Assembly: GCF_009914755.1 (NCBI RefSeq) | Contig: NC_060942.1 | Direction: 5' to 3' (one strand) | Length of the DNA stretch: 64,000 nt | Origin: the human T2T-CHM13v2.0 reference genome, Homo sapiens | In this document: one piece after another, positions 1 to 64,000 of the stretch | Layout of the letters: the number at the start of each line of letters is the position of its first letter | Position numbering within the stretch: position 1 is the first letter of the stretch | Made by a program: the position numbers and the translations under genes | Notes under the pieces: generated by a model | The model's input: the letters and a program-made list of their open reading frames with translations, nothing else | What the model was told of the DNA's origin: nothing | The model's database searches: none

Positions 1-1635
1 GTGGTCAGGAGGTTTAGAGCCAGGCCCACTGGGCCAGTGCAGCATATCAACAAATAACGTCCCCTCCCTCACCGAGTTGTAGTAAATGAACCTTTATAGC
101 TTTGTTTAATCTAGTATTTCCTTGAATTCATTCGACTTTAGAGGCCTTTTCTCCTGTAAAAAGGACTTAGATCCTGCAAAATATATGAAAGCTTGGCGAG
201 ATACTGAGGCGTTCCCATGAACGTGCCCGTTGCGTAATGGTCCCCAAATGGCCATTAGGTATAAGACAGAGATGCACAGCCACCCGGGAGTGAAGTAGAA
301 GCCGTCTTCTCAGTTTATTGTCTGTGGTACCTCGGGCCTGCCTTGGGACTTCTCTCCAAGAAAGAGAGCCCTTCCTCACTTTCCCTACCTGCTGGTTCTT
401 TTTCCCTCTTTCCCTCTGCCCCAGATGCTGCCTCCATCGTCTCTTTCTTTCTCTCCTCTCCTTCCTGCCTTGCTCAAGTTTGCTCCTACAGCCGAACAAG
501 CGCAACAATTGGTCAGAGCTGGGCCCAGAGCAACAAAACTAACCTCTGTATAAATATAGATACCAGAATAAATAGGGAGAATTTCAGCTGATCCATACGA
601 GATTCGCCTCCAGCCATATTTCCACCAGCTCCCCTCAGCCCCTCCTGGCCCGTCCCCACCTCCGCTGACCTGTATGTCTAATCACTAAAGTCAAGTTACG
701 TCAAGTAAAAGTCAAGTACTTAGTAAACCAGAGCAGTTTTCAAATATGTGAATTGTGTGTTGATACTGCTTTCCCCAGAATAAGGAAGGTGGCTGGACAA
801 AAGCCTGTCCCTGCCAGGACAAGGTAGCCTGACTATGGGGGACATGCTGCCCCTCATTCTTCTCATCATCCACCTGAGCTCAAAGAAGGGAGGGGAAAGA
901 AGATAAAAAGGGCTGGAGGAGCTGTCTAGGGCACAGGCGTAGCGGCAGGCAGAACCACTGTGTGGGGAGGGCAGAGAGGAAGTTCTGGAGGAGGGCAGAA
1001 GCCCAGCCTTCCTGGAAGAGTTTAGAGGTCCTCGGAAGCCCGAGAGTTGAGAAGCAGTCCAGGGTCAAGGGAATTTTTCTTCCCTTGAACTGTTAGTAAC
1101 TGGCTAGCAGTCTGAGCAGGGTCCCTCCCCTGCAGACTGGAGGCCCCTGTGGCAGGGCTCTGGGCACTGTCTCCCAAGTTCATGGTTCCAGGACCGTCTT
1201 CCTTCTTCCAGAGCTACCTCTCCTTCCCTCCTCCTATCCTCAGAAGGTTTCTGCTCCCAGGCCCTGTGGGAAGGCCCGCAGATAGAATCCCCCTATGGTA
1301 TTCCCCCAGCCCTCCTTCCAACATAGGAACATTTGTGCTAGACATGCCCTCATGAAGGTATCTGGAAGATTCTGCTCATAAATTTACACGTGTGCTTATA
1401 AAGAGTGAATGTGGCCTTTGAGGAGTTCACTTTAACATAGGGCCACTTTTATAGCAAAAATAGCACTTTAAGAACAAAGGGGACCTAGCACTTCCTGAGG
1501 GTCTGCCCTGGGTAAGCTCCCTCACAGCATCCCTGGGGCGATGATTAAAATCCCCTTTTCACAAAGGAAGAGATTGAGGCTCACAGGGTTAAATGACTTG
1601 TCCATGAGGGAATGCTGAAGTTAGGTATCACTTTA

Positions 1636-2027
<392 letters not shown>

Positions 2028-3026
2028 TAACCAGGAACAGCTGGGCTGGACCAGCATCTCAGGAGTCTGTCCTTTTTTCAGGGCTGGTATGCTCGACATC
2101 AGAAATTTGTTCAAGAGAGGAGAGCTAGATTAGAGGTATACTAATTAGAGAAAAAAAAAAACTGTAGTCCTGGCTAATTTAAGTGGGCTAACAGCTTAAA
2201 GAGGGTAGTGCTTAGAGCAGACTGCAAGGAAATGCCTTTGGAAAGCCGGACTGCACCCACACCCGGGATGGTGCAAATATGCCAAGCCCAGCTATGGCTG
2301 GAGACTAAACCTGTTCCAGCAGAGGCGCCCAGAGCTTCCTGGGCTCTCAGCAGCGCTCTTCTCATTTATGTAACATTTGGGACTTCCTTAAAGAGCAGAT
2401 GCAACTGATTTCCAGCTTGTTGTTTTTACATACATAACTGTAATTCATAAGGAGAAATACCAAAGAGTGGAGGACTGCAACCCTGTCTTTTGCTTCTGCT
2501 TTGTTTTTCCACACCCAGAGAGAAATGAGCTGCTGGGGCAACTCCATGCCATTGAAAGACCACAAGTTTCCTGTGGCAGCTCCAGAGGGGAAGGGACAAT
2601 GGTGCAAAGATCTTGACTACTTTGGGGAACATGCTCCGAATCCTCAAGCCCTTCATGATTCCAGAAGGTTGGACTCCAGACTGGAAACTCCTTAACATGT
2701 GCTTCCTGATGCTGCACTCCTGTCTCCTCTCCCCTCCACCACCCCCAAGCTGTGACCTGGGTTCCTTGCAACTCAACCTCCTACTCTCTCCTCCCAGCCC
2801 CAGAATCTGGGGGTCAGCCTGGAGATACTGAGTGTCTGGCAGACTCAGCTCTGGTTCCATATGTGGCTCTCTGGGGACTGGACTCTTCAGTCCTCATGAC
2901 TTACGAAAGAGTCTGGCCCAGAAGGAACGGATGAAGGAGAAGGATGAGGAGGTCGGAGGGCAACAAGGAGGAGTGGAGGAGAAAGGGTGATATGAAATTC
3001 CAGGAGGAGGTCTGACGCTTGCTGGA

Positions 3027-3194
3027 TAGGGTTGCCAGACTTAGCAAATAAAAACACGGGATGCCAGTTACATTTAAGCTTCACATCAACAATAAATACT
3101 TTTTACTGTAAGTACATACTTATACTAAAAATGTATCCTTTGTCTATCTGAAATTCAAATTTAACTGGCCATCTATATTTTATCTGACAGCCAT
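3027..3194. mobile_element. MER53-like palindromic hAT MITE
   Basis: Starts tagggttgccagacttagcaaataaaaa, ends tatctgacagccata; internal inverted arms (ccagtta...taactgg). Family assigned from memory. Confidence 0.7.
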
Positions 3195-4187
3195 ACTTCT
3201 GGATGCTTTCGAGTTTTCCCTCTCCCATCTAACACCATGCCCTGAGCACATTTCCTGCAAACTGTATTTTTATTACTCTCAGCTCAAGGACCTCCCACCA
3301 TTTCCACTGCCTACCACACCCCGTGAAACACCCCCCTCTGCATAGTGGAAACCCCCCAGCACAGACACCACACCCCCACGCCTGGTCTCCCTCTCACTGT
3401 CCTCTGGCTCGTCTCACCCCAGCCCCATGCCTTCCTCATCCAATTCTCCCCACGTGGAGTTCCCTCCCTTCCTTTTTGTGTATTTATATCCATCTGCCTT
3501 CCTTGTCGTTTCATTGTTAGGTGCCTCGCAGATTTCACTGCTATAAACATAATTTTCATCTAAGCTCAGCGCTTAGGCTTCCTGAGGGCAGGGACCAGTC
3601 TCCTCTTCCTGACTCCTCAACAATGCCCAGCTCTGGTGGCCTGAGGCAGGTGAGTGGGGAGGGCAGGAGGGGAGCAAAAAGCAGGGTAGACAGAGAAGGA
3701 GTTGGGGCAGGACAGAGAGCTGGAGAGAGGAGGCGAAGGGGTGGGCAGGAGAGGGGCCTGGCTAGGTGACTGCCCTGCCCAGGTGTCACGCTCTGATTTA
3801 GCCTCGGGCTCAGGCCAGGCCACTCTCACCATGAGAGGAGAGGGGCTACTGGGGGAATGGGTGTGGCTGGGCTCTGCCTGCTGCCCCTCCTACCCCTGTC
3901 AAGGTGGCCCCTTTCCCTTCTCAGTAGGTTGGAATTTGTCTGGAAGAGGAAACCCATTTCTTGGACCGGGAGTGGGAGATGGGGAGCCAGGTTGTGTGGG
4001 TAGGGAAAGCCAAGAAGCAAAAGGAGTAGTGGGAGAGAGAAGGGTGAGATGAGGCTGGTGAGGGCCATGGAGCAGCTGGGGCGGGGGCAATGTGAAGGAG
4101 CAGGTTAAAAGCAGTCGGACACCGGTAGGTTGGTGCGAGCACCGCCCTGTCCTAGGTGAAGCTAATTGGTTTGTTATCTTTACCCAC

Positions 4188-4331
4188 CAAAGCATTTACT
4201 TTGGTTAGTCGCCCGATCCACAAACACTTTCGAGGAGATGACATTACCGAAAGGGAGGAACATCTGCATCAGCTCAGCGTCCCCAAACTCCTGGGGCAGA
4301 TGGTAGATGAACAGGTTACAGCCCTCGGGCC
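4188..4331 (-). CDS. CELF4: CELF4 exon 11 (144 nt long form; 84 nt short form ending at 4248), RRM3 N-terminal part, [28 protein letters not shown][[20 protein letters not shown]]G
   Basis: Acceptor tcaccgcag|GG; donors TTCG|gtaatg (4247) and TTTG|gtgggt (4187), 60 nt apart and in the same phase. Confidence 0.94.
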
Positions 4332-5064
4332 CTGCGGTGAGGGGAGGGGGTGGGCGGGGGAGGAGGGATGGCAGGGTGGGGGAAGAGAGAGACAGAGGAG
4401 AGGTGAGCGAGTTAGGCAGCGCAGCAGGGAGGGGTGGGGGCAAGGTTAGGAGGGGGAGTCTCATTCCAGATCCAAGGGCGCCCCAGAAGAGGCAGGGATG
4501 CTGAGCCCCGGGTCTGAGCTCCGGTCTCTGCTCTGCCCTTGGGCAAGTCACTGAACCTCTCTGTGCCTCAGTTGCCTTTTCTATAAAATGGATCTGTAGC
4601 AGAGGCTTAGAAACCCTAGGGCTCCAGAGGCGGAGTCGACCTACTGCTGTGTCTCTGGAAACCAGGTGCTGAAGATAGGGAAGGCCCAGGAGATCCGGGA
4701 GGCCTCCCTCCTGCCCTGCCCCTGCTCTGGGGGGACCAGGGCATCCCCTGGGGCAGCCAAGTCCTGTGCTGGGGAGACCCCCCACTTTCCCTTCTCGCAG
4801 GCCAGTCTCAGACTCTGGGATTGGGGTGCCCATCCTCCCCCTGGCCTGCAGCCTCTCTTTCTCATCTGCCCCTGATGGCCCAACTGTCCTGCCCAGTTCC
4901 ACACACCCAGGAAACCAAGATTTATCCTGCCTCCTCCTGTGTAGGTGCGTAGGAAGCGCTGCAACTGAGGCTCTATGATTAGCCAGGGAACCCTCCAGCC
5001 TCATGACATGAAGGTTCTTCATTTCGTTACCACAGTAACAGCCCTGCGACTTCAGCAGCACAAA

Positions 5065-5270
5065 CTATGTGTCAGGCTGTTCTGAGCACTTTACATGTCT
5101 CTAACTCACTTAATCCTTACAGCAACCCTGTGACATTATTATCATCATTGCCACTTCACAGATGAGGAAGTGAGGCCCAGAGAGGTTAAGTCACCTGCCA
5201 AAACACGCACAGCTGGGAGGGGCCTGGAGCCAGGACATGAGCCTAGCCTGTCTCCATAGAGTGAATTCTT
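5065..5270 (-). mobile_element. MIR
   Basis: Core cagatgaggaagtgaggcccagagaggttaagtcacctgcc. Confidence 0.8.
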
Positions 5271-8200
5271 TCCCTCTTGCTACCAAAAATCTCAATATCC
5301 CAGATCCCCTGAACACTATGCAGGGCTTTAGCTTTCTAAAATTCCCAATAACTAACCATTTACCTGTTTCTTTTGAAATAGTCAAAATGCTCAATTTTAA
5401 CTCTTTAAAATGGAAATCGTTCCAAGATGCGTCTTAGATAGCATATGCCACATATAATTTCATCTTTTAAAGTGACTTGTGGTCATTTCAATGATGGTGT
5501 CCAAGCTGTGGTGGGAATGGGAAGGAACCAACTGCACCTAGTGTTGTGTAAGAAGCAAGGTTCTGACCAGAGGCTGCTGGAAACCTAGGCATGAGCTCAA
5601 CAGTGAAGGCTGTAAGGCACCAACATGGGCCGCTGCATGGCTTTCACGCCAGAGCCAACCGTCCTTGTTCTCTGGGAGCCATGAGGCTGCCAGACAACCC
5701 AGTTCTGGAGTAAAGGTTCGATTTAGAGACTCTGCACCTTCTCTTCTGCTCCTCTACCTTCCACTCTCCTCCTTTTCTCCATCTATCTCTATTCCCTCAA
5801 GGTCCACAGCCTAGAACAAAAATTTCCCCAACCCCTAAAGCTGCCCAAGGAGCCACTGGCTTCCTCCCTCCTTGGTGCTCGCCCTGTGCCCTCTGCCCAC
5901 CCCAGCCCTTCGGCCTCCCCTCCCTGGACTGCTGGCTCCCAGGCATCCTGCTGGGGGACGGCGCATTCAGAACCGGGCACAAACATGCTCCCTCACCCCC
6001 TTCCAGGGGTTCCTGGTGCTGGATACCCCCGAGCTCTGGTGGCCCTCCCCTCACCCTGTCCCCTCCAACCATGCTGTCTTCCCACTGGTTCATGCCCTGT
6101 GAATGTGCCCTTGATGGCCCCCAGCTCCCCATACCCTCCCTCTCTGAAAGAACCTCCAGCCTCTCTCTGCTCATGCCCGAATCCACACTTCATCCTCTGG
6201 GGTGGGGCTCTTTCTCTTTTATGTCTAGAGGTTTTTCTCTCCAACCAGACTGGCTGCTCCCAGGGGCATGCTCCTTCTTGTGTCCTCCTGCCCAGCCCCC
6301 TCCAGCCCCCCCCACACCTCCCTTCCTCCTCCCATCCTCACTCTTCCAGGCCCTGACTGCTCCAGCCCATGCTGACACCTGCCTTGACTTGGGGCCCTGG
6401 CTCTGAGTTCAAGTTCTGCAAGCTGCTTTATGTGGAAGCTACATCTGTTCTCCTTAGAGATAAGGAGCCTTCACAGACAGGGCCCGCAGGCTCAATCCCA
6501 CATGCGCGGTGTGTGGCGGAGCCCCAGGGATGACTCTCTAGCCCAGGCCTGACGAAGAAGCCAGGGCAGCAGCTCTAGTCCCTTCCCCTGGACAGTGAGC
6601 CCACACGCTGTCTAACTCCAGCTACCGCCAAGCCCTTCTGCACTCCCTCATTCACAGATTACAGAACATGCAGATGGCAGAGCTGGCAGGACTTTAGAGA
6701 CCAATGTGGTCCAGCCCAGCCTTCTGAGAAATGGTGAAGCGGAGCTGCAGAGACAGAAAGCGGCTACCCCTGACCACCTTGCAGCCCTGGCAGAGCCGCT
6801 GCGGCAGCCATCCCTGAGGGCAACCTCATCCCATCTGTGGGGCAGATGGCCTCTGGGGAATTCAGGCATCTGTCTGTTTTCAGGCTCAGCTCAAAGATGA
6901 GGAGGTGGCAGAAGGGTCCTCCCCTGCCACCAGAATATCCTGGTATTTCCATGACATTCCACATGGGGAGGGGACCATGACATAAAGAAGCCAACTCTTG
7001 GCAGGGTTGGAGGAACACAGCCTTCTTTCTTGTTCATGACTCGGACAACTCTGTGGGACACGGCTTTGGCCAGGCTCCAGCCCACCTTGCGCCTGTCTCT
7101 CCCTGGCCCCATGCTCACCTTGGACTCTGCAGCAGCTGCACTTTTAATCCCGCTGTTCCCCCTGCCTGGACCTCCTGCCTCCCCAGCTCTATGTGCTGCC
7201 AACCTCTGCTCATCCTTCCAGACCCACAGAAGCCTTCCTGACAAACCACTCCCAGTGCCGCGCTCTCACCCGCCCATGCTGTGCGGCTCTGTTGGTATCG
7301 TGCATTACTCTTCCCCATCCCCTGCATCCCTGGGGTGGCTCAACCCATGGACCATGGCCTGGGAGAATGGGGACAATAGCAGCAGATCCTGCCACCCCAA
7401 GGAGAGGCTGGAGCCAGGACTGGCCACAGAGGGCCTAGACTAGGGAGCAAGGTGTGTGTGTGGGGTGGGGGAGCGGGGGGCAGGAATTGCAGCTGCTCAG
7501 AGATGGAGAGAAGGAATGAGGAGGAGTTCAGAGCTACACATATGGGATGGTGGAGTGTAGGGTGGGAGAGGGGCAGGAGGGCCCATGGGGGCCTCAGTTT
7601 AAGGCCTGCAGTAGGGGCTGTCATGTGTGTTGGGCAGGGTGCCATTGACCTATGGCTGTGTGAAGGGTGGGGCAGGATTTAGAGACCCCTGAGCCAATAG
7701 GCCAGAGTGATTCAGGGAGCTGACAATGGCACCAGTGGGAGAAAAGATATCAGGGCCTGTAGGCACAGCTCTCTGTTCTGGACCTGGAGCGGGCAACATG
7801 GGGACTCCTGGACCCCACCCCTTGTGGCCCTGGTCTTACTGATGAAGGCTTGGACTGTGGGGAAGGCAAGGGCAAGGCAGGCCCAGGGCTGCAGCCTGAT
7901 GAGGGGACCACCCCCACCCCCACTTCACCAGTGGTAGCCCAGTGTCCCTCAGCTGCAGCAGCGTGAGGCAGGGTATGGGCTGGGCCTTCCTGTGCACCCC
8001 TCTGGGTTCCTGTAACTTGGCTTTCCTGGGCATGGGAAGCCCTGATGCCCCTGATCTCAGAAGTTGCCTGCTGGGTGTGAGCTGGGGTGGTATGCCTCAT
8101 GCACAGCCTTGGAAGGGGTGGTAGCTTGGTAAAGGAAGGGCAGTGTGCACTGAGAATGGAGTTTGGGGGCAGACTCAGCCGGCTTGGTCCTCACACCCCT

Positions 8201-9740
8201 CCAGAGAACGCTCCCCACTCTCCTCACTTTGCTGTGAGGACACTGAGGCTGAGGGGATAGAGTGATTTGTTCAGATTCACAGGGAAGGAGGTGCCAGAGT
8301 CCCACCCAAAAGGGTTTTCTCTGAAGGCCAGGCTCTCAGCCAGGCAGGCTGTGGCACCTCTTTGGGGTCTGAGGGACTTGTCTGGCACTGGGGCCTGTCA
8401 AATGATGTTGGACCAGCAGACTCTTGAGGCTCTTTCCAGGACTAACCTACATCGGAGGGCTCCAGGACACTATGCTGCAGGGGCTATGAGTCAGGATTTT
8501 GGAGGCCATCGGAAGGCTCTGACCACATGGGCTGCAGGGGCAGATTTGGTGCCTCACTACCCAGTGACCATTTCCATAGGGGTAGAGAGGATGGGACCTT
8601 GTTAGTGTCCTGCCCCCTCAAGCTGAGCTCTCTGTGGCAGGCCCACAGAGTCCCAGACGGTGCGCCTGTTCATCCAGCCTCCTGTCTTCCTGCTTATGTG
8701 GGTACCTAGGCACTGGGATGGGAAGACACTGACTGGCATTCCGAGATCCCTGGCATCTGACCCAAAGATCTTGCTGTCCTGCCCTGTTCACACCAGGGCC
8801 TTGGGACACAGCTTTCCAGGATCACCCCCTTCTTCCACTAGGCCTGTACTGGGGCATTCTCATCTCTTCTCACCCTGCCCACGCAGTCCTGCCCTGGGAG
8901 CTCCACCTGCCTCTCCTGGTCACCCAGAGGGCACAGCTCCTGTGGGTGATAAACTCATCTCCCTCTCTCATTCCCCTCAGCCATGAGCACTCCTACTTCT
9001 CCCCACCCTCCCCACTGGCCAAATCCTGCCCACCAGAGGAGGGGGATTCTTGGACCCCACCTCCTCTGGGGCTTCCCTTCCTGACCCTCTCAGCCTGGTT
9101 ACCATCTTTTCCTCAATGCACACAGCTATCAGAGCTGGTTCTGCAAACCACCATGTTGTTGGAGTCTCATCTCCCAGCTATTCTCCCTGGGAACACAGTG
9201 GTGGGTCCTCCAGTGAAGACCCCAAGGATGGGCCTCTATCTCCTCTGGAAGACCAGAAACTCCCTGGGTCAAGGACAAGGCCTGCACTGGTACACACAGG
9301 CCTAACCTCTGCTAGGTTCTGCTTAAGGGATGGTTCAAGGGCTTGCCAAGGAAGAAACACAAACCCAACCATTCAGAAGGGGTTCTCATAGACCAAGGTT
9401 TTGATATGTGAGCTCTGTGTCAGGCCAGCAGCAATGATTGAGGGGAGTAGGAAAGGTGCCTCGTGTGGGACCTGCCAGCCCTCAGGGCATTCTGTCCAGG
9501 CCCCTGCCCCTGGGCCAGACACCACTCTGGTGTACAGAGCTGTCCACAAGAAGCGGACCTCTACCCTTAAGTTGGAGAGCGCCACTCCTCACAGCACTGC
9601 TGTCTTCCCTTGCCCACCTCAACACAGCACACAAACGTGGTCACCTTTCCAACGCACACCCCAGCCCAAGGCCCAGGTGAGCAGCCTCTTTGGGGACAAC
9701 AGGGGGAGGGAGGGGCCCAGGAGCTGGCCTGCAGACTCAC

Positions 9741-9824
9741 CTTCTCTCTGCTGCTGGGGGATCATTGGAGGCGGCTGAGGAAAGGCCTGGCTTATCTGAC
9801 CATAGGCAGCAGGGTAGGCAGCTG
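9741..9824 (-). CDS. CELF4: CELF4 exon 10 (84 nt; 81 nt with the distal NAGNAG acceptor), [28 protein letters not shown]
   Basis: Acceptor ctccag|cag|, donor GAAG|gtgagt; lies within ORF 9619..9942. Confidence 0.95.
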
Positions 9825-10014
9825 CTGGAGGCCCAAGACAAGAAGCAAGAGCCGGCGACAAGGCAGAGAGTGGAAGCAGGAAGAAAGAGAGAGATTTCAG
9901 TGCAGGCAGTAAAAGCAGATCAGCCAAAAAGCGCCCTGCCACTCAGCCACTTAGGACAAAGCCAGCTTTCAGTTCCCAGACTAACAGAGGAGTTGCAAGG
10001 TGAAGAGTGGAAAT

Positions 10015-10375
10015 GGGTGTGTGGGTGTGTGTACGTGTGTGTGTGCGTGTGTGTACATTACATGCATACATGCATGTACGTGTGGGGATGTGTGTGTACG
10101 TGTGTGTGTACATTACATGTGTACATGCAAGTGTGGGTGTACGTGTGTGTACAGTACATGCATACATGCAAGTGTGTGGGTGTGTGTGTACATTACATGC
10201 ATACATGCATGTGTGTGGGTGTATGTGTGTGCGTGCGTGTACATTACATGTGTACATGCACGTGTGTGGGTGTGTACGTGTGTGTACGTGTGTGCGCGCA
10301 CGTGCACTTGTGTACATGGTGTTAGTGCATGTGTGCATACATTACATGCACACATGCACGTGTGTGTGTGTATGT
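10015..10375. repeat. Degenerate (TG)n/TACATGCA minisatellite in intron 9
   Basis: About five to six copies of a GTGTACATTACATGCATACATGCA-type unit separated by GT runs. Confidence 0.92.
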
Positions 10376-11599
10376 TTTGGGGGAGGCAAGTTGAATTTCA
10401 AATAGTGGATGAACCACATGTGTGCATAACACACAATCATGGATAATTAAAAACACCAAAATGGCCTGGACAAGATCACCCCACACCACCTGGAATCCAC
10501 AGGAAGGATTTCCCACTTCTCTGAGCCACAGCTGACTCCAGCTGGCAGGCCCTCACTCCCACTCAAACGGCACCTGTGTGGGAGGTGGGGGCCACCTGAG
10601 GTGTGGACTTGGCCTCTGGGAAGGCTGCCAGGGGGTAGTCCCCAGGGGCAGAGGACTGAGTTGGATAAACCTGATTGTCCAACTGGAAAGGGCCTGAGGT
10701 AGGACAGGAGTGGCCGGCTCCCTCCTCTGCCTGGCCTGGCTCCCATAGCAACAGAGCCTGAAGTCAGAGCTCAGGGGACCCAAGAGGTGACAGCACCTCC
10801 TCTGGGCTCCAGATGTGCCAGGCCAGCTTCACCTCAGTCCCCTCACCCCTTGCCAGGTAGCCCCACTGCACTCATGGGAGACAGCACTGGCTCTTCTAAG
10901 CACAGGGAAGAGAGACCCTGATCAGGTCAGGCAGTAGGACACAGGCTAGGCAGGGATGATGATGGGGTGCTGTGTAGTCCAGGGGTGACAGAAAGAGAGA
11001 AGCCTGGCTGACAGCTCGGCTTAGGCTCAGTGACCCCAGGCCCTCTGCTCACTCAGGGCTGTCCCTTCCCACCTCTCCTCCTCTGCTCCCTGTCACACCT
11101 GCTGGGGCCCCATCCTGCTGCCAGTGTGTGAGGAAGGGAATGGGGAAACGGCATCTCTTCTAGAGGCCCTCCTTCTCTCAAACCAGGCATCTGTGCTTCC
11201 TGGGCCAGTGACTGTGGCCCATGGTGGGCAGCATCCAGGTCCAGCCTCGCCTGTGGTGCTGGTGTCAGACCTGGTGCTCCTGGGCAAAGTGGCCCTGGAA
11301 GCTCCATGGGGAAGGGAAATCTGGCCTCAAAGACAGGTAACTGCCTAGCAAGGGTGAAACTTCCACCTGGCCTGCCCACTTGCCTGAAGTTCTGCCCAAC
11401 CCCACTGCAGGGGCACTCTCGGTGGCCCGCTGACAAGAAGGCAGCCTGGAGGGTCTCTGCCAGCACAGCCCTCCCTCTTTCCACTCTCTCTCCCCACCCC
11501 ATGCAGTGCTGGCCCCAGGCCTGAGGGGGCACTGGTGTCACAGGCGTGGAGAGATAAACGGAGTTGGGGAAGGAGCCGTGGGGACGCGTGGATACTAAC

Positions 11600-11665
11600 G
11601 ACCTGCATACTGCTGCACTCCGGCGTAGGCCTGCTGCAGGGGGTCCGCGGCGGTGGGGCTCTGTG
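11600..11665 (-). CDS. CELF4: CELF4 exon 9 (66 nt), [22 protein letters not shown]
   Basis: Acceptor ccctacag|CA, donor GGTC|gttagt (a second GT lies 3 nt upstream); DPLQQAYAG motif typical of CELF3-6; not captured by the ORF track in this frame. Confidence 0.93.
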
Positions 11666-12756
11666 CTGTAGGGAGCCAAGGGGACAGAGGTCAGCAGTGC
11701 CCACCACACTGGCCCTTCCCCTCATGCCCATGGGGACAATGATGTAGCTGTACTGCCTTTTCTGGCTACTGCAGGCTGTGCCCTGGGGCAGGGCATCCGA
11801 GACAGAAACCCTGAGTGCCTGGACCCTCTGGGGGTCACCTTCCCTAGCCCAGGGCTCTTGGCAGGGTAGACAGTTGCCCACCCTGGCTGGGGGATGCAAG
11901 CTGCAGTTGGCCTAGGGCTGGGGTAAGATGGGGGCTCATGCAGAGCACTGTGGAGGGTTGGGGAGGAGATGCCAAGGAAGCCTCAACACTGAGATGCTGG
12001 TGGTGGGGGGGGACACACAAGGGGCCCAGCCCTGCAGAAGGGCTGTGGGGAAAGGGGAGGGGGCTGGCAGCCCCCAGTGGGTGAAAGAAAGGGCAAGAAG
12101 GCCTCACACTACCACTTTGTCCTCCTGGGCCACTGTGCCTGCTCACACAGAGGGACGCGCCCTCACTGTCAGGGAAGCTGCACCAGGCATGGAGGTCTTC
12201 CACCCCCAGCCCATGGCTAAGTTCCTTTCAGCAGGGACCAGCTACGCAAATAGGGTCTTCCCAGCAAACTGGGAGAGGGGTGCTGCCCGCAGAACCGAGG
12301 AACCAGGAGACCAAGGACCTTCCTCCTGTCTTCTGACACTGTGACCCTGGGATGTCTCCTGCCCAGTGGGAAGAGAGGTCCCCTGTACAGATACTTTGGC
12401 AAGAAACTCAGGGAAGTTGGGCTGAGAGAAAGGCTTGGTTCCCTTCTGTTGTCTTTGCTGTCTCTGCTGAAGCTGTGGGCAAAAGCCTGAAGCATGGGCC
12501 AGCAGTAGGCACTGGTTTTGGCGACCAAGGCTGGTGGTGACTAATGTGGGAGTGGGCTGGCTTTGGAAGCCCAGAGAGGTGGTAGAGGCAGGGACTGCCC
12601 AGAGGGAGGATGGAGCCCTAGGATGCTTGAGGGAAAACTGGATAACACGAGGTGGCAGGAAGAAACTATCTGGGCTTATCCGCCTGTCAACTCAGGCCAG
12701 CTAAGCTAAGTGGCCATGCCAGGCTTTGGGACCTTTAGTCTAGGGAGAGTGCCTCA

Positions 12757-13119
<363 letters not shown>

Positions 13120-15270
13120 GAGCACCTGGGCCTGAGGGGTGCCCAGGGAAAAGCCTGGGGCAGAGGTCCCTAGAGACAGTGGGACAGTAGGTTCTATAGC
13201 CCCCAGGAGCAGGATGCGGCAGGGGAGTCAGACCCACGGGGGCTCTGCTCAGATGGGGGGAGCTGAAGATGAGCCACAATGCAGGCTCCTTCCTGCCTGG
13301 GGCTGTCCCAGTCCCACACCCTGTCCCTCTATTTCCCCCATGGTAGAGACTGGCGCTGAGGGCTCCTCAGTGTGATGTGCTTGGGAGGGTGTTCTCCTCT
13401 CTGCCTTCCCTCTGCCCCTATCCTCTGCCAGCCTCTAAGCTCTATAGAAGGAGAACCACGTCCGGATTGTGCTCTTGGTCTTTCCAGCTATTCATCCATG
13501 CAGTGGCTTTATGCAAATTAGAAAAGGGTGCCCCTTCCTTTGGGCATACAGTTTGGTGCCCTCATGCAAAATATAACCTGCACGATTTGCATGGCAGCTG
13601 CCAGCACAGTGCCAGGAACATCATAAGCATCTGGCAGAGTATGATGAAAAGAATGAATGAACAATCTTTAATGTTTGCAAGAGCCACCCCTTCAAGGGTG
13701 TTTATGTGACAGTAAAGGCCACACTGTGTGTATCCAGCAAGAACCCAAGAGGGGAGATCAGAAAAGCTACCTGGGGCAGGGAAACAGAAAAAAGCATTTA
13801 TGAGACCCTTCTCTACTTCTCTGCCTAACGACCTCATTAGTAACTGCCAAAGAGTGAACATTTTGAAGGATCTCGCTCATTACAGCGGGTCCAAACTCCG
13901 CATTTAAAGATGGTAAATTAATTTTTTTAATGTACTACTTTTTTCCTTTCCTTCCCTCCATCCCTCCCTCCCTCTTGCTCTGGCAAGGAATTGTTTATGA
14001 GATGTGGCAGATTGTTACAAATAGGGGAAGAAACATTTCCAAATTCCATGAGGGAAATAGCTCACAGATGCCAGAGGGGGTTGGGAAGGAGCAGGTTTAT
14101 CAGGATCCAGAGATCCAGATGGGCTTGTGGGCAGGAAGGGGTGGGAAATGAAGCCACCCAGATGTGCTGGGGATGCCATCTCCCAGCCCATGAGCCTTAG
14201 ACTGGTGGGATCTCTTCCACCCCCAGCTTGCACAGCCCCACCCTGCCACCCTACCAGCTTGGGGTCATCATCCTTAAACAACACTCCAGATCATTAGAGC
14301 CTCATCACTTCACTCTCTAGACTCCTCTGGCCTCTTCTTGGTGGACTGAGGGATATATTATGGGGCAAGCTCTGGAATGGGGAATGGGATCAAGGAAAAC
14401 TCCAAGTTCAAAGTCAGGAAATTCTCCTCTATTTCCCTCTAGTACAGTGACCTTGCACTCTGCTGCTAGTGGGACTTTTATATACTACAAATGCCTGGTC
14501 TGCACTCTAGACAGGGAAATGAGAATGTCTGGGCTTATGTGGTTGTATAAAGCCCCACAGTGGATTCTGATGGGCACCCAGAGTGGGGAACAGGACCCAG
14601 CCCCTGCTGCCAATTCACCTTGGGCTGGCCTGCCTGCCGTGTGTGCCAATCTCCTTACCACCTCCACTCTTGCCAGGCAGGTCCCTCCAAAGGAGGGTGT
14701 TCCCTGTTCATCTTCACCTCTCCAATTCCTGCCCATCTGTTAATGCTCGATGGTAGTTTCCTCCTTGGGAAGGCTTTTTGGGGCTTCTTTAGCCTACAGA
14801 ACTGTCCATTCATTGGGATCTTTAGCATTTCAAGTCTGAGAACACTCACTCATGATCAAACTTAATTCTGCCATATTGTCTCATCATTCTGCAGACTTAG
14901 ATTGTGTTCCCAATGGACTCTGACCTCCCAGGCGATAGGTCCATGTCCTGCTCTACTTCTTGGGCCCCCCTTTCACAGCACAAACTGAGTACTTACTGAT
15001 ACTTACGGGGACTCTAACCTCATCCTCTGCCTCCAGGAAGCGGGGCGGCACTCCACATCGGGAGCACATTTCCCTTGTAGTTTACTAGAGGGCTTTGGGC
15101 CCAGCTTCCCTGCCCTGATAGCAGCCCATTCTCCAGACCAGGGAGAAGAGCTGCTTCAGGCCAACTGGACACTCTCACCCTGTGAGGACGGCTAAGTTTG
15201 AGGAAAAAAGGTAATCAGGAGCAGGCCTCTTGGATCTTTCCGTGTGCCAGACTATTTGAAAAATAGTCTA

Positions 15271-15324
15271 GGAGCTGTCCAAGGTGCTGGGCTGTCTGTG
15301 GTGCTGACCTGTCCATGGTGCTGA
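15271..15324 (-). promoter_or_regulatory. Triple tandem RE1/NRSE (REST binding sites)
   Basis: Minus strand reads TCAGCACCATGGACAGG, TCAGCACCACAGACAGC, CCAGCACCTTGGACAGCTCC versus consensus TTCAGCACCNCGGACAGCGCC; 17-bp period. Confidence 0.88.
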
Positions 15325-15833
15325 TCACGCTTTGCGTGCACCATGATCGCGCTTTTGTGTGCACCAAGGGATGGACTGGTCTGTACTAGACAGACTGCCA
15401 ATCGTTATACCTCCCTCCACTCCTTCCCAAAGAGTCTTTTCCTACTTAACACTAACCCTGATTGTTCTTCTAGTTTCTATCCCCTTACTTCTTGTAGGTT
15501 AAATTCACACTCAATTATTTTGCACTTACTGGCCTCTCTACATGGTTGTACAACTGCACCCAGTCTCCTTTCTTCCCTAAGGGAGCACCTGGAATGGGGA
15601 TCTGTCTCCCAGATCAGAATGACATATCCCCAAGGGCAGGATTTTGGTCTCATTTTTTCCATCACGGGCTCCCTGAAGGAAGATGGGAGGCTGGCCCTCT
15701 CTGATCACACTTGGGGTTTCATCAAGGAATGGACAGAGGGCAGGAGCCACATCTTGTTATAACAGCAAGGGCAGGGACAGCATGGATAAAGAATGTGCTG
15801 CATACGGAAATAAGTGCTGACAGATGTGCTTAC

Positions 15834-15983
15834 CTGGGTAGGGGTGGATGCCATTGGCGAACACAGCTTCCGCAGCAGGTTGCCCATTGGCCTGTGGGGG
15901 GAGGCCGGTGAAGCCATTCACCCCAATGGGGGATGGGATGCTAGGCACGGCTGGTGCAGTGATGCCCGGAGGGGTGCTGCCAC
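15834..15983 (-). CDS. CELF4: CELF4 exon 8 (150 nt), [50 protein letters not shown]
   Basis: Acceptor gaaccag|GT, donor CCAG|gtaagc; lies within ORF 15757..16056. Confidence 0.95.
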
Positions 15984-16270
15984 CTGGTTCCAGGCATACA
16001 GAAGGGTGGAGGAGGAGGGGAGGCAAGCAGAACAAAGGTGAGGAAGGCCCACCCATAAAGCTTCACTCAACTGTTTCCAAGGACCTGCGGATAGACTTGG
16101 ACCTCACATACCAGTTCAATCTTATCTATGACCCATGCCTTGGCTTATCTCCCTATATGAAGTGACTTCACCTATCCCAATTGTATCTATCCTTCAAGGC
16201 AGACTCCAAATTCCACCTGCCCAAATAAGATTTCTCTGACCCTGATGGCTTGTCCTTAGACAGCACATAG

Positions 16271-16621
<351 letters not shown>

Positions 16622-17262
16622 TTCCTTAAGTCTTTTTCAGTGCTCTTACTCTCTTCAGCTAAGGCTGGATGAGCTGGTCTTTACTTGGTCATTGGGGGGC
16701 TGATATGCCTCTCCAGGAGGAAGTTTTTCTGCTCAGATGGAGTAGGTCTTAATTCTGGCCTTCTCTCGTACTGAGGCAGAGAGGTTATTACAGAGCCCAG
16801 ACTCAGCTTTAGCTCATACACAAAGTAGACACCTTGGCCTCCTCCACTTGAAGCAATAATAGTGGTCATGATGGTGAGAATAAAGTTGGGGTCAAATGAC
16901 AATACCCTGTGTCCTCCCTATGCCAAGTGGGTGGAACCTGAGATGTGGATATTATGGTGATTGTACTGAAAACCCAGAGGCTGGAAAGGGCCTTCCTCTC
17001 ATGTAGGAAGCAGGGTCCCTCTGAGAATGTGGACCTGAGGCTGGCCACTGCCTGGGCTCATGTGTATCCCTTGAAGTTGGGGATCAGAGGTGAAGAGTAG
17101 TGTTCAAGTTGAGCCCAGAGATGGCACAGTCTTTTTGGCTTTCACCTGGGAAAGGAACAGCTCTTGGATGTTAGGAAAGTTGCTGCTGTGGCCTGGGCAC
17201 AGAGAGCCAAGGAAGCTCAGTGAATAAGAGCCTGGGATGCAGGACCAGCCCTTAGGACTAGA

Positions 17263-17483
17263 CTAGCGTTTCTCAACTTTGACACTATTACCATCTGGGG
17301 CCAGATAGTTCCTTGTGGTGGCTGTCCTGTGCACTGTAGGATCGTACAGCAATATCCCTGGCCTCTACCCACTAGATTTCAGTAGCAATCCCCACTCCCA
17401 GTTGTGACAATCAAAAATGTCTCCAGACATTGCCAGATGTCCTGGGGATTCGGGGGCATAACTGCAACAGCTGAGACTCACTG
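17263..17483 (+). mobile_element. MER20 (hAT-Charlie)
   Basis: Characteristic ctgtcctgtgcactgtagga...cctggcctctacccactagat...gttgtgacaatcaaaaatgtctccagacattgcca. Confidence 0.85.
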
Positions 17484-18081
17484 GACTGGACAATAGCCAA
17501 GATTCAATCAAAAACATGATTTGTGAGCTGGGTTCTTTCCAAACTCCTGTCCCTTGATAACTCTTGTGGTTCTCTCTAGCTTGTTGCATAGTTGTCTTAG
17601 AAAAAGCCAGTGAGTCTAGATTGGGTTAAAGGGAAATGAAAAAAAAAAAAAAAAAAAAAAGACGACACCCAAATGGGTTCCTTCTGTGCTTGGGCCAGGG
17701 GCTGAACAAGGCCACAGAATGGCCAAGGCTCTTCTCATCATAGACACCACAGGGAGATGTCTTCATGTCAATTTCTTTCCAGGTCTCTTGTTGGTAAACA
17801 TCAAGATACATTGTTTCCTGATAAGGTTAAACAGCTTGAGAGAAATCCACCCCACCCTGAAATCACACGGTAGACTGCATGGGTCCCATATCTCATCTTC
17901 CCTTGGATCCCCATGGATTAGAACATTTTTGAGACAAACTGCCAGAAGGCAAGTCCTCTCGGGCCCAGACACTATGTGCTTTTGCCACAGAATGGTCTGC
18001 TGGTAGCTGAAATTAGGTCCCAGCCTGGGGCCAGCTGTTCTCCCACCGGGCCAGACCGCGTGTTGGCACCTGCCAGCTCAC

Positions 18082-18229
18082 CTGAGGTTGGGGTCATAGG
18101 TGCGGCCGCCAGGCCATTCATGTTGAGGGCCGCCATCTGCTGCATCTGGGCGGCAGCGAAGGCAGCCATGGGGTTCAGGTAGCCGCCCTGCGCGACTGAT
18201 GCCATCAGGGCCGCTTGCTGCTGCATCAG
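18082..18229 (-). CDS. CELF4: CELF4 exon 7 (148 nt), [49 protein letters not shown]
   Basis: Acceptor ctctgccccag|CTG, donor TCAG|gtgagc; lies within ORF 17972..18259. Confidence 0.96.
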
Positions 18230-19376
18230 CTGGGGCAGAGGGAGTGGAAAAAATATCACGTGCTTCCAGGGGGCATCCCTCCCCGACAGGGGCCTCAGCT
18301 CCTGGAGACCAATCTCCCAGGCTCTGAGCCCCAGAAGCTCCCAACTACCACTCCAGAAAGCCCTGATGCCTCTCCCATTCTTGCCCTGTACCTCAACAGC
18401 TATTAGAGTCCACCACCCTGAGAGATGACTGTATTTAAAAGTAATGCTAGGGTCTTTGGAACTCCAAAGTTGTTGCTAGGGGCAGAGGAGGAGACTGGCT
18501 CTGTGGGTGCTAGTCAGCCCTGTGTACAGCCTGTCATTCGTGGGGAAGTGACATCCAAAGCACTAGAGACATGCTGGATGAGCCTCTGCAGAACTCACTT
18601 AGCACAGGTTTCTGTCCAGAATGGTTTTAATTTGGAGTCTGTTGGTAGAAGTGACAGGAGAATTATGAATAGAACCCCAGGCACCCCTAGTGTTGTCACA
18701 AAGGTGAGTGCGGACAGGGGAGGCTGCGGAATGTGGCCAAGGCGGACAGTACTGCAGAAGTGAGGTAAGCTTGCATTTTCAGACCCAGAACCGTGGCCTG
18801 CCTCAGTGCCACCCACATGGGAGCTGTGGTTACCAGTCTGCAGGCAGCTCCGGGAGAGGCTGACAGAGTGGGCCCCCATGTGGAAGAAAGAAGTAGGTGG
18901 GCCAGAGGCCTGAGGGGATATCAGAAGTGTGGGTGTGTAGGGCTTTAGGGCACCTCACAGGAGCCCTGCCAGGAGAGACCAGAAGGCCTGAAGTCACCGT
19001 TCCATGGAGTAGGGGTGGTTTGCAACCAATGACCTGAACCTCACCCTCTCATCTGTGCTTCCTGGGGTTCAACGTTGATCTGGCTGAGAGGAAAAGGCTC
19101 AGGGTAACCCACTTTTCTGTGGGGCCTCTCTCAGCTCTGCCCCTTAGAACTAAGACAGCAGCCCACCTCCTCCTGGCAGCCACCCCAACTGGGCCAGCCT
19201 TCTTTCAAACCCTTCTGAAGTTACACCCCCCGGGTTCATGGGTTCATTCCCGGCCCCTCCTCACTCTGGAGGGAGAGGGCAAGGGATAGAGTAGTATTTT
19301 CGGTTTCATGTCCCGCTCTCTGAGGCTCCCAGGGGAGTGAGCTTGAGAACCGCTGCCCGTGCGCGCTGCCACTTAC

Positions 19377-19520
19377 TGCCTGAGCGTAGGCGCCGTAGGC
19401 CCCGAAAGGGATGGCCATGGGGTTGAACATGCCCATCTGGCCAGCCATCTGCTGCATTCGCCGCATCGTGCGCTCCTTGTCGGTGTCGGCGAACTTGACC
19501 ACCAGACTGGACGAGGCTCC
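19377..19520 (-). CDS. CELF4: CELF4 exon 6 (144 nt), [48 protein letters not shown]
   Basis: Acceptor ccggccgcag|GGA, donor GCA|gtaagt; matches the start of ORF 19236..19502. Confidence 0.96.
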
Positions 19521-19870
19521 CTGCGGCCGGGGCGGCGCGTGAGACCCACCTGCTCCAGAGCCTCCGCCCGCAGCTGTCGGTGCCTCTGGCCTGCGCCCAC
19601 CCCGCCCGCTCCTCGGGGCGCTTTGGAGGAGGCGGCATCGGCGCTCGCCCAGGGGAATGAGGTGTGAACCCCACCGCGGGCATTTTCCACCTGGGTAACC
19701 TCAGGCCAGTTCCTTAACATCCCTGGGCTTCCGCGTCCTTGTCTGAGGCCCGGAATAAGGGTCATGCTTTCCTGTCTCTTGGGGAGACTGGACAGCCGGC
19801 GGGGCGTGGCGGGTGCTGGGGTCTCGGCCCGCCGCTGCCCTCGCCCCCGCCCCAAGGGGCCAGCACTCAC

Positions 19871-19950
19871 CGGCATGGTCTGGCTGCCGTGTAGCGCGTT
19901 GATGGCGGCCTGCGCCTCGGCGTGGGAGGAGTACTTCACAAAGGCGCACC
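19871..19950 (-). CDS. CELF4: CELF4 exon 5 (80 nt), RRM2 RNP1, [27 protein letters not shown]
   Basis: Acceptor gtcctcgcag|GG, donor CCG|gtgagt; in frame with exons 4 and 6. Confidence 0.96.
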
Positions 19951-20180
19951 CTGCGAGGACGCGAGAGGCCGAGCTGGGACCCAGAAGCAGGGCCAGGGAG
20001 GGGCCGGGAGGAGAGGGCGCATCCCAGGTGAACGCAGACGGGTGAGGCAGAGATTGAGAAAGAGACACCAAGAAGCCCAGAGACAGACGGCGATGGCCCC
20101 GGAGACTCAGAGGAGCCCTCTGGTCTCCCTCCGCCTCGCCCCTCCCTCCGGGGCATCCCTCCCGGCCCCGCCCCGCGCAC

Positions 20181-20309
20181 CCTTGCTGTTGCCGTCGGGC
20201 CCGCGCAGGATGGTGCACTCCTCGATGTTCCCAAAGGCCTCGAAAAGGCGGCGCACGTCGTCCTCGGACTGTTGCTTGTTGAGCATGCCCACGAAGAGTT
20301 TTCTATCTT
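20181..20309 (-). CDS. CELF4: CELF4 exon 4 (129 nt), RRM2 N-terminal half, (Q)[43 protein letters not shown]
   Basis: Acceptor ttttgttctag|AAG, donor AAGG|gtgcgc; contains RNP2 LFVGML; phase 1/1; alternative NAGNAG start at 20306. Confidence 0.96.
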
Positions 20310-20739
20310 CTAGAACAAAATTAGGAGATGCTTACCCGGGCCAGGGACCGGGCTGCGCGGGAGCAGGGCAAGGCCGGAGGGGGAGAGCGGCAGGGAAAGG
20401 GAGGAGCCGGGGAGGCGGGGCGGGGGCTCGGAGCCGGCGGGGGAGAGGTGCGGGGGAGGGGGACGGGGGCGGGGCTTAGTCGGAGCGGGAGGGGCGAGGG
20501 AGAGAAGTAGGTGGGGTAGGAGCGCACAGTCGCGGGACAGGTGCGGAGAGAGCTGTGGCAGGCAGGAGCTGGATCGCAGCGACTCGGCCTCCTCCCGCCT
20601 GCAGGGCAGGCTGCACCCTGAGGAGCAGAGACCCTGGGCTGACCCCTCACTAGAGCACACGGGCAGCCTGCGTTCCCCTCCTCCTTCGTCTCACATGCTA
20701 TCCTCTACAGGCTCCAAAATGAATCACAACTGGCGGGTC

Positions 20740-21066
20740 TGACTTCGGGCCTTTGCAGATGCTGTTCCCCTGCCTGGAGCGCACTTATCACAAGGTCCAG
20801 TCCTCTTCTTCTAGGTCTCAGTTTGAGTATTGCCTCCTCACCCATGCCCCTTCTTATCCCTCCCTTACTCTGTCTCAGGCCCCCATCCCTGTGGCCGGAA
20901 TGTCAAAGGACAATGACTACTTTGTGGGTTTCCGTATAGCTCTCCTTTCCCACCCATTCCCTGGGATGCTCACTGGGGAAAGAGACCAGGCCTCTCTGCT
21001 GAAGCAGCAGTGCCTGGAGCACAGGAGGCCCTCCATTTAGTGATGAGGTGAATAAAGAATGAATGA
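20740..21066 (+). mobile_element. L2 3' fragment
   Basis: gcctttgcagatgctgttccc...cagtgcctgg...gaatgaatga tail. Confidence 0.7.
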
Positions 21067-21379
21067 CTGCCTGTCCTGTGCCATCCCAGGGCACACCTCC
21101 TTGGTATGTCACATATTTTTTCTTCCATCTGGATGCGCCCTCCTCGGTCTGGCTCTTCCTATTTCTTCACGCTGCAAAATTCGACCCTGGACACTTTGGG
21201 GGCGTCTGTTCCTGAAGATGCCTCAGCAGCCCCCACACACCTGGGATGAGTATCAGGTGCTTTGTTGATCCCATGCTGTGTGCTCAGGGAGACAAAGCAT
21301 GCACGCATGGGGCTGTATCCACCTGCAGCAGCTGGTGAATGACTGCAGAAGGCAGCCCCAGCCCACATACTGCTACTTC

Positions 21380-21859
21380 AGTGTGACTGCCACTCCTCTC
21401 ACTGAGAGTCCGGGGGCGTATTCCTTCCCCTTGACTGCTCTAACAAATAAAGAATGGCAGAAGTGATGCCAGGTGACTTCTGAGGTTGGGTCATAAAAGA
21501 GATCAGCTTCCACTTGCCTCTGTTTTGTGGGGTGGGGGGTTGTTAGCTCTGTGGAAGCCAGCCACCATGCTGTGAACCCCCAATTAGCCCATGCAGAAGA
21601 GTCCCCATGGAAAGGAACTGAGGCCCCAGCTGACAGCCAACATCGACCACCAGACACGTGAATGAATGAGTCCTCGGATAATTCCAGCTCCCAGCCTTTG
21701 AATTTTCCAGCTGAGGCCCAGACATCCTGGAGCAGAGACAGGCCTTCCATGCTGTGCCCTGTGAATTCCTGACCCATGGAATCCATGAGCAAAATAAATG
21801 GTTGTTTTACACCACTCAGTTTCGGGCTAAATTGGTATGCAGCCATAGGAACTGGAACA
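21380..21859 (+). mobile_element. MLT1-family (ERVL-MaLR) solo LTR
   Basis: gaatggcagaagtgatg, gaagccagccaccatg, gaactgaggcc, AATAAA at about 21793, 3' end ...ggaaca. 5' boundary uncertain. Confidence 0.8.
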
Positions 21860-24800
21860 GAGTCCCAGGGGTGGCTGCACTCAGCAGGCACTCGCTAGAT
21901 GTTTGTGGATGATTACATGATTGACACACAGCCAAAGCTGCAGAAATGCAGACCCCAAAACTGCAAATGGCCATGTGTTCATGGTTTCCTCTGAGCACAT
22001 GGGCACTCAGGGACCCTGTGTCCTTCTGTATTCAAGGTGGTTGGTACCTTCTTTCCCAGAGAACCCCCACCTTGCCCAAATTGTCAGGAGAGTTCACTTA
22101 GAGCTGAGGGTCTGTCCCAGGTTCTGAAGCAAAGCAGAGGAGGCTTTCAGGCCCCTGCCCTCCACAAGCCACCTGCAGAGTCCTCCTGCCCTCTGCCCTG
22201 CTGGTACTCCTCAGTCCAGACGCACTCAGCACTGGGCCAGTTCTCAATGATGATGTGGTACCAGGTCCCAGCTCCTCGCATAACCTGTAGGGCACAGTTA
22301 CTGGTCCCTGTTACCAGCTGTTCGTCAAAAAACACCAGCTGGCCCTCCAACAGGGTGGGCCTCAGCTAAAGCTCTGGACCCCAGAGCCCAGGCCCCACTA
22401 CCTGCCTCAAGCTGCTCTTCTGGCTCCTTTGGCTTGGCAAGACTTTGGGGCACACCCCCACCCCATCTCCAGGGTTCTGCGTGCAGCCCTCCCCCACTTA
22501 CTCCAGGCTCTGGGGCACAAGGAGAAGGAAGAGAGAGAGGGAGGGTGGAAGAGAAAAGCTGAAGTGGGATGGGAGGAGATAGAGTTCAGCGCAGAAAGGG
22601 AGTGGGGGAGAGAAAATGGCAGGAAACACAGACAAGAGAATTAGAGGCAAAGAGCTGGGAGAAGAGGGCTGGGGGGAAAGATGGCAGAGACAGAGGAAAG
22701 ACTAGGGAGCCATTATGTTTGACTCCTGGAAGCAGCAACAGCAATTTACTGGAAGTGAAATGGGAGCTTTTCCTTCTTTTGTGGAGTAATTAAAACTCTT
22801 CTTTCCAGGCACAGCCCCCAGTGTTCTCCCTACCTCCCCCTCAACCTTTAGTGCCTTTTAAAGGCTCAATCGAATTGGGTTTCCAGAAAGACTTAGAAAT
22901 GGAACCCCGCCCCTGCTAATCCCTGGCCCTCTTGCTAAAAATTCCACTTCCTCACTTGGACAGAAAAAGGAAAGGAAGGGAACGCACCTCCTCTGCCCAA
23001 GCTTGATTTACATGCGGAGACTGCAGCTCCTCGCCTTCGCCTCTCCTGACGTCTGAATGCATTCCTTTATTATTGCTATGACAGCTTTCTGATTGCATTA
23101 AAATTCATCCACATGTGCCTTTCTATCCAGCCACTTCCTTTTTTGCCGGTTTTGGGTTTTTTTTGTTTTTTCCTAATTCCTCGTTCCCCTCCCCTGAAAT
23201 TTTCCTTTACTGTGCAGTTCTCAGTTAAGCGCCTCCTTCTAGAGGCCTTTCTAAACATATAAGCTGCCAGGCTCCCCCTCTTCCTCCCCATCTGGATTTC
23301 CCCAGGGAAACTATAGCCACCCTTACCTTTCTGGAGGGCTGCAAGATACCAAAGACACCCAGCTTCAGACTCACTTCCTCCAGGTAGTCATGGATTGACC
23401 ACAACCAACTCAAATGTCTGCTTCTAGGATCCTCAAATGTGTTCAGTTTGCACCGTCCTCCAGTTGGGTATTGTGGCTTGTGCGAGTGATTCTAAGGCTT
23501 GTCTCTCAGACCAGGGGCTGGAGGGACTTTGAGTTTGCGAGTGGACTTCCTTGTGGGCCAGGCCCACTGACTCCCCCTCCCGCTCCCCCGCTCCACAACT
23601 GAGTTTTGGGATCTATGAAATGGGTATGATTAGATGCTCTTGTCATGGTGGTGGCTAGGGTCCCAGCGCCTGCCAAGAGGTAATTACCATGGCGATGGCC
23701 CCTACTTGGGTTTCTCCGTGCAGGAGGAAGAGGAAATGCAGTGCTGTTTTCCCTTCATTCGCCCTGCCTTGGTTTGGCCTGGAAGGTCACCCCTGCTGTG
23801 AGAGGGCAGAGGTCAAAGAGGGTGAGAGGAGAAGTCAGAGGAGCCACATCTTATGATGGGGAACACACTTGAAGCAACAGGTTGGACTAGATCCTGAGGC
23901 TGTGGCTGGCCAGCTGAGATGGACAACATCTCCCTGTCTCCCACCCACTCTGCCCACCTCCTTTCTGTCCGCTTTCCTGAGGCACTGTCTCAAGCTGCAT
24001 CACATAACCAACGGTACCATTTGGCTGGTGTCTTGGGTCTGATGCCAATTTCGCAAGAGTCTTGGAGAATGACTCTGTTTCCCCAGCCCGTGCCCACCCT
24101 CCTCCTCCATCCACACAGCCCCTGACTCCTGGTACAGGCAGAGAAGGCCCTGGCCACTGCCCAGCTGCCTAAGCTGGGACCCCTGGTAATGGAGAGGCTC
24201 TGGTGGTCCCCATGTTCTGGTGAGCCCTCAGCCCTGAGCCTGTTGCTTCCCATAGTCGGGGTATTGGGGAGCTGCCCCTCTGAAGACACATTCAGGCAGG
24301 TGCTGCTGGGCTGGGCCAAGGTGTTGAGGCAAGGAGTGGCCTCAGAGTTAGTGAGGGGATGGGCTGAAGAGTGAGTGAGAGGTTGCTGAGACCCCCTGGG
24401 GGCCCAGAGATGTGGTGAGCAACTGGAGGCTGGCATTAGGAGCCCAGAATTCTCTTGACAGAGCCCAGCTCAGGTCAGGGGCTCAGCCCTGGGAGTTGGA
24501 AAGTGAGCACAACAAAATCCGCTGACCTGAGCTGAGGGGACTGAGGCCTCACGGGTTCCTCCTGGTCAAGGGGCAGAGCAAGGGGAGCAAGCATGTTCTA
24601 CAGTCTCTCAACAGCTGTTCACTGAGTACCTTCTCTGTGCCGGACACTGTTCCAAGCATTGCTTCTACAGTGGTAAACAAGAGAGACGAAGCTGCTCGTT
24701 GGAACTGGCATCTGGGTGGAGAGACAGGCCATCCACAATACACAAGTCCCCAAACAAGACAAAGGCCAGCAGGGCTGGCACACTGTGGCCCCAAGAACTG

Positions 24801-27800
24801 CTGTCCCTGCACCTGGAAGAACAAGGCCACAGAGTGGCAGAGCTGGGCAGGACCCCGGATAACACCAAGGGTTTCATGCTTTTCCAGATAAGGAAGCTGG
24901 GGCAGAGAAGGAACCCCAGGATGCACAGGAGGTTGCCCATAGCTGGAGCCTAGACTCAACCCAGCCTCATGGGGTCCCTTGATTTCATGATCACAAAGCC
25001 CTTGCTGCTGCCATCTGCTCTTTTAAATCGTGTCTGTGCCTGCAGGTGTGAGGGAGCATCTGGGGTTCTGTGGAACAGGAGTGTGACTCCCCAGAGGGCT
25101 GGGCAACAGGACGTAGGTGCTCATCCCAGCCCCGCTTGGACCCAGAGAGGGCATCTTGGCTCTTTGTCCCCAGATGTCTAACCACCATAGGGGAGTAGGC
25201 AGAGTCTGTACTCACCACCCCACCTGCGCAGGAGCTGGGGCTGGGGGAAGATGATAAAACTGTGGACAGGAGAAGCTTCCAGTTCTGTGTCAGGTGAAGA
25301 TGCTTACAGCCACCTCAGGAGGGGCTGGACAAAACCCCTGACATACTTTGCATCTCCCCTCTGGCTGCCCCTTCAGCAAACATTGATTGAGCACTCACTG
25401 TGTGCCTGGGAATTGTTAGAACAGAGGATCTGAGATGAGTTTTTGGAGCACTTCTGGGTTTTCTCTTTTAAGGGGTTGGGAAGAAAGAGTTGTGCATGGC
25501 TCTGAGATCCCTGGAGAGTCCAGAGTCTTTGGTCTATGGGCCCAGAGCCTCTTCATTGGAGCCCCTGATGAGAGAACAAAGGCCTGATAGATACATTCAG
25601 TAACTCTGGGATGAAGGCCAGAAGAGGCTAGAAGCGGGAGGAGAAACTAGCTACACCCTGATGGCTTCCAGGAGGAGGTGGGCTGGAGTTATGAAGTGCA
25701 TGGGACATATGCAGGGACAACAGGCCCACACCAGAATTTGAGCAAAGGTGGAGAGGTGGAGGGACGCCTTCGGCTGCCCTTTTCACCTGCTCCAAGTGGT
25801 CCCTGCCTGTGGCAGCTTTGCAAGAAGGGGACGCTGAGGAAGCTTGACTTTGCTTCTTCACCTGCCTCCTGACTGCTTTCCTTTCCACCAACGCATACAT
25901 CACCCATTCCTCTGACTTCAGGACTCTTTTTAATTTTCCTTAAACCCCAGTCTAACTCTGAGCTCTGGTTCACAACCTATAAAAAGCATTGGGTGACACC
26001 CGGGGAAGTGACAGGTGCTAACGGAAAGACAATGGAATCTGGCTGCCAGAACCTCCTGCATCCTCCCATGGGTCCCTCCATGAGGGAGACAAAAACTCCT
26101 GAGCTCACTGTATTCAGGGTATCAGGGAAGGATGGGGCTCGGGCTGAAAGGATTTGTATTTTAAAAGGAAAGCCCAGGGCACCCTCAGTGGAACCTCAGG
26201 ATTAGCACAAACCCCTAACGGGGATGTTTCAGGGCTGTGCCTTCTCTGCTGCCCCACCCTAGCCACGTGGGAAGCATCTTGCTGGCCGGGCAGGGTGAGT
26301 GGGCCTCTGAGTGGTGAGGAGGGAGGTAACAGCACTACCACTTGACTCGCCAAATGCCAGCATCCTGGCACTAATGCTCAAATTCCAGTTTAATTTTCAC
26401 AATTTGATTCACTCATTACCATCAGCATTAAACAATATTTCTTGCTTAAGGATAGACGGTTGCAGGGGCACTGTGGGCGAGTGTTCAGATGGTTAATGCC
26501 TTTTATTACCGCAGTAGATTTTTACTATTCTCTTCCCTCCAGCTGCTGAAGGAAGGTTGGGGGCTACTGAGCTGGGGAGAATGCTGGGGTCAGGGACCAG
26601 GGTGGGGAGTACATGGCTTTGAGGTCTAGTGGCTGGTGGGGTGGGCAGAGAGGCTGCTAGGAGACCTGGAGGCTCAAAGGCAGCAGTTTGGGGGTGCAGA
26701 GAAAATGCCAGATATTCATGATGACAGAGCTGGAGGCCTCTTTCCTGCTTTGGAGTCTTTGGTCTTGGGGAGTGACAGGGACTGGGCAAGAGCCCAGAGA
26801 CCAGAGCACCCCATGAATCTGCTCCTCAGCTGCCAGGCAGAGGCTGGAGCCCAGGGTCATCCCATGCAGTGGCCCCCCAAGGTTGCCTCCTGGATCCCAG
26901 GGTCTTCTACTCTCTCTGGGCCCGCAGGCAGTGACTCTGAGGGTGAAGGACATGCCCCCCTCTCTAACTTTACCTGTGGATCAGGGAGGACCTTCAGTAG
27001 CAAGGGACAGGGAGACACACCTGACTCAACAGGAGGGCCAGGCCAATGGTGTCCTCCAGATACTAACTGAGGCTGTTTGTCAAATCCTAGTTCCACCACA
27101 TTTTGGCTGTGCAGGCTCAGGCAAGGCATATAACTCCCCAGGCAGGTCTGGAATTAAATGAGGTTTTTAGCACGTGCGTGGCACAGAGAAAAGGCTCAAT
27201 AAGTGCCAGTTATTGTGAATGTTGTAACCATTACTACTGCTCACCCATGGGAACCCCAGCTGGCAGGAGGGTGATGCCCACTCCCACCCCTGGGAGTGTA
27301 GAGAGGACCACCAGGGACATCAAACTGAGCAAAGTTGTGCCAGCCCAGGTCAGTCAGAGAAGCCAACAGCATTTTGAGAACCACTGAGATGCTCTCCAGC
27401 CTCCACCAGGAGGTCTACATGGGTTGTGCAAAAGCAGACATTTCCCCTAAAGGTACTGAGCATCCCTACATGGCATTTCCATGAATTCTCCCAATCCAGA
27501 TCTGTCAAGCACCCATGGTTCCTAAGGGACAAGCAACTCATCTGAATCTACATCTGTGCAGTTTTCAAGGTTGCCTGACCACTCCACCCCAAAACCCAGA
27601 GGCTTCCTTTTCTTCCCCTTTGCCAGCCCTTGTAGAGCCACCTCACTGCCCCAGGGGGCAGCATACAGCAGCAGAACTGCCTTCTAAGTAGGGATGCAGT
27701 GGATAGGGACAGGGGTCTGCACTCCCATCCTTGGAGGCTGAGAACCCAGCAATTACCCCTGATCAGGTCGGCGCAGACAGTTTCCAGCACCACTGTCCAC

Positions 27801-28980
27801 ACTGGAGTCAAGAACCTGCAGCTATGTGACCAGGCTGGCCATCCTCCCGAGAGCCAGTTCCTTCACCTGAGACACAGGGTCACCACGGGCCAGGTCTCAG
27901 GATGGCTCTGAGCCTGAGCCAGTGGAGAGCTACACACTCCCCTTCCCTCCACTGCACTGTGCTAGAGCCAGCTGGGCTGGGAGCCGCCTCTGAGGATAAA
28001 AGCCTTCCTGCTTGGGAAGAAGGCTGGAGGAGACATCAAACCAGATCAAAGGCTGCTGGGATCAGGACGTGTTTGGGGGCCTGCAATGGGATGCAAATGA
28101 AGACCCTCACCTGCTCTTCCCCGCCCCCAAGGAGGCAGTGCTGGCCTTGATCTGCTTGGCTTCCTCCGGTCCTGGTGCTGTTTGATGTTGGGGTGGAAGA
28201 GGCAGGAGACTGGAGTCCCCGTCACTTGCACTCCTTCGCCAGCGCTGCCTTCCAGATACTTCAGGGTCTGCCATCCCTCCTCCTTCTACCCTGAGGTTGG
28301 AGCCACCCAGGCATGACGGTCACCTTCTCGGTGCTGACACCCACCAAGCCCCTGCTGTCTGCTCTCCACAAAACAGCAGAGGGGGGCATTAAAATCCAGG
28401 GCAGACCCTGTCTCTCCCCTGCTGAAACCCTGTGGTGGCTCCCCCTCACTCTGAGAACAAGCCAAGTCTGGTAATATCATGTAAGGGGCTACACAGGCAC
28501 ACACACTCCATGCCCTCTGACCTCTCTCCTCCATGAATGAGATGTCCATGTTCATTCATTCATGCAGCAAGGTCCAATTCCTAAATCGCCGGGCATGTAG
28601 TAGATGCTCAATAAATACATGTTGCCATGAATAAATGAATCCATTTGCTCAATGAGCATTGGGGGTGGGGCTGCTATAAAACTGGCATGGTGATGGGTGC
28701 AAGGGACAAGGAGCTGACCTTCAGGAATCCTCAGAAGGTAGGAAATGAGTGTTCCCTGGAGATGAGTAGGCACTGGACATACTGCGGGAACAGAGCATGG
28801 AGTGATGAGCCCTGTAGGTATGAGGGGCTGAGAAAGACCTAAAAGGCCTGCGCTGGACCCTGAATGATCCATGGGCAGGGTTTGCATTGTGGGAGAGGCA
28901 AGGGGTGGGCACTGCGGGCCAGGGAACAGCACGTGCAAAAGCAGGGAGTGTGAAAGGGTGTGTGGTAGGAGGAAGTGGCA

Positions 28981-30060
28981 ACATACACACACACACACAC
29001 CAATACATGCACCACGCATATAGCCCAACACACACATACGCATACACACACCAATACATGCACCATGCATATACCCCAACATACACACACACACACACAC
29101 ACTGCAATACACACACCACACATACACCCCAACACACACACACACACATACAGACACCAATACATACACCATGCATATACCCCAACACACACACACCCCC
29201 AATACACTCACAACACATACACCCCAACACACACACACCCCCAATACACACACCACACATATACCCCAACACACACACACACACACCCAATACACACACC
29301 ACACATATACCCCAACACACACACACCAATACATGCACCAACACATATACCCCAACATACACACACACCCCCAACACACACCAAAGCATATACGCCAACA
29401 CACACACACATACACAGCAATGCATTACCCCAACATACACACACAGACACACACACAATACACACACCAATACACACCAATGCATATACCCCAACATACA
29501 CACATATAGCAACATACACCCTAACACACATACATACACATACACACACCAAATAGACACACACCCCAACACACACAACCAACACCCCCACACACCCAAC
29601 ACACACACATACACGTACACACACATCAACACATAACTATGCACCCCAACACACACACACACACAACATACACACATATACACATACATACCCCAACATA
29701 CATAGACACACACCCAACTCACATCCCAACACACAAACCCAACCACCCAACATGCACACACACCCAACACACACACACCAACACACAAAGACACATACCC
29801 CAACACATACATAGACATACACACTAACATACACACACCAATATGCACACCAGCACCCACCCCTCAACACAGATACACATACACACACAGATACACACAC
29901 CCATACACTCCAACACATACACAAATACATATGTGCAGATACACACCAACATACACACACAGATGCACATACACATACACACAGATACACCAACACACAC
30001 CTCAACATACAGACATAACACACACAGACACACACCCCAATGCACATACACACACACACA
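28981..30060. repeat. 1.1-kb (CA)-rich degenerate minisatellite (UG-rich in pre-mRNA)
   Basis: Recurrent roughly 40-bp units of the type CCCCAACACACACACACCAATACACACACCACACATATA. Confidence 0.95.
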
Positions 30061-30509
30061 CCCCTTCCTCCTCTCCCACCCACCCTGATCTAAGCACCTC
30101 CCCAAGGCAAAAGGCCTGGCCCCTCTCCTCTGACCTCTGGGAGCCTGGCCTGGGCCTCCAACCCTGGGCCCATTCTTCTCGCCTGCGCCTGGCCTCACAG
30201 TGCACCATGCCCTCCCTTGGCTCCCTCTGGTTCCTCATCCACGGCACCCATGGCTGCTCCTGTGGCCCAACACAACGTCACCCAGGCCCTACATGACAAG
30301 AGCCTGAAGGACCCAACTCCCACATCACAGAACCCCTGCCGCCCCAGCCAGCACTGCTCAGCCCAGTCAACGCCACCTCCCTCCCCCGAGCTTGAGATGC
30401 CCTGCCCATGGCTGCGGCTCTGACTCAGTCCTCCAGGTGGTGGTTGTAAGATCAACAAGAAGAATCACAATGGTTCTCATTTCGCCCCCAGTTACTATGA
30501 TCCAGACAC

Positions 30510-30660
30510 TGAGAGCAGCACTTTACAGGTATGGCAGGTATTTGATTATTTCCACTGTTCAGATGAAGAAACTGAGGCACAGAGAAGTTAAATATCTTTC
30601 CCAAGAAATCACACCCAGTCACTGGTGAAGGCAGGACTCAGCCCCAGGTGGTCTGGACCG
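30510..30660 (-). mobile_element. MIR
   Basis: cagatgaagaaactgaggcacagagaagttaa. Confidence 0.75.
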
Positions 30661-33494
30661 AGCTGAGCTTTGAGGGTCTTCCTTTTCCCCCCAGGCAGAG
30701 GAGGGTACCGCCTGGAGTTCTCACTCCCTCTCTTCCCTCTCCACCCCTCCATCTCTGCACAGACCACTGGCAAAATGCCCAATAACCACATTGCTTTTTG
30801 AGAGCTAGGGCTTTGGTTGAGAGCCCCAAGGGGTGAGTGGGTGGGGCACCCATAGCCTGCTGCTAGCTGCAAGGGAGTGGGCTCATGGGATTCCCATTGC
30901 CTGGGGTCCCAGTTAGGCCTCACAGTCCCTCCCCAGTCCTGCCCATCCCTCTGATCACAGCCTGCCTGTCTTGAAGTCTCCTAGGTGCTCGAGGAGGTAA
31001 AGTTTTTCCTTTTGAGTCCTCTGGCCTTCCCCTCCCTTGAATGTGGGCTGAAAATGTCCTCTCTCGTCGTCACGCAGGAAGTCTGCCCTGCTGGCAGAAT
31101 CTCCTCTAACTGCACTACCCCCTCCATGCCTGAAGCCCGTCCTTGGCCCCTGGGGCCTGTTCTGGGCAGAGGTGTGGCACCTGAGAAAGGGGTTTGTAGG
31201 GGTGCCTTTGAGGGGCTTGCAGTATGTTTGCAGAACCAGAGCCAGAACTTGGGTCTGTTCATTCCACCCTCTGGGGGGCCAGGAATGGCTCCTTCACTCT
31301 CATCTCTTGCGCTCTGAGAGGAGATGAGCTGGCCTAGGGACCCTGAATCAGGAGAAGCTGAGCCTTGGGATTCAGTACAGGTGAGGGGTCTGGGGACTGT
31401 CCCCACCTGCCCCCTTGCTGCCTCCCTCTCTGGCCTTCGGACCCTTGCCCTGTGAGTTTGAGTCAGGCCTTTCTGCAGGAGCCTGGGACACCACAGTGGC
31501 TCTATGTAGAAGTCACCTTTTGCTGGGGTGGTGGCGCGCAGCCATCTCTCCAGGTAACTGATTATACATTTGATCTGCTACATTATCCTTACCAGGCGCA
31601 CGGCACACGATAGACGGCCCTGGAGTTCTGTGGGGACTTTTCGCAGCCGAACTCTGTTGTCTAATGGGGTTTCCGCTGGCGTCTGGCACACTCTCCTGCA
31701 TTTCACCCATCGCAGGATAATTTATAACATAATGGGGCTTTTTTTTCCTTTACATCATGCGGGAGCATAAATTATGGCCAGTTTGTCCTCGGCTTTCAAG
31801 GAGACAGACAAAGCAGGGCTATTCCAGCATGGGCGGGGGGAGGTTTCTGCAGGGGAGGAGGAGGACAGGGTGGTCTACAGGGCAGGAGGGGCAAGAAGAG
31901 GAGAGACCAAGGAATGGTGTTAAAAGCTTCTCATTGACAGGGCAAAGAATCTACTCCAGGTGGCCACAAATGCTAGGGAAGAAATAAAAGACTCACTTAG
32001 AGCTGTTTGTCTCTATTAACCATGGAGCGGGGGCTCGTTAGCTGGGCGCAGAGCTGCACAGTGATAAGGCTGTGTGTGGGGCAGTGGTCGCTGCCTGCAG
32101 ACCACCTGGCCACAGACTTTCCAACATTAGCCACAGGCTGACCCTTATGGGGCCTCAAATCCTCCCAGCTGTGACCCAAATTTCCACAGTCGCACAGAGA
32201 GGGTGAGTGGGCATGGGCCTCCTCGGTGCCTCCCGCCATCGCCAGAGACACAGTGAAAAACTCAGTGCTGGGGGCGGCCGTGCAAACCCCCTGCCCCTCT
32301 GACCCACAGCCCGTTTTTAATATTGACAGTGGGGCTTGGCTTTCTGTGGATGAACAGCAATAGAGAAGCTGCCTACCAGCCCACTGGCCATCTTCCCGGG
32401 GAGGTGCAAGGCCTCAGCATCCTCCTTACTTGTCTAACCCGGGAGGAGTCACACTGGAATGAAGAGAGACTGATCTGGCGGCTGCAGCCACCACGCCCAT
32501 TCCCCACACCTGAACACTGTGCCGAGAACCTCTAGCGACCCTGGGTTGGGAGTGGGTCTTCAGAGGCCACCTGGCCCAGCCTCCTCCATTACCACCCAGT
32601 TGCAGGAATGATGCTTCCTGATCACCTGCAGAAGGCCTGCTGGCCTCCCCGCGAGACCCAGGAGGGAGCCCAGAAGAACGTTGTCTTATGTGCCTCCAGA
32701 GCCCAAGTCCTGCCCTGTAGCACCAGCGGCTGCCCCTGCGCCCTCAGGACAGCCCTTCAGGGATGAACAACAGGTGTCTTAGATCTCATGGGACAGAGGT
32801 CCTTAGCCCTGGCTGCCATGGAAATCACCTGGAGGCTTCGACAAGCCAGGTGACTTGGGCTGGCCCCCGAGATACGGATTTGAGGGATTGGTTGGGAGCC
32901 CAGATGTCAGTATTTCTGGTTTTGGTTATTTAAAGCTTCTCAGGTGATACCAACATGCAGCCAGGGCAGGGAAGGGATGCGATGGGATTGGTCTTCTCCA
33001 GGCTGCTCGTCTCTCCTCAGGCACTGCGTCCCTGGCCCTCCATCTGCCTGCTGGGATAGAGCCCTTCAGACTGCAAAATTCTGGGCCCTGTTGGTGCAGG
33101 GATGGCAGCACCCACCTTCTATGCCCTGACACATGCCTGAGCCTGGCCATCCTTCCCATTGCTCAGGAGTCACCCTGTAAAGCTGTTGAACTAATTTCGG
33201 GAGGCGGGGTGAGGGGACTTCTCTAGGTCAGCACGCGGCTTAGCCCCTGAGGGCTTTGCAAGCCCCCTCTTCTTCCTCCTCTCTCTTCCCCTGTGCCCCT
33301 TCCCCCTCCATCCACCAGCCAGCCCTGCTCTGAGTGGGGAATCCCAGGCCCCTGTTTCTCAGGCCTCTGGGTTCCTTTCTATTCCACTTTGTTCCAGCCA
33401 CCATGGCCCTCCTGGATTCCCTGCTGCCCACACCAAGGAACTCAGAGGGCCCATGCTTAAGTACACGGTGTATTAACTCATGACTGATAATGGA

Positions 33495-33670
33495 CTGCAG
33501 ATAGACATAGAGATGGATGGATGGTAGACATGATTAATAGATGCTAGATATCCAGATTAAATGTTAGATGATAGATAGATACACAGATGAAAGAAAAATG
33601 ATTGCAGAAAGCAGATAGTTTTATGATGGATGACACATAAATAGCAATAGGTAAATGTGGATGGATGGGT
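33495..33670. repeat. Degenerate GATA/GATG low-complexity repeat
   Basis: Runs of atag/atgg/gata. Confidence 0.6.
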
Positions 33671-34189
33671 GGCCAGGATGCTTCTGAGGACTTCAGGTAA
33701 TGAGGTCTAAATGCAAAGGTCAGAAAATCAGTCACAACCACCCACACCTGCTGGGGTGCTGACTCTCAAAATAACAAGGAATGCTCTTCTGTTCAAGACC
33801 TATCTTGAACCAGCTTCTCTTTCAACACAGGTCCCTGCATCTCTACATTTGCCAATGGGTTTGCAGTTAACATAGGTTTCAATAGGGCTGGTTTACTGTG
33901 GACACCTGAAGATTCTCTTTGACGTTTTCCTGAACCTACTGGCAGGCTGAAATGACCTCTCAAGCCTCCACTGCACCTAATGAGGTCCTCCCTTCCTGCG
34001 TGGAGGGATGTCTCCCTTATAGGTGCCTGCTCCTAAGGGAGCACTGCTCCTAAGCCCTGTGGTGAGACGGCAGGTGTTGGCCCACATGGTTTATGCAGAG
34101 CTCCATGCATTCATTCTCTTGGTCAAAGACCATGCCCTCAGAGAGGATGATGGCAGCACACACCATGGGCCAAGCACAGCTCAGACCAC

Positions 34190-34335
34190 TTTAACCTTAT
34201 GAAGTGGGCACCACTGTTCCCCATTCTACAGATGAGGAAACGAAGGCACAGAAAGGCTTGGCAACCAACTTGCTGGGGATCCCCAAGCTAATTCACAGCA
34301 GAGCCAGACTTTGAACCAGGTGGCCCAGCTCTCCA
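34190..34335 (-). mobile_element. MIR
   Basis: cccattctacagatgaggaaacgaaggcacaga...tttgaaccagg. Confidence 0.7.
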
Positions 34336-36638
34336 GCTCTCATCTAACACGCAGAAGACATCCCCCTGCCCTGCTCACCAGAGGATGGTCATGAGGCCCT
34401 GCTGAGCTCAGGAGGGCAGGCGGCTCTGGGCACCTGGAAGGGCTGCACCATCTGCAAGCCTTGATTCTTTCTAATGACTAATGAGATTGTGAGGGGGAGA
34501 GTTTGCTTTCTTGAGAGAACCAACCATTTTGAAGGGTGGCAACATATTATCTGTTGGTATGTGACTGGCATTGCTAACAACAGAGGAGCCTGTTCTCTGT
34601 TGTTAGAGAACAGAGAACAGAAATATTGCCTCTTAAGGGTGGCAATATTTGGTTACCGTGAAATTCCTTTAACAGAGTGGCACAAGAGAATTTTCTGTCT
34701 CAGAAACCTGCATGCCAGCTCTGGGGCTGCCCTGGACCTCTCCTGCTATTCACCACTCAGTCCGGCAGTCAGTATTCAACAAACTATGCACAAGGGACTG
34801 TGTCAGGAGATGCAGGAAGTAGACTTGATCCTTCAAGAAAAGTACTTCCAAATTAGGGCCTGAGCGGCCCAGCTGTGGAGGGCAGACCATGATGGGGGAT
34901 CGTGGGGTGAGAAGGGATGGGGGCTGGCAGAGGGGGCAGTACATGGTGGAGCAGCAGGAAGAGTTTGCCATGCTGCAGTGTCCTCATGGATGAGGCCACA
35001 GGACACTGAGGTCAGGCTGCACTGCCTCTCTAGGGAAGGGTGGGGAGAAGGATGGAAACATGGGGATGGGAGCTCAGAGGACAGAATGCAAAGCTTCGTT
35101 ACTCAGCTCAAGTGCTCCAGAATTGTATTTTGAAAATCAAGACATAGTCCTCCCACCCACAAGTCTCCAGGGGGTTCTGGGGATGACAAGCACTATGGGG
35201 CTGCTCTGCCAGGAGCAGGTGGTCTGGGAGTGAAGGAAGCAGGTGAAGGCCCCCGCTTGCTAGCTAGTACACCCCAGCTCGTCCCCCCACCTCCCTTCCC
35301 CTACAGCCAGACTCTGCTATCAGGGACACTGTCAGCTGCCCTTTGGATGTCCTGACAGTGGGCTCTGTGCCAGCTGGCCATCTCCACACATCCTGTCCAC
35401 TTCTCACCACCATGTTCCAGTAGAATATGATGAGAGTACTGTTTGATAGATGAGTTAACTGAGGCTCAGACAAGCTAAGAAACTGGTGGAAGCTCCCCCA
35501 GGCAGTAAGTGGCGCAGGTGAGGCTGGACCGGGTATCTCTGGTGGCTGCACCGCCTTCTCTGTTGTGTGACATGGAGTATTACACAGCCCTGGAGTTTCA
35601 TCTTTTGGGTTCTAAGCCTGCAGACTGGGCATTGCCCTCTTCAGGGAAGTTTTTGAAATGTGGTGGCTCTGGTCACCTCCACATGACTGATTTTGCCAGA
35701 AAGTGTCCTTTGTGATCACAAGGATCTGATAAGCTTTTAGGCCTCGAGTGCCTGAGAATGGAAGAGAAGTGGAGGAGGCAGCATGGAGGGGCATGGCTGG
35801 GAGAGGGCTTGATGCTGGGGAATTAAGGGCAGCCTGGTGTCTGGGAGGTGAGTGATGATGGTGCTGAGCTGGGGAGGCCAAAGAAGGTGGCTGGGCTGGA
35901 GGGAATGTTCCCTGCCAGCCCCAACTCTCCTTCCCTGTCCATGCACAGCAGCTGGATGGCCCAGGGCAGTGGAGCCCCCTGAACATGGGTCCCAGGCACC
36001 TCAAGCTTTGTCTGCTGGCTGCATCAGAAAGCTTCATCCACAGGTATATGTGACTATTTTTCAAATGCATCTAGATGCTGTTGTGATTTTAAAAATACAA
36101 ATCCATTTAAAAGCGTTGCTGAATTCAAGGTGGAGTTTTGTCATTTTGCATTCTCTCAAACAATGGATACTCAAAGTAAAACATCTGTCAAGGGGGGCAC
36201 TGATGAATTTTTGATGTTAAAAATGGCTCCTTAACCTTGAGAAGTCTGGAAATGCTGATCCAAGAAGGGCAGCGGGAGCTTGAGCAGGAGAAAGTGCCGC
36301 AGCTGAATTCCAGGCCTAGCGCATCTCACCCACAAGAGCGCACATTACCTATCTAGAGGGAAGGATTGTGGTGGGAGGGAAGCAGGGACCACCCCAGACT
36401 TATAGTTAGTAAACTCACCTCAAACTACAACCTGAGCCCAGTTTCTGCCCTCCTCTGGGCCTAATCTTCAAATTTATCCTTTGATTCGACTAAGATAGTA
36501 ATAACCAAGGGAGTGAAAATGATCGCCTGGAGGCCTAGACTGAGAGCTGTGTCTTCCCCTCTTCTCCTCCTCCTGTCTGTCTTTCTCCATCAGCCTTTTC
36601 AGCCTCCTCTACAACATGATCCATGACAATTTTCAGTT

Positions 36639-36983
<345 letters not shown>

Positions 36984-37626
36984 TGAGGCTGGGAGCTGTG
37001 CATCTTCCCACTGCTGGGAGGCCCTAGTGTGATCCCTGCCTCACAACACAAGCTCAGGAAGCACTGTGAGAATGAATAGTGACTGTAACCCATGTACTCA
37101 AGAGGAGGGTTCATGTCAGAAAGCTCAAGGTTGGGCAGGGAGCCTGGACCTGCATATGCATCTCTTTCTACCCTGCACCCTGGTGTGGTCAGGGTCTGCC
37201 TTCAGCGAAGATAAAATGTGAAACTCACCTTGGATTTAACGGCTGGAGGCTTGCATTTGGTTTCCCACCAGCCCTGTGATTGGGGCAGGGGTTCAGCCTA
37301 GTCTCTCTCCTCAGCTACAGAATGGGATGATCAGGACTGCCGCAGGGCTGACCTGAGGGCCTGGGCATGAGGCCACGGGTTTTTAGAATCCTTTTGATTT
37401 GTAGAATCCTTTCAGCAGCTGCTCACAGGGTGGTTCCCTCTACTCATCAACCTCCTCTGTCCCACCACATTGGGGACATCCCTCTTAAGTCTCCAGGGTC
37501 CACAGCTGTCCCTTAGAACATCTGAGTTTGGCCAACTCTACTATACCCATAATCAGATTCAGCCTCTTTCTAACCCTCGTGGAACTGACCAGTTCCTTGT
37601 CCCAACACAGCAAGGCCTGTGTTCCC

Positions 37627-37975
37627 TGCTGTGGTCTGGATGTGTGTGCCCTCCCAAAATTCACACGCTGAAATTCTAAACCCCAAGGTGATGGTATTAA
37701 GAGGAGGAGCTTTTGTGGGGGTGATTGGATCATCAGGACAGAGCCCTGGTGAATGAGATTAGCACCCTTATAAAAAAAAAGAGGCCTGAGGGAGTTTGTT
37801 CACCTCTTTTCCACCACGTGCAATTACAGCAAGATGTTCTCACCAGATATGGAATCTGCTGGCATCTTAATCTTGGACATTCTGGCCTCCAGAACTGTGA
37901 GAAATCGATTTATATTGTTGATAAGCTACCTGGTTTATGGTATTTTTGTTATAGCAGCCCAAATGGACTACGACA
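37627..37975 (+). mobile_element. MLT1A-like solo LTR
   Basis: tgctgtggtctggatgtgtgtg...ccccaaggtgatggtatta...gttatagcagcccaaatggacta. Confidence 0.85.
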
Positions 37976-38889
37976 CTCCCACTGAACACCTTATCAGTTC
38001 CAGGCACTAATGGTGGATACTGCATCAATTAGTTTTTCATTCCAGTACAGGTACATTTTAACAAGACTGTCCAAAGCCTTAATCCAAAGAAGTGGAGGAT
38101 TGTGGTGACATTTGGGGGCAAGTGGGGGCAGATGTGAGATGGCTCAGGGCAAGGAGACCTTCCTGGGGCCCTTAAATCGCCCCACAGAAGTGCCCACTCA
38201 TTCAGCCTTGGGAAGACTGTGGGTGGAGGGGGTGTCCCAGGAGAACTTCCTCCTGCCTGGCTTTTCTCCCTGACACCGGAAGTGACGCGGGCAGGCCAGG
38301 TACTTAGCACAGTCCCTGGAATGGAGGAAACTTGCTGCGGTTATTAGTGGTGCCTAATGATATTTGCATAGATTAACAGACTTTAATGCAATCAGAATGC
38401 CACAATCCCGAGAAAATAATGAAGAAATCCATTACAAAGTCATAAAGTAACTAAGTCAATACAGTAATAACTTGATCCTGTGTTAGTAATAATTTCATCT
38501 CCCGCTGCAAGGCGATTTTGCAATGTGCACCGTTTCTGGACACTTTTATAAATTTCACCTTTGTTTGATATAATTAATTAACAAAATAAAAAATACACTG
38601 CTGGTATTTTATACAGTAAATTAGTCATTAGTCTAAACTGGCAGGCTGTAATAAAACTTATTATGATGGATGTGCTGGGATTTTTAACTTCTCTTCAAGT
38701 GGCCTGTAACCCTCTCATAGGCAAAACTCAGGGCTGTCTGATGGCAGTGGTTCAGGTGGATAGAAGGACCAGCAGGACCCCACAAAAGGGGGTTGGGGTG
38801 AGAGAGGGGTGGAAGCCTAGATGTGGGCCCACTGGGCTTGTGGAAACCCCTTGGGGACCTGCATCCTCAGCCCAGGCTCCTTCGGGCAC

Positions 38890-39345
38890 AGTCTTAGTTT
38901 CCCAGGGCTGCCATACCAAAATGCCACAAACTGGGTGGCTTAGAGCAACACGGATCTATTCTCTCACGGTTCTGGAGGCTGAAAGTCAGAAATCAAGGTT
39001 TGGACAGGGCCACATTATCTCTAAAGTCTCCAGTGGGGTTCTTTCCTTGCCCCTTCCTAGCTTCTGGTGTTTCCCAGCAATTCTTGGCTTTCTTTAGTTG
39101 TAGCTGCGTCACTCCAGTCTCTGATTCTATCCCTACGTGGTGCTCTCTCTGTATGTTCTGTGTCTGTGTCTAAATTTCTTTCCTCTTCTAAGGATGCCAA
39201 TCATATTGGATTTAGGGCCAGTATGAATCCAGTATGACCTCATTTTAACTTGATTACATTTGCAAATACCCTATTTCCAAATAAGGCCATGTTCACAGGT
39301 TCTGGGTGGATGCAAATTTGGGGAGAAGACTACTTAACCCACTCC
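38890..39345 (-). mobile_element. MLT1B/C-like solo LTR
   Basis: ttagtttcccagggctgccat...ctgggtggctta...ttctggaggc...ccctatttccaaataagg. Confidence 0.85.
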
Positions 39346-40264
39346 AGACACTGTAGGCTGTGAGATCACTGTCCTTATTCCTGCAGGAAGGAAGGGACAG
39401 GCCAAGTCATGCTGAGGTGCAATGACTTCCAGGTGAGTTGCCTAGCAGGGACTGGCTATTAGAAATCTATGGTATCCTAAGAGGTTATCTGATGGGCTAG
39501 AGGGGACTGTGAAGTCTTCGAAATGGTCAGCACCAATTCATGTCTATGGCTATTTCTCCTGGAGAATAGATTCAGAGCTTCCATCAGATTCTCAAAAGAG
39601 CCTGGCACCCCAAAGTGTGCTTATCTCTTTACCACATCAAACATGGGGGTCAGGGAGGAAGGGATCACTAAAACCAACCAACTAGCAAACCAAATAGCCA
39701 ACCACCTGACCCACCAACCACCTGACTGACAACTTCCAGATAAACAATTTCACAAAGTTTCCAGAAATCTTCCAATACCCCCCATCCCAAAAGGAGTGCA
39801 GATTCTGGGGCTTTAGAAGGGAAGCTGTTGAATATCTGTACTTCCACTGTGGCACGGGTGAGGGTGGGGGCAGGCTGGGGGACTCCCACGGTTCTGTGTC
39901 TAGAATGAGAACTTTGCTGGGGAGATGTCTTTGGATTTTGAATGTATTATCCTTCATCTCATCCTCCGGACCAGTTTCAGGTCATCAGCACATTTTAAAA
40001 TCAGCTTCTATGTCTCCCACCTTTGAGAAGTTCTTGATAAAAATGTTCAACAGGAGGGTACCAGAGACAAGGGCCATGGCCATAGATGTCACCAGGAACC
40101 TCCCTTTCTGTCCAGCCAGCTCTGAGTTACCCTGGGCAACTTTGCCATCTGCCCTGAGTAGGTGACAAGATGCCAGCTTAGGTCCTGCTCCTATGCATGG
40201 GTCACCCACTTACCAACACAGACACCCAGCTTCCCTGCTCTGGCTCACCCTGGTGAACCACTGT

Positions 40265-40540
40265 GGTTCCTAAGTCACCATCATTTTCCCCCAAATGCTC
40301 TCAAGCCATCAGTTTGATGAATTTATTCTAGAACTTAGCCAAAATTGCCTTCAAGATCGCCAGCCTGCTAATTTTTAGAATCCAGCCTCTTCACCTTTTA
40401 AAAACTTGGACCTTTGTCCATTTCTTGTCTCCACAGTGTCTCAAGTGACCTGCAGCAGCTCTGTCAGTGGAATACCCGTTTCATTTGTCCACCTGAGGCC
40501 ATGGCTCAATTTGCTCTGTCCTAGAAATACAACCTAATTT
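40265..40540 (-). mobile_element. Possible ancient CR1/L3 fragment
   Basis: Loose resemblance (gtttgatgaatttattctagaa...ttcaagatcgccagcctg) to antisense CR1 ORF2, from memory only. Confidence 0.35.
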
Positions 40541-40856
40541 AGGGGGCCAGATTTGATCTCCTTGACTTGTTTGGATATTAATTCTCTTTTTATGACATTT
40601 ATCAACATTTCCCATCCTGAAGACCAGCCTCTTTGCTAGAGAAGATGGAAGAAATGCAGAAGGTAAACTTCTCTGTTTTCCGCTAGTTTATAGTCTGCTT
40701 TTCAAGTAGATAGAATTGATGGGTCTCGGGCAGGAAGACATGCAATGTGTTGTTTGTCTTTCTGGACCATGTAGGTGAACTGCAATTCTCTTTCTGTCTC
40801 TGGGGCTCTGACTTGAAAGCAGGGAGGAGGCATTTCCCCAAGCTGTGCCTCACCTT

Positions 40857-40875
40857 CCTCCAGGAGGGGGCGCCC
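40857..40875 (+). promoter_or_regulatory. Candidate CTCF site
   Basis: CCAGGAGGGGGCGCC, one mismatch to CCASYAGRGGGCRC. Confidence 0.45.
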
Positions 40876-41882
40876 TGAAAGCACCAGTCCCTGGGCCTCT
40901 CCTGGATGCTGGCTTGGCTTGTCCCAGATCCCTGCCCCTGCCCGAATGAATGAGGAGGGCTGCAAACGTCCCCTTTTCCTCTTATTGTTTTCCTCAAAGA
41001 TGTCATCCAGTGGTCACTGGTGCCAAAGGCCTGGCTGATGCCTGAGAAGCCCAGGTTTGGCAGATCTTGAATCCAGATTGGGATGGTGTGGCTAACAAGC
41101 TGAAAGGATTATGGGTGGCAGGTAGAGAAGGGGTTTGTTTTTGAAATGAGACATAAATTATCCTTGAATTCAGCAGCAGTAGATCTGTGTCAAGTGGTGA
41201 TGAGTCTAAACATACTGGCCCAGGTCAGAGACCACTCCATGCCAAGAGGGCTCAGAGCATGCTGGAGGCAGGGAGGCATCTGGGAAGAAGACAACTTCTA
41301 TTTTTGGAACTCTTGCAATGCACCAGTCATCAGAAATAATATTATTGTTATTGCTACTTTACAGAGGAGGAAATGGAGGCACATAAAGAGGTTAAGAAGT
41401 TCACCTACAATCAAACAGTTAGTAATGGGTAGAATATGATCTGTACTTCACATCCCCATTCGAAATCCTGGTGTGGGCATGGGGAGTCTCCAACATACAG
41501 CATCGGAAGGGAGGCACCCAGGTGAAACCTAGAGTTGATCTTTCCAGCATTGGCGGCGAGAGGAAGAGGAACTGCACTGGGGGTCAGGGCCTGGGTTCAT
41601 CAGCAGGCTGTGTGACCTGTGCCCAATGGTGTCACTTGTGTGGGTCTTCGCTTTCTCTTGCAGATGTGGTAGTGTGAGATTGGTGCATCCCACTCAGCTG
41701 GAGAGGAGCTCTGTGAGGAGCTCTGAAGTCCTCGGCATGTGCAGAGACCCTCAGCCCTGTCCCCTTCCTCTCTGCTATCTCCTTCCTTTCTCCTTGTCCC
41801 CCACAAAAATCCTCATTCCAGTGACTTGGCACACCCATAGGCATCCCTGCCTCTTGGCTTGGCCATTCAACTATCTTTTTGG

Positions 41883-42228
41883 CTTGTTTGTTTCATATTT
41901 TATTTTGAGACAGGGTCTGGCCCTGTCACCCAGGCTGGAGTGCAGTGGCACTTTCATGGCTTACTGCAGCCTCTGCCTTCCAGGCTCAAGCCATCCTCCC
42001 ACCTCAGCTTCCTAAGACTACAGGTGTTACAGAGAGACTATAGCCTCCTGAGACCACAGCTGGCATTACAGGTGCACGCCACCATGCCTGCCTAATTTTT
42101 GTACTTGTTGTAGAAACAGGGTTTTGCCATGTTGCCCCGGCTGACCTTGACCTCTTGGGCTCAAGCAATCCACCTGGCTTGGCCTACCAAAGCACTGGGA
42201 TTACAGGTGTGAGCCACTGCACCTGGCC
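41883..42228 (-). mobile_element. Alu (J-like, with internal insertion)
   Basis: Diverged dimer with about 45 extra nt near 42010-42060. Confidence 0.9.
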
Positions 42229-42247
42229 GGTTTGTTTTTAATGTGTT

Positions 42248-42385
42248 GGGTGACCATATAATTTATTGCCCAAACCAGGACCCTCGGGACCCTCATTGGT
42301 TTGAAAGGGAACACTATTAATAATTAGTCCAGGACAACATGCAACTCCGGCCTTGTCCTGGCACCTTGGGACTTGTGGGCATCCT
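42248..42385. mobile_element. MER94-like hAT element
   Basis: gggtgaccatataatttattgcccaaaccaggac terminus; family assigned from memory. Confidence 0.55.
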
Positions 42386-43274
42386 GGTTTGGCTCTGTTG
42401 CCCTTCCCCTGCTGATGGCAGTCCTCCCCAATCTTGAAACGCTAACAGCCCTGCCTGTTGCTCCAGCCCACACCAGTGCCCTAACTGTGGGCCCCATTGA
42501 TGGTCCAGCATCATTCTATGTCCTCCTGTTTCCTAAAGGAAGCTGTTGAACTGTCAGTCTCAGCTAGGTGGCAGTTCTGGGGCTGGTAAGTTAGCAGTGA
42601 ACAGGAGGATGCCCCTTCACCCCCAAGGGCCAAACCAGGGAGCAGAATCTCCTCTCCAGCCTTTTCCCACCCAGAGGCCTTAACTGGGCCAGGTGAGGAA
42701 CACACCAGACTGAGGCCAGACTGGGCAAGCAGCTCAGGCCTACAACCAGAAATCAACTAGGGAGATGTTGACAGCGAGCAGGGAGAGAAGAGGGGAGCAG
42801 GGGAGATTGAAGGCCAGGCTAGGCATCAGGGGGTGCAGTGAACTGGGAGGCCAGTGGAAAGGCCACTGGAAGGGGTGGAATGGGTATAAGGTTTCTTTCC
42901 CTCCCTTTCCTCTCCCTGGCCCATCACAGTTATAAGCAGATCACCTGCTATCAGTGAAATGTAGCAGGTGGCGAGGGCACCGGGAGGCCACTACCTGCCA
43001 TCTGCCAAGGGGCCTTGAATCCCACCATTAGAGCCTCATCTCTTTGGGGTAAGCATTGCTGTCTTCAGAATTCTGTTTTAAAATGCAAGATCACTTTATC
43101 CAAGCAGTCAGCCTCTCACGCTTTCACATGCATTCCTCATCAGAGCACGGTCCTCCCGCAGCAGCTGGCTCAGAGCCCTTGACAAGGTGCAGGACCACTG
43201 TCCCCAGGAGGAAAGGTCCTCCTAGGCAGCAAACTCTCCTAGCGTTATCTGGGATATGTCATCCTTTCTAGGTC

Positions 43275-43580
43275 TATTTTTTGTTTAAGATAAAATTTAC
43301 AAACAGTGACATGCGTACATCCTAAGGATATAATGTAATAAGTTTTGACAAATGTGGACACCCACACCCCTGTGAAGATATAGAGCATTTCCGTTTCCCC
43401 AGAAGTTCCCTCATGACCCTTTCCAGGCAGGGTCCCCAAAGGCAGGTTCCTCAAAGGCACCCAGTGCTCTGAACGTCTTTCACCACTTTTTGGTTCTGCC
43501 TGTTCTAAAACTTCGTACATTAATCTAGTTGTCTGTGCCTGGCTTCTTTCGCTCGTTGTAATCTCTGTGAGATTCATCGG
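43275..43580 (-). mobile_element. Old L1 (L1M-type) 3' fragment
   Basis: AT-rich aagataaaatttaca...ttttgacaaatg...ccagaagttccctcatg...tggcttctttcgctc. Confidence 0.7.
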
Positions 43581-44123
43581 TGGGGCCTGGGCCATGCAAA
43601 GGCCCAGATGCCAGACCCTGTGCCCTCTGGCCGTCAAGTAGCAGGCTGCCTTCTCCAGGCATTCAGCAGAGACTGTTGGGTGTTTGGGAAGCAGGAGTCC
43701 CTTGGCCAGAGGCGCAGCCACCAATGGTGAACAGTTCTACTATTAACTGTCCTCCTTCTGTGGTCTGCACTGGGCTCAAGGGATCTGCTGGCCTCAGCTC
43801 CACGAATGGGCTAAGGATTAAAGGTGTCTGCTAGAGTTAGGGTGAGAGGCCCAGGAGGCTGGGGTCTCAACCCAGGGCTGCAGGAAGGAGTGATGGCTGA
43901 GCCTTGGGGCCCAGGAATATCTTGAGAGTGTGTATAAAATGGCCCAAGGATCTGCAGATGCTGGTTCTTCCAAGGAGAAGGATCATAGCTTTTCTCACCA
44001 TGACAGCCACCACTCTGGTCCCAGCCATGTCCACCTCTCCTGTGTGACTGCAGTGACCTCCTGACTGTCCTCTGTGTCCACACAGCAGTCAGAATGAGAC
44101 AGTGCATGTCACTGCTCTACTCA

Positions 44124-44480
<357 letters not shown>

Positions 44481-45900
44481 TTAACAACAGTCTACAAGAT
44501 CTGATAGGATCCTCCCCTTCTCTCCTGCTACTCTCCCCTCACTCCCAGTTCCGCTCCAGCCAAGCGGGGCCCGGTCCTGACCAGGAACACTGCTAACATG
44601 CTGTAGTCATGGCTTTCCTTTGGGGTTCTAGCATACTTTCTGCTCTCTTCCCTAGCTTGTAAGTCCCAGTAGGGCAGCGGTCACCTAGCACTTAGCATAG
44701 GGCCTGGCAGGTGGCTGTGCTTGCTAACCTTCTGTGGAACAATTCAATGGAAGAATGAAATGCTGCTTCAGTTCCCCAAAGGGATCTGTGGCCCAGAAAG
44801 GCTAAGAGCAAGTAGGCAGGATCCGAGCAGGCAATGCTGGGCCAGGCAGAGAGGGCTCCTGGGGTGAACTCCCTCCCAGGCCCCCACTCAGTCACCGCAC
44901 CATGGGGGAGGGCACTAAACAGAGGCAGACCAGAAGAGGCACTGCAGCAGGGGCCAGCCTCAGACCATGAGCTAGGCTGGGGGCTCCAGAAGGCAAGACA
45001 TTTGTGTCTCTTAAGCCTACTTGTTGCAAATATTTTCTTGATTTATATGTTGTTTATATGTTGTTTCACTGGCCCACCCCTTAGAAGTGAGGGGAGGAAA
45101 AAGGGATGGCCAGGGCCCAGTCACCTCTGGGCAGGGATGCTCCTGGGAGTGAGGGTCCCAGGGGCCTGGTATGGGGGCCGGGCAGAACTGGGACAGGATG
45201 GGAGCCTTGGGCCACGTGGAACCCTCCCACTCAGAATGTCGGGCTCACAGGGACAAGGGATCCAGGCCAGAGGCCCCAGGAGGAAGGTGTGAGAACCAGG
45301 AGAGGCTGGCACTGCGGGCTCGGCTGTCTCCTGCGGCGTGAGCACTGCTGCCTCTCTCTTCCCTGTGTGTCACTTAATGTTTGCAGTTAAGTATTTACAG
45401 ATATGTTCCCATGGCAACCAAAGCCTCAAAGTTACTCTCACAATTCTGTTTTCTCAAATGTGTTTCTCTGGCTGATTGCACAGGGTTTTCTGGAAGCCAG
45501 CCAGGCTGAGTGAGTCACATTCCCTGCCCTGTGCTCCCATGCTTTTTCCCTTCCCCCTCCAGGGTCCAGCCAGCCAGCATGGTCCCCACCCCCATCTCTC
45601 CCACGCTGAACAGAGCTCCCGGGCCCATACTCCCCAGCTTGGTCAGGTTGTCCCAGGGCCTGGAGTGCAGAGCCACAACCCCCACCATCTAGACCCTCCA
45701 GCTCTCTGGATCATTGCAAGCTTCCCCTTCCAGGAATCCTTCTCCAGCTTCCCTGGCCCATGAGGCAGACCTGAAACTGCCCCCACCCCATGCTTCTTGA
45801 GGTTCCTTAAAGGTGGGGTCTTCCGCCTTCACTTCTGACCCTGGACACCTGGCCTGGGGGCCCCATTCACATAATCCCTGCTGTTGTAGGTGTTCACTGA

Positions 45901-46250
<350 letters not shown>

Positions 46251-46294
46251 TCCAGCACTTTCTTATGGCACTGCCCTGTGGGTCCCTGTCCTGC

Positions 46295-46650
46295 GCATTC
46301 AGCCATTCATTTCCTGAGCTCCTGCTCTGGGCAGGGCACTGTGCAAATTGCCAAGATACAGAGAGGAACAAAGAGTCCCTGTCTGCACGGAGCTCATCTC
46401 TAAGTGACAAGGGGTGGATAATGAATAAGAAACAATCAGGGTAGTGATATATGCCATGAATAAAATAAAACAAGGAAGCAGATGGAGGAGCTGGGGCTGC
46501 ATTAGGTTGGAAGTCAGGACAGGTCGTGGGTAGAGGGACACAGAAGCTGAGACAGGGTGAGCAGCAGTGGCATCTGGGGGTGCCTGGCAGAGGGAGCAGC
46601 TAGTGCAAAGGCCCAGAGCAGGTAAGTTTGAGGAACAGCCATGAGGCCAG
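46295..46650 (-). mobile_element. L2 fragment
   Basis: cattcagccattcattt...gtccctgtc...ggagctca...ggcagagggagcagctagtgcaaaggcc. Confidence 0.65.
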
Positions 46651-49600
46651 GCGCCTGGAGCAAGAGATTCAGGCAGGCACTAAGGCAGCAGGGCTGGGAG
46701 TGGTAAAAGGCTTGGACTTCCATGTAGGTGAGGATGACCAAAGCATCTGATTGGGCCACTGTGTAGAGAATGCAGTGGTGGGGCAGGAGACACAGGAGGA
46801 GGCAGGCAGATAGAAAGGAAGGGGGCAGTTGTCCAGGAGACAGAGGATACTCCAAGTGGGCAGGGATGGAGGAGAGTTCAGATGAGCAAAACTGTGGCAC
46901 CAAAGCAGCCAAGCTTGGTGGAGTGTATGTGGGAGGTGAGGGCTGGAGAGGATGTCAGTGTGACTGCCTGGGGTCCCAGTGGGTCCTATTGCCTCAGCTA
47001 GACTGAGAGGCCACTGCAGGTGCTGCCACAGCCCCCTGTCCCTGCCTGATTCCTTGTTTCTATCCTCCGCCAGACTGGACACTAAAAGACGGCAGAGATG
47101 GGGGCATGGGTCCCTGTGATGGCTCAGTGTCCAGCCCAGCATACCCGGCAAAGATGGCTGCCTCCCCGCAGCCCCAGAAGTAGCCCTCCCCCAGCAGGAC
47201 AGCTACCACAAAGTCCCAGGGACAGGTGTCTCCCTCCATCTGATTGCACTGGGGGCTGCCTCGTGCCAGGCATGGGGCTGGACCATGTGTTTCCTCCCAG
47301 CTCAGCCCTGCTCCAGGTTGGGGGTTCTCCTCCTCTGGGCTGCCCTTCCTCAGGTTCCATGAGCCTGGAGATGCAGAGGTGCTCAGAGCTGGAGCCCAGG
47401 CTGAACCACCGCTCTCTGTTGGACCCTGCTGGGAGCGTGAAGGCTCTGAAGGTACCTCCTTTAAAGAGCCGGAAGGCCTCACTCGGCTAATGGCTCATTG
47501 AGTGGCTGTTTTGCTACCATAAGTGATTTCAGTCACTAGCCCTTAATTGATCTTATCCACACAATACATATGACACAGTGTGGGAAAGTTCCTGTCCACG
47601 GAGCAGGTAGGTCTCTGGCATGGCATGCCATGCCACCCACCTTTCCCCTTCCCCCTGCTCTACTGGCCTCACCACCACTGTCCAGACCTCCCGCCTGCTC
47701 TGGGCAGGGGTCATTCAAAACTGGGGAACATCGAAAAACTCAGGCCATCCAAAGGGTTGAACAGCATGCAAACCACTTTGGTTGGCTTTGGAATATATGT
47801 TGACTTTCACAGCGAACAAGTTGGATGCTTATGGGAATTTGGGCCGTATTAATAAAACTCCCAAGAATACACTGGAAGAACTGTCCAGAATGCCCACCGG
47901 CCACCCCTTCCTGGCACAGGTGGATGGAGTTACCTGTCCAATGCCCCACCTCATCAGAGCCCCTCCCCTCCCCTTCTCCTATCCTCTCCTGCTGCTGGAG
48001 TTGGCTAAGCCCCAGTGTGTGGGGAGAATAGAATTCCTGTCTGTATCCACACAACTTGAGCCCCTAAAGTGCTTCCTTTAAGTGGCCAGAAGGCCTCACA
48101 CTGCCTCTGTCCCCTGATCATTGGGGCAGGCACCCCTCTTATTGGATGGGAATTATCGCCCCCAACATCAGCCAGCAACATGGCCCCTGGGAGCCCCTTC
48201 TGATGAGGGCACAAGCTGCACAAAGGGAAGACAGACATGAGGACACCTATGAGGGAGGATGCACATCAGTGACCACATCTGAAGACGCTGGGATGACACT
48301 GGGAAACACAGCTTTCCTGGAGGTGGGGAGGTGGAGGGAGGGAAATGGATGGGTGAGGATTGACGCCTCCCCAGGCTTCCAGGTGGGAGGCACAGCAGAG
48401 TTTCCTGGGTGCTGCAGGGGACGGAGAATGTGAGCCTGAAGCTTTATTAGGGTGTGTGGTGTGTTCTGAAAGTCAGACTTTCTCCCAGACCAGCAGGGTG
48501 AGCCTTCAGGAGGCAGAGGGTGGTGCGGGGAGCAGGCAGGCTGGCTGGTTGCAACAGCTCCCTCCAACAGCATTGCTTCCTAGTCCACTTTTTCCTTCAG
48601 AGTGGTCAGGAGCAGCCAGGAGCACAGGCTGTCTGAGGGACAGGGTGCACAGCTAGGCCAGGCACAGAGGAGGGGTGGGAGAGGAGAGTGGGAAAGGGGC
48701 TCCATCTCCTGCAGAAACTGGGGGCCCCTGGAGGGTGCTTAGCAAGCAGGGAACTGAACACTGTAGGAGGGGAGAAAGAATGAAGCAAAGATGGTGGAAG
48801 AGAGGAGAAGGAACAGGCATGAAAGTACCATTGTTCTCAGCACTTCCTTTGGCTCATTTGAACCCCCTGGGTGAAGGCTTGCTCTGGCTAGAGGCATGAC
48901 AGAAGTGCAGCAGAGCCGTGGCCCCTGGGAGGCCCAGAGCCCACAGGCATTGAGGGCTAAGGGGATTTGGCTCTGTTCCCTCCTCCCACCTACCCAGGCC
49001 CCCTGCAAAGCTTGCTCTGCAACAGGGAGAGATTAATATTTGAAATCCTGGCAGAGGTCTCCTTCCTCCACTCCCCACCCTTCACTTCCCCACAAAAAGG
49101 AAAACAGTCGTTGAAATTGAAAAATGGTGCTCAGTGAAGGGTTTAAAGACATTTTGAATTTAAAGTATATTTTAAAGGTCATTTTCAGCAGTAATTATGT
49201 TATAATGGTGGGGCTCTTAGCAAAAGGCAGTCCCCACAGTAATATCAGACCAAACGAGAATCGGGGAGAGCTTGGATCTGCAGTCCTCAGAACTAGGCTG
49301 GGCAGAGGTGAGGCGGGTGGGGAGAAAAAAAGGGAGGCAACACGTCCTCCTTTTTAGAGCCACGTCTTGGTCACTGCTGGCTCTCCAGGTCCCCAGGAAC
49401 AGGGAACTACACAGTTAAATTTGGCCCTGGCATGGAAGCGTCCTCCAAAATCCCTCCCAGGCTAGCCTTGTGGGCTTTGGGGGATTCACAGGACCCTCTG
49501 ATGAGGCAGGTCTGGCCTCCTGTCTGACGGGACATTCTACCTCCTCCCCACCCCACCCCATGTCCTTTCCTTCTGTTTCCAGACACTGTCATTCTGTGGC

Positions 49601-52600
49601 CCTCCTGGCCGTAGGCATCCCAACCCCTCCTGGAGACAAGTCCCTGGGGGTAGCATCATAGGAGAAGGCTGCCCTGGGCCCCAGCCCCATGGTAAGTGCC
49701 AGACACCTGCCTAGGCCTGTACCCACTACTGCCTGACCCAGGGCCAATGTTGCAAGGAGCCTTCATTTGGCATTTCTTGCCCATCAGTTGTGCTCTGAAT
49801 TTTTTTGAACAGACTGGGACATGAATACACTGGCTATTTGTCTGAACCTCACCATTTTCTACCCTATATCCCCAACTTACAAACCCACGCAACCTGGGCT
49901 CACATTCTCCCTCAGTGAAGGCATCCATTCTTTGCCGGAAGCATCGCCCACACAGATGCTTCACACAGGCTTGTGGAAGCAATGCACGGAAAACACATGC
50001 ATGAGCACCTGCTATTAATCAGAATCAAAATATTCTAGAAGGGCTGGCTATGGGTGAGACACTGACCAGGCCCCAGGGGGTTCCATGAGACAGCAGGCTT
50101 CCAGACTATGGGGAGAAGACACTGCAGAGGGCAGTGAGGAAGGGATATAGCTGGGATTGTAGGAACAGCCAAAAGGGCCCATGGTGGGGCAGTGGGTGGA
50201 GGTAACCTGGGAGGGCTTCATGCAGGAGGTGTGTGGGGCATAAATTCAAGGACAAACCGACCAAAGAATGAAGAACAAAGAGCCAAGAATAAAGAATTGA
50301 GCTTCAGCTTCAGCTTCTTTCAAGCCTTGGCCACTGCCAGTCCACCTGGGGAGAGGCAGGTTCATTTTTAGGCTTCTGCTGGGTCCCCCAGCTCAGCAGA
50401 GCTCTGGAGGTGGGGTGAGGAGCACAGAACCAGGCCTGGGGACAGCACTGTGTGGTGTCTCCCTGCCCTCAGCCGCCCTGCCACTATGGGCTTCCTTTCG
50501 GGGGAAGTAGAAGCGGAGCACCCAACTAAGCAGTGCTGCCCCTTCCATCAGCCCTGGGGTGGCTCTCCGCAAAAGGGAGGCTGTCCACAAAGAAAATTGA
50601 GGGTCCAGAAGGGAGGGGGAGCAGGTGGGGGCTGGAAGTCCCAAACAGGAGCCAGCAGTGGTCCCAATTGGCCTCCACAGGAATAGGGTTCCCAGGTGGG
50701 GGAGCATGGCTCAGGGATGGTGGTGGCAAAGGGACTGGTGGGGATGTGGACCAGAGCCTTGGAGGTGGCCACAGCGTGGAGGGGAACAGGAGGAGGAGAA
50801 GGGGTGAAATATAAAAATATCTGGGAGAAGTGCAACACTGGGCTACAGTGTTATTAAACTAAAGCATCTTATAAAACTCGAGCCATTAATAACAGGCTGC
50901 CGCCACGTTGGGGTAATTTATTCAAATTGCGGGTCCGGGATGGAGGAGCAGATGTTTCAGAGCTGCTGGTGTCACTGAATGAGTTTCAGAGGAGGAGGGG
51001 TGGTGCCAGCATTCGCGGGGGCTTGGGGCGCCGCGCACCCTCCTTTGTCCCTCTTAGCAAATGTCTCCGCTCCACATTCCACAACACGGTGGAGACTCAC
51101 CCAGTCTGCTGGAAGGGAGGAGGAAGGATCAGACTGTGGACAGCTAATTTAGGTCAGCAAGTGCCGGGATAGAAAACTAGGGTGTAGGACAGGCAGGCAG
51201 GTTCCTCTGTCTAGAGTGTAACAGCTCCCATCCCGGCCTCTGCTGGCCTCTGTACTCTGCTATCCCCTCCAGTTGAAATGCTGACTCCTACACAAAGTCA
51301 CCCATGGTTTTCCCAGACCCACAGTGGGGTGGTGCTGGGAGTCAGATGGCCTGAGAATCAGATGGGCCTGGGCTCCTTCCTAAGTGCACCACCCACCAGC
51401 TGGTAACCCCAGCAAGTGAGCTCATGGGCCTCAGTGTCCTCATCTATACAATGGAGCAGTGATACCTAAGTCATGGTCTGGGGGAAAAAGAAACACATTG
51501 ACCCACAGGAAGGCCTTGGCCCACTCCAGGGGGCTACTAAGGTAGGTTGGTGTCTGGTATTGAACCTGATGGCCCTCACTGATGGTCAACTTAGTGCTTT
51601 GATTCTACATCTGTCCCTCTCTTCTAATTGTTTCCTTGGTTTTACCCTCAGCTCCAACCAACTGTAAACACCCTGAGGCCGAGAATCACGTTGGCCTGGG
51701 AATTGGAGGGGGTATGGGGCACCCACTCTGCTTACAGCTGAGTTGGCGCACTGGACAGAAGGACAGGACCCAGTGGGCTTCTGCCCTGATGGGGAAGAGG
51801 CATCAAAGCTCGCACAGGCCTTCCCTTAGACTCAGCGCAGCCCCCTGGGTTTTGAGCAAACCTGGGTCCTGGTGGGGGGCCAGGGCCTCAGGGTTGGGAT
51901 GTGGCCACAGTTTCTAGGACAGAGACTGTCAGGCAGTCCCTGAGGACTGACTGTCAAGCCCTGGGGCAGAGGGACTTCTGTAGATGGAAGCCCTCCTGCC
52001 AGATCTGCCTTCCGGCAAAGCAGAGGCGCCCTGTGAAGTCGTCTTGGACTCTGTCACTCCCCTCCTGGCGTGTCTAATGCTAGGGCCGGGGGCACTGCTC
52101 TGCTGATGTCTTCATGCCTGTGAGTGACTCCACCTGGCTCGTGGGTGACTTGCTGTGGATGTGTTGATTTTTACTTCTTACCTCTGCCCCAGGACAGGGG
52201 ACACAGAATGGGCCCAACAAATTCAGAGTGCTTTGACTCCCAACTTCAAATGTGTGAAAGGAGATTTTCTCCTCCTTTGTCTGCTTGGCAGAGCCGGGTG
52301 GCTGCTCACTGAGTGGCTTTGGGTGTGGCCTAGCCCAGTCAAGAGGTGCTCTGTGCTGCCCCTGCCTGGGGGTCCCAGCCTTGTGCTTGGACTCTGGCCA
52401 ATCACTGACAAGAGCCCTTCAGTGGCCCCGATGGCATGCCGTGGTGAGCGGTGAGCGGATAAAAGGAAATGTCCCAGTTGGAGGCCGACACATTTCTTCC
52501 CATGGGGCCCAGCGCTGATGGTGCCACCAAAACGTAAGGAGAGGAGAATGGGGAGGGCCCTCTGTCCCCAACACGGCTCTGACCTGAAATGACACCGCTA

Positions 52601-55600
52601 CAGTGATACTCCGTCAGGGCGAGATTGCCGAAGCAAATTCTGCACTTGACAGGACAGCATCGCTGCATTTCTCAAATGCTGGGGCCCAGGGAGAGGGGAG
52701 AGGAGCCACGTTTGCCACCTCTGTGGTCTGGCCACTTTAGGCATGGGGGCAGGTGGGAGTGCTGCTTGTCAGAAGGCTTGGGTGAGACAGAGGGGCCACC
52801 AAGTCTTCCCCAGGAGCGGTGAGGGAAGGTAGGTGGCTGTGATGGCAGAAGGGGGCTTGTACTCCACTCCCAGCCTGGTTGTCCCCCAGGGTGCTCCCCG
52901 CCCACCTGGCTGCGAGGGTCAGTGGCAGCCACCTGCCCTGTGCCTCTGCTCTGGGCAAATTGGACCTGCTCATAGCTCAAGGTTCATTTCAAATGAAGGA
53001 GAAATCACAGCCCCACAGTCGTGGGGCAATCAGCACGCTCTGTGATGAATGGAGCCTGTGTCACTCAGCGAAAATGAATATTTCTTTGTGATAATGGCCA
53101 GATGGTAGCAACTCTCCGATCCAAATTAAAACATGCATGATAAATGCCAGGAAAACAGAGGAAGACAAAACCCCAACCTGGAGTGAATTCTCTCTATAAA
53201 TCTTCCCCCCGTCCCCCGCTCCCCCACCACCACAGCGGCCCTGCTAATAGCCATTAAATTATTAAGATGTGCCGCAAGGAGAATGCCAATGTCAGTGGCA
53301 TCGGCCCCACTGCCCACCCCATGCCTGTGCGCTGGGGGGTGGGGAGACGACAGAGGGGGCTGCTTTTAGACCAGCAGAGAGCCTGAAGGTAGGGAGGACG
53401 TCTGCGTAGAGATGGGCCTCATGGTACAAGCACAAGGAGGCTGTGGGGCCTGGTGGCCAGCCAGGTTCTGTGGAAGGCCAGACCTGGCTGCCCTCAAGGA
53501 GGGCACAGTCTCTGTGAGAGACAGGAGTTAACTGACATAAAGGCTCAGACAGAGGGCAGGGAAAGGGTTTGGAGCTGGGAAGGCCAGTAGGGACCCGCTG
53601 GACAAAGCATTGCAGTGGGGTGTACCGTGACGAAAGCTCTGACCAACAACGTGGAGCTGGGCAGGTGGGAAGGGTCAGAGATGACTTTCTGAGGATAGAC
53701 ATGCGCCTGAAAGTATGCATGTTCCTGGAGGTCTGGAGGCAGCAGGTCCTGGGCAGGGCAGGGATGGCTTTGGGGCATACATTTCATAGCAATGACGGGC
53801 TCCTGAACCTACAGTCTAATTCTCCTGCCCCCTGCCCAACCCCTCATGACTGGAGGCTGCATTGGTCTCTGGATGGTCCCTCTAATTCCCTTTCCAGTGA
53901 TCCCTGCAGGTGACCTGTCTTCCTAAGTCCAGCTTCTGTCAATCACCAACTCCCTCTCTGGTATCGAAGACTCCCCATCATCTTCTGGAACTGCCTCCCC
54001 ACCCCAAACTCCTTTGCCTGGCGTTCCCTGAAACCTCTTCTCTGGCCAACTGGTTTCCTCCTTTTGCCCTGGGCAGGCTTTAAGCCATGGCTTCTGCATT
54101 CCTGGTCTCAGCAGCTTTTCAGCCTGGAACCCCCTGCAGCAGACACTGTCCTCCAGAGACCCTTCCCTGACTGCTCCAGCAGGCACAGGCCACCCCTCTG
54201 CCATGCAGGATGTGCTGTCTCCTCTACTCATTGGATGCTCAGCATGCTGCCGGCTGATCTCCCTGCCCCCAGACTGTAAGCTTCTCTAGGGCCCAGAGCA
54301 CAGAGGAGGCTTGAAGACATCTCCTCCATGTATCTGTCTGTCATCGCCCATCAGCTCTCCAGGAGCAAGGACTGTCCCTCGAAGTTTAAAGTTATTTGCA
54401 ACTGGCCATTTATGTGCAGGCCTCAAGCCTCCTAAGACATCTAGGCCAGTCACCCAGTGCCAGGATTTGGTGTCTAGGACGTTGGGATCATGGATTTTCC
54501 CCTGATAAGTGTCCCGGCTGACCTCTAGATTTCTGCAAAGCCTTCGTCATTGCCAGGCCCTAGACAGACAAGGCCATGCCTGGTCAGGTTGGTTCTCAAC
54601 CTGGGCATACAGGGAGTTTCTCTACCTGCTCCTCCCAGCTGACCCTCCACACTCAGATAGCACAGACAGGCTCATCCTGCTGCTGGCTGCGCTTGCACCT
54701 GGGCAGGTTCAGCTTCAGACCCTCTTTGAGGACACCTGGCTGGGCTTTGACCTGGGCAGGTCCAGCCTCAGACCCTCTCTGAGGACCCCTACTACCCACC
54801 CATGCCAAAGGGTATGTGGGGTGGGGGCATGAGAAGCTAAAGAACCCAGCCTGAAGACTGAGGCAGGACCCATCCTCATCCTTAATGGATCTGATGGTTG
54901 GTATTGATGCTGGAAGAACTTCCTCTAGGTGTCAGCACCCCAGCACAGATCCGAGGGAGGACAGCAAGGCTTGGAAGACTGCCCAGAAAGACAGAGGTGC
55001 AAAGGCTGATTACTAGCCATGTGTTGTTGAGGAAGTCACCTCTCTTCTCCAAGCTCTCATTTTCCCCTCCATAAAATGGGAGTGATCCTCACCCAATTGT
55101 GCAGGGCTGCTGTAAGGCTCAAGGCACTCTTATTGGAGGCTCTGGGGTGACTTAATGAGAGGATTGAGGCCCCACTGGCTCTATTTACCTTCCTTCCAGA
55201 GCCCTAGCAGCTGCTGCTACAGGCAGTAATTGGTCCCCATGTGCCTTGTCCTGGGCTGGGTAGGGAAAAAGCAGATCCCGCTAACAGAGGCAGGGCATGA
55301 CCAGGAAGACTGGATGGGAGAACGAACTAGAGAAACAAGACTCCAGGATGGGCCTGGTAAGCTTGAGCTAGAGGATGAGAAGAGACGACGTCCCCCAAAT
55401 GCAGATACTATGCGCGTGTGCACGAGCAGAGGTATGCGCGCCCTGGGATGTCAGCAGCAATGAGATTCATGGTTTACCAAATCTGGGTCTTTCTATTCCA
55501 GAAAGTGGACCCTGCTCTTCAGCCAAACCATTTCTTCATTACTTTGAAATATCTAGGATGCCACATTTTTGCCTTGCTTGTCTCTGTTTTCATGCCTTTG

Positions 55601-57241
55601 CCTGTGACACAGTCCAGATTTGTCCTCTCAGTAGACTTGTCATTCCCATAATCACCACCCCCAGGAAGCCTTCCTTATCCCATTCCATTCTGGCAATTCA
55701 CATGCTCAATATAGCTGTGGCCCCAGGCAGTATGATTTCTATTTGCACTTGTCAATCAAACCTTGCCAGAGGTCATCACCCCTGCCACCTCCTCTCTTTT
55801 CCCATGGACTGGACTATAAAAATAAAATGACAACTTCAACAGCTGTCATCAAGGAAGATTCCATAGTTCACCAACTATGTTTCTCCCGTGGCAGCTCCGA
55901 AGGGGTGTCACCATCCACTTTGCAATAGGATGATGCAGCTCTCGGGGCAAGACAGCACTGTGAGAAGGGGATGGAACTGGGACCAGAGGGCTTGGCGGGC
56001 AGTGAAGCCCAGCCAGGTCCCTGCTCCCCGCCTGCTCTCGCTCCCTCCCTCTATCCAGTTCAGCAGGCCTAGACGACTGCTTCCAAAACTCCATTTCTAT
56101 CACATAACTCCCCTGCCCAAAAGCTTTAGATGGCTTCCCTTTACCTAAATGTATCCATTTAAAGCAGCTTCTGGAAATCATTGCTCCCCTGCAAAGTAGG
56201 CCCCCCATTCTGGCCTCTTGGGGTCTTCCAAGCCTGCCTTAGTTCAGATTATTTTCCCACTCGGGAAGCTCTGCTCTTTGAGCTCTTCCATGCTCAGATC
56301 CTCCTCCCCTCTGAAGGCCAGGCAGGTGCTACCACTTCTGATCTCTCTGGTTCATGCCGTCTCATCCCTCTTCCTGTCCCTCCCCCCAATCACCTGTCCC
56401 TGCACACCCTGCCATTCCCGTGTTTTATCAGGCTGTTCCCAGTGCGGTGTGCCGGGGCCAGGGGGACGCTGGATACATCACGTTCAGGGCTCACTCAGTG
56501 CTCACTTGGTACACCAGGGCTCACTCTGTGCTGTGTGGAGGACACCACCTAGCCCTGGGAGGATTGCCTGGGAACTTTCTCTCCTCTCGCCCATCTCCCA
56601 AGGAAGTGGGGGTCTCCCTCCTCCACGCTCACATAGTGGCCGGGCCAGACGGTAGTGACATGGGAGTGGCGATGGGATGGGACACGAGAAGGCCGTGGTG
56701 CCTTCTCTCTGTCATTCCTATTCCTGGGCACACAGGCATGAGGCAGCTTTTAAATATCATCCAGAAGCCCATTTGCTATGATTAATATCCCATTTCCCCT
56801 GAAACAATCCTTTGCTAAATTAGCCGGGGCCACAGGGAATTTGTCGAGGAGCTGCGAGTCTCAACTTAACTTTCCAAATGGATTAAAAAAACTTCAAAAA
56901 CAAAATGCAGATCAATCAACACCCCCTCCCACAGCTGAAAATCTAAAGTCCATTTAAATTCAGCAGGTTTGCAGTTAATTATATTTTCGCACCTATGGCA
57001 GGAGTTACAGACGTATTTATAATGTGTGCCTGCTCCGCTGGTGCCTCTGCAGGGCCCTCTCTGGGAACTCTTCCCCACCAGCCACTTCCTTCCCCAACCA
57101 CGAAGACCAATTCTTCACGCAGCTGCTGTTTGGGTCCAGTTGTGTAAATAGAAGAGGCTTCCTAGCTTTTTAAAACTTATTTTTACAAAGGGGCTTAAGA
57201 AAGAAAGGAGATAAAGATTCTCTTAAATTTTAAGTCAGAAG

Positions 57242-57547
<306 letters not shown>

Positions 57548-57565
57548 TCAGAAGGAACAGGGATC

Positions 57566-58161
<596 letters not shown>

Positions 58162-59900
58162 TTATGTCTCACACAAACCTCTTGTGTTGTAATGTCATTT
58201 CTTAAACATCAGCCCCCAATAAACCTGGGATTCAAGTATACAAAAGATCTGTCAGGACATACGCTTGGCACTGGTTGGTGTTCAAGGGAAAACATGCCCT
58301 CCTATAGCTTGAGAAATTCAGGTAGGGGATAGGGCAGGACAGGCAGGCAAAGCAGGAGCCCAAGGCATGGAGAGGAGACTGAAAGAGGCTGTGGAGTTGT
58401 TTTACTTCTTAAAAATGTTTTAAAATGGAAGCTGGGTGAGAGACAGACTCATAGGGTAGGGGTAGGGTAGACACAAGGGCTCCTGCCCACCCCCCAGGCC
58501 TAGGAGGTGCTGTGTCCTGGCCAACTGGGCAGATAACTATTCCCCAATCCAAACTCCCCTTGGTTTCCTGTGATGCCTCCCCAGGACCCTTGGCCAAGGA
58601 CATGGCTGTGGAAGGGCTATGGTGATGAGCTGTGGACGTCCAGGTCTGGAGCAGGGTCTGGAACAAGGATATGTAGCCCCCAAAACACATATACAGGGGC
58701 CACAAGTGGAGCCCACACACAGCCCACCTTTCGGAGGCCTCTGTGGGACAGAAAAGTGTGGAAGCAGGTGGGCAGGTGAGGGTGGGGGTCTCCGGCTCTG
58801 AGGGGCAGACTCCTTCTCCTTCAGTCACTGGACGCCTTCTCTCTCAGACTGCACCCTCCATGCTGGGGTGGGGTTAGCTCTGCTCATCCCAGGGTCTCCC
58901 AGGCAGAGTCCAAACCAACACCAAATCAATGGGTAAGGACATGCTGGACCTGGGAGGAGGCTCTTAGTTTCTTATGGACTCAGCGTAATTTCAGATTAAT
59001 TTTCAACGTGCTGTGGTCCCAGCCCTCTGGATGTTTCTCTGCAGCCCCTCCTGCCTGGGCCGAGGGCTTCCTCAGCAGAGCTCTGAGAAGTTTCTGTGCA
59101 CCCAGATGCTTTTGTCCAGTGAGTCACTCGCTGACTCCTAAGATTGGAAAATTGACACTTCTGTATATTGAATTTTTGTAAAGCGGGGCCAGCTTGCACA
59201 TCCAGTTCATCTGCACACTCGCTAAACTGCCTTCCTAGTGTGGGAGAGAATAGCTAGAAGATTCTGGAAGGGAGAAACCCAGTACCAAAAGTCAGCAGTT
59301 GTGGCTAGGGGTCTCCCCAGCCATGCCCCAGAGCCTGTCCCACCGCAGCCACTGGACGCTGCCCCCACCCAGGCCCGCACTCCACAGCTGGTGGGGCCCT
59401 TGAAGCCCTTGCAGACAACACATTGTCTGTGTCTGTTTAGAAATAAAATAATGCTCGGAGGAGTAATGAGGAATTTAATAGGATTTTAAAAGCCGCAGGA
59501 ACCGATAGGGCTACAGATGGTGGAGGGGCCAGGAGGATGCAATCGGCCACGGGTTTATGGTGGGGAACGTGGCCTCAGGGAGGGCCTGGGAGCCCAGTCA
59601 CTCACATTGTATCCAACCTCATTAGCTGGCCCAGCGGGACTCCGCTGCCACATCAGTGCTGGCATGGTGAGGGGGGATGCCCTGAAGACCCTGTGAAGTA
59701 TGCTGGGAGCACCTAAAGGCTGCAGGAACGCTGGACACTTGGCCAGCAGCTGTCTCAGGGATGCCTCCCAGGCTGTCACACCTGACCCCAACCCTCTCAT
59801 GCCTTCCTCACCCTGCCCAGGTACCACCAGAGACAGGCTGAGAGACAGGGACACAGAGACACAAGATGCAGGAGTGCAGGGAGGGAAGAAACACTGGCTT

Positions 59901-60238
<338 letters not shown>

Positions 60239-62755
60239 TACACGGGCATGGGCTCCCAGGTCCAGATACAGAGGCCAAGGGAGGAAGATGAGCAATTCTG
60301 CAGGACTTGGGGAGGGTAGGGGAACATAAAAGATGTTCATTCACCCTCTGAAACGTCCCAGGGGTTCTGCAGATAGCTTACTGCCACCACCCTGCCAGGG
60401 CCCCCTTCCTGGCTGGTGCCCCAGGCTGCTCCCCTTTCCGTCCTCCAGCCTCCCCTGCAGCTTGTGGGGGGAACAACAGGACATTCTCACGGCCAGCTCA
60501 GCCCTGCCTGCCTTCACCTGCCTACCTTGCTTCTCCTGGGTTCAGTTCTCAGCTACCTGCTTTGCTGATCTGCCCTGGGCCTGATAGAAGCCCCTGAAGG
60601 AAAATAGGCTCCCATTGACCAGGGAGAGACTCGGGAGCCTCTCAGTGGTGGGACCTCCAGCCCGGGCCTCACTTGCCACAGCCAGAAGTGTGTTGTCGGC
60701 CGGTGGTTTCATCTGGCAGCTTCTCTATGCAATCGGGCCCGATTCTGCTGTGCAGGTGGCCACCTGTGTGTGTCTGTGTGTCGTGTGCTTTTCAGTTCTG
60801 GGTTCCTGGAGAGGGTGGCAGACCCTGGAAGGTGGTTTTCTTTCTTGCTGTGTTCCCTCTGGATGGACTCCCCAGTGCTAGACCCGCTCCCTCCCAAGCC
60901 TGTGCCTTGGGAGACAAGAGTTGGGCCTGTTATCCCCAAGGCCCTGCTGAACAGAGCTTCCACTTGGTTCTCATGTGGCCACTGGGTAGAAAGAGACAAA
61001 GGGAGCCCACAGGACAGACAGAGACAGAGGCAGACACAGGCCCAGAAACACAGACAAGATGAGCACGGGCAGGTGGCAGCCCCTAGGGAGTCCTCAAGTC
61101 CCCTCTTTCCCAGGACTCTCCTCCCAACTCTTCATGGTTTCTAACTTCTCCCCAGCCAGCCACCTTGCTGGCTTTTCTGTCATTTCGTGTTGATGAGATA
61201 AAACCTGGTGGTCCCAGTCTGTGCCCCACCCCAGCCAGCATCATCAAAGACCGTCCCCACCTCCTAGCAGTAACCATCACACTGGGGTTTAGCCAAAGTG
61301 GGCCTTGTCTGCTCTGTGTCTGGAGGACCCCAGGGTGCTGTCACACAGTTTTCCCATGGAGCACCCCCCAGTGTGCCATGCACTCATGGTCACTGACAGA
61401 GGCACTGCAGACACACGCCCAGTTCCGCACATGCACCCAGGGAGGCGGGAAAGAAACGTCCTCCCCAGGGACACAGGGGAGATAGCACGCATCTGCAGTC
61501 TGCTATACCTGACCCAGGTATCAGCCACTCGTCCCCTCCTTCAGGGCCCCTGTCTGGCTGCTGATCCTCTTCAGCCCACTAAGCGGGGTGGGCACACACA
61601 TCCGTTCAGCCCAGGAGCTTTCCAAGCAAGCTGGCTGCCTGAGGCCATGGTAGTCAGAGCCTCTACCCCCTCATCTCTGACTCCCTGAAAGGAGGCCCTA
61701 CAACCTGGCTGCAGGAGGTACCTTGGTGGGGGAACTGTCCTGTCACCTGGACTGAGACCTGGGAGGAGAGGAAGTGGTCAGGGCTGCAGGGCAGCTTCCT
61801 AGGGACACCCATGGAGACTCCATTTAGAAGCTGAGCATGAGCCAGCATGAGCAAGACCCCAGCATGGGGTCTTGGGGTGGGGTGTGTCTGCCTGCCAGGA
61901 GGCATAGGACACTGCAGCGCATGCCCTAGGGAGGTATCATCACCTCTGAGGGGGCCAGCTGCCATGTTCAGGGCAGGCAGGGAGGGGCCTGCTCTCCACC
62001 TGGCTCTGTCCCCAGCCAGCATCACTGGTTAATGAATTGGTTTGCTTATATTGGGGATAAATCTGAGTTTAAATACAACTTGCTCCAGTGTGCTTTTGGG
62101 GATAACTGGATCCCCCATGCAGACAGATGACTCCTGGGGAGGCTCTTCTTTGGCCTTCCTTCCCTACTTAATTGGAACCCCAGATCCTGGTGGTGGTAGC
62201 AGGGGCCCTCTCTCTTCTCTTCCTGCCCAGGGACATTCCAGCCCTCTCTCTGTCTGTGATCTCTTGCCCAGGATCAGTGCTCCTGCTTCCAATGGTGACA
62301 AGCCCAACCCCTTGGCCTTGTGTTCGAGGCCCCATTTTAACTTTGTGTCCTCACTGTATCCCAGCTCTCCACCTCTTGATCTAATTCCTAATTCCCACCT
62401 CCTCCAGGAAGCCCTTCCTGCTTGCTCCAGGCCACAGTGAATTCTCTCTTCTCTGACCCACTCCTACCCTGGTCTTTCATGTCTCATGAGTAGGTCTGGG
62501 AGCTCCTTGTCCAGCCTAGCCCTGCCTCCCTCACCTGGAACCCTGCTCCTCTCACTTCAGCCACCTTGAGAATGGGCCTAAAGGTGAGACAAATGTCTGT
62601 GGTGTCTTCCCACTGCCTCTAGGCCACCCAGAGTCCGAGAAGCCCTCCTGGGAGTGAGAGGAATATAGGTAATCTGGGTTCTGGTGGCTGACAGGTAGGA
62701 GTTGGAATTTTGGTTCTGCCACTTTCTGTCTGTGTGCCCTGGAACAAGTTATCTA

Positions 62756-63143
<388 letters not shown>

Positions 63144-64000
63144 CCATATTTCCATAAAATCCCTAACACTCAGTCAGTGTTCTGTAAATAACAGCTTTGT
63201 GGATAATGACTCCTGAGACCCCCAGGTAAGGAGATGGAGGCCCAGAGAAGGTGGTGTGCCTCAGCTGGAGCTCATTCCGGATAAGAACCTTCCACAAAAA
63301 CAAGAACTGCATCCTATACTCTTCCTGGACTCTTCCTGGTGCTTGCTCCAGCCAAGCACTCAGCCAGCTCCACTTCCCTCTGTACTTGTATCTCCACTCC
63401 AACCCCTCCAGAGGCAAGGCTGGCACTGCCCTCACACCAAAGAAAAAAGAGCTCCCTGAACTGCTCCTGATAGGACAGTGGCCTGTCAGCCTCAGCCAGC
63501 AATCCATGTGTGTCAGAGACAGGAGCCCTGAAAGTTACAAAGCCTCTCCTGTGCACACAGACCTGCCAACTCTCCGCCATGCCCATCCCTAGACACCCCC
63601 ACACCTCATGTGTGTGGGTGGATGTGACCGGGAATGTGTCTAGAGGCCTGAGATGGGGGATGAGAAGGTGGAACCACGATATGGCCATGCAGTGGGCTGC
63701 AGCCTGCTCTGTGCTGGGCGAGGTGGAGAGAAGCCTTCCTCCTGCCCCCTGGCCAAAGGCCCCGCATGTTCCCCAAATCCTAAGCAGATAAGACATCTTT
63801 CTGTGCTGCTTATGAGCATTCAAGTGTGCCTGGAGGGCAGCTGTGGATGGGTGTCCTGTGTCCTCTGGGTTTCGGGGACTCGTAACCTGGTTCACTGCTG
63901 AGCCAGGGCTGGGGCTGACCCTCCCCCTCCTTCTGCGGCCACTGCTGGCTTCTGCTCCCCTCGCACCACTGTGCCCCAGTCTTCCCTCACCCACTGTCTT

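What the first reader, a model, noticed from the sequence alone, without database searches (positions are those of the whole stretch)
10061..10358. Ten RBFOX UGCAUG sites packed in a minisatellite upstream of exon 10
Seen: plus-strand catgca (UGCAUG in the pre-mRNA) at 10061, 10069, 10124, 10157, 10165, 10196, 10204, 10255, 10345 and 10353, about 240-530 nt upstream of the exon 10 acceptor and embedded in CA-rich RNA. Known: RBFOX bound upstream of an exon usually represses it; hnRNP L binds CA repeats; exon 10 is symmetric (84 nt) and so can be skipped in frame. Inference: a repeat-built multivalent splicing module whose copy number could tune exon 10 inclusion.
Basis: partly seen in the sequence, partly recalled or inferred. 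Interest (0 to 1): 0.7.

Follow-up and report, generated by a model that had tools for sequence, protein, structure and literature searches.

The report
UGCAUG-rich intronic repeat in CELF4
A decayed GT/CA microsatellite in a CELF4 intron really does carry ten copies of the RBFOX binding word just upstream of an 84-base exon, but such repeats are common in the genome and nothing here shows that it controls splicing.

Summary
Ten plus-strand CATGCA (UGCAUG, all UGCAUGU, in the minus-strand CELF4 pre-mRNA) lie at the stated coordinates, 237-534 nt upstream of the acceptor of the 84-nt exon 9741-9824, in RNA that is 68% A+C.

The sites are not ten independent events. They sit in six copies of one 22-nt core inside a 359-bp compound repeat (10017-10375). 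That repeat is 92% strictly purine/pyrimidine-alternating, as expected of a (GT)n tract decayed by transitions and re-duplicated in 39-55-bp units.

Similar motif-bearing CA/GT repeats are frequent genome-wide: 5,964 triple-ACATGCA matches against 394 for the control. The predicted RNA fold buries the sites more than other UGCAUG in the window, and two sit in a 15-bp hairpin. The exon has a consensus-like donor. Four of five paralogs show no comparable cluster. My literature searches found no report that RBFOX regulates this exon.

RBFOX or hnRNP L binding is plausible, since eCLIP papers report both on simple repeats. CLIP tracks, orthologous introns, exon inclusion data and repeat-length alleles could not be reached with these tools.

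Verdict: a real, mostly ordinary intronic repeat and an untested candidate splicing platform. Interest is low to moderate.

The parts
10017..10375 (-). Compound minisatellite, GT-rich on the plus strand and CA-rich in the pre-mRNA; about six units with 39-55-bp spacing
   Evidence: TRF periods 39, 41, 51 and 55 with 2.3-4.4 copies and 72-83% matches. Six copies of a 64-nt unit at 70-81% identity. 329 of 358 steps alternate purine/pyrimidine.
10053..10074 (-). Core copy 1 (22 nt) with two UGCAUGU sites (10061, 10069)
10108..10129 (-). Core copy 2 with one site (10124); the other reads CATGTG
10149..10170 (-). Core copy 3 with two sites (10157, 10165)
10188..10209 (-). Core copy 4, identical to copy 1, with two sites (10196, 10204)
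10239..10260 (-). Core copy 5, identical to copy 2, with one site (10255)
10337..10358 (-). Core copy 6 with two sites (10345, 10353)
10325..10359 (-). Predicted 15-bp hairpin that pairs the two sites of copy 6 (opening energy 12-14 kcal/mol)
   Evidence: MFE and centroid structures; opening energies
9825..9937 (-). 3' end of the intron: AG-free zone of 111 nt, branch-point-like CUGAU (A at 9920) and UUUAC (A at 9910), and a ~75-nt tract (9828-9902) that is 77% pyrimidine with UCUU/CUCUCU words
9741..9824 (-). 84-nt coding exon, encoding the last 28 residues of the linker before RRM3. It has a tandem cagCAG acceptor (9824/9821) and the donor AAG|GUGAGU.
   Evidence: hub table
11500..11505 (-). 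Single UGCAUG in the same 1,775-nt intron, 95 nt downstream of the 66-nt exon 11600-11665

Best explanation
The feature is a locus-specific compound simple repeat. A (GT)n.(CA)n microsatellite decayed almost entirely by transitions, which keep purine/pyrimidine alternation and can turn TGTGTG into TGCATG or CATGCA. A stretch of about 40-55 bp carrying a double ACATGCA core was then re-duplicated to six copies. The ten UGCAUG words are a by-product of that history rather than ten selected sites.

The array is transcribed in neurons as part of a 1.8-kb CELF4 intron. Inference: it probably attracts some RBFOX (UGCAUGU) and hnRNP L (CA runs), as motif-bearing simple repeats do elsewhere. The words are partly base-paired, they lie more than 140 nt upstream of the likely branch points, and the exon has consensus-like splice signals. 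My best estimate is therefore little or no effect on inclusion of the 84-nt exon.

Shown here: the anatomy, the repeat origin, how common the class is, and the predicted structure. Inferred: protein binding and the lack of effect.
For: - Tandem structure.
- 92% R/Y alternation against 42% in the window.
- The 22-nt core occurs six times here. The other 6 of 12 genome matches each carry 2 mismatches, against 4 for the control.
- The 16-mer double site occurs 75 times genome-wide against 5 for the control. Triple ACATGCA clusters number 5,964 against 394. The paired-double-site arrangement gives 43 matches against 3.
- Opening energy has a median of 8.5 kcal/mol for the ten sites against 5.0 for the 33 other sense UGCAUG in the window. 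None of the 10 sites is below 2 kcal/mol, against 3 of 33 (Mann-Whitney p = 4.7e-5).
- The donor is AAG|GUGAGU and the pyrimidine tract is long.
- No comparable cluster lies within 10 kb upstream of the RRM3-start exon in four of five paralogs.
- CELF4 has 0 occurrences in the two held supplement files of the cortex splice-STR preprint.
- No report in the listings.
Against: - All ten sites are the extended form UGCAUGU, and 10 of the 12 site positions in the six cores are intact.
- Orientation favours the sense strand, 10 to 3.
- 10 sites is in the tail even for a YR-shuffled tract (17 of 10,000).
- RBFOX2 eCLIP enrichment on motif-bearing simple repeats, and HNRNPL enrichment on simple or AC repeats, are reported (passages of PMC10300551; PMC7137325; PMC13174678).
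- A 111-nt AG-free zone and PTB-like words are typical of regulated exons (the typicality is recalled).
- The fold is no more stable than shuffles (z = -1.06), and in-cell structure may differ.
- Unit divergence of 19-30% could mean the array is old and retained.
- The paralog check is a weak proxy for conservation.
Confidence: 0.55

Rival explanations
1. The array is a multivalent intronic splicing silencer. RBFOX on up to ten UGCAUGU sites, with hnRNP L on the interleaved CA runs, lowers use of the acceptor of the 84-nt exon in neurons. Repeat length could tune that effect.
For: Ten sense UGCAUGU within 534 nt upstream and no GCAUG in the 600 nt downstream. 17 CA runs. The exon can be skipped in frame. 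The long AG-free zone and distal branch-point candidates leave room for interference. RBFOX2 and HNRNPL do bind simple repeats, and HNRNPL binding rises with AC length. The rule that upstream RBFOX binding represses is recalled; one search shows only the downstream-enhancer half.
Against: There is no evidence that the exon is ever skipped. The hub table lists only a 3-nt acceptor variant. The only splicing changes I found in print for mouse Brunol4 concern 'exon 8' and a 3'-end exon (passages of PMC2898759). The sites are predicted to be buried. The nearest site is 237 nt from the acceptor. The donor is strong. The class of repeat is common. No spliceSTR is listed for CELF4 in the held files.
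Confidence: 0.2
2. The array acts on the other flank. Together with the single UGCAUG 95 nt downstream of the 66-nt exon 11600-11665, it serves as a distal downstream RBFOX enhancer of that exon, since both lie in the same 1,775-nt intron.
For: UGCAUG at +95 of the 66-nt exon. The array lies about 1.2-1.6 kb downstream of that exon's donor at 11600. Downstream RBFOX binding enhances inclusion (passages of PMC5538552). Action of distal sites through RNA bridges is recalled, not checked.
Against: The distance is well beyond the 300-nt proximal zone used in RNA maps. I found no predicted long-range pairing to that exon, but I did not look for one specifically. The alternative status of the 66-nt exon is unknown apart from a 3-nt donor variant in the hub table.
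Confidence: 0.06
3. The relevant property is at the DNA or transcription level. A 359-bp tract of nearly perfect alternating purine/pyrimidine is prone to non-B (Z-type) DNA, slippage and recombination. It could slow RNA polymerase II just before the exon, giving a kinetic effect on splicing, or simply be a mutational hot spot.
For: 92% alternation, with runs of 33-38 nt that are the only runs of 30 nt or more in the 64-kb window. Z-DNA propensity of such tracts is recalled.
Against: Nothing here measures DNA structure or elongation. The alternating runs are broken every 14-38 nt by GGG, TT or AA steps.
Confidence: 0.07
4. The repeat encodes a structured small RNA, a repeat-derived miRNA-like hairpin of the mir-297/mir-466 type.
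For: Sub-threshold Rfam matches to mir-297, mir-466, mir-3149 and others, and to sno_ZL1. A 15-bp hairpin is predicted at 10325-10359.
Against: Every match is far below its gathering score, for example 35.1 against 90 bits and 40.7 against 64. The best matches are on the plus strand, antisense to CELF4. The fold is not better than shuffles (z = -1.06). These matches are most simply explained by shared composition.
Confidence: 0.02

Closest known systems
RBFOX2-bound, motif-bearing simple repeats seen in eCLIP (Skipper re-analysis, PMC10300551; passages read)
   Same: Simple repeats that contain canonical RBFOX words. The paper reports that all six top RBFOX2 simple repeats in K562 cells, and 11 of the 16 called, carry an established motif.
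   Different: Those are short-unit repeats (1-12 nt) in non-neuronal cell lines, and no splicing outcome is attached to them. Here the unit is 39-55 bp, the gene is neuronal, and binding is untested.
Variable-length intronic CA repeats bound by hnRNP L (eNOS intron 13, Hui et al. 2003, cited in PMC13174678) and splice-associated AC repeats in human cortex (same preprint)
   Same: CA-rich intronic RNA on the sense strand, with repeat length as a possible tuner of splicing.
   Different: Those are pure dinucleotide tracts. Here the CA runs are only 6-12 nt long, interrupted by the UGCAUG cores and by CCC, and CELF4 is not in the two held supplement files of that preprint.
Clustered intronic UGCAUG elements of classical RBFOX targets (fibronectin EIIIB downstream repeats; calcitonin/CGRP and F1-gamma upstream silencers). 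Recalled, no call.
   Same: Several copies of (U)GCAUG in a flanking intron with position-dependent effect.
   Different: Those are conserved, mostly non-repetitive, and experimentally shown to act. Here the copies arise from tandem duplication and neither conservation nor activity is known.
CFTR intron 8 (TG)m(T)n with TDP-43 (Buratti 2001, listed in the references of PMC13174678; details recalled)
   Same: A polymorphic dinucleotide-type repeat upstream of an exon that modulates its skipping.
   Different: That repeat abuts the acceptor and reads UG on the sense strand. Here the repeat is 193-551 nt upstream and reads CA.

Membership tests
RBFOX-regulated cassette exon (intronic silencer type) | (U)GCAUG on the sense strand in the flanking intron near the exon | tested here: met
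   Ten UGCAUGU at -534 to -237 and none within 600 nt downstream.
RBFOX-regulated cassette exon (intronic silencer type) | Motif conserved in orthologous introns | not testable with these tools
   No vertebrate genomes other than the window's own are held. As a proxy, four of five human paralogs show no comparable cluster.
RBFOX-regulated cassette exon (intronic silencer type) | In vivo cross-linking of RBFOX to the site | not testable with these tools
   No CLIP tracks are available. The mouse-brain HITS-CLIP paper (PMC3992522) is not held.
RBFOX-regulated cassette exon (intronic silencer type) | Exon is alternatively included and responds to RBFOX dosage | not testable with these tools
   The hub table shows only a 3-nt acceptor variant. 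The listings and read passages contain no report.
RBFOX-regulated cassette exon (intronic silencer type) | Motif single-stranded and accessible | tested here: inconclusive
   Predicted opening energy has a median of 8.5 against 5.0 kcal/mol for other sites. Two sites sit in a 15-bp stem. This is an in-silico prediction only.
hnRNP L CA-repeat / CA-rich element | CA repeats or dense CA-rich words on the transcribed strand | tested here: met
   68% A+C; 56 ACAC and 47 CACA; 17 runs of (CA)3 or longer, the longest 12 nt.
hnRNP L CA-repeat / CA-rich element | hnRNP L binding and a length-dependent splicing effect | not testable with these tools
   No binding or genotype data. CELF4 has 0 occurrences in the held supplements of PMC13174678.
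Minisatellite / VNTR | Head-to-tail units of roughly 10-100 bp | tested here: met
   TRF periods 39-55 with 2.3-4.4 copies. Six 64-nt copies with spacings of 55, 41, 39, 51 and 98.
Minisatellite / VNTR | Copy number varies between individuals | not testable with these tools
   Only one assembly is held.
mir-297/mir-466-type repeat-derived miRNA precursor (Rfam RF04217, RF04052) | Score at or above the family's gathering threshold | tested here: not met
   Best scores are 35.1 against 90 bits and 33.7 against 85 bits, on the strand antisense to CELF4.

The most novel reading that the evidence does not exclude
A lineage-specific, repeat-built platform of six double or single UGCAUGU cores interleaved with CA runs co-recruits RBFOX and hnRNP L upstream of the exon that encodes the last 28 residues before RRM3 of CELF4. 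Under this reading one neuronal RNA-binding-protein family (RBFOX) sets the isoform ratio of another (CELF4), and human copy-number alleles of the array shift that ratio.
Probability: 0.08. Interest if true: 0.6.

Novelty: new member of a known kind. Interest (0 to 1): 0.27.

Why it matters
CELF4 haploinsufficiency is linked to neurodevelopmental disorder and seizures (passages of PMC12221596). RBFOX and CELF proteins share many targets (passages of PMC5538552). A repeat that let RBFOX set CELF4 isoforms, and that varied in length between people, would be a concrete cross-regulatory link and a candidate splicing-QTL mechanism.

As it stands, the feature mainly illustrates how decayed GT/CA microsatellites generate dense RBFOX words by mutation and duplication alone. 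That is a useful caution for motif-count arguments.

Tried and rejected
- Mouse-brain RBFOX HITS-CLIP paper with target tables (PMC3992522): not held (id taken).
- Literature searches. Search terms and counts:
  - CELF4 + RBFOX + splicing: 63 papers, 25 listed
  - UGCAUG + microsatellite: 8 papers
  - Celf4 + Rbfox1 + CLIP + cassette exon: 8 papers, 7 listed
  - phrases such as 'Celf4 exon' and 'splicing of Celf4': 13 papers
  - Brunol4 + isoforms + exon: 35 papers, 12 listed
  Judged from listings and the passages I read, none describes RBFOX control of a CELF4 exon or this repeat.
- Review PMC13326565: the phrases 'CELF4 isoform', 'isoforms of CELF4' and 'CELF4 transcript' are absent, and the three passages shown for 'CELF4 splicing' and 'CELF4 gene' do not describe isoforms.
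- GTEx splicing tandem-repeat catalogue (PMC10078293): CELF4 occurs 64 times in one supplement file. The two rows shown have it as an RBP predicted in silico, not as a target gene. File 1 could not be searched, so this is not informative.
- Rfam: no family reaches its gathering score.
- Interspersed-repeat origin: rejected. The 22-nt core with up to 2 mismatches is found six times at this locus, and the other six genome matches each carry 2 mismatches, against 4 for the control.
- Exceptional RNA stability: rejected (z = -1.06; 16 of 100 shuffles fold at least as well).
- Paralog conservation: four of five paralogs show no comparable cluster. The chr1 paralog has four UGCAUG in and beside a 31-nt alternating tract about 7 kb upstream, which looks like an independent simple repeat.

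Full report
**Observation**

The region was read directly. A word search finds plus-strand CATGCA at exactly the ten reported positions: 10061, 10069, 10124, 10157, 10165, 10196, 10204, 10255, 10345 and 10353. Three minus-strand copies lie at 10071, 10206 and 10326. The hub places CELF4 on the minus strand, so the ten read UGCAUG in the pre-mRNA. Each is followed by U, giving UGCAUGU.

The exon is 84 nt. Joining the eight annotated in-window exons gives one open frame. The exon encodes the last 28 residues of the linker just before RRM3.

The number 'exon 10' is not verified. Downstream I could find only the exon at 4188/4248-4331 and a terminal coding exon near window -1050. The exon may therefore be the 11th of 13.

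**Is it more than chance?**

Over the whole window the hexamer is not enriched: 58 matches on both strands against 55.05 +/- 7.58 in shuffles, and 39 of 100 shuffles reach 58. Locally, 10 per 300 nt is the window maximum and the next best is 4. Shuffling the in-phase pyrimidine-purine dinucleotides of the tract itself gives a mean of 3.77 sites, and 17 of 10,000 shuffles reach 10. The local density is therefore real, but the sites are not independent events.

**What the sequence is**

Tandem Repeats Finder reports overlapping arrays with periods of 39, 41, 51 and 55 bp, 2.3-4.4 copies and 72-83% matches between 10025 and 10294. It also reports a 2-copy 8-mer, TACATGCA, at three places. A gapless family search finds six copies of a 64-nt unit at 70-81% identity, with spacings of 55, 41, 39, 51 and 98 bp.

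The six copies share a 22-nt core. Copies 1 and 4 are identical, and so are copies 2 and 5. Ten of the twelve possible sites are intact. The two missing ones, in copies 2 and 5, carry the same CATGTG change.

Across 10017-10375, 329 of 358 steps alternate purine and pyrimidine (0.919, against 0.421 for the window). The three alternating runs of 30 nt or more here are the only such runs in the 64 kb. Both TGCATG and CATGCA are alternating words that can be reached from TGTGTG by transitions alone. The simplest history is therefore a (GT)n microsatellite that decayed by transitions and then re-duplicated a 40-55-bp stretch carrying the double site.

**How special is it in the genome?**

| Pattern searched in the window's genome | Matches | Control (pattern read backwards) |
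|---|---|---|
| 22-nt core, up to 2 mismatches | 12 (6 at this locus; the other 6 each carry 2 mismatches) | 4 |
| 16-mer double site | 75 (3 here) | 5 |
| Three ACATGCA within gaps of 31 nt or less | 5,964 | 394 |
| Two double sites 8-38 nt apart | 43 (1 here) | 3 |

The core is locus-specific and not an interspersed element. The class as a whole is common. The listed matches lie mostly in CA-rich compound repeats. This locus is in the upper tail of a common class. Unlike most of the listed examples, ACATGCA here sits on the GT-rich strand, so the RNA context of UGCAUG is CA-rich rather than UG-rich.

**Surroundings**

The array lies in a 1,775-nt intron (9825-11599). Features near the acceptor:
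- No AG for 111 nt; the first upstream AG is at -113.
- Branch-point-like CUGAU and UUUAC, with their A at -96 and -86.
- A tract of about 75 nt that is 77% pyrimidine and carries UCUU, UCUCU and CUCUCU words.
- A tandem cagCAG acceptor, which explains the annotated 9821/9824 variant.
- The donor AAG|GUGAGU.
- No GCAUG in the 600 nt downstream of the exon.

The sense RNA of the array is 68% A+C, with 17 runs of (CA)3 or longer, the longest 12 nt. The same intron holds one more UGCAUG, 95 nt downstream of the 66-nt exon 11600-11665.

**RNA structure**

The 371-nt sense RNA folds to -107 kcal/mol. Dinucleotide shuffles fold nearly as well (mean -101.95, z = -1.06, 16 of 100 at least as good), so there is no evidence for a selected structure.

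The cost of opening each hexamer has a median of 8.5 kcal/mol for the ten sites, against 5.0 (quartiles 3.4-6.4) for the 33 other sense UGCAUG in the window. With pairs limited to 50 nt the medians are 6.0 and 4.2 (Mann-Whitney p = 4.7e-5 on the unrestricted-span set). The two sites of copy 6 sit in a perfect 15-bp hairpin at 10325-10359 and cost 12-14 kcal/mol to open. RBFOX needs single-stranded RNA (recalled), so the effective valency may be below ten. This is prediction only.

**Relatives**

No other vertebrate genome is held, so orthologous conservation could not be tested. As a weak proxy I located the RRM3-start exon of the five human paralogs. I then scanned 10 kb upstream of each on the sense strand.

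| Paralog | Sense UGCAUG in 10 kb |
|---|---|
| chr19 | 2 |
| chr15 | 0 |
| chr1 | 5 |
| chr11 | 2 |
| chr10 | 5 |

Only the chr1 paralog has a small cluster: four sites in and beside a 31-nt alternating tract. That looks like an independent simple repeat. The array is therefore not a family-wide feature.

**Literature**

Searches for CELF4 with RBFOX and splicing terms, for phrases about CELF4 exons, isoforms or splicing, for UGCAUG with microsatellite and for Brunol4 isoforms gave no paper that describes RBFOX control of a CELF4 exon or this repeat. This judgement rests on listings and on the passages I read. Specific points from passages read:
- PMC2898759 reports developmental changes in mouse Brunol4 'exon 8' inclusion and in a 3'-end exon.
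- PMC4132704 mentions BRUNOL4 as a tandem-splice-site case.
- PMC5538552 states that RBFOX typically enhances inclusion from the downstream intron. It also states that CELF4 and cytoplasmic RBFOX1 share most 3'-UTR sites.
- PMC10300551 reports that RBFOX2 eCLIP is enriched on simple repeats carrying canonical motifs: six of the top six, and 11 of the 16 called.
- PMC7137325 lists HNRNPL among simple-repeat binders.
- PMC13174678 reports that HNRNPL binding rises with AC-repeat length. It does not mention CELF4 or RBFOX in the text or CELF4 in its two held supplement files.
- The mouse-brain RBFOX HITS-CLIP paper is not held.
- One supplement file of the GTEx tandem-repeat splicing catalogue could not be searched.

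These two gaps could bear on the claim.

**Interpretation**

The most likely account (about 0.55) is an ordinary, locus-specific compound repeat whose RBFOX words are a by-product of mutation and duplication. It may bind some RBFOX and hnRNP L in neurons, but it has little effect on an exon with consensus-like signals.

Its premises are right and the precedents are real, but every decisive datum is missing, and the accessible evidence (structure, distance, how common the class is, paralogs) leans mildly against it.

Smaller shares go to three other readings: action on the upstream 66-nt exon, a DNA-level or elongation effect of the alternating tract, and a miRNA-like hairpin. In the last case the Rfam matches are all far below threshold and mostly on the wrong strand.

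**Novelty and score**

Motif-bearing simple repeats bound by RBFOX, and CA repeats bound by hnRNP L, are known kinds. At most this is a new member in an interesting gene. Interest is 0.27.

The boldest reading not excluded is that RBFOX and hnRNP L co-recruited by a length-variable array set a CELF4 isoform ratio. I give that about 0.08.

Noticed in passing
window 4188-4331 (minus strand): The exon that starts RRM3 has two donors: an internal one at 4248 (UUCG|GUAAUG) and one at 4188 (UUUG|GUGGGU). The 60 nt between them encode [20 protein letters not shown], the middle of RRM3. The hub table lists the short form for the selected transcript, which would drop these 20 residues in frame.
   Followed up: partly
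window 9821/9824, 11600/11603, 18226/18229, 20306/20309: The hub table lists four 3-nt tandem splice-site variants in this gene. I confirmed only the first, as a cagCAG acceptor that adds or removes one Ala. BRUNOL4 is named as a tandem-splice-site case in PMC4132704.
   Followed up: partly
window 28990-29400: A second compound repeat, CA-rich on the plus strand, so UG-rich in the pre-mRNA. It has five sense UGCAUG (29006, 29057, 29064, 29170, 29332) and lies deep in an intron far from any exon.
   Followed up: partly
whole window outside 10017-10375: Sense-strand UGCAUG outnumbers its reverse complement 33 to 12, ranking 9th of 776 word pairs. The binomial p is 0.0065 against a composition-matched ratio of 1.10. 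The top asymmetric pairs are GT-type words (GUGUGU 140 against ACACAC 26), so the CELF4 pre-mRNA is rich in UG-repeat-like words of the kind that CELF and TDP-43 bind (binding preference recalled).
   Followed up: partly
window 11500-11505: A single UGCAUG lies 95 nt downstream of the 66-nt exon 11600-11665, the classical enhancer position. Another lies at -277 upstream of that exon.
   Followed up: no
window 9825-9937: There is a 111-nt AG-free zone with a ~75-nt pyrimidine tract carrying UCUU and CUCUCU words, and branch-point candidates at -96 and -86. The layout resembles PTB-regulated neuronal exons (resemblance recalled).
   Followed up: no
window 10017-10373, plus strand: Sub-threshold Rfam matches to repeat-derived miRNA families (mir-297, mir-466, mir-3149 and others) and to sno_ZL1. 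All are far below their gathering scores and are most simply explained by shared composition.
   Followed up: yes
L031 (chr1 paralog), about 6.9-7.0 kb upstream of its RRM3-start exon: Four sense UGCAUG lie in and beside a 31-nt alternating purine/pyrimidine tract. This is a smaller repeat of the same kind in a paralog.
   Followed up: no

What the first reader, a model, noticed from the sequence alone, without database searches (positions are those of the whole stretch)
15271..15324. Three head-to-tail REST/RE1 sites at an exact 17-bp period in intron 8
Seen: units at 15274-15290, 15291-15307 and 15308-15324 read on the minus strand CCAGCACCTTGGACAGC, TCAGCACCACAGACAGC and TCAGCACCATGGACAGG. 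They differ mainly in the RE1 spacer and at the edges while both half-sites are kept. Known: RE1 is about 21 bp and REST silences neuronal genes in non-neuronal cells. Inference: an old tandem triplication kept by selection as a high-avidity silencer deep in the gene body. Because the period is shorter than the motif, adjacent footprints overlap, which could make occupancy competitive or cooperative. REST control of CELF-family genes may already be reported; the array architecture is the point of interest.
Basis: partly seen in the sequence, partly recalled or inferred. Interest (0 to 1): 0.8.

Follow-up and report, generated by a model that had tools for sequence, protein, structure and literature searches.

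The report
Triple abutting REST sites in CELF4
Three back-to-back binding sites for the neuronal-gene repressor REST sit in a CELF4 intron and coincide with the gene's strongest published REST peak; this is a real but largely expected example of a known class, tandem REST sites.

Summary
Window 15274-15324 carries three head-to-tail RE1 (REST-site) cores on the minus strand at an exact 17-bp period. Two cores are perfect and one has a single G>A change. Chance expects 0.21 such cores in the window.

By anchoring on RE1 motifs, I mapped the array onto a published human ES-cell REST ChIP-seq peak, hg19 chr18:34849997-34850370. Its score of 11390 is the highest of 6 CELF4 peaks. It is labelled conserved, meaning REST is also bound at the syntenic place in mouse ES cells.

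Among the three units, 1 of 13 core positions varies against 4 of 4 non-core positions (p=0.002). That argues for selection on every unit.

Tandem head-to-tail RE1s, in groups of up to five, were described in 2006, and REST repression of CELF4 is in print. The kind is therefore known.

What is particular here is the zero-spacer 17-bp period, the tightest RE1 pair found in this genome.

Silencing by this element, how many REST molecules bind at once, and the copy number in other species all remain untested. The array probably lies in intron 9, not 8.

The parts
15308..15324 (-). RE1 unit A (5'-most on the motif strand): TCAGCACCATGGACAGG. Perfect core with left half CAGCACC, 2-bp spacer AT and right half GGACAG.
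   Evidence: (0 mismatches at 15309-15323)
15291..15307 (-). RE1 unit B (middle): TCAGCACCACAGACAGC. One core change, the first G of the right half to A. This is what a CpG transition from ...ACGGACAG would give (inference).
   Evidence: 1 mismatch at 15292-15306. The variant core CAGCACCNNAGACAG has 186 genome hits against 13 for the reversed control.
15274..15290 (-). RE1 unit C (3'-most): CCAGCACCTTGGACAGC. Perfect core; the 5' flank is C instead of T.
   Evidence: (0 mismatches at 15275-15289)
15272..15324 (-). The whole 17-bp-period array, 3.1 copies with no indels. It sits in a single-copy CELF4 intron, in the sense orientation, 510 nt downstream of the exon at 15834-15983. It coincides with the hESC REST ChIP-seq peak hg19 chr18:34849997-34850370.
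   Evidence: (single copy in the genome)
15322..15366 (.). Flanking 23-bp x 2 direct repeat, abutting unit A, with 4 CpGs. Possibly part of the same REST-bound, CpG-retaining element; membership is uncertain.
   Evidence: period 23, 2.0 copies, score 69; CpG o/e 1.19 over 15321-15366 against 0.14 for the intron

Best explanation
The array is a genuine, evolutionarily maintained REST docking site made of three abutting 17-bp RE1 cores. It most likely arose by local tandem duplication of one ancestral RE1 core. REST binds it in REST-expressing cells (shown by published ChIP-seq in human ES cells and at the syntenic place in mouse ES cells). There it is inferred to recruit REST's co-repressors and to help keep CELF4 silent outside neurons, alongside two other conserved RE1s in the gene. 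Because the full RE1 is 21 bp and the period is 17 bp, neighbouring units share 4 bp. The likely states are therefore one REST on any single unit, or two REST molecules on the outer units. The outer units are 34 bp apart start to start, which leaves 13 bp between their 21-bp motifs. Three registers and possible double occupancy would raise capture rate and time-averaged occupancy, giving a site that stays filled at low REST levels. Shown: motif, array, REST occupancy, binding at the syntenic place in mouse, and position-specific constraint. Inferred: duplication origin, stoichiometry, and silencing of CELF4 by this element.
For: Motif and array. The core is a real functional word in this genome, with 829 hits against 15 for the reversed control.

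REST occupancy: Table S2 of PMC4499139 lists the peak hg19 chr18:34849997-34850370 with score 11390, labelled 'conserved'. This is the highest of 6 CELF4 peaks; the others score 3430, 2299, 61, 38 and 37. By my hand count it ranks 4th of the 146 conserved peaks printed in that part of the table.

Mapping to the array: the T2T-minus-hg19 offsets of RE1 anchors are 2613084 (KIAA1328 peak), 2613115 (array), 2613671, 2613675 and 2613639. No other RE1-like word with up to 3 mismatches lies between window 15324 and 16355.

Mouse: there is a 'conserved' peak at mm10 chr18:25500516-25500750.

Selection: 1 of 13 core positions varies against 4 of 4 non-core positions, Fisher p=0.0021. Pairwise unit identities are 14/17, 14/17 and 13/17.

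CpG retention beside the array: o/e 1.19 against 0.14 for the intron.

Gene-level repression: REST depletion raised CELF4 expression in glioma cells (PMC8803922). A REST-linked change at mouse Celf4 is listed in PMC4371837.

Against: No experiment addresses this element itself. The published CELF4 ChIP-qPCR primer maps to window 310546, about 295 kb away.

PMC2573930 notes that most REST-bound genes were not derepressed by dominant-negative REST, and that the most responsive genes have sites close to the TSS. This site is 296 kb from the main TSS.

PMC1557810 argues from variable spacing that REST-REST interaction is not important at tandem sites.

The mouse peak scores 633. That is lower than another mouse Celf4 peak at 3324, so the mouse site may be weaker or hold fewer units.

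The hg19 mapping rests on motif anchors and needs about 560 bp of extra T2T sequence between the array and the next anchor. It is not a liftOver.

The selection test rests on 17 columns and three units.
Confidence: 0.62

Rival explanations
1. REST binds here, but only as a single effective site. The extra units are tolerated by-products of replication slippage, and the array adds nothing beyond one good RE1.
For: Adjacent 21-bp motifs overlap by 4 bp, so neighbours may exclude each other (sequence). PMC1557810 sees variable spacing among tandem RE1s and attributes the head-to-tail layout to the duplication process rather than to function.
Against: All three cores are kept while every non-core position has diverged (p=0.0021). 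The peak score is 3.3 and 5.0 times that of the two other conserved CELF4 sites, one of which has a perfect single canonical core. The outer units leave 13 bp between their motifs, so two molecules are sterically plausible.
Confidence: 0.17
2. REST occupies the array, but the array does not control steady-state CELF4 transcription from the main promoter. It instead marks local chromatin, acts on an internal or alternative promoter or a neighbouring transcript, or is functionally redundant with the promoter-proximal RE1.
For: The array is 296 kb from the TSS. Most REST-bound genes are not derepressed on REST inhibition, and responsive genes tend to have TSS-proximal sites (PMC2573930). CELF4 has a bound RE1 about 0.9 kb from its 5' end that could suffice. 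The hub table lists 126 transcripts and an lncRNA at 19526-21466.
Against: The array is the strongest REST peak in the gene and is shared with mouse. The constraint on the cores implies that some selected function depends on REST binding.
Confidence: 0.18
3. The array is a chance or neutral minisatellite that merely resembles RE1, and the ChIP peak belongs to something else nearby.
For: The hg19-to-T2T correspondence was inferred from motif anchors and is not a formal liftOver. B- and C-based offsets alone would place the peak about 560 bp away.
Against: 0 of 100 shuffles give 4 near-core hits. The anchor on the KIAA1328 side places the peak centre within about 31 bp of the array. No other RE1-like word lies within about 1 kb on the far side. 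The core is enriched 829 to 15 in the genome.
Confidence: 0.03

Closest known systems
Tandem head-to-tail RE1 clusters (PMC1557810, Nucleic Acids Res 2006; examples named there: SNAP25, L1CAM, KCNN4)
   Same: Two or more RE1s within 100 bp, all head to tail, in groups of up to five. A tandem-duplication origin is proposed, and function is suggested as recruitment at low REST levels or of several complexes. Tandem canonical RE1s near Snap25 and Celsr3 are among the most REST-responsive genes (PMC2573930).
   Different: Here the units abut with no spacer, at period 17 = the core length. Of the 4 loci in this genome with two perfect cores 0-30 bp apart, the other three have periods of 28, 28 and 36 bp. 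In the degenerate-pair search the two CELF4 pairs have the smallest gap (2 nt) of 36 hits. The next smallest (3 nt) are four (CAGAGC)n-type simple repeats and one GC-rich CAGCGCC/GGCCAG pair. Whether this locus is in that paper's supplementary list could not be checked.
Canonical single RE1/NRSE, for example the mid-gene CELF4 RE1 at T2T chr18:37677386-37677400
   Same: Same core word, also intronic, also a REST peak labelled conserved between human and mouse.
   Different: It is a single site scoring 2299, against 11390 for the array.
Promoter-proximal CELF4 RE1 used for ChIP-qPCR in PMC8803922 (Nat Commun 2022)
   Same: A REST-bound element of the same gene. REST knock-down raised CELF4.
   Different: It lies at window 310546, about 295 kb from the array. 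Its two half-sites (TTCAGCACC ... GGACAGCACC) are separated by 8 bp instead of 2, which makes it a non-canonical expanded-spacer RE1 of the kind described in PMC2573930.
Three-unit RE1-like array at T2T chr11:66418142-66418232
   Same: Three head-to-tail units fitting the degenerate core.
   Different: The period is 38 bp, so footprints do not overlap. The left halves are CAGAACC. Its gene context and REST occupancy were not examined.

Membership tests
RE1/NRSE (REST binding site) | Bipartite motif: left half (CAGCACC core), 2-bp spacer, right half (GGACAG core), within a 21-bp site | tested here: met
   Units A and C match the 13 specified core positions exactly, and unit B has 1 mismatch. 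The 21-bp length, the half-site positions and the 2-bp spacer are taken from PMC1557810 and PMC2573930. The core word itself comes from the finding and is validated by 829 genome hits against 15 control hits. The full 21-mer consensus is recalled, not taken from a call.
RE1/NRSE (REST binding site) | REST occupancy in vivo | tested here: met
   Published hESC ChIP-seq peak with score 11390, and a peak at the syntenic place in mouse ESC. The peak was mapped to the array by motif anchors. I did not see raw reads or a summit.
RE1/NRSE (REST binding site) | REST-dependent repression of the linked gene through this element | not testable with these tools
   Only gene-level evidence exists: siREST raises CELF4. 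The ChIP site tested there is a different RE1.
Tandem RE1 cluster (as defined in PMC1557810) | Two or more RE1s within 100 bp of each other | tested here: met
   Three cores lie within 49 bp.
Tandem RE1 cluster (as defined in PMC1557810) | Head-to-tail orientation | tested here: met
   All three units are on the minus strand in the same orientation.
Tandem RE1 cluster (as defined in PMC1557810) | Each unit scores above that paper's PSSM cutoff (0.91), and the locus is listed in its supplement | not testable with these tools
   The PSSM is not available, and the supplementary files cannot be read here.
Transposable-element-borne RE1 (LINE2/ERV/Alu class of PMC1557810) | RE1 plus flanks repeated elsewhere in the genome | tested here: not met
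   The 301 bp around the array (15150-15450) match only themselves in the genome. The stretch is not among the masked repeats in the hub table.

The most novel reading that the evidence does not exclude
The zero-spacer 17-bp array, the only good one of its kind found in this human genome, is a register-switching REST platform. Three overlapping binding registers plus an outer-outer double-occupancy state would give unusually high and long-lived occupancy that persists as REST levels fall. That would make this intronic site the last CELF4 RE1 to be vacated during neuronal differentiation and hence the timer of CELF4 activation.
Probability: 0.15. Interest if true: 0.5.

Novelty: new member of a known kind. 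Interest (0 to 1): 0.3.

Why it matters
CELF4 is a neuronal RNA-binding protein. Its silencing by REST has been tied to splicing changes in glioma (PMC8803922). Knowing that the dominant REST peak of the gene is an intronic triple RE1, and not the promoter site usually assayed, points experiments at the right element. The abutting 17-bp layout also offers a natural substrate for a question left open since 2006: whether tandem RE1s work through multiple occupancy, faster capture, or not at all. The gain is incremental, because both the class of element and the REST-CELF4 link are already published.

Tried and rejected
Cross-species copy number could not be examined. No vertebrate genome other than the window's own is held, so there is no alignment of mouse or other mammals. 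I rely on the 'conserved' label of PMC4499139.

The supplement of PMC1557810, which lists all human tandem RE1s, is not readable here.

The supplement of PMC4371837 had no Celf4 or Brunol4 rows. The supplements of PMC4055426 had no CELF4 or BRUNOL4 rows. A search there for coordinates beginning 348499-348503 gave only unrelated numbers, and one file was cut when stored. File 1 of the PMC4499139 supplement was not searched.

The BRUNOL4+NRSF search found one paper, which was irrelevant.

The literature searches for CELF4+REST+RE1, CELF4+NRSF, 'tandem RE1', 'multiple RE1', and RE1+REST+head-to-tail turned up no description of this array, judged from titles, abstract starts and the passages I read in five of the listed papers. 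A search for a 24-nt string of the array found 0 papers.

Three-unit arrays were read off the overlapping pair hits instead.

A transposable-element origin was rejected because the locus is single copy.

The alternative that the ChIP peak lies about 560 bp away, on the exon at 15834-15983, was rejected.

Non-canonical pairing of a left half with the next unit's right half needs a 19-bp spacer. That is outside the reported spacer changes, which are shortening to 0-1 bp or expansion by 7-11 bp, so I did not pursue it.

Full report
**1. The observation**

- Tandem Repeats Finder calls 15272-15324 with period 17, 3.1 copies, no indels and score 71.
- The repeat finder gives three copies at spacings 17 and 17.
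- The 13-letter core CAGCACCNNGGACAG with up to one mismatch occurs 4 times in the 64-kb window. Three of these form the array and one is a weaker site at 22112-22126.
- Dinucleotide shuffles expect 0.21 matches, and 0 of 100 shuffles reach 4.

**2. Is the word meaningful, and is the layout rare?**

The window's assembly, chr18 of a 3.1-Gb genome, could be searched.
- The perfect core has 829 hits (422+407), against 15 (4+11) for the same word read backwards. It is a selected word in this genome.
- The middle unit's variant, CAGCACCNNAGACAG, has 186 hits against 13. It is still enriched, though less so.
- Two perfect cores head to tail with 0-30 bp between them occur at only 4 loci, against 0 for the control. 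The other three, on chr8, chr10 and chr20, have periods of 28, 28 and 36 bp.
- With a degenerate core (recalled consensus) there are 36 pair hits against 3 for the control. Many of these are simple repeats or minisatellites.
- In that search the two CELF4 pairs have the smallest gap, 2 nt. The next smallest, 3 nt, are four (CAGAGC)n-type repeats and one GC-rich pair.
- Demanding the 17-bp period and allowing 3 mismatches gives 5 hits. Two are this array with 1 mismatch each, and the other three carry 3 mismatches.
- The 301 bp around the array are single copy, so this is not a transposon-borne RE1.

**3. Does REST bind here?**

Table S2 of PMC4499139 (Nucleic Acids Res 2015) lists REST ChIP-seq peaks for human and mouse ES cells. 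I saw rows of supplementary file 3 and passages of the methods and results. It lists six human peaks assigned to CELF4:
- hg19 chr18:34849997-34850370, score 11390, conserved
- 35144770-35145069, score 3430, conserved
- 35063575-35063860, score 2299, conserved
- three weak peaks scoring 61, 38 and 37

No liftOver is available, so I mapped by RE1 anchors. The offsets (T2T minus hg19) are as follows:

| Anchor | Offset |
|---|---|
| Only RE1-like word in 10 kb around the neighbouring KIAA1328 peak | 2613084 |
| The array, against the 11390 peak | 2613115 |
| A candidate word (3 mismatches, one of 10 such words in the 10 kb scanned) near the weak peak at 34921524 | 2613671 |
| The perfect RE1 under the 2299 peak | 2613675 |
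| The RE1 under the 3430 peak | 2613639 |

The array agrees with the anchor on its 3' side within 31 bp. About 560 bp of extra T2T sequence lies somewhere between the array and the next anchor, 72 kb away. No other RE1-like word with up to 3 mismatches lies between window 15324 and 16355. The strongest CELF4 REST peak is therefore the array.

By my hand count, only 3 of the 146 conserved-peak rows printed around it score higher: 17894, 16444 and 11508.

'Conserved' in that paper means that a peak was also called at the syntenic position in mouse ES cells. The mouse table has three conserved Celf4 peaks in the same order along the gene. The 3' one is at mm10 chr18:25500516-25500750 with score 633.

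**4. Constraint inside the array**

In the 17-bp register the three units differ at positions 1, 9, 10, 11 and 17. All 4 non-core positions vary (the edge positions and the 2-bp spacer), against 1 of 13 core positions (Fisher p=0.0021).

Pairwise, the non-core positions differ at 2, 3 and 3 of 4. This is close to saturation, so the duplication is old, unless the units arose independently (inference from very few sites).

The one core change, G>A after a C, is what a CpG transition from the common ...ACGGACAG form would give (inference).

The 46 bp abutting unit A hold 4 CpGs, with o/e 1.19 against 0.14 for the whole intron. This fits a germline-unmethylated, factor-bound patch. That interpretation rests on recalled knowledge that REST sites are hypomethylated.

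**5. Mechanism**

The RE1 is 21 bp long, with a left half at positions 1-9 and a right half at positions 12-21. With a 17-bp period, each motif shares its last 4 bp with the first 4 bp of the next. Position 20 of one unit falls on the C that starts the next core.

Neighbouring registers probably exclude each other. The outer units are 34 bp apart, which leaves 13 bp between their motifs, so two molecules could bind together (inference from geometry).

The array would then offer three ways to capture one REST, plus a doubly occupied state. That is consistent with a ChIP score 3.3 and 5.0 times those of the two other conserved sites in the same gene. It also agrees with the report that tandem RE1s of SNAP25 and L1CAM recruit REST better than single sites.

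REST depletion raises CELF4 in glioma cells (PMC8803922, passages). However, that paper's CELF4 ChIP primer maps to window 310546, at the 5' end of the gene. It lies on a split RE1 whose halves are 8 bp apart. The contribution of the intronic array to silencing is therefore untested. Distance from the TSS argues for caution.

**6. Comparison with what is known**

PMC1557810 (passages) reported 27 RE1 pairs within 100 bp, in groups of up to five and all head to tail. It proposed an origin by tandem duplication and function through low-concentration recruitment or several complexes. It also noted variable spacing as an argument against REST-REST contacts.

The CELF4 array is a member of this class. 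It may well be in that paper's supplementary list, which I could not read.

My searches found no text describing this array, judged from listings and the passages I read. The particular point is the zero-spacer period, the tightest found here.

**7. Other points**

The gene is on the minus strand, so the RE1s are in the sense orientation. They lie 510 nt downstream of the exon at 15834-15983, about 296 kb from the annotated 5' end and 27 kb from the 3' end (hub table).

Translation of the sequence 3' of the window finds one more coding exon, ending in a stop, at about -1000 to -1180. That makes this intron 9 rather than 8 of the 13-exon transcript (inferred).

**8. Verdict**

The element is real, is bound by REST and is probably selected. 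It is of a known kind with one unusual geometric feature. Its function as a CELF4 silencer and its stoichiometry remain to be shown. Interest 0.3.

Noticed in passing
window 15249-15269: A perfect palindrome, AGACTATTT-GAA-AAATAGTCT (9-nt arms, 3-nt loop), lies 4 bp from the 3' end of the array on the motif strand. By my own rough arithmetic a few such palindromes are expected per 64 kb, so it may be coincidence.
   Followed up: no
window 15322-15366: A 23-bp direct repeat in two copies (TRF score 69) starts inside unit A and carries 4 CpGs. CpG o/e is 1.19 against 0.14 for the intron. No motif was recognised. It may belong to the same protected element.
   Followed up: partly
window 15371-15386: A 16-nt stretch is 81% complementary to 15301-15316. 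It is a degenerate inverted copy of the junction between two RE1 units, 54 nt from the array. It does not make a credible RE1.
   Followed up: partly
L009 5548-5577 (T2T chr18:37758548-37758577; window about 310548-310577): In the promoter-proximal CELF4 RE1 used for published ChIP-qPCR, the half-sites TTCAGCACC and GGACAGCACC are separated by 8 bp instead of 2. It is an expanded-spacer, non-canonical RE1.
   Followed up: partly
between T2T chr18:37463299 and 37535303 (window 15299-87303): RE1 anchors imply that T2T carries about 560 bp more than hg19 somewhere in this 72-kb interval of CELF4 introns, an insertion or repeat-length difference. It was not located.
   Followed up: no
window 4188-4331: The exon listed as 4248-4331 for NM_020180.4 reads on in frame to about 4188, the boundary listed for other transcripts. 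The extra 60 nt encode the stretch of RRM3 leading up to its RNP-1 motif. The two splice forms therefore differ by 20 residues inside the third RNA-binding domain.
   Followed up: partly
T2T chr5:986529-987599 and chr6:167532486-167532668: These are minisatellites, with periods of 30 and 42 bp, whose units fit the degenerate RE1 core. Whether REST binds them was not examined.
   Followed up: no
T2T chr10:105714781-105714823 (L003): A tandem pair of perfect RE1 cores has an extra orphan left half (TCAGCACC) between them. This suggests partial-unit duplication as a way such arrays grow.
   Followed up: no
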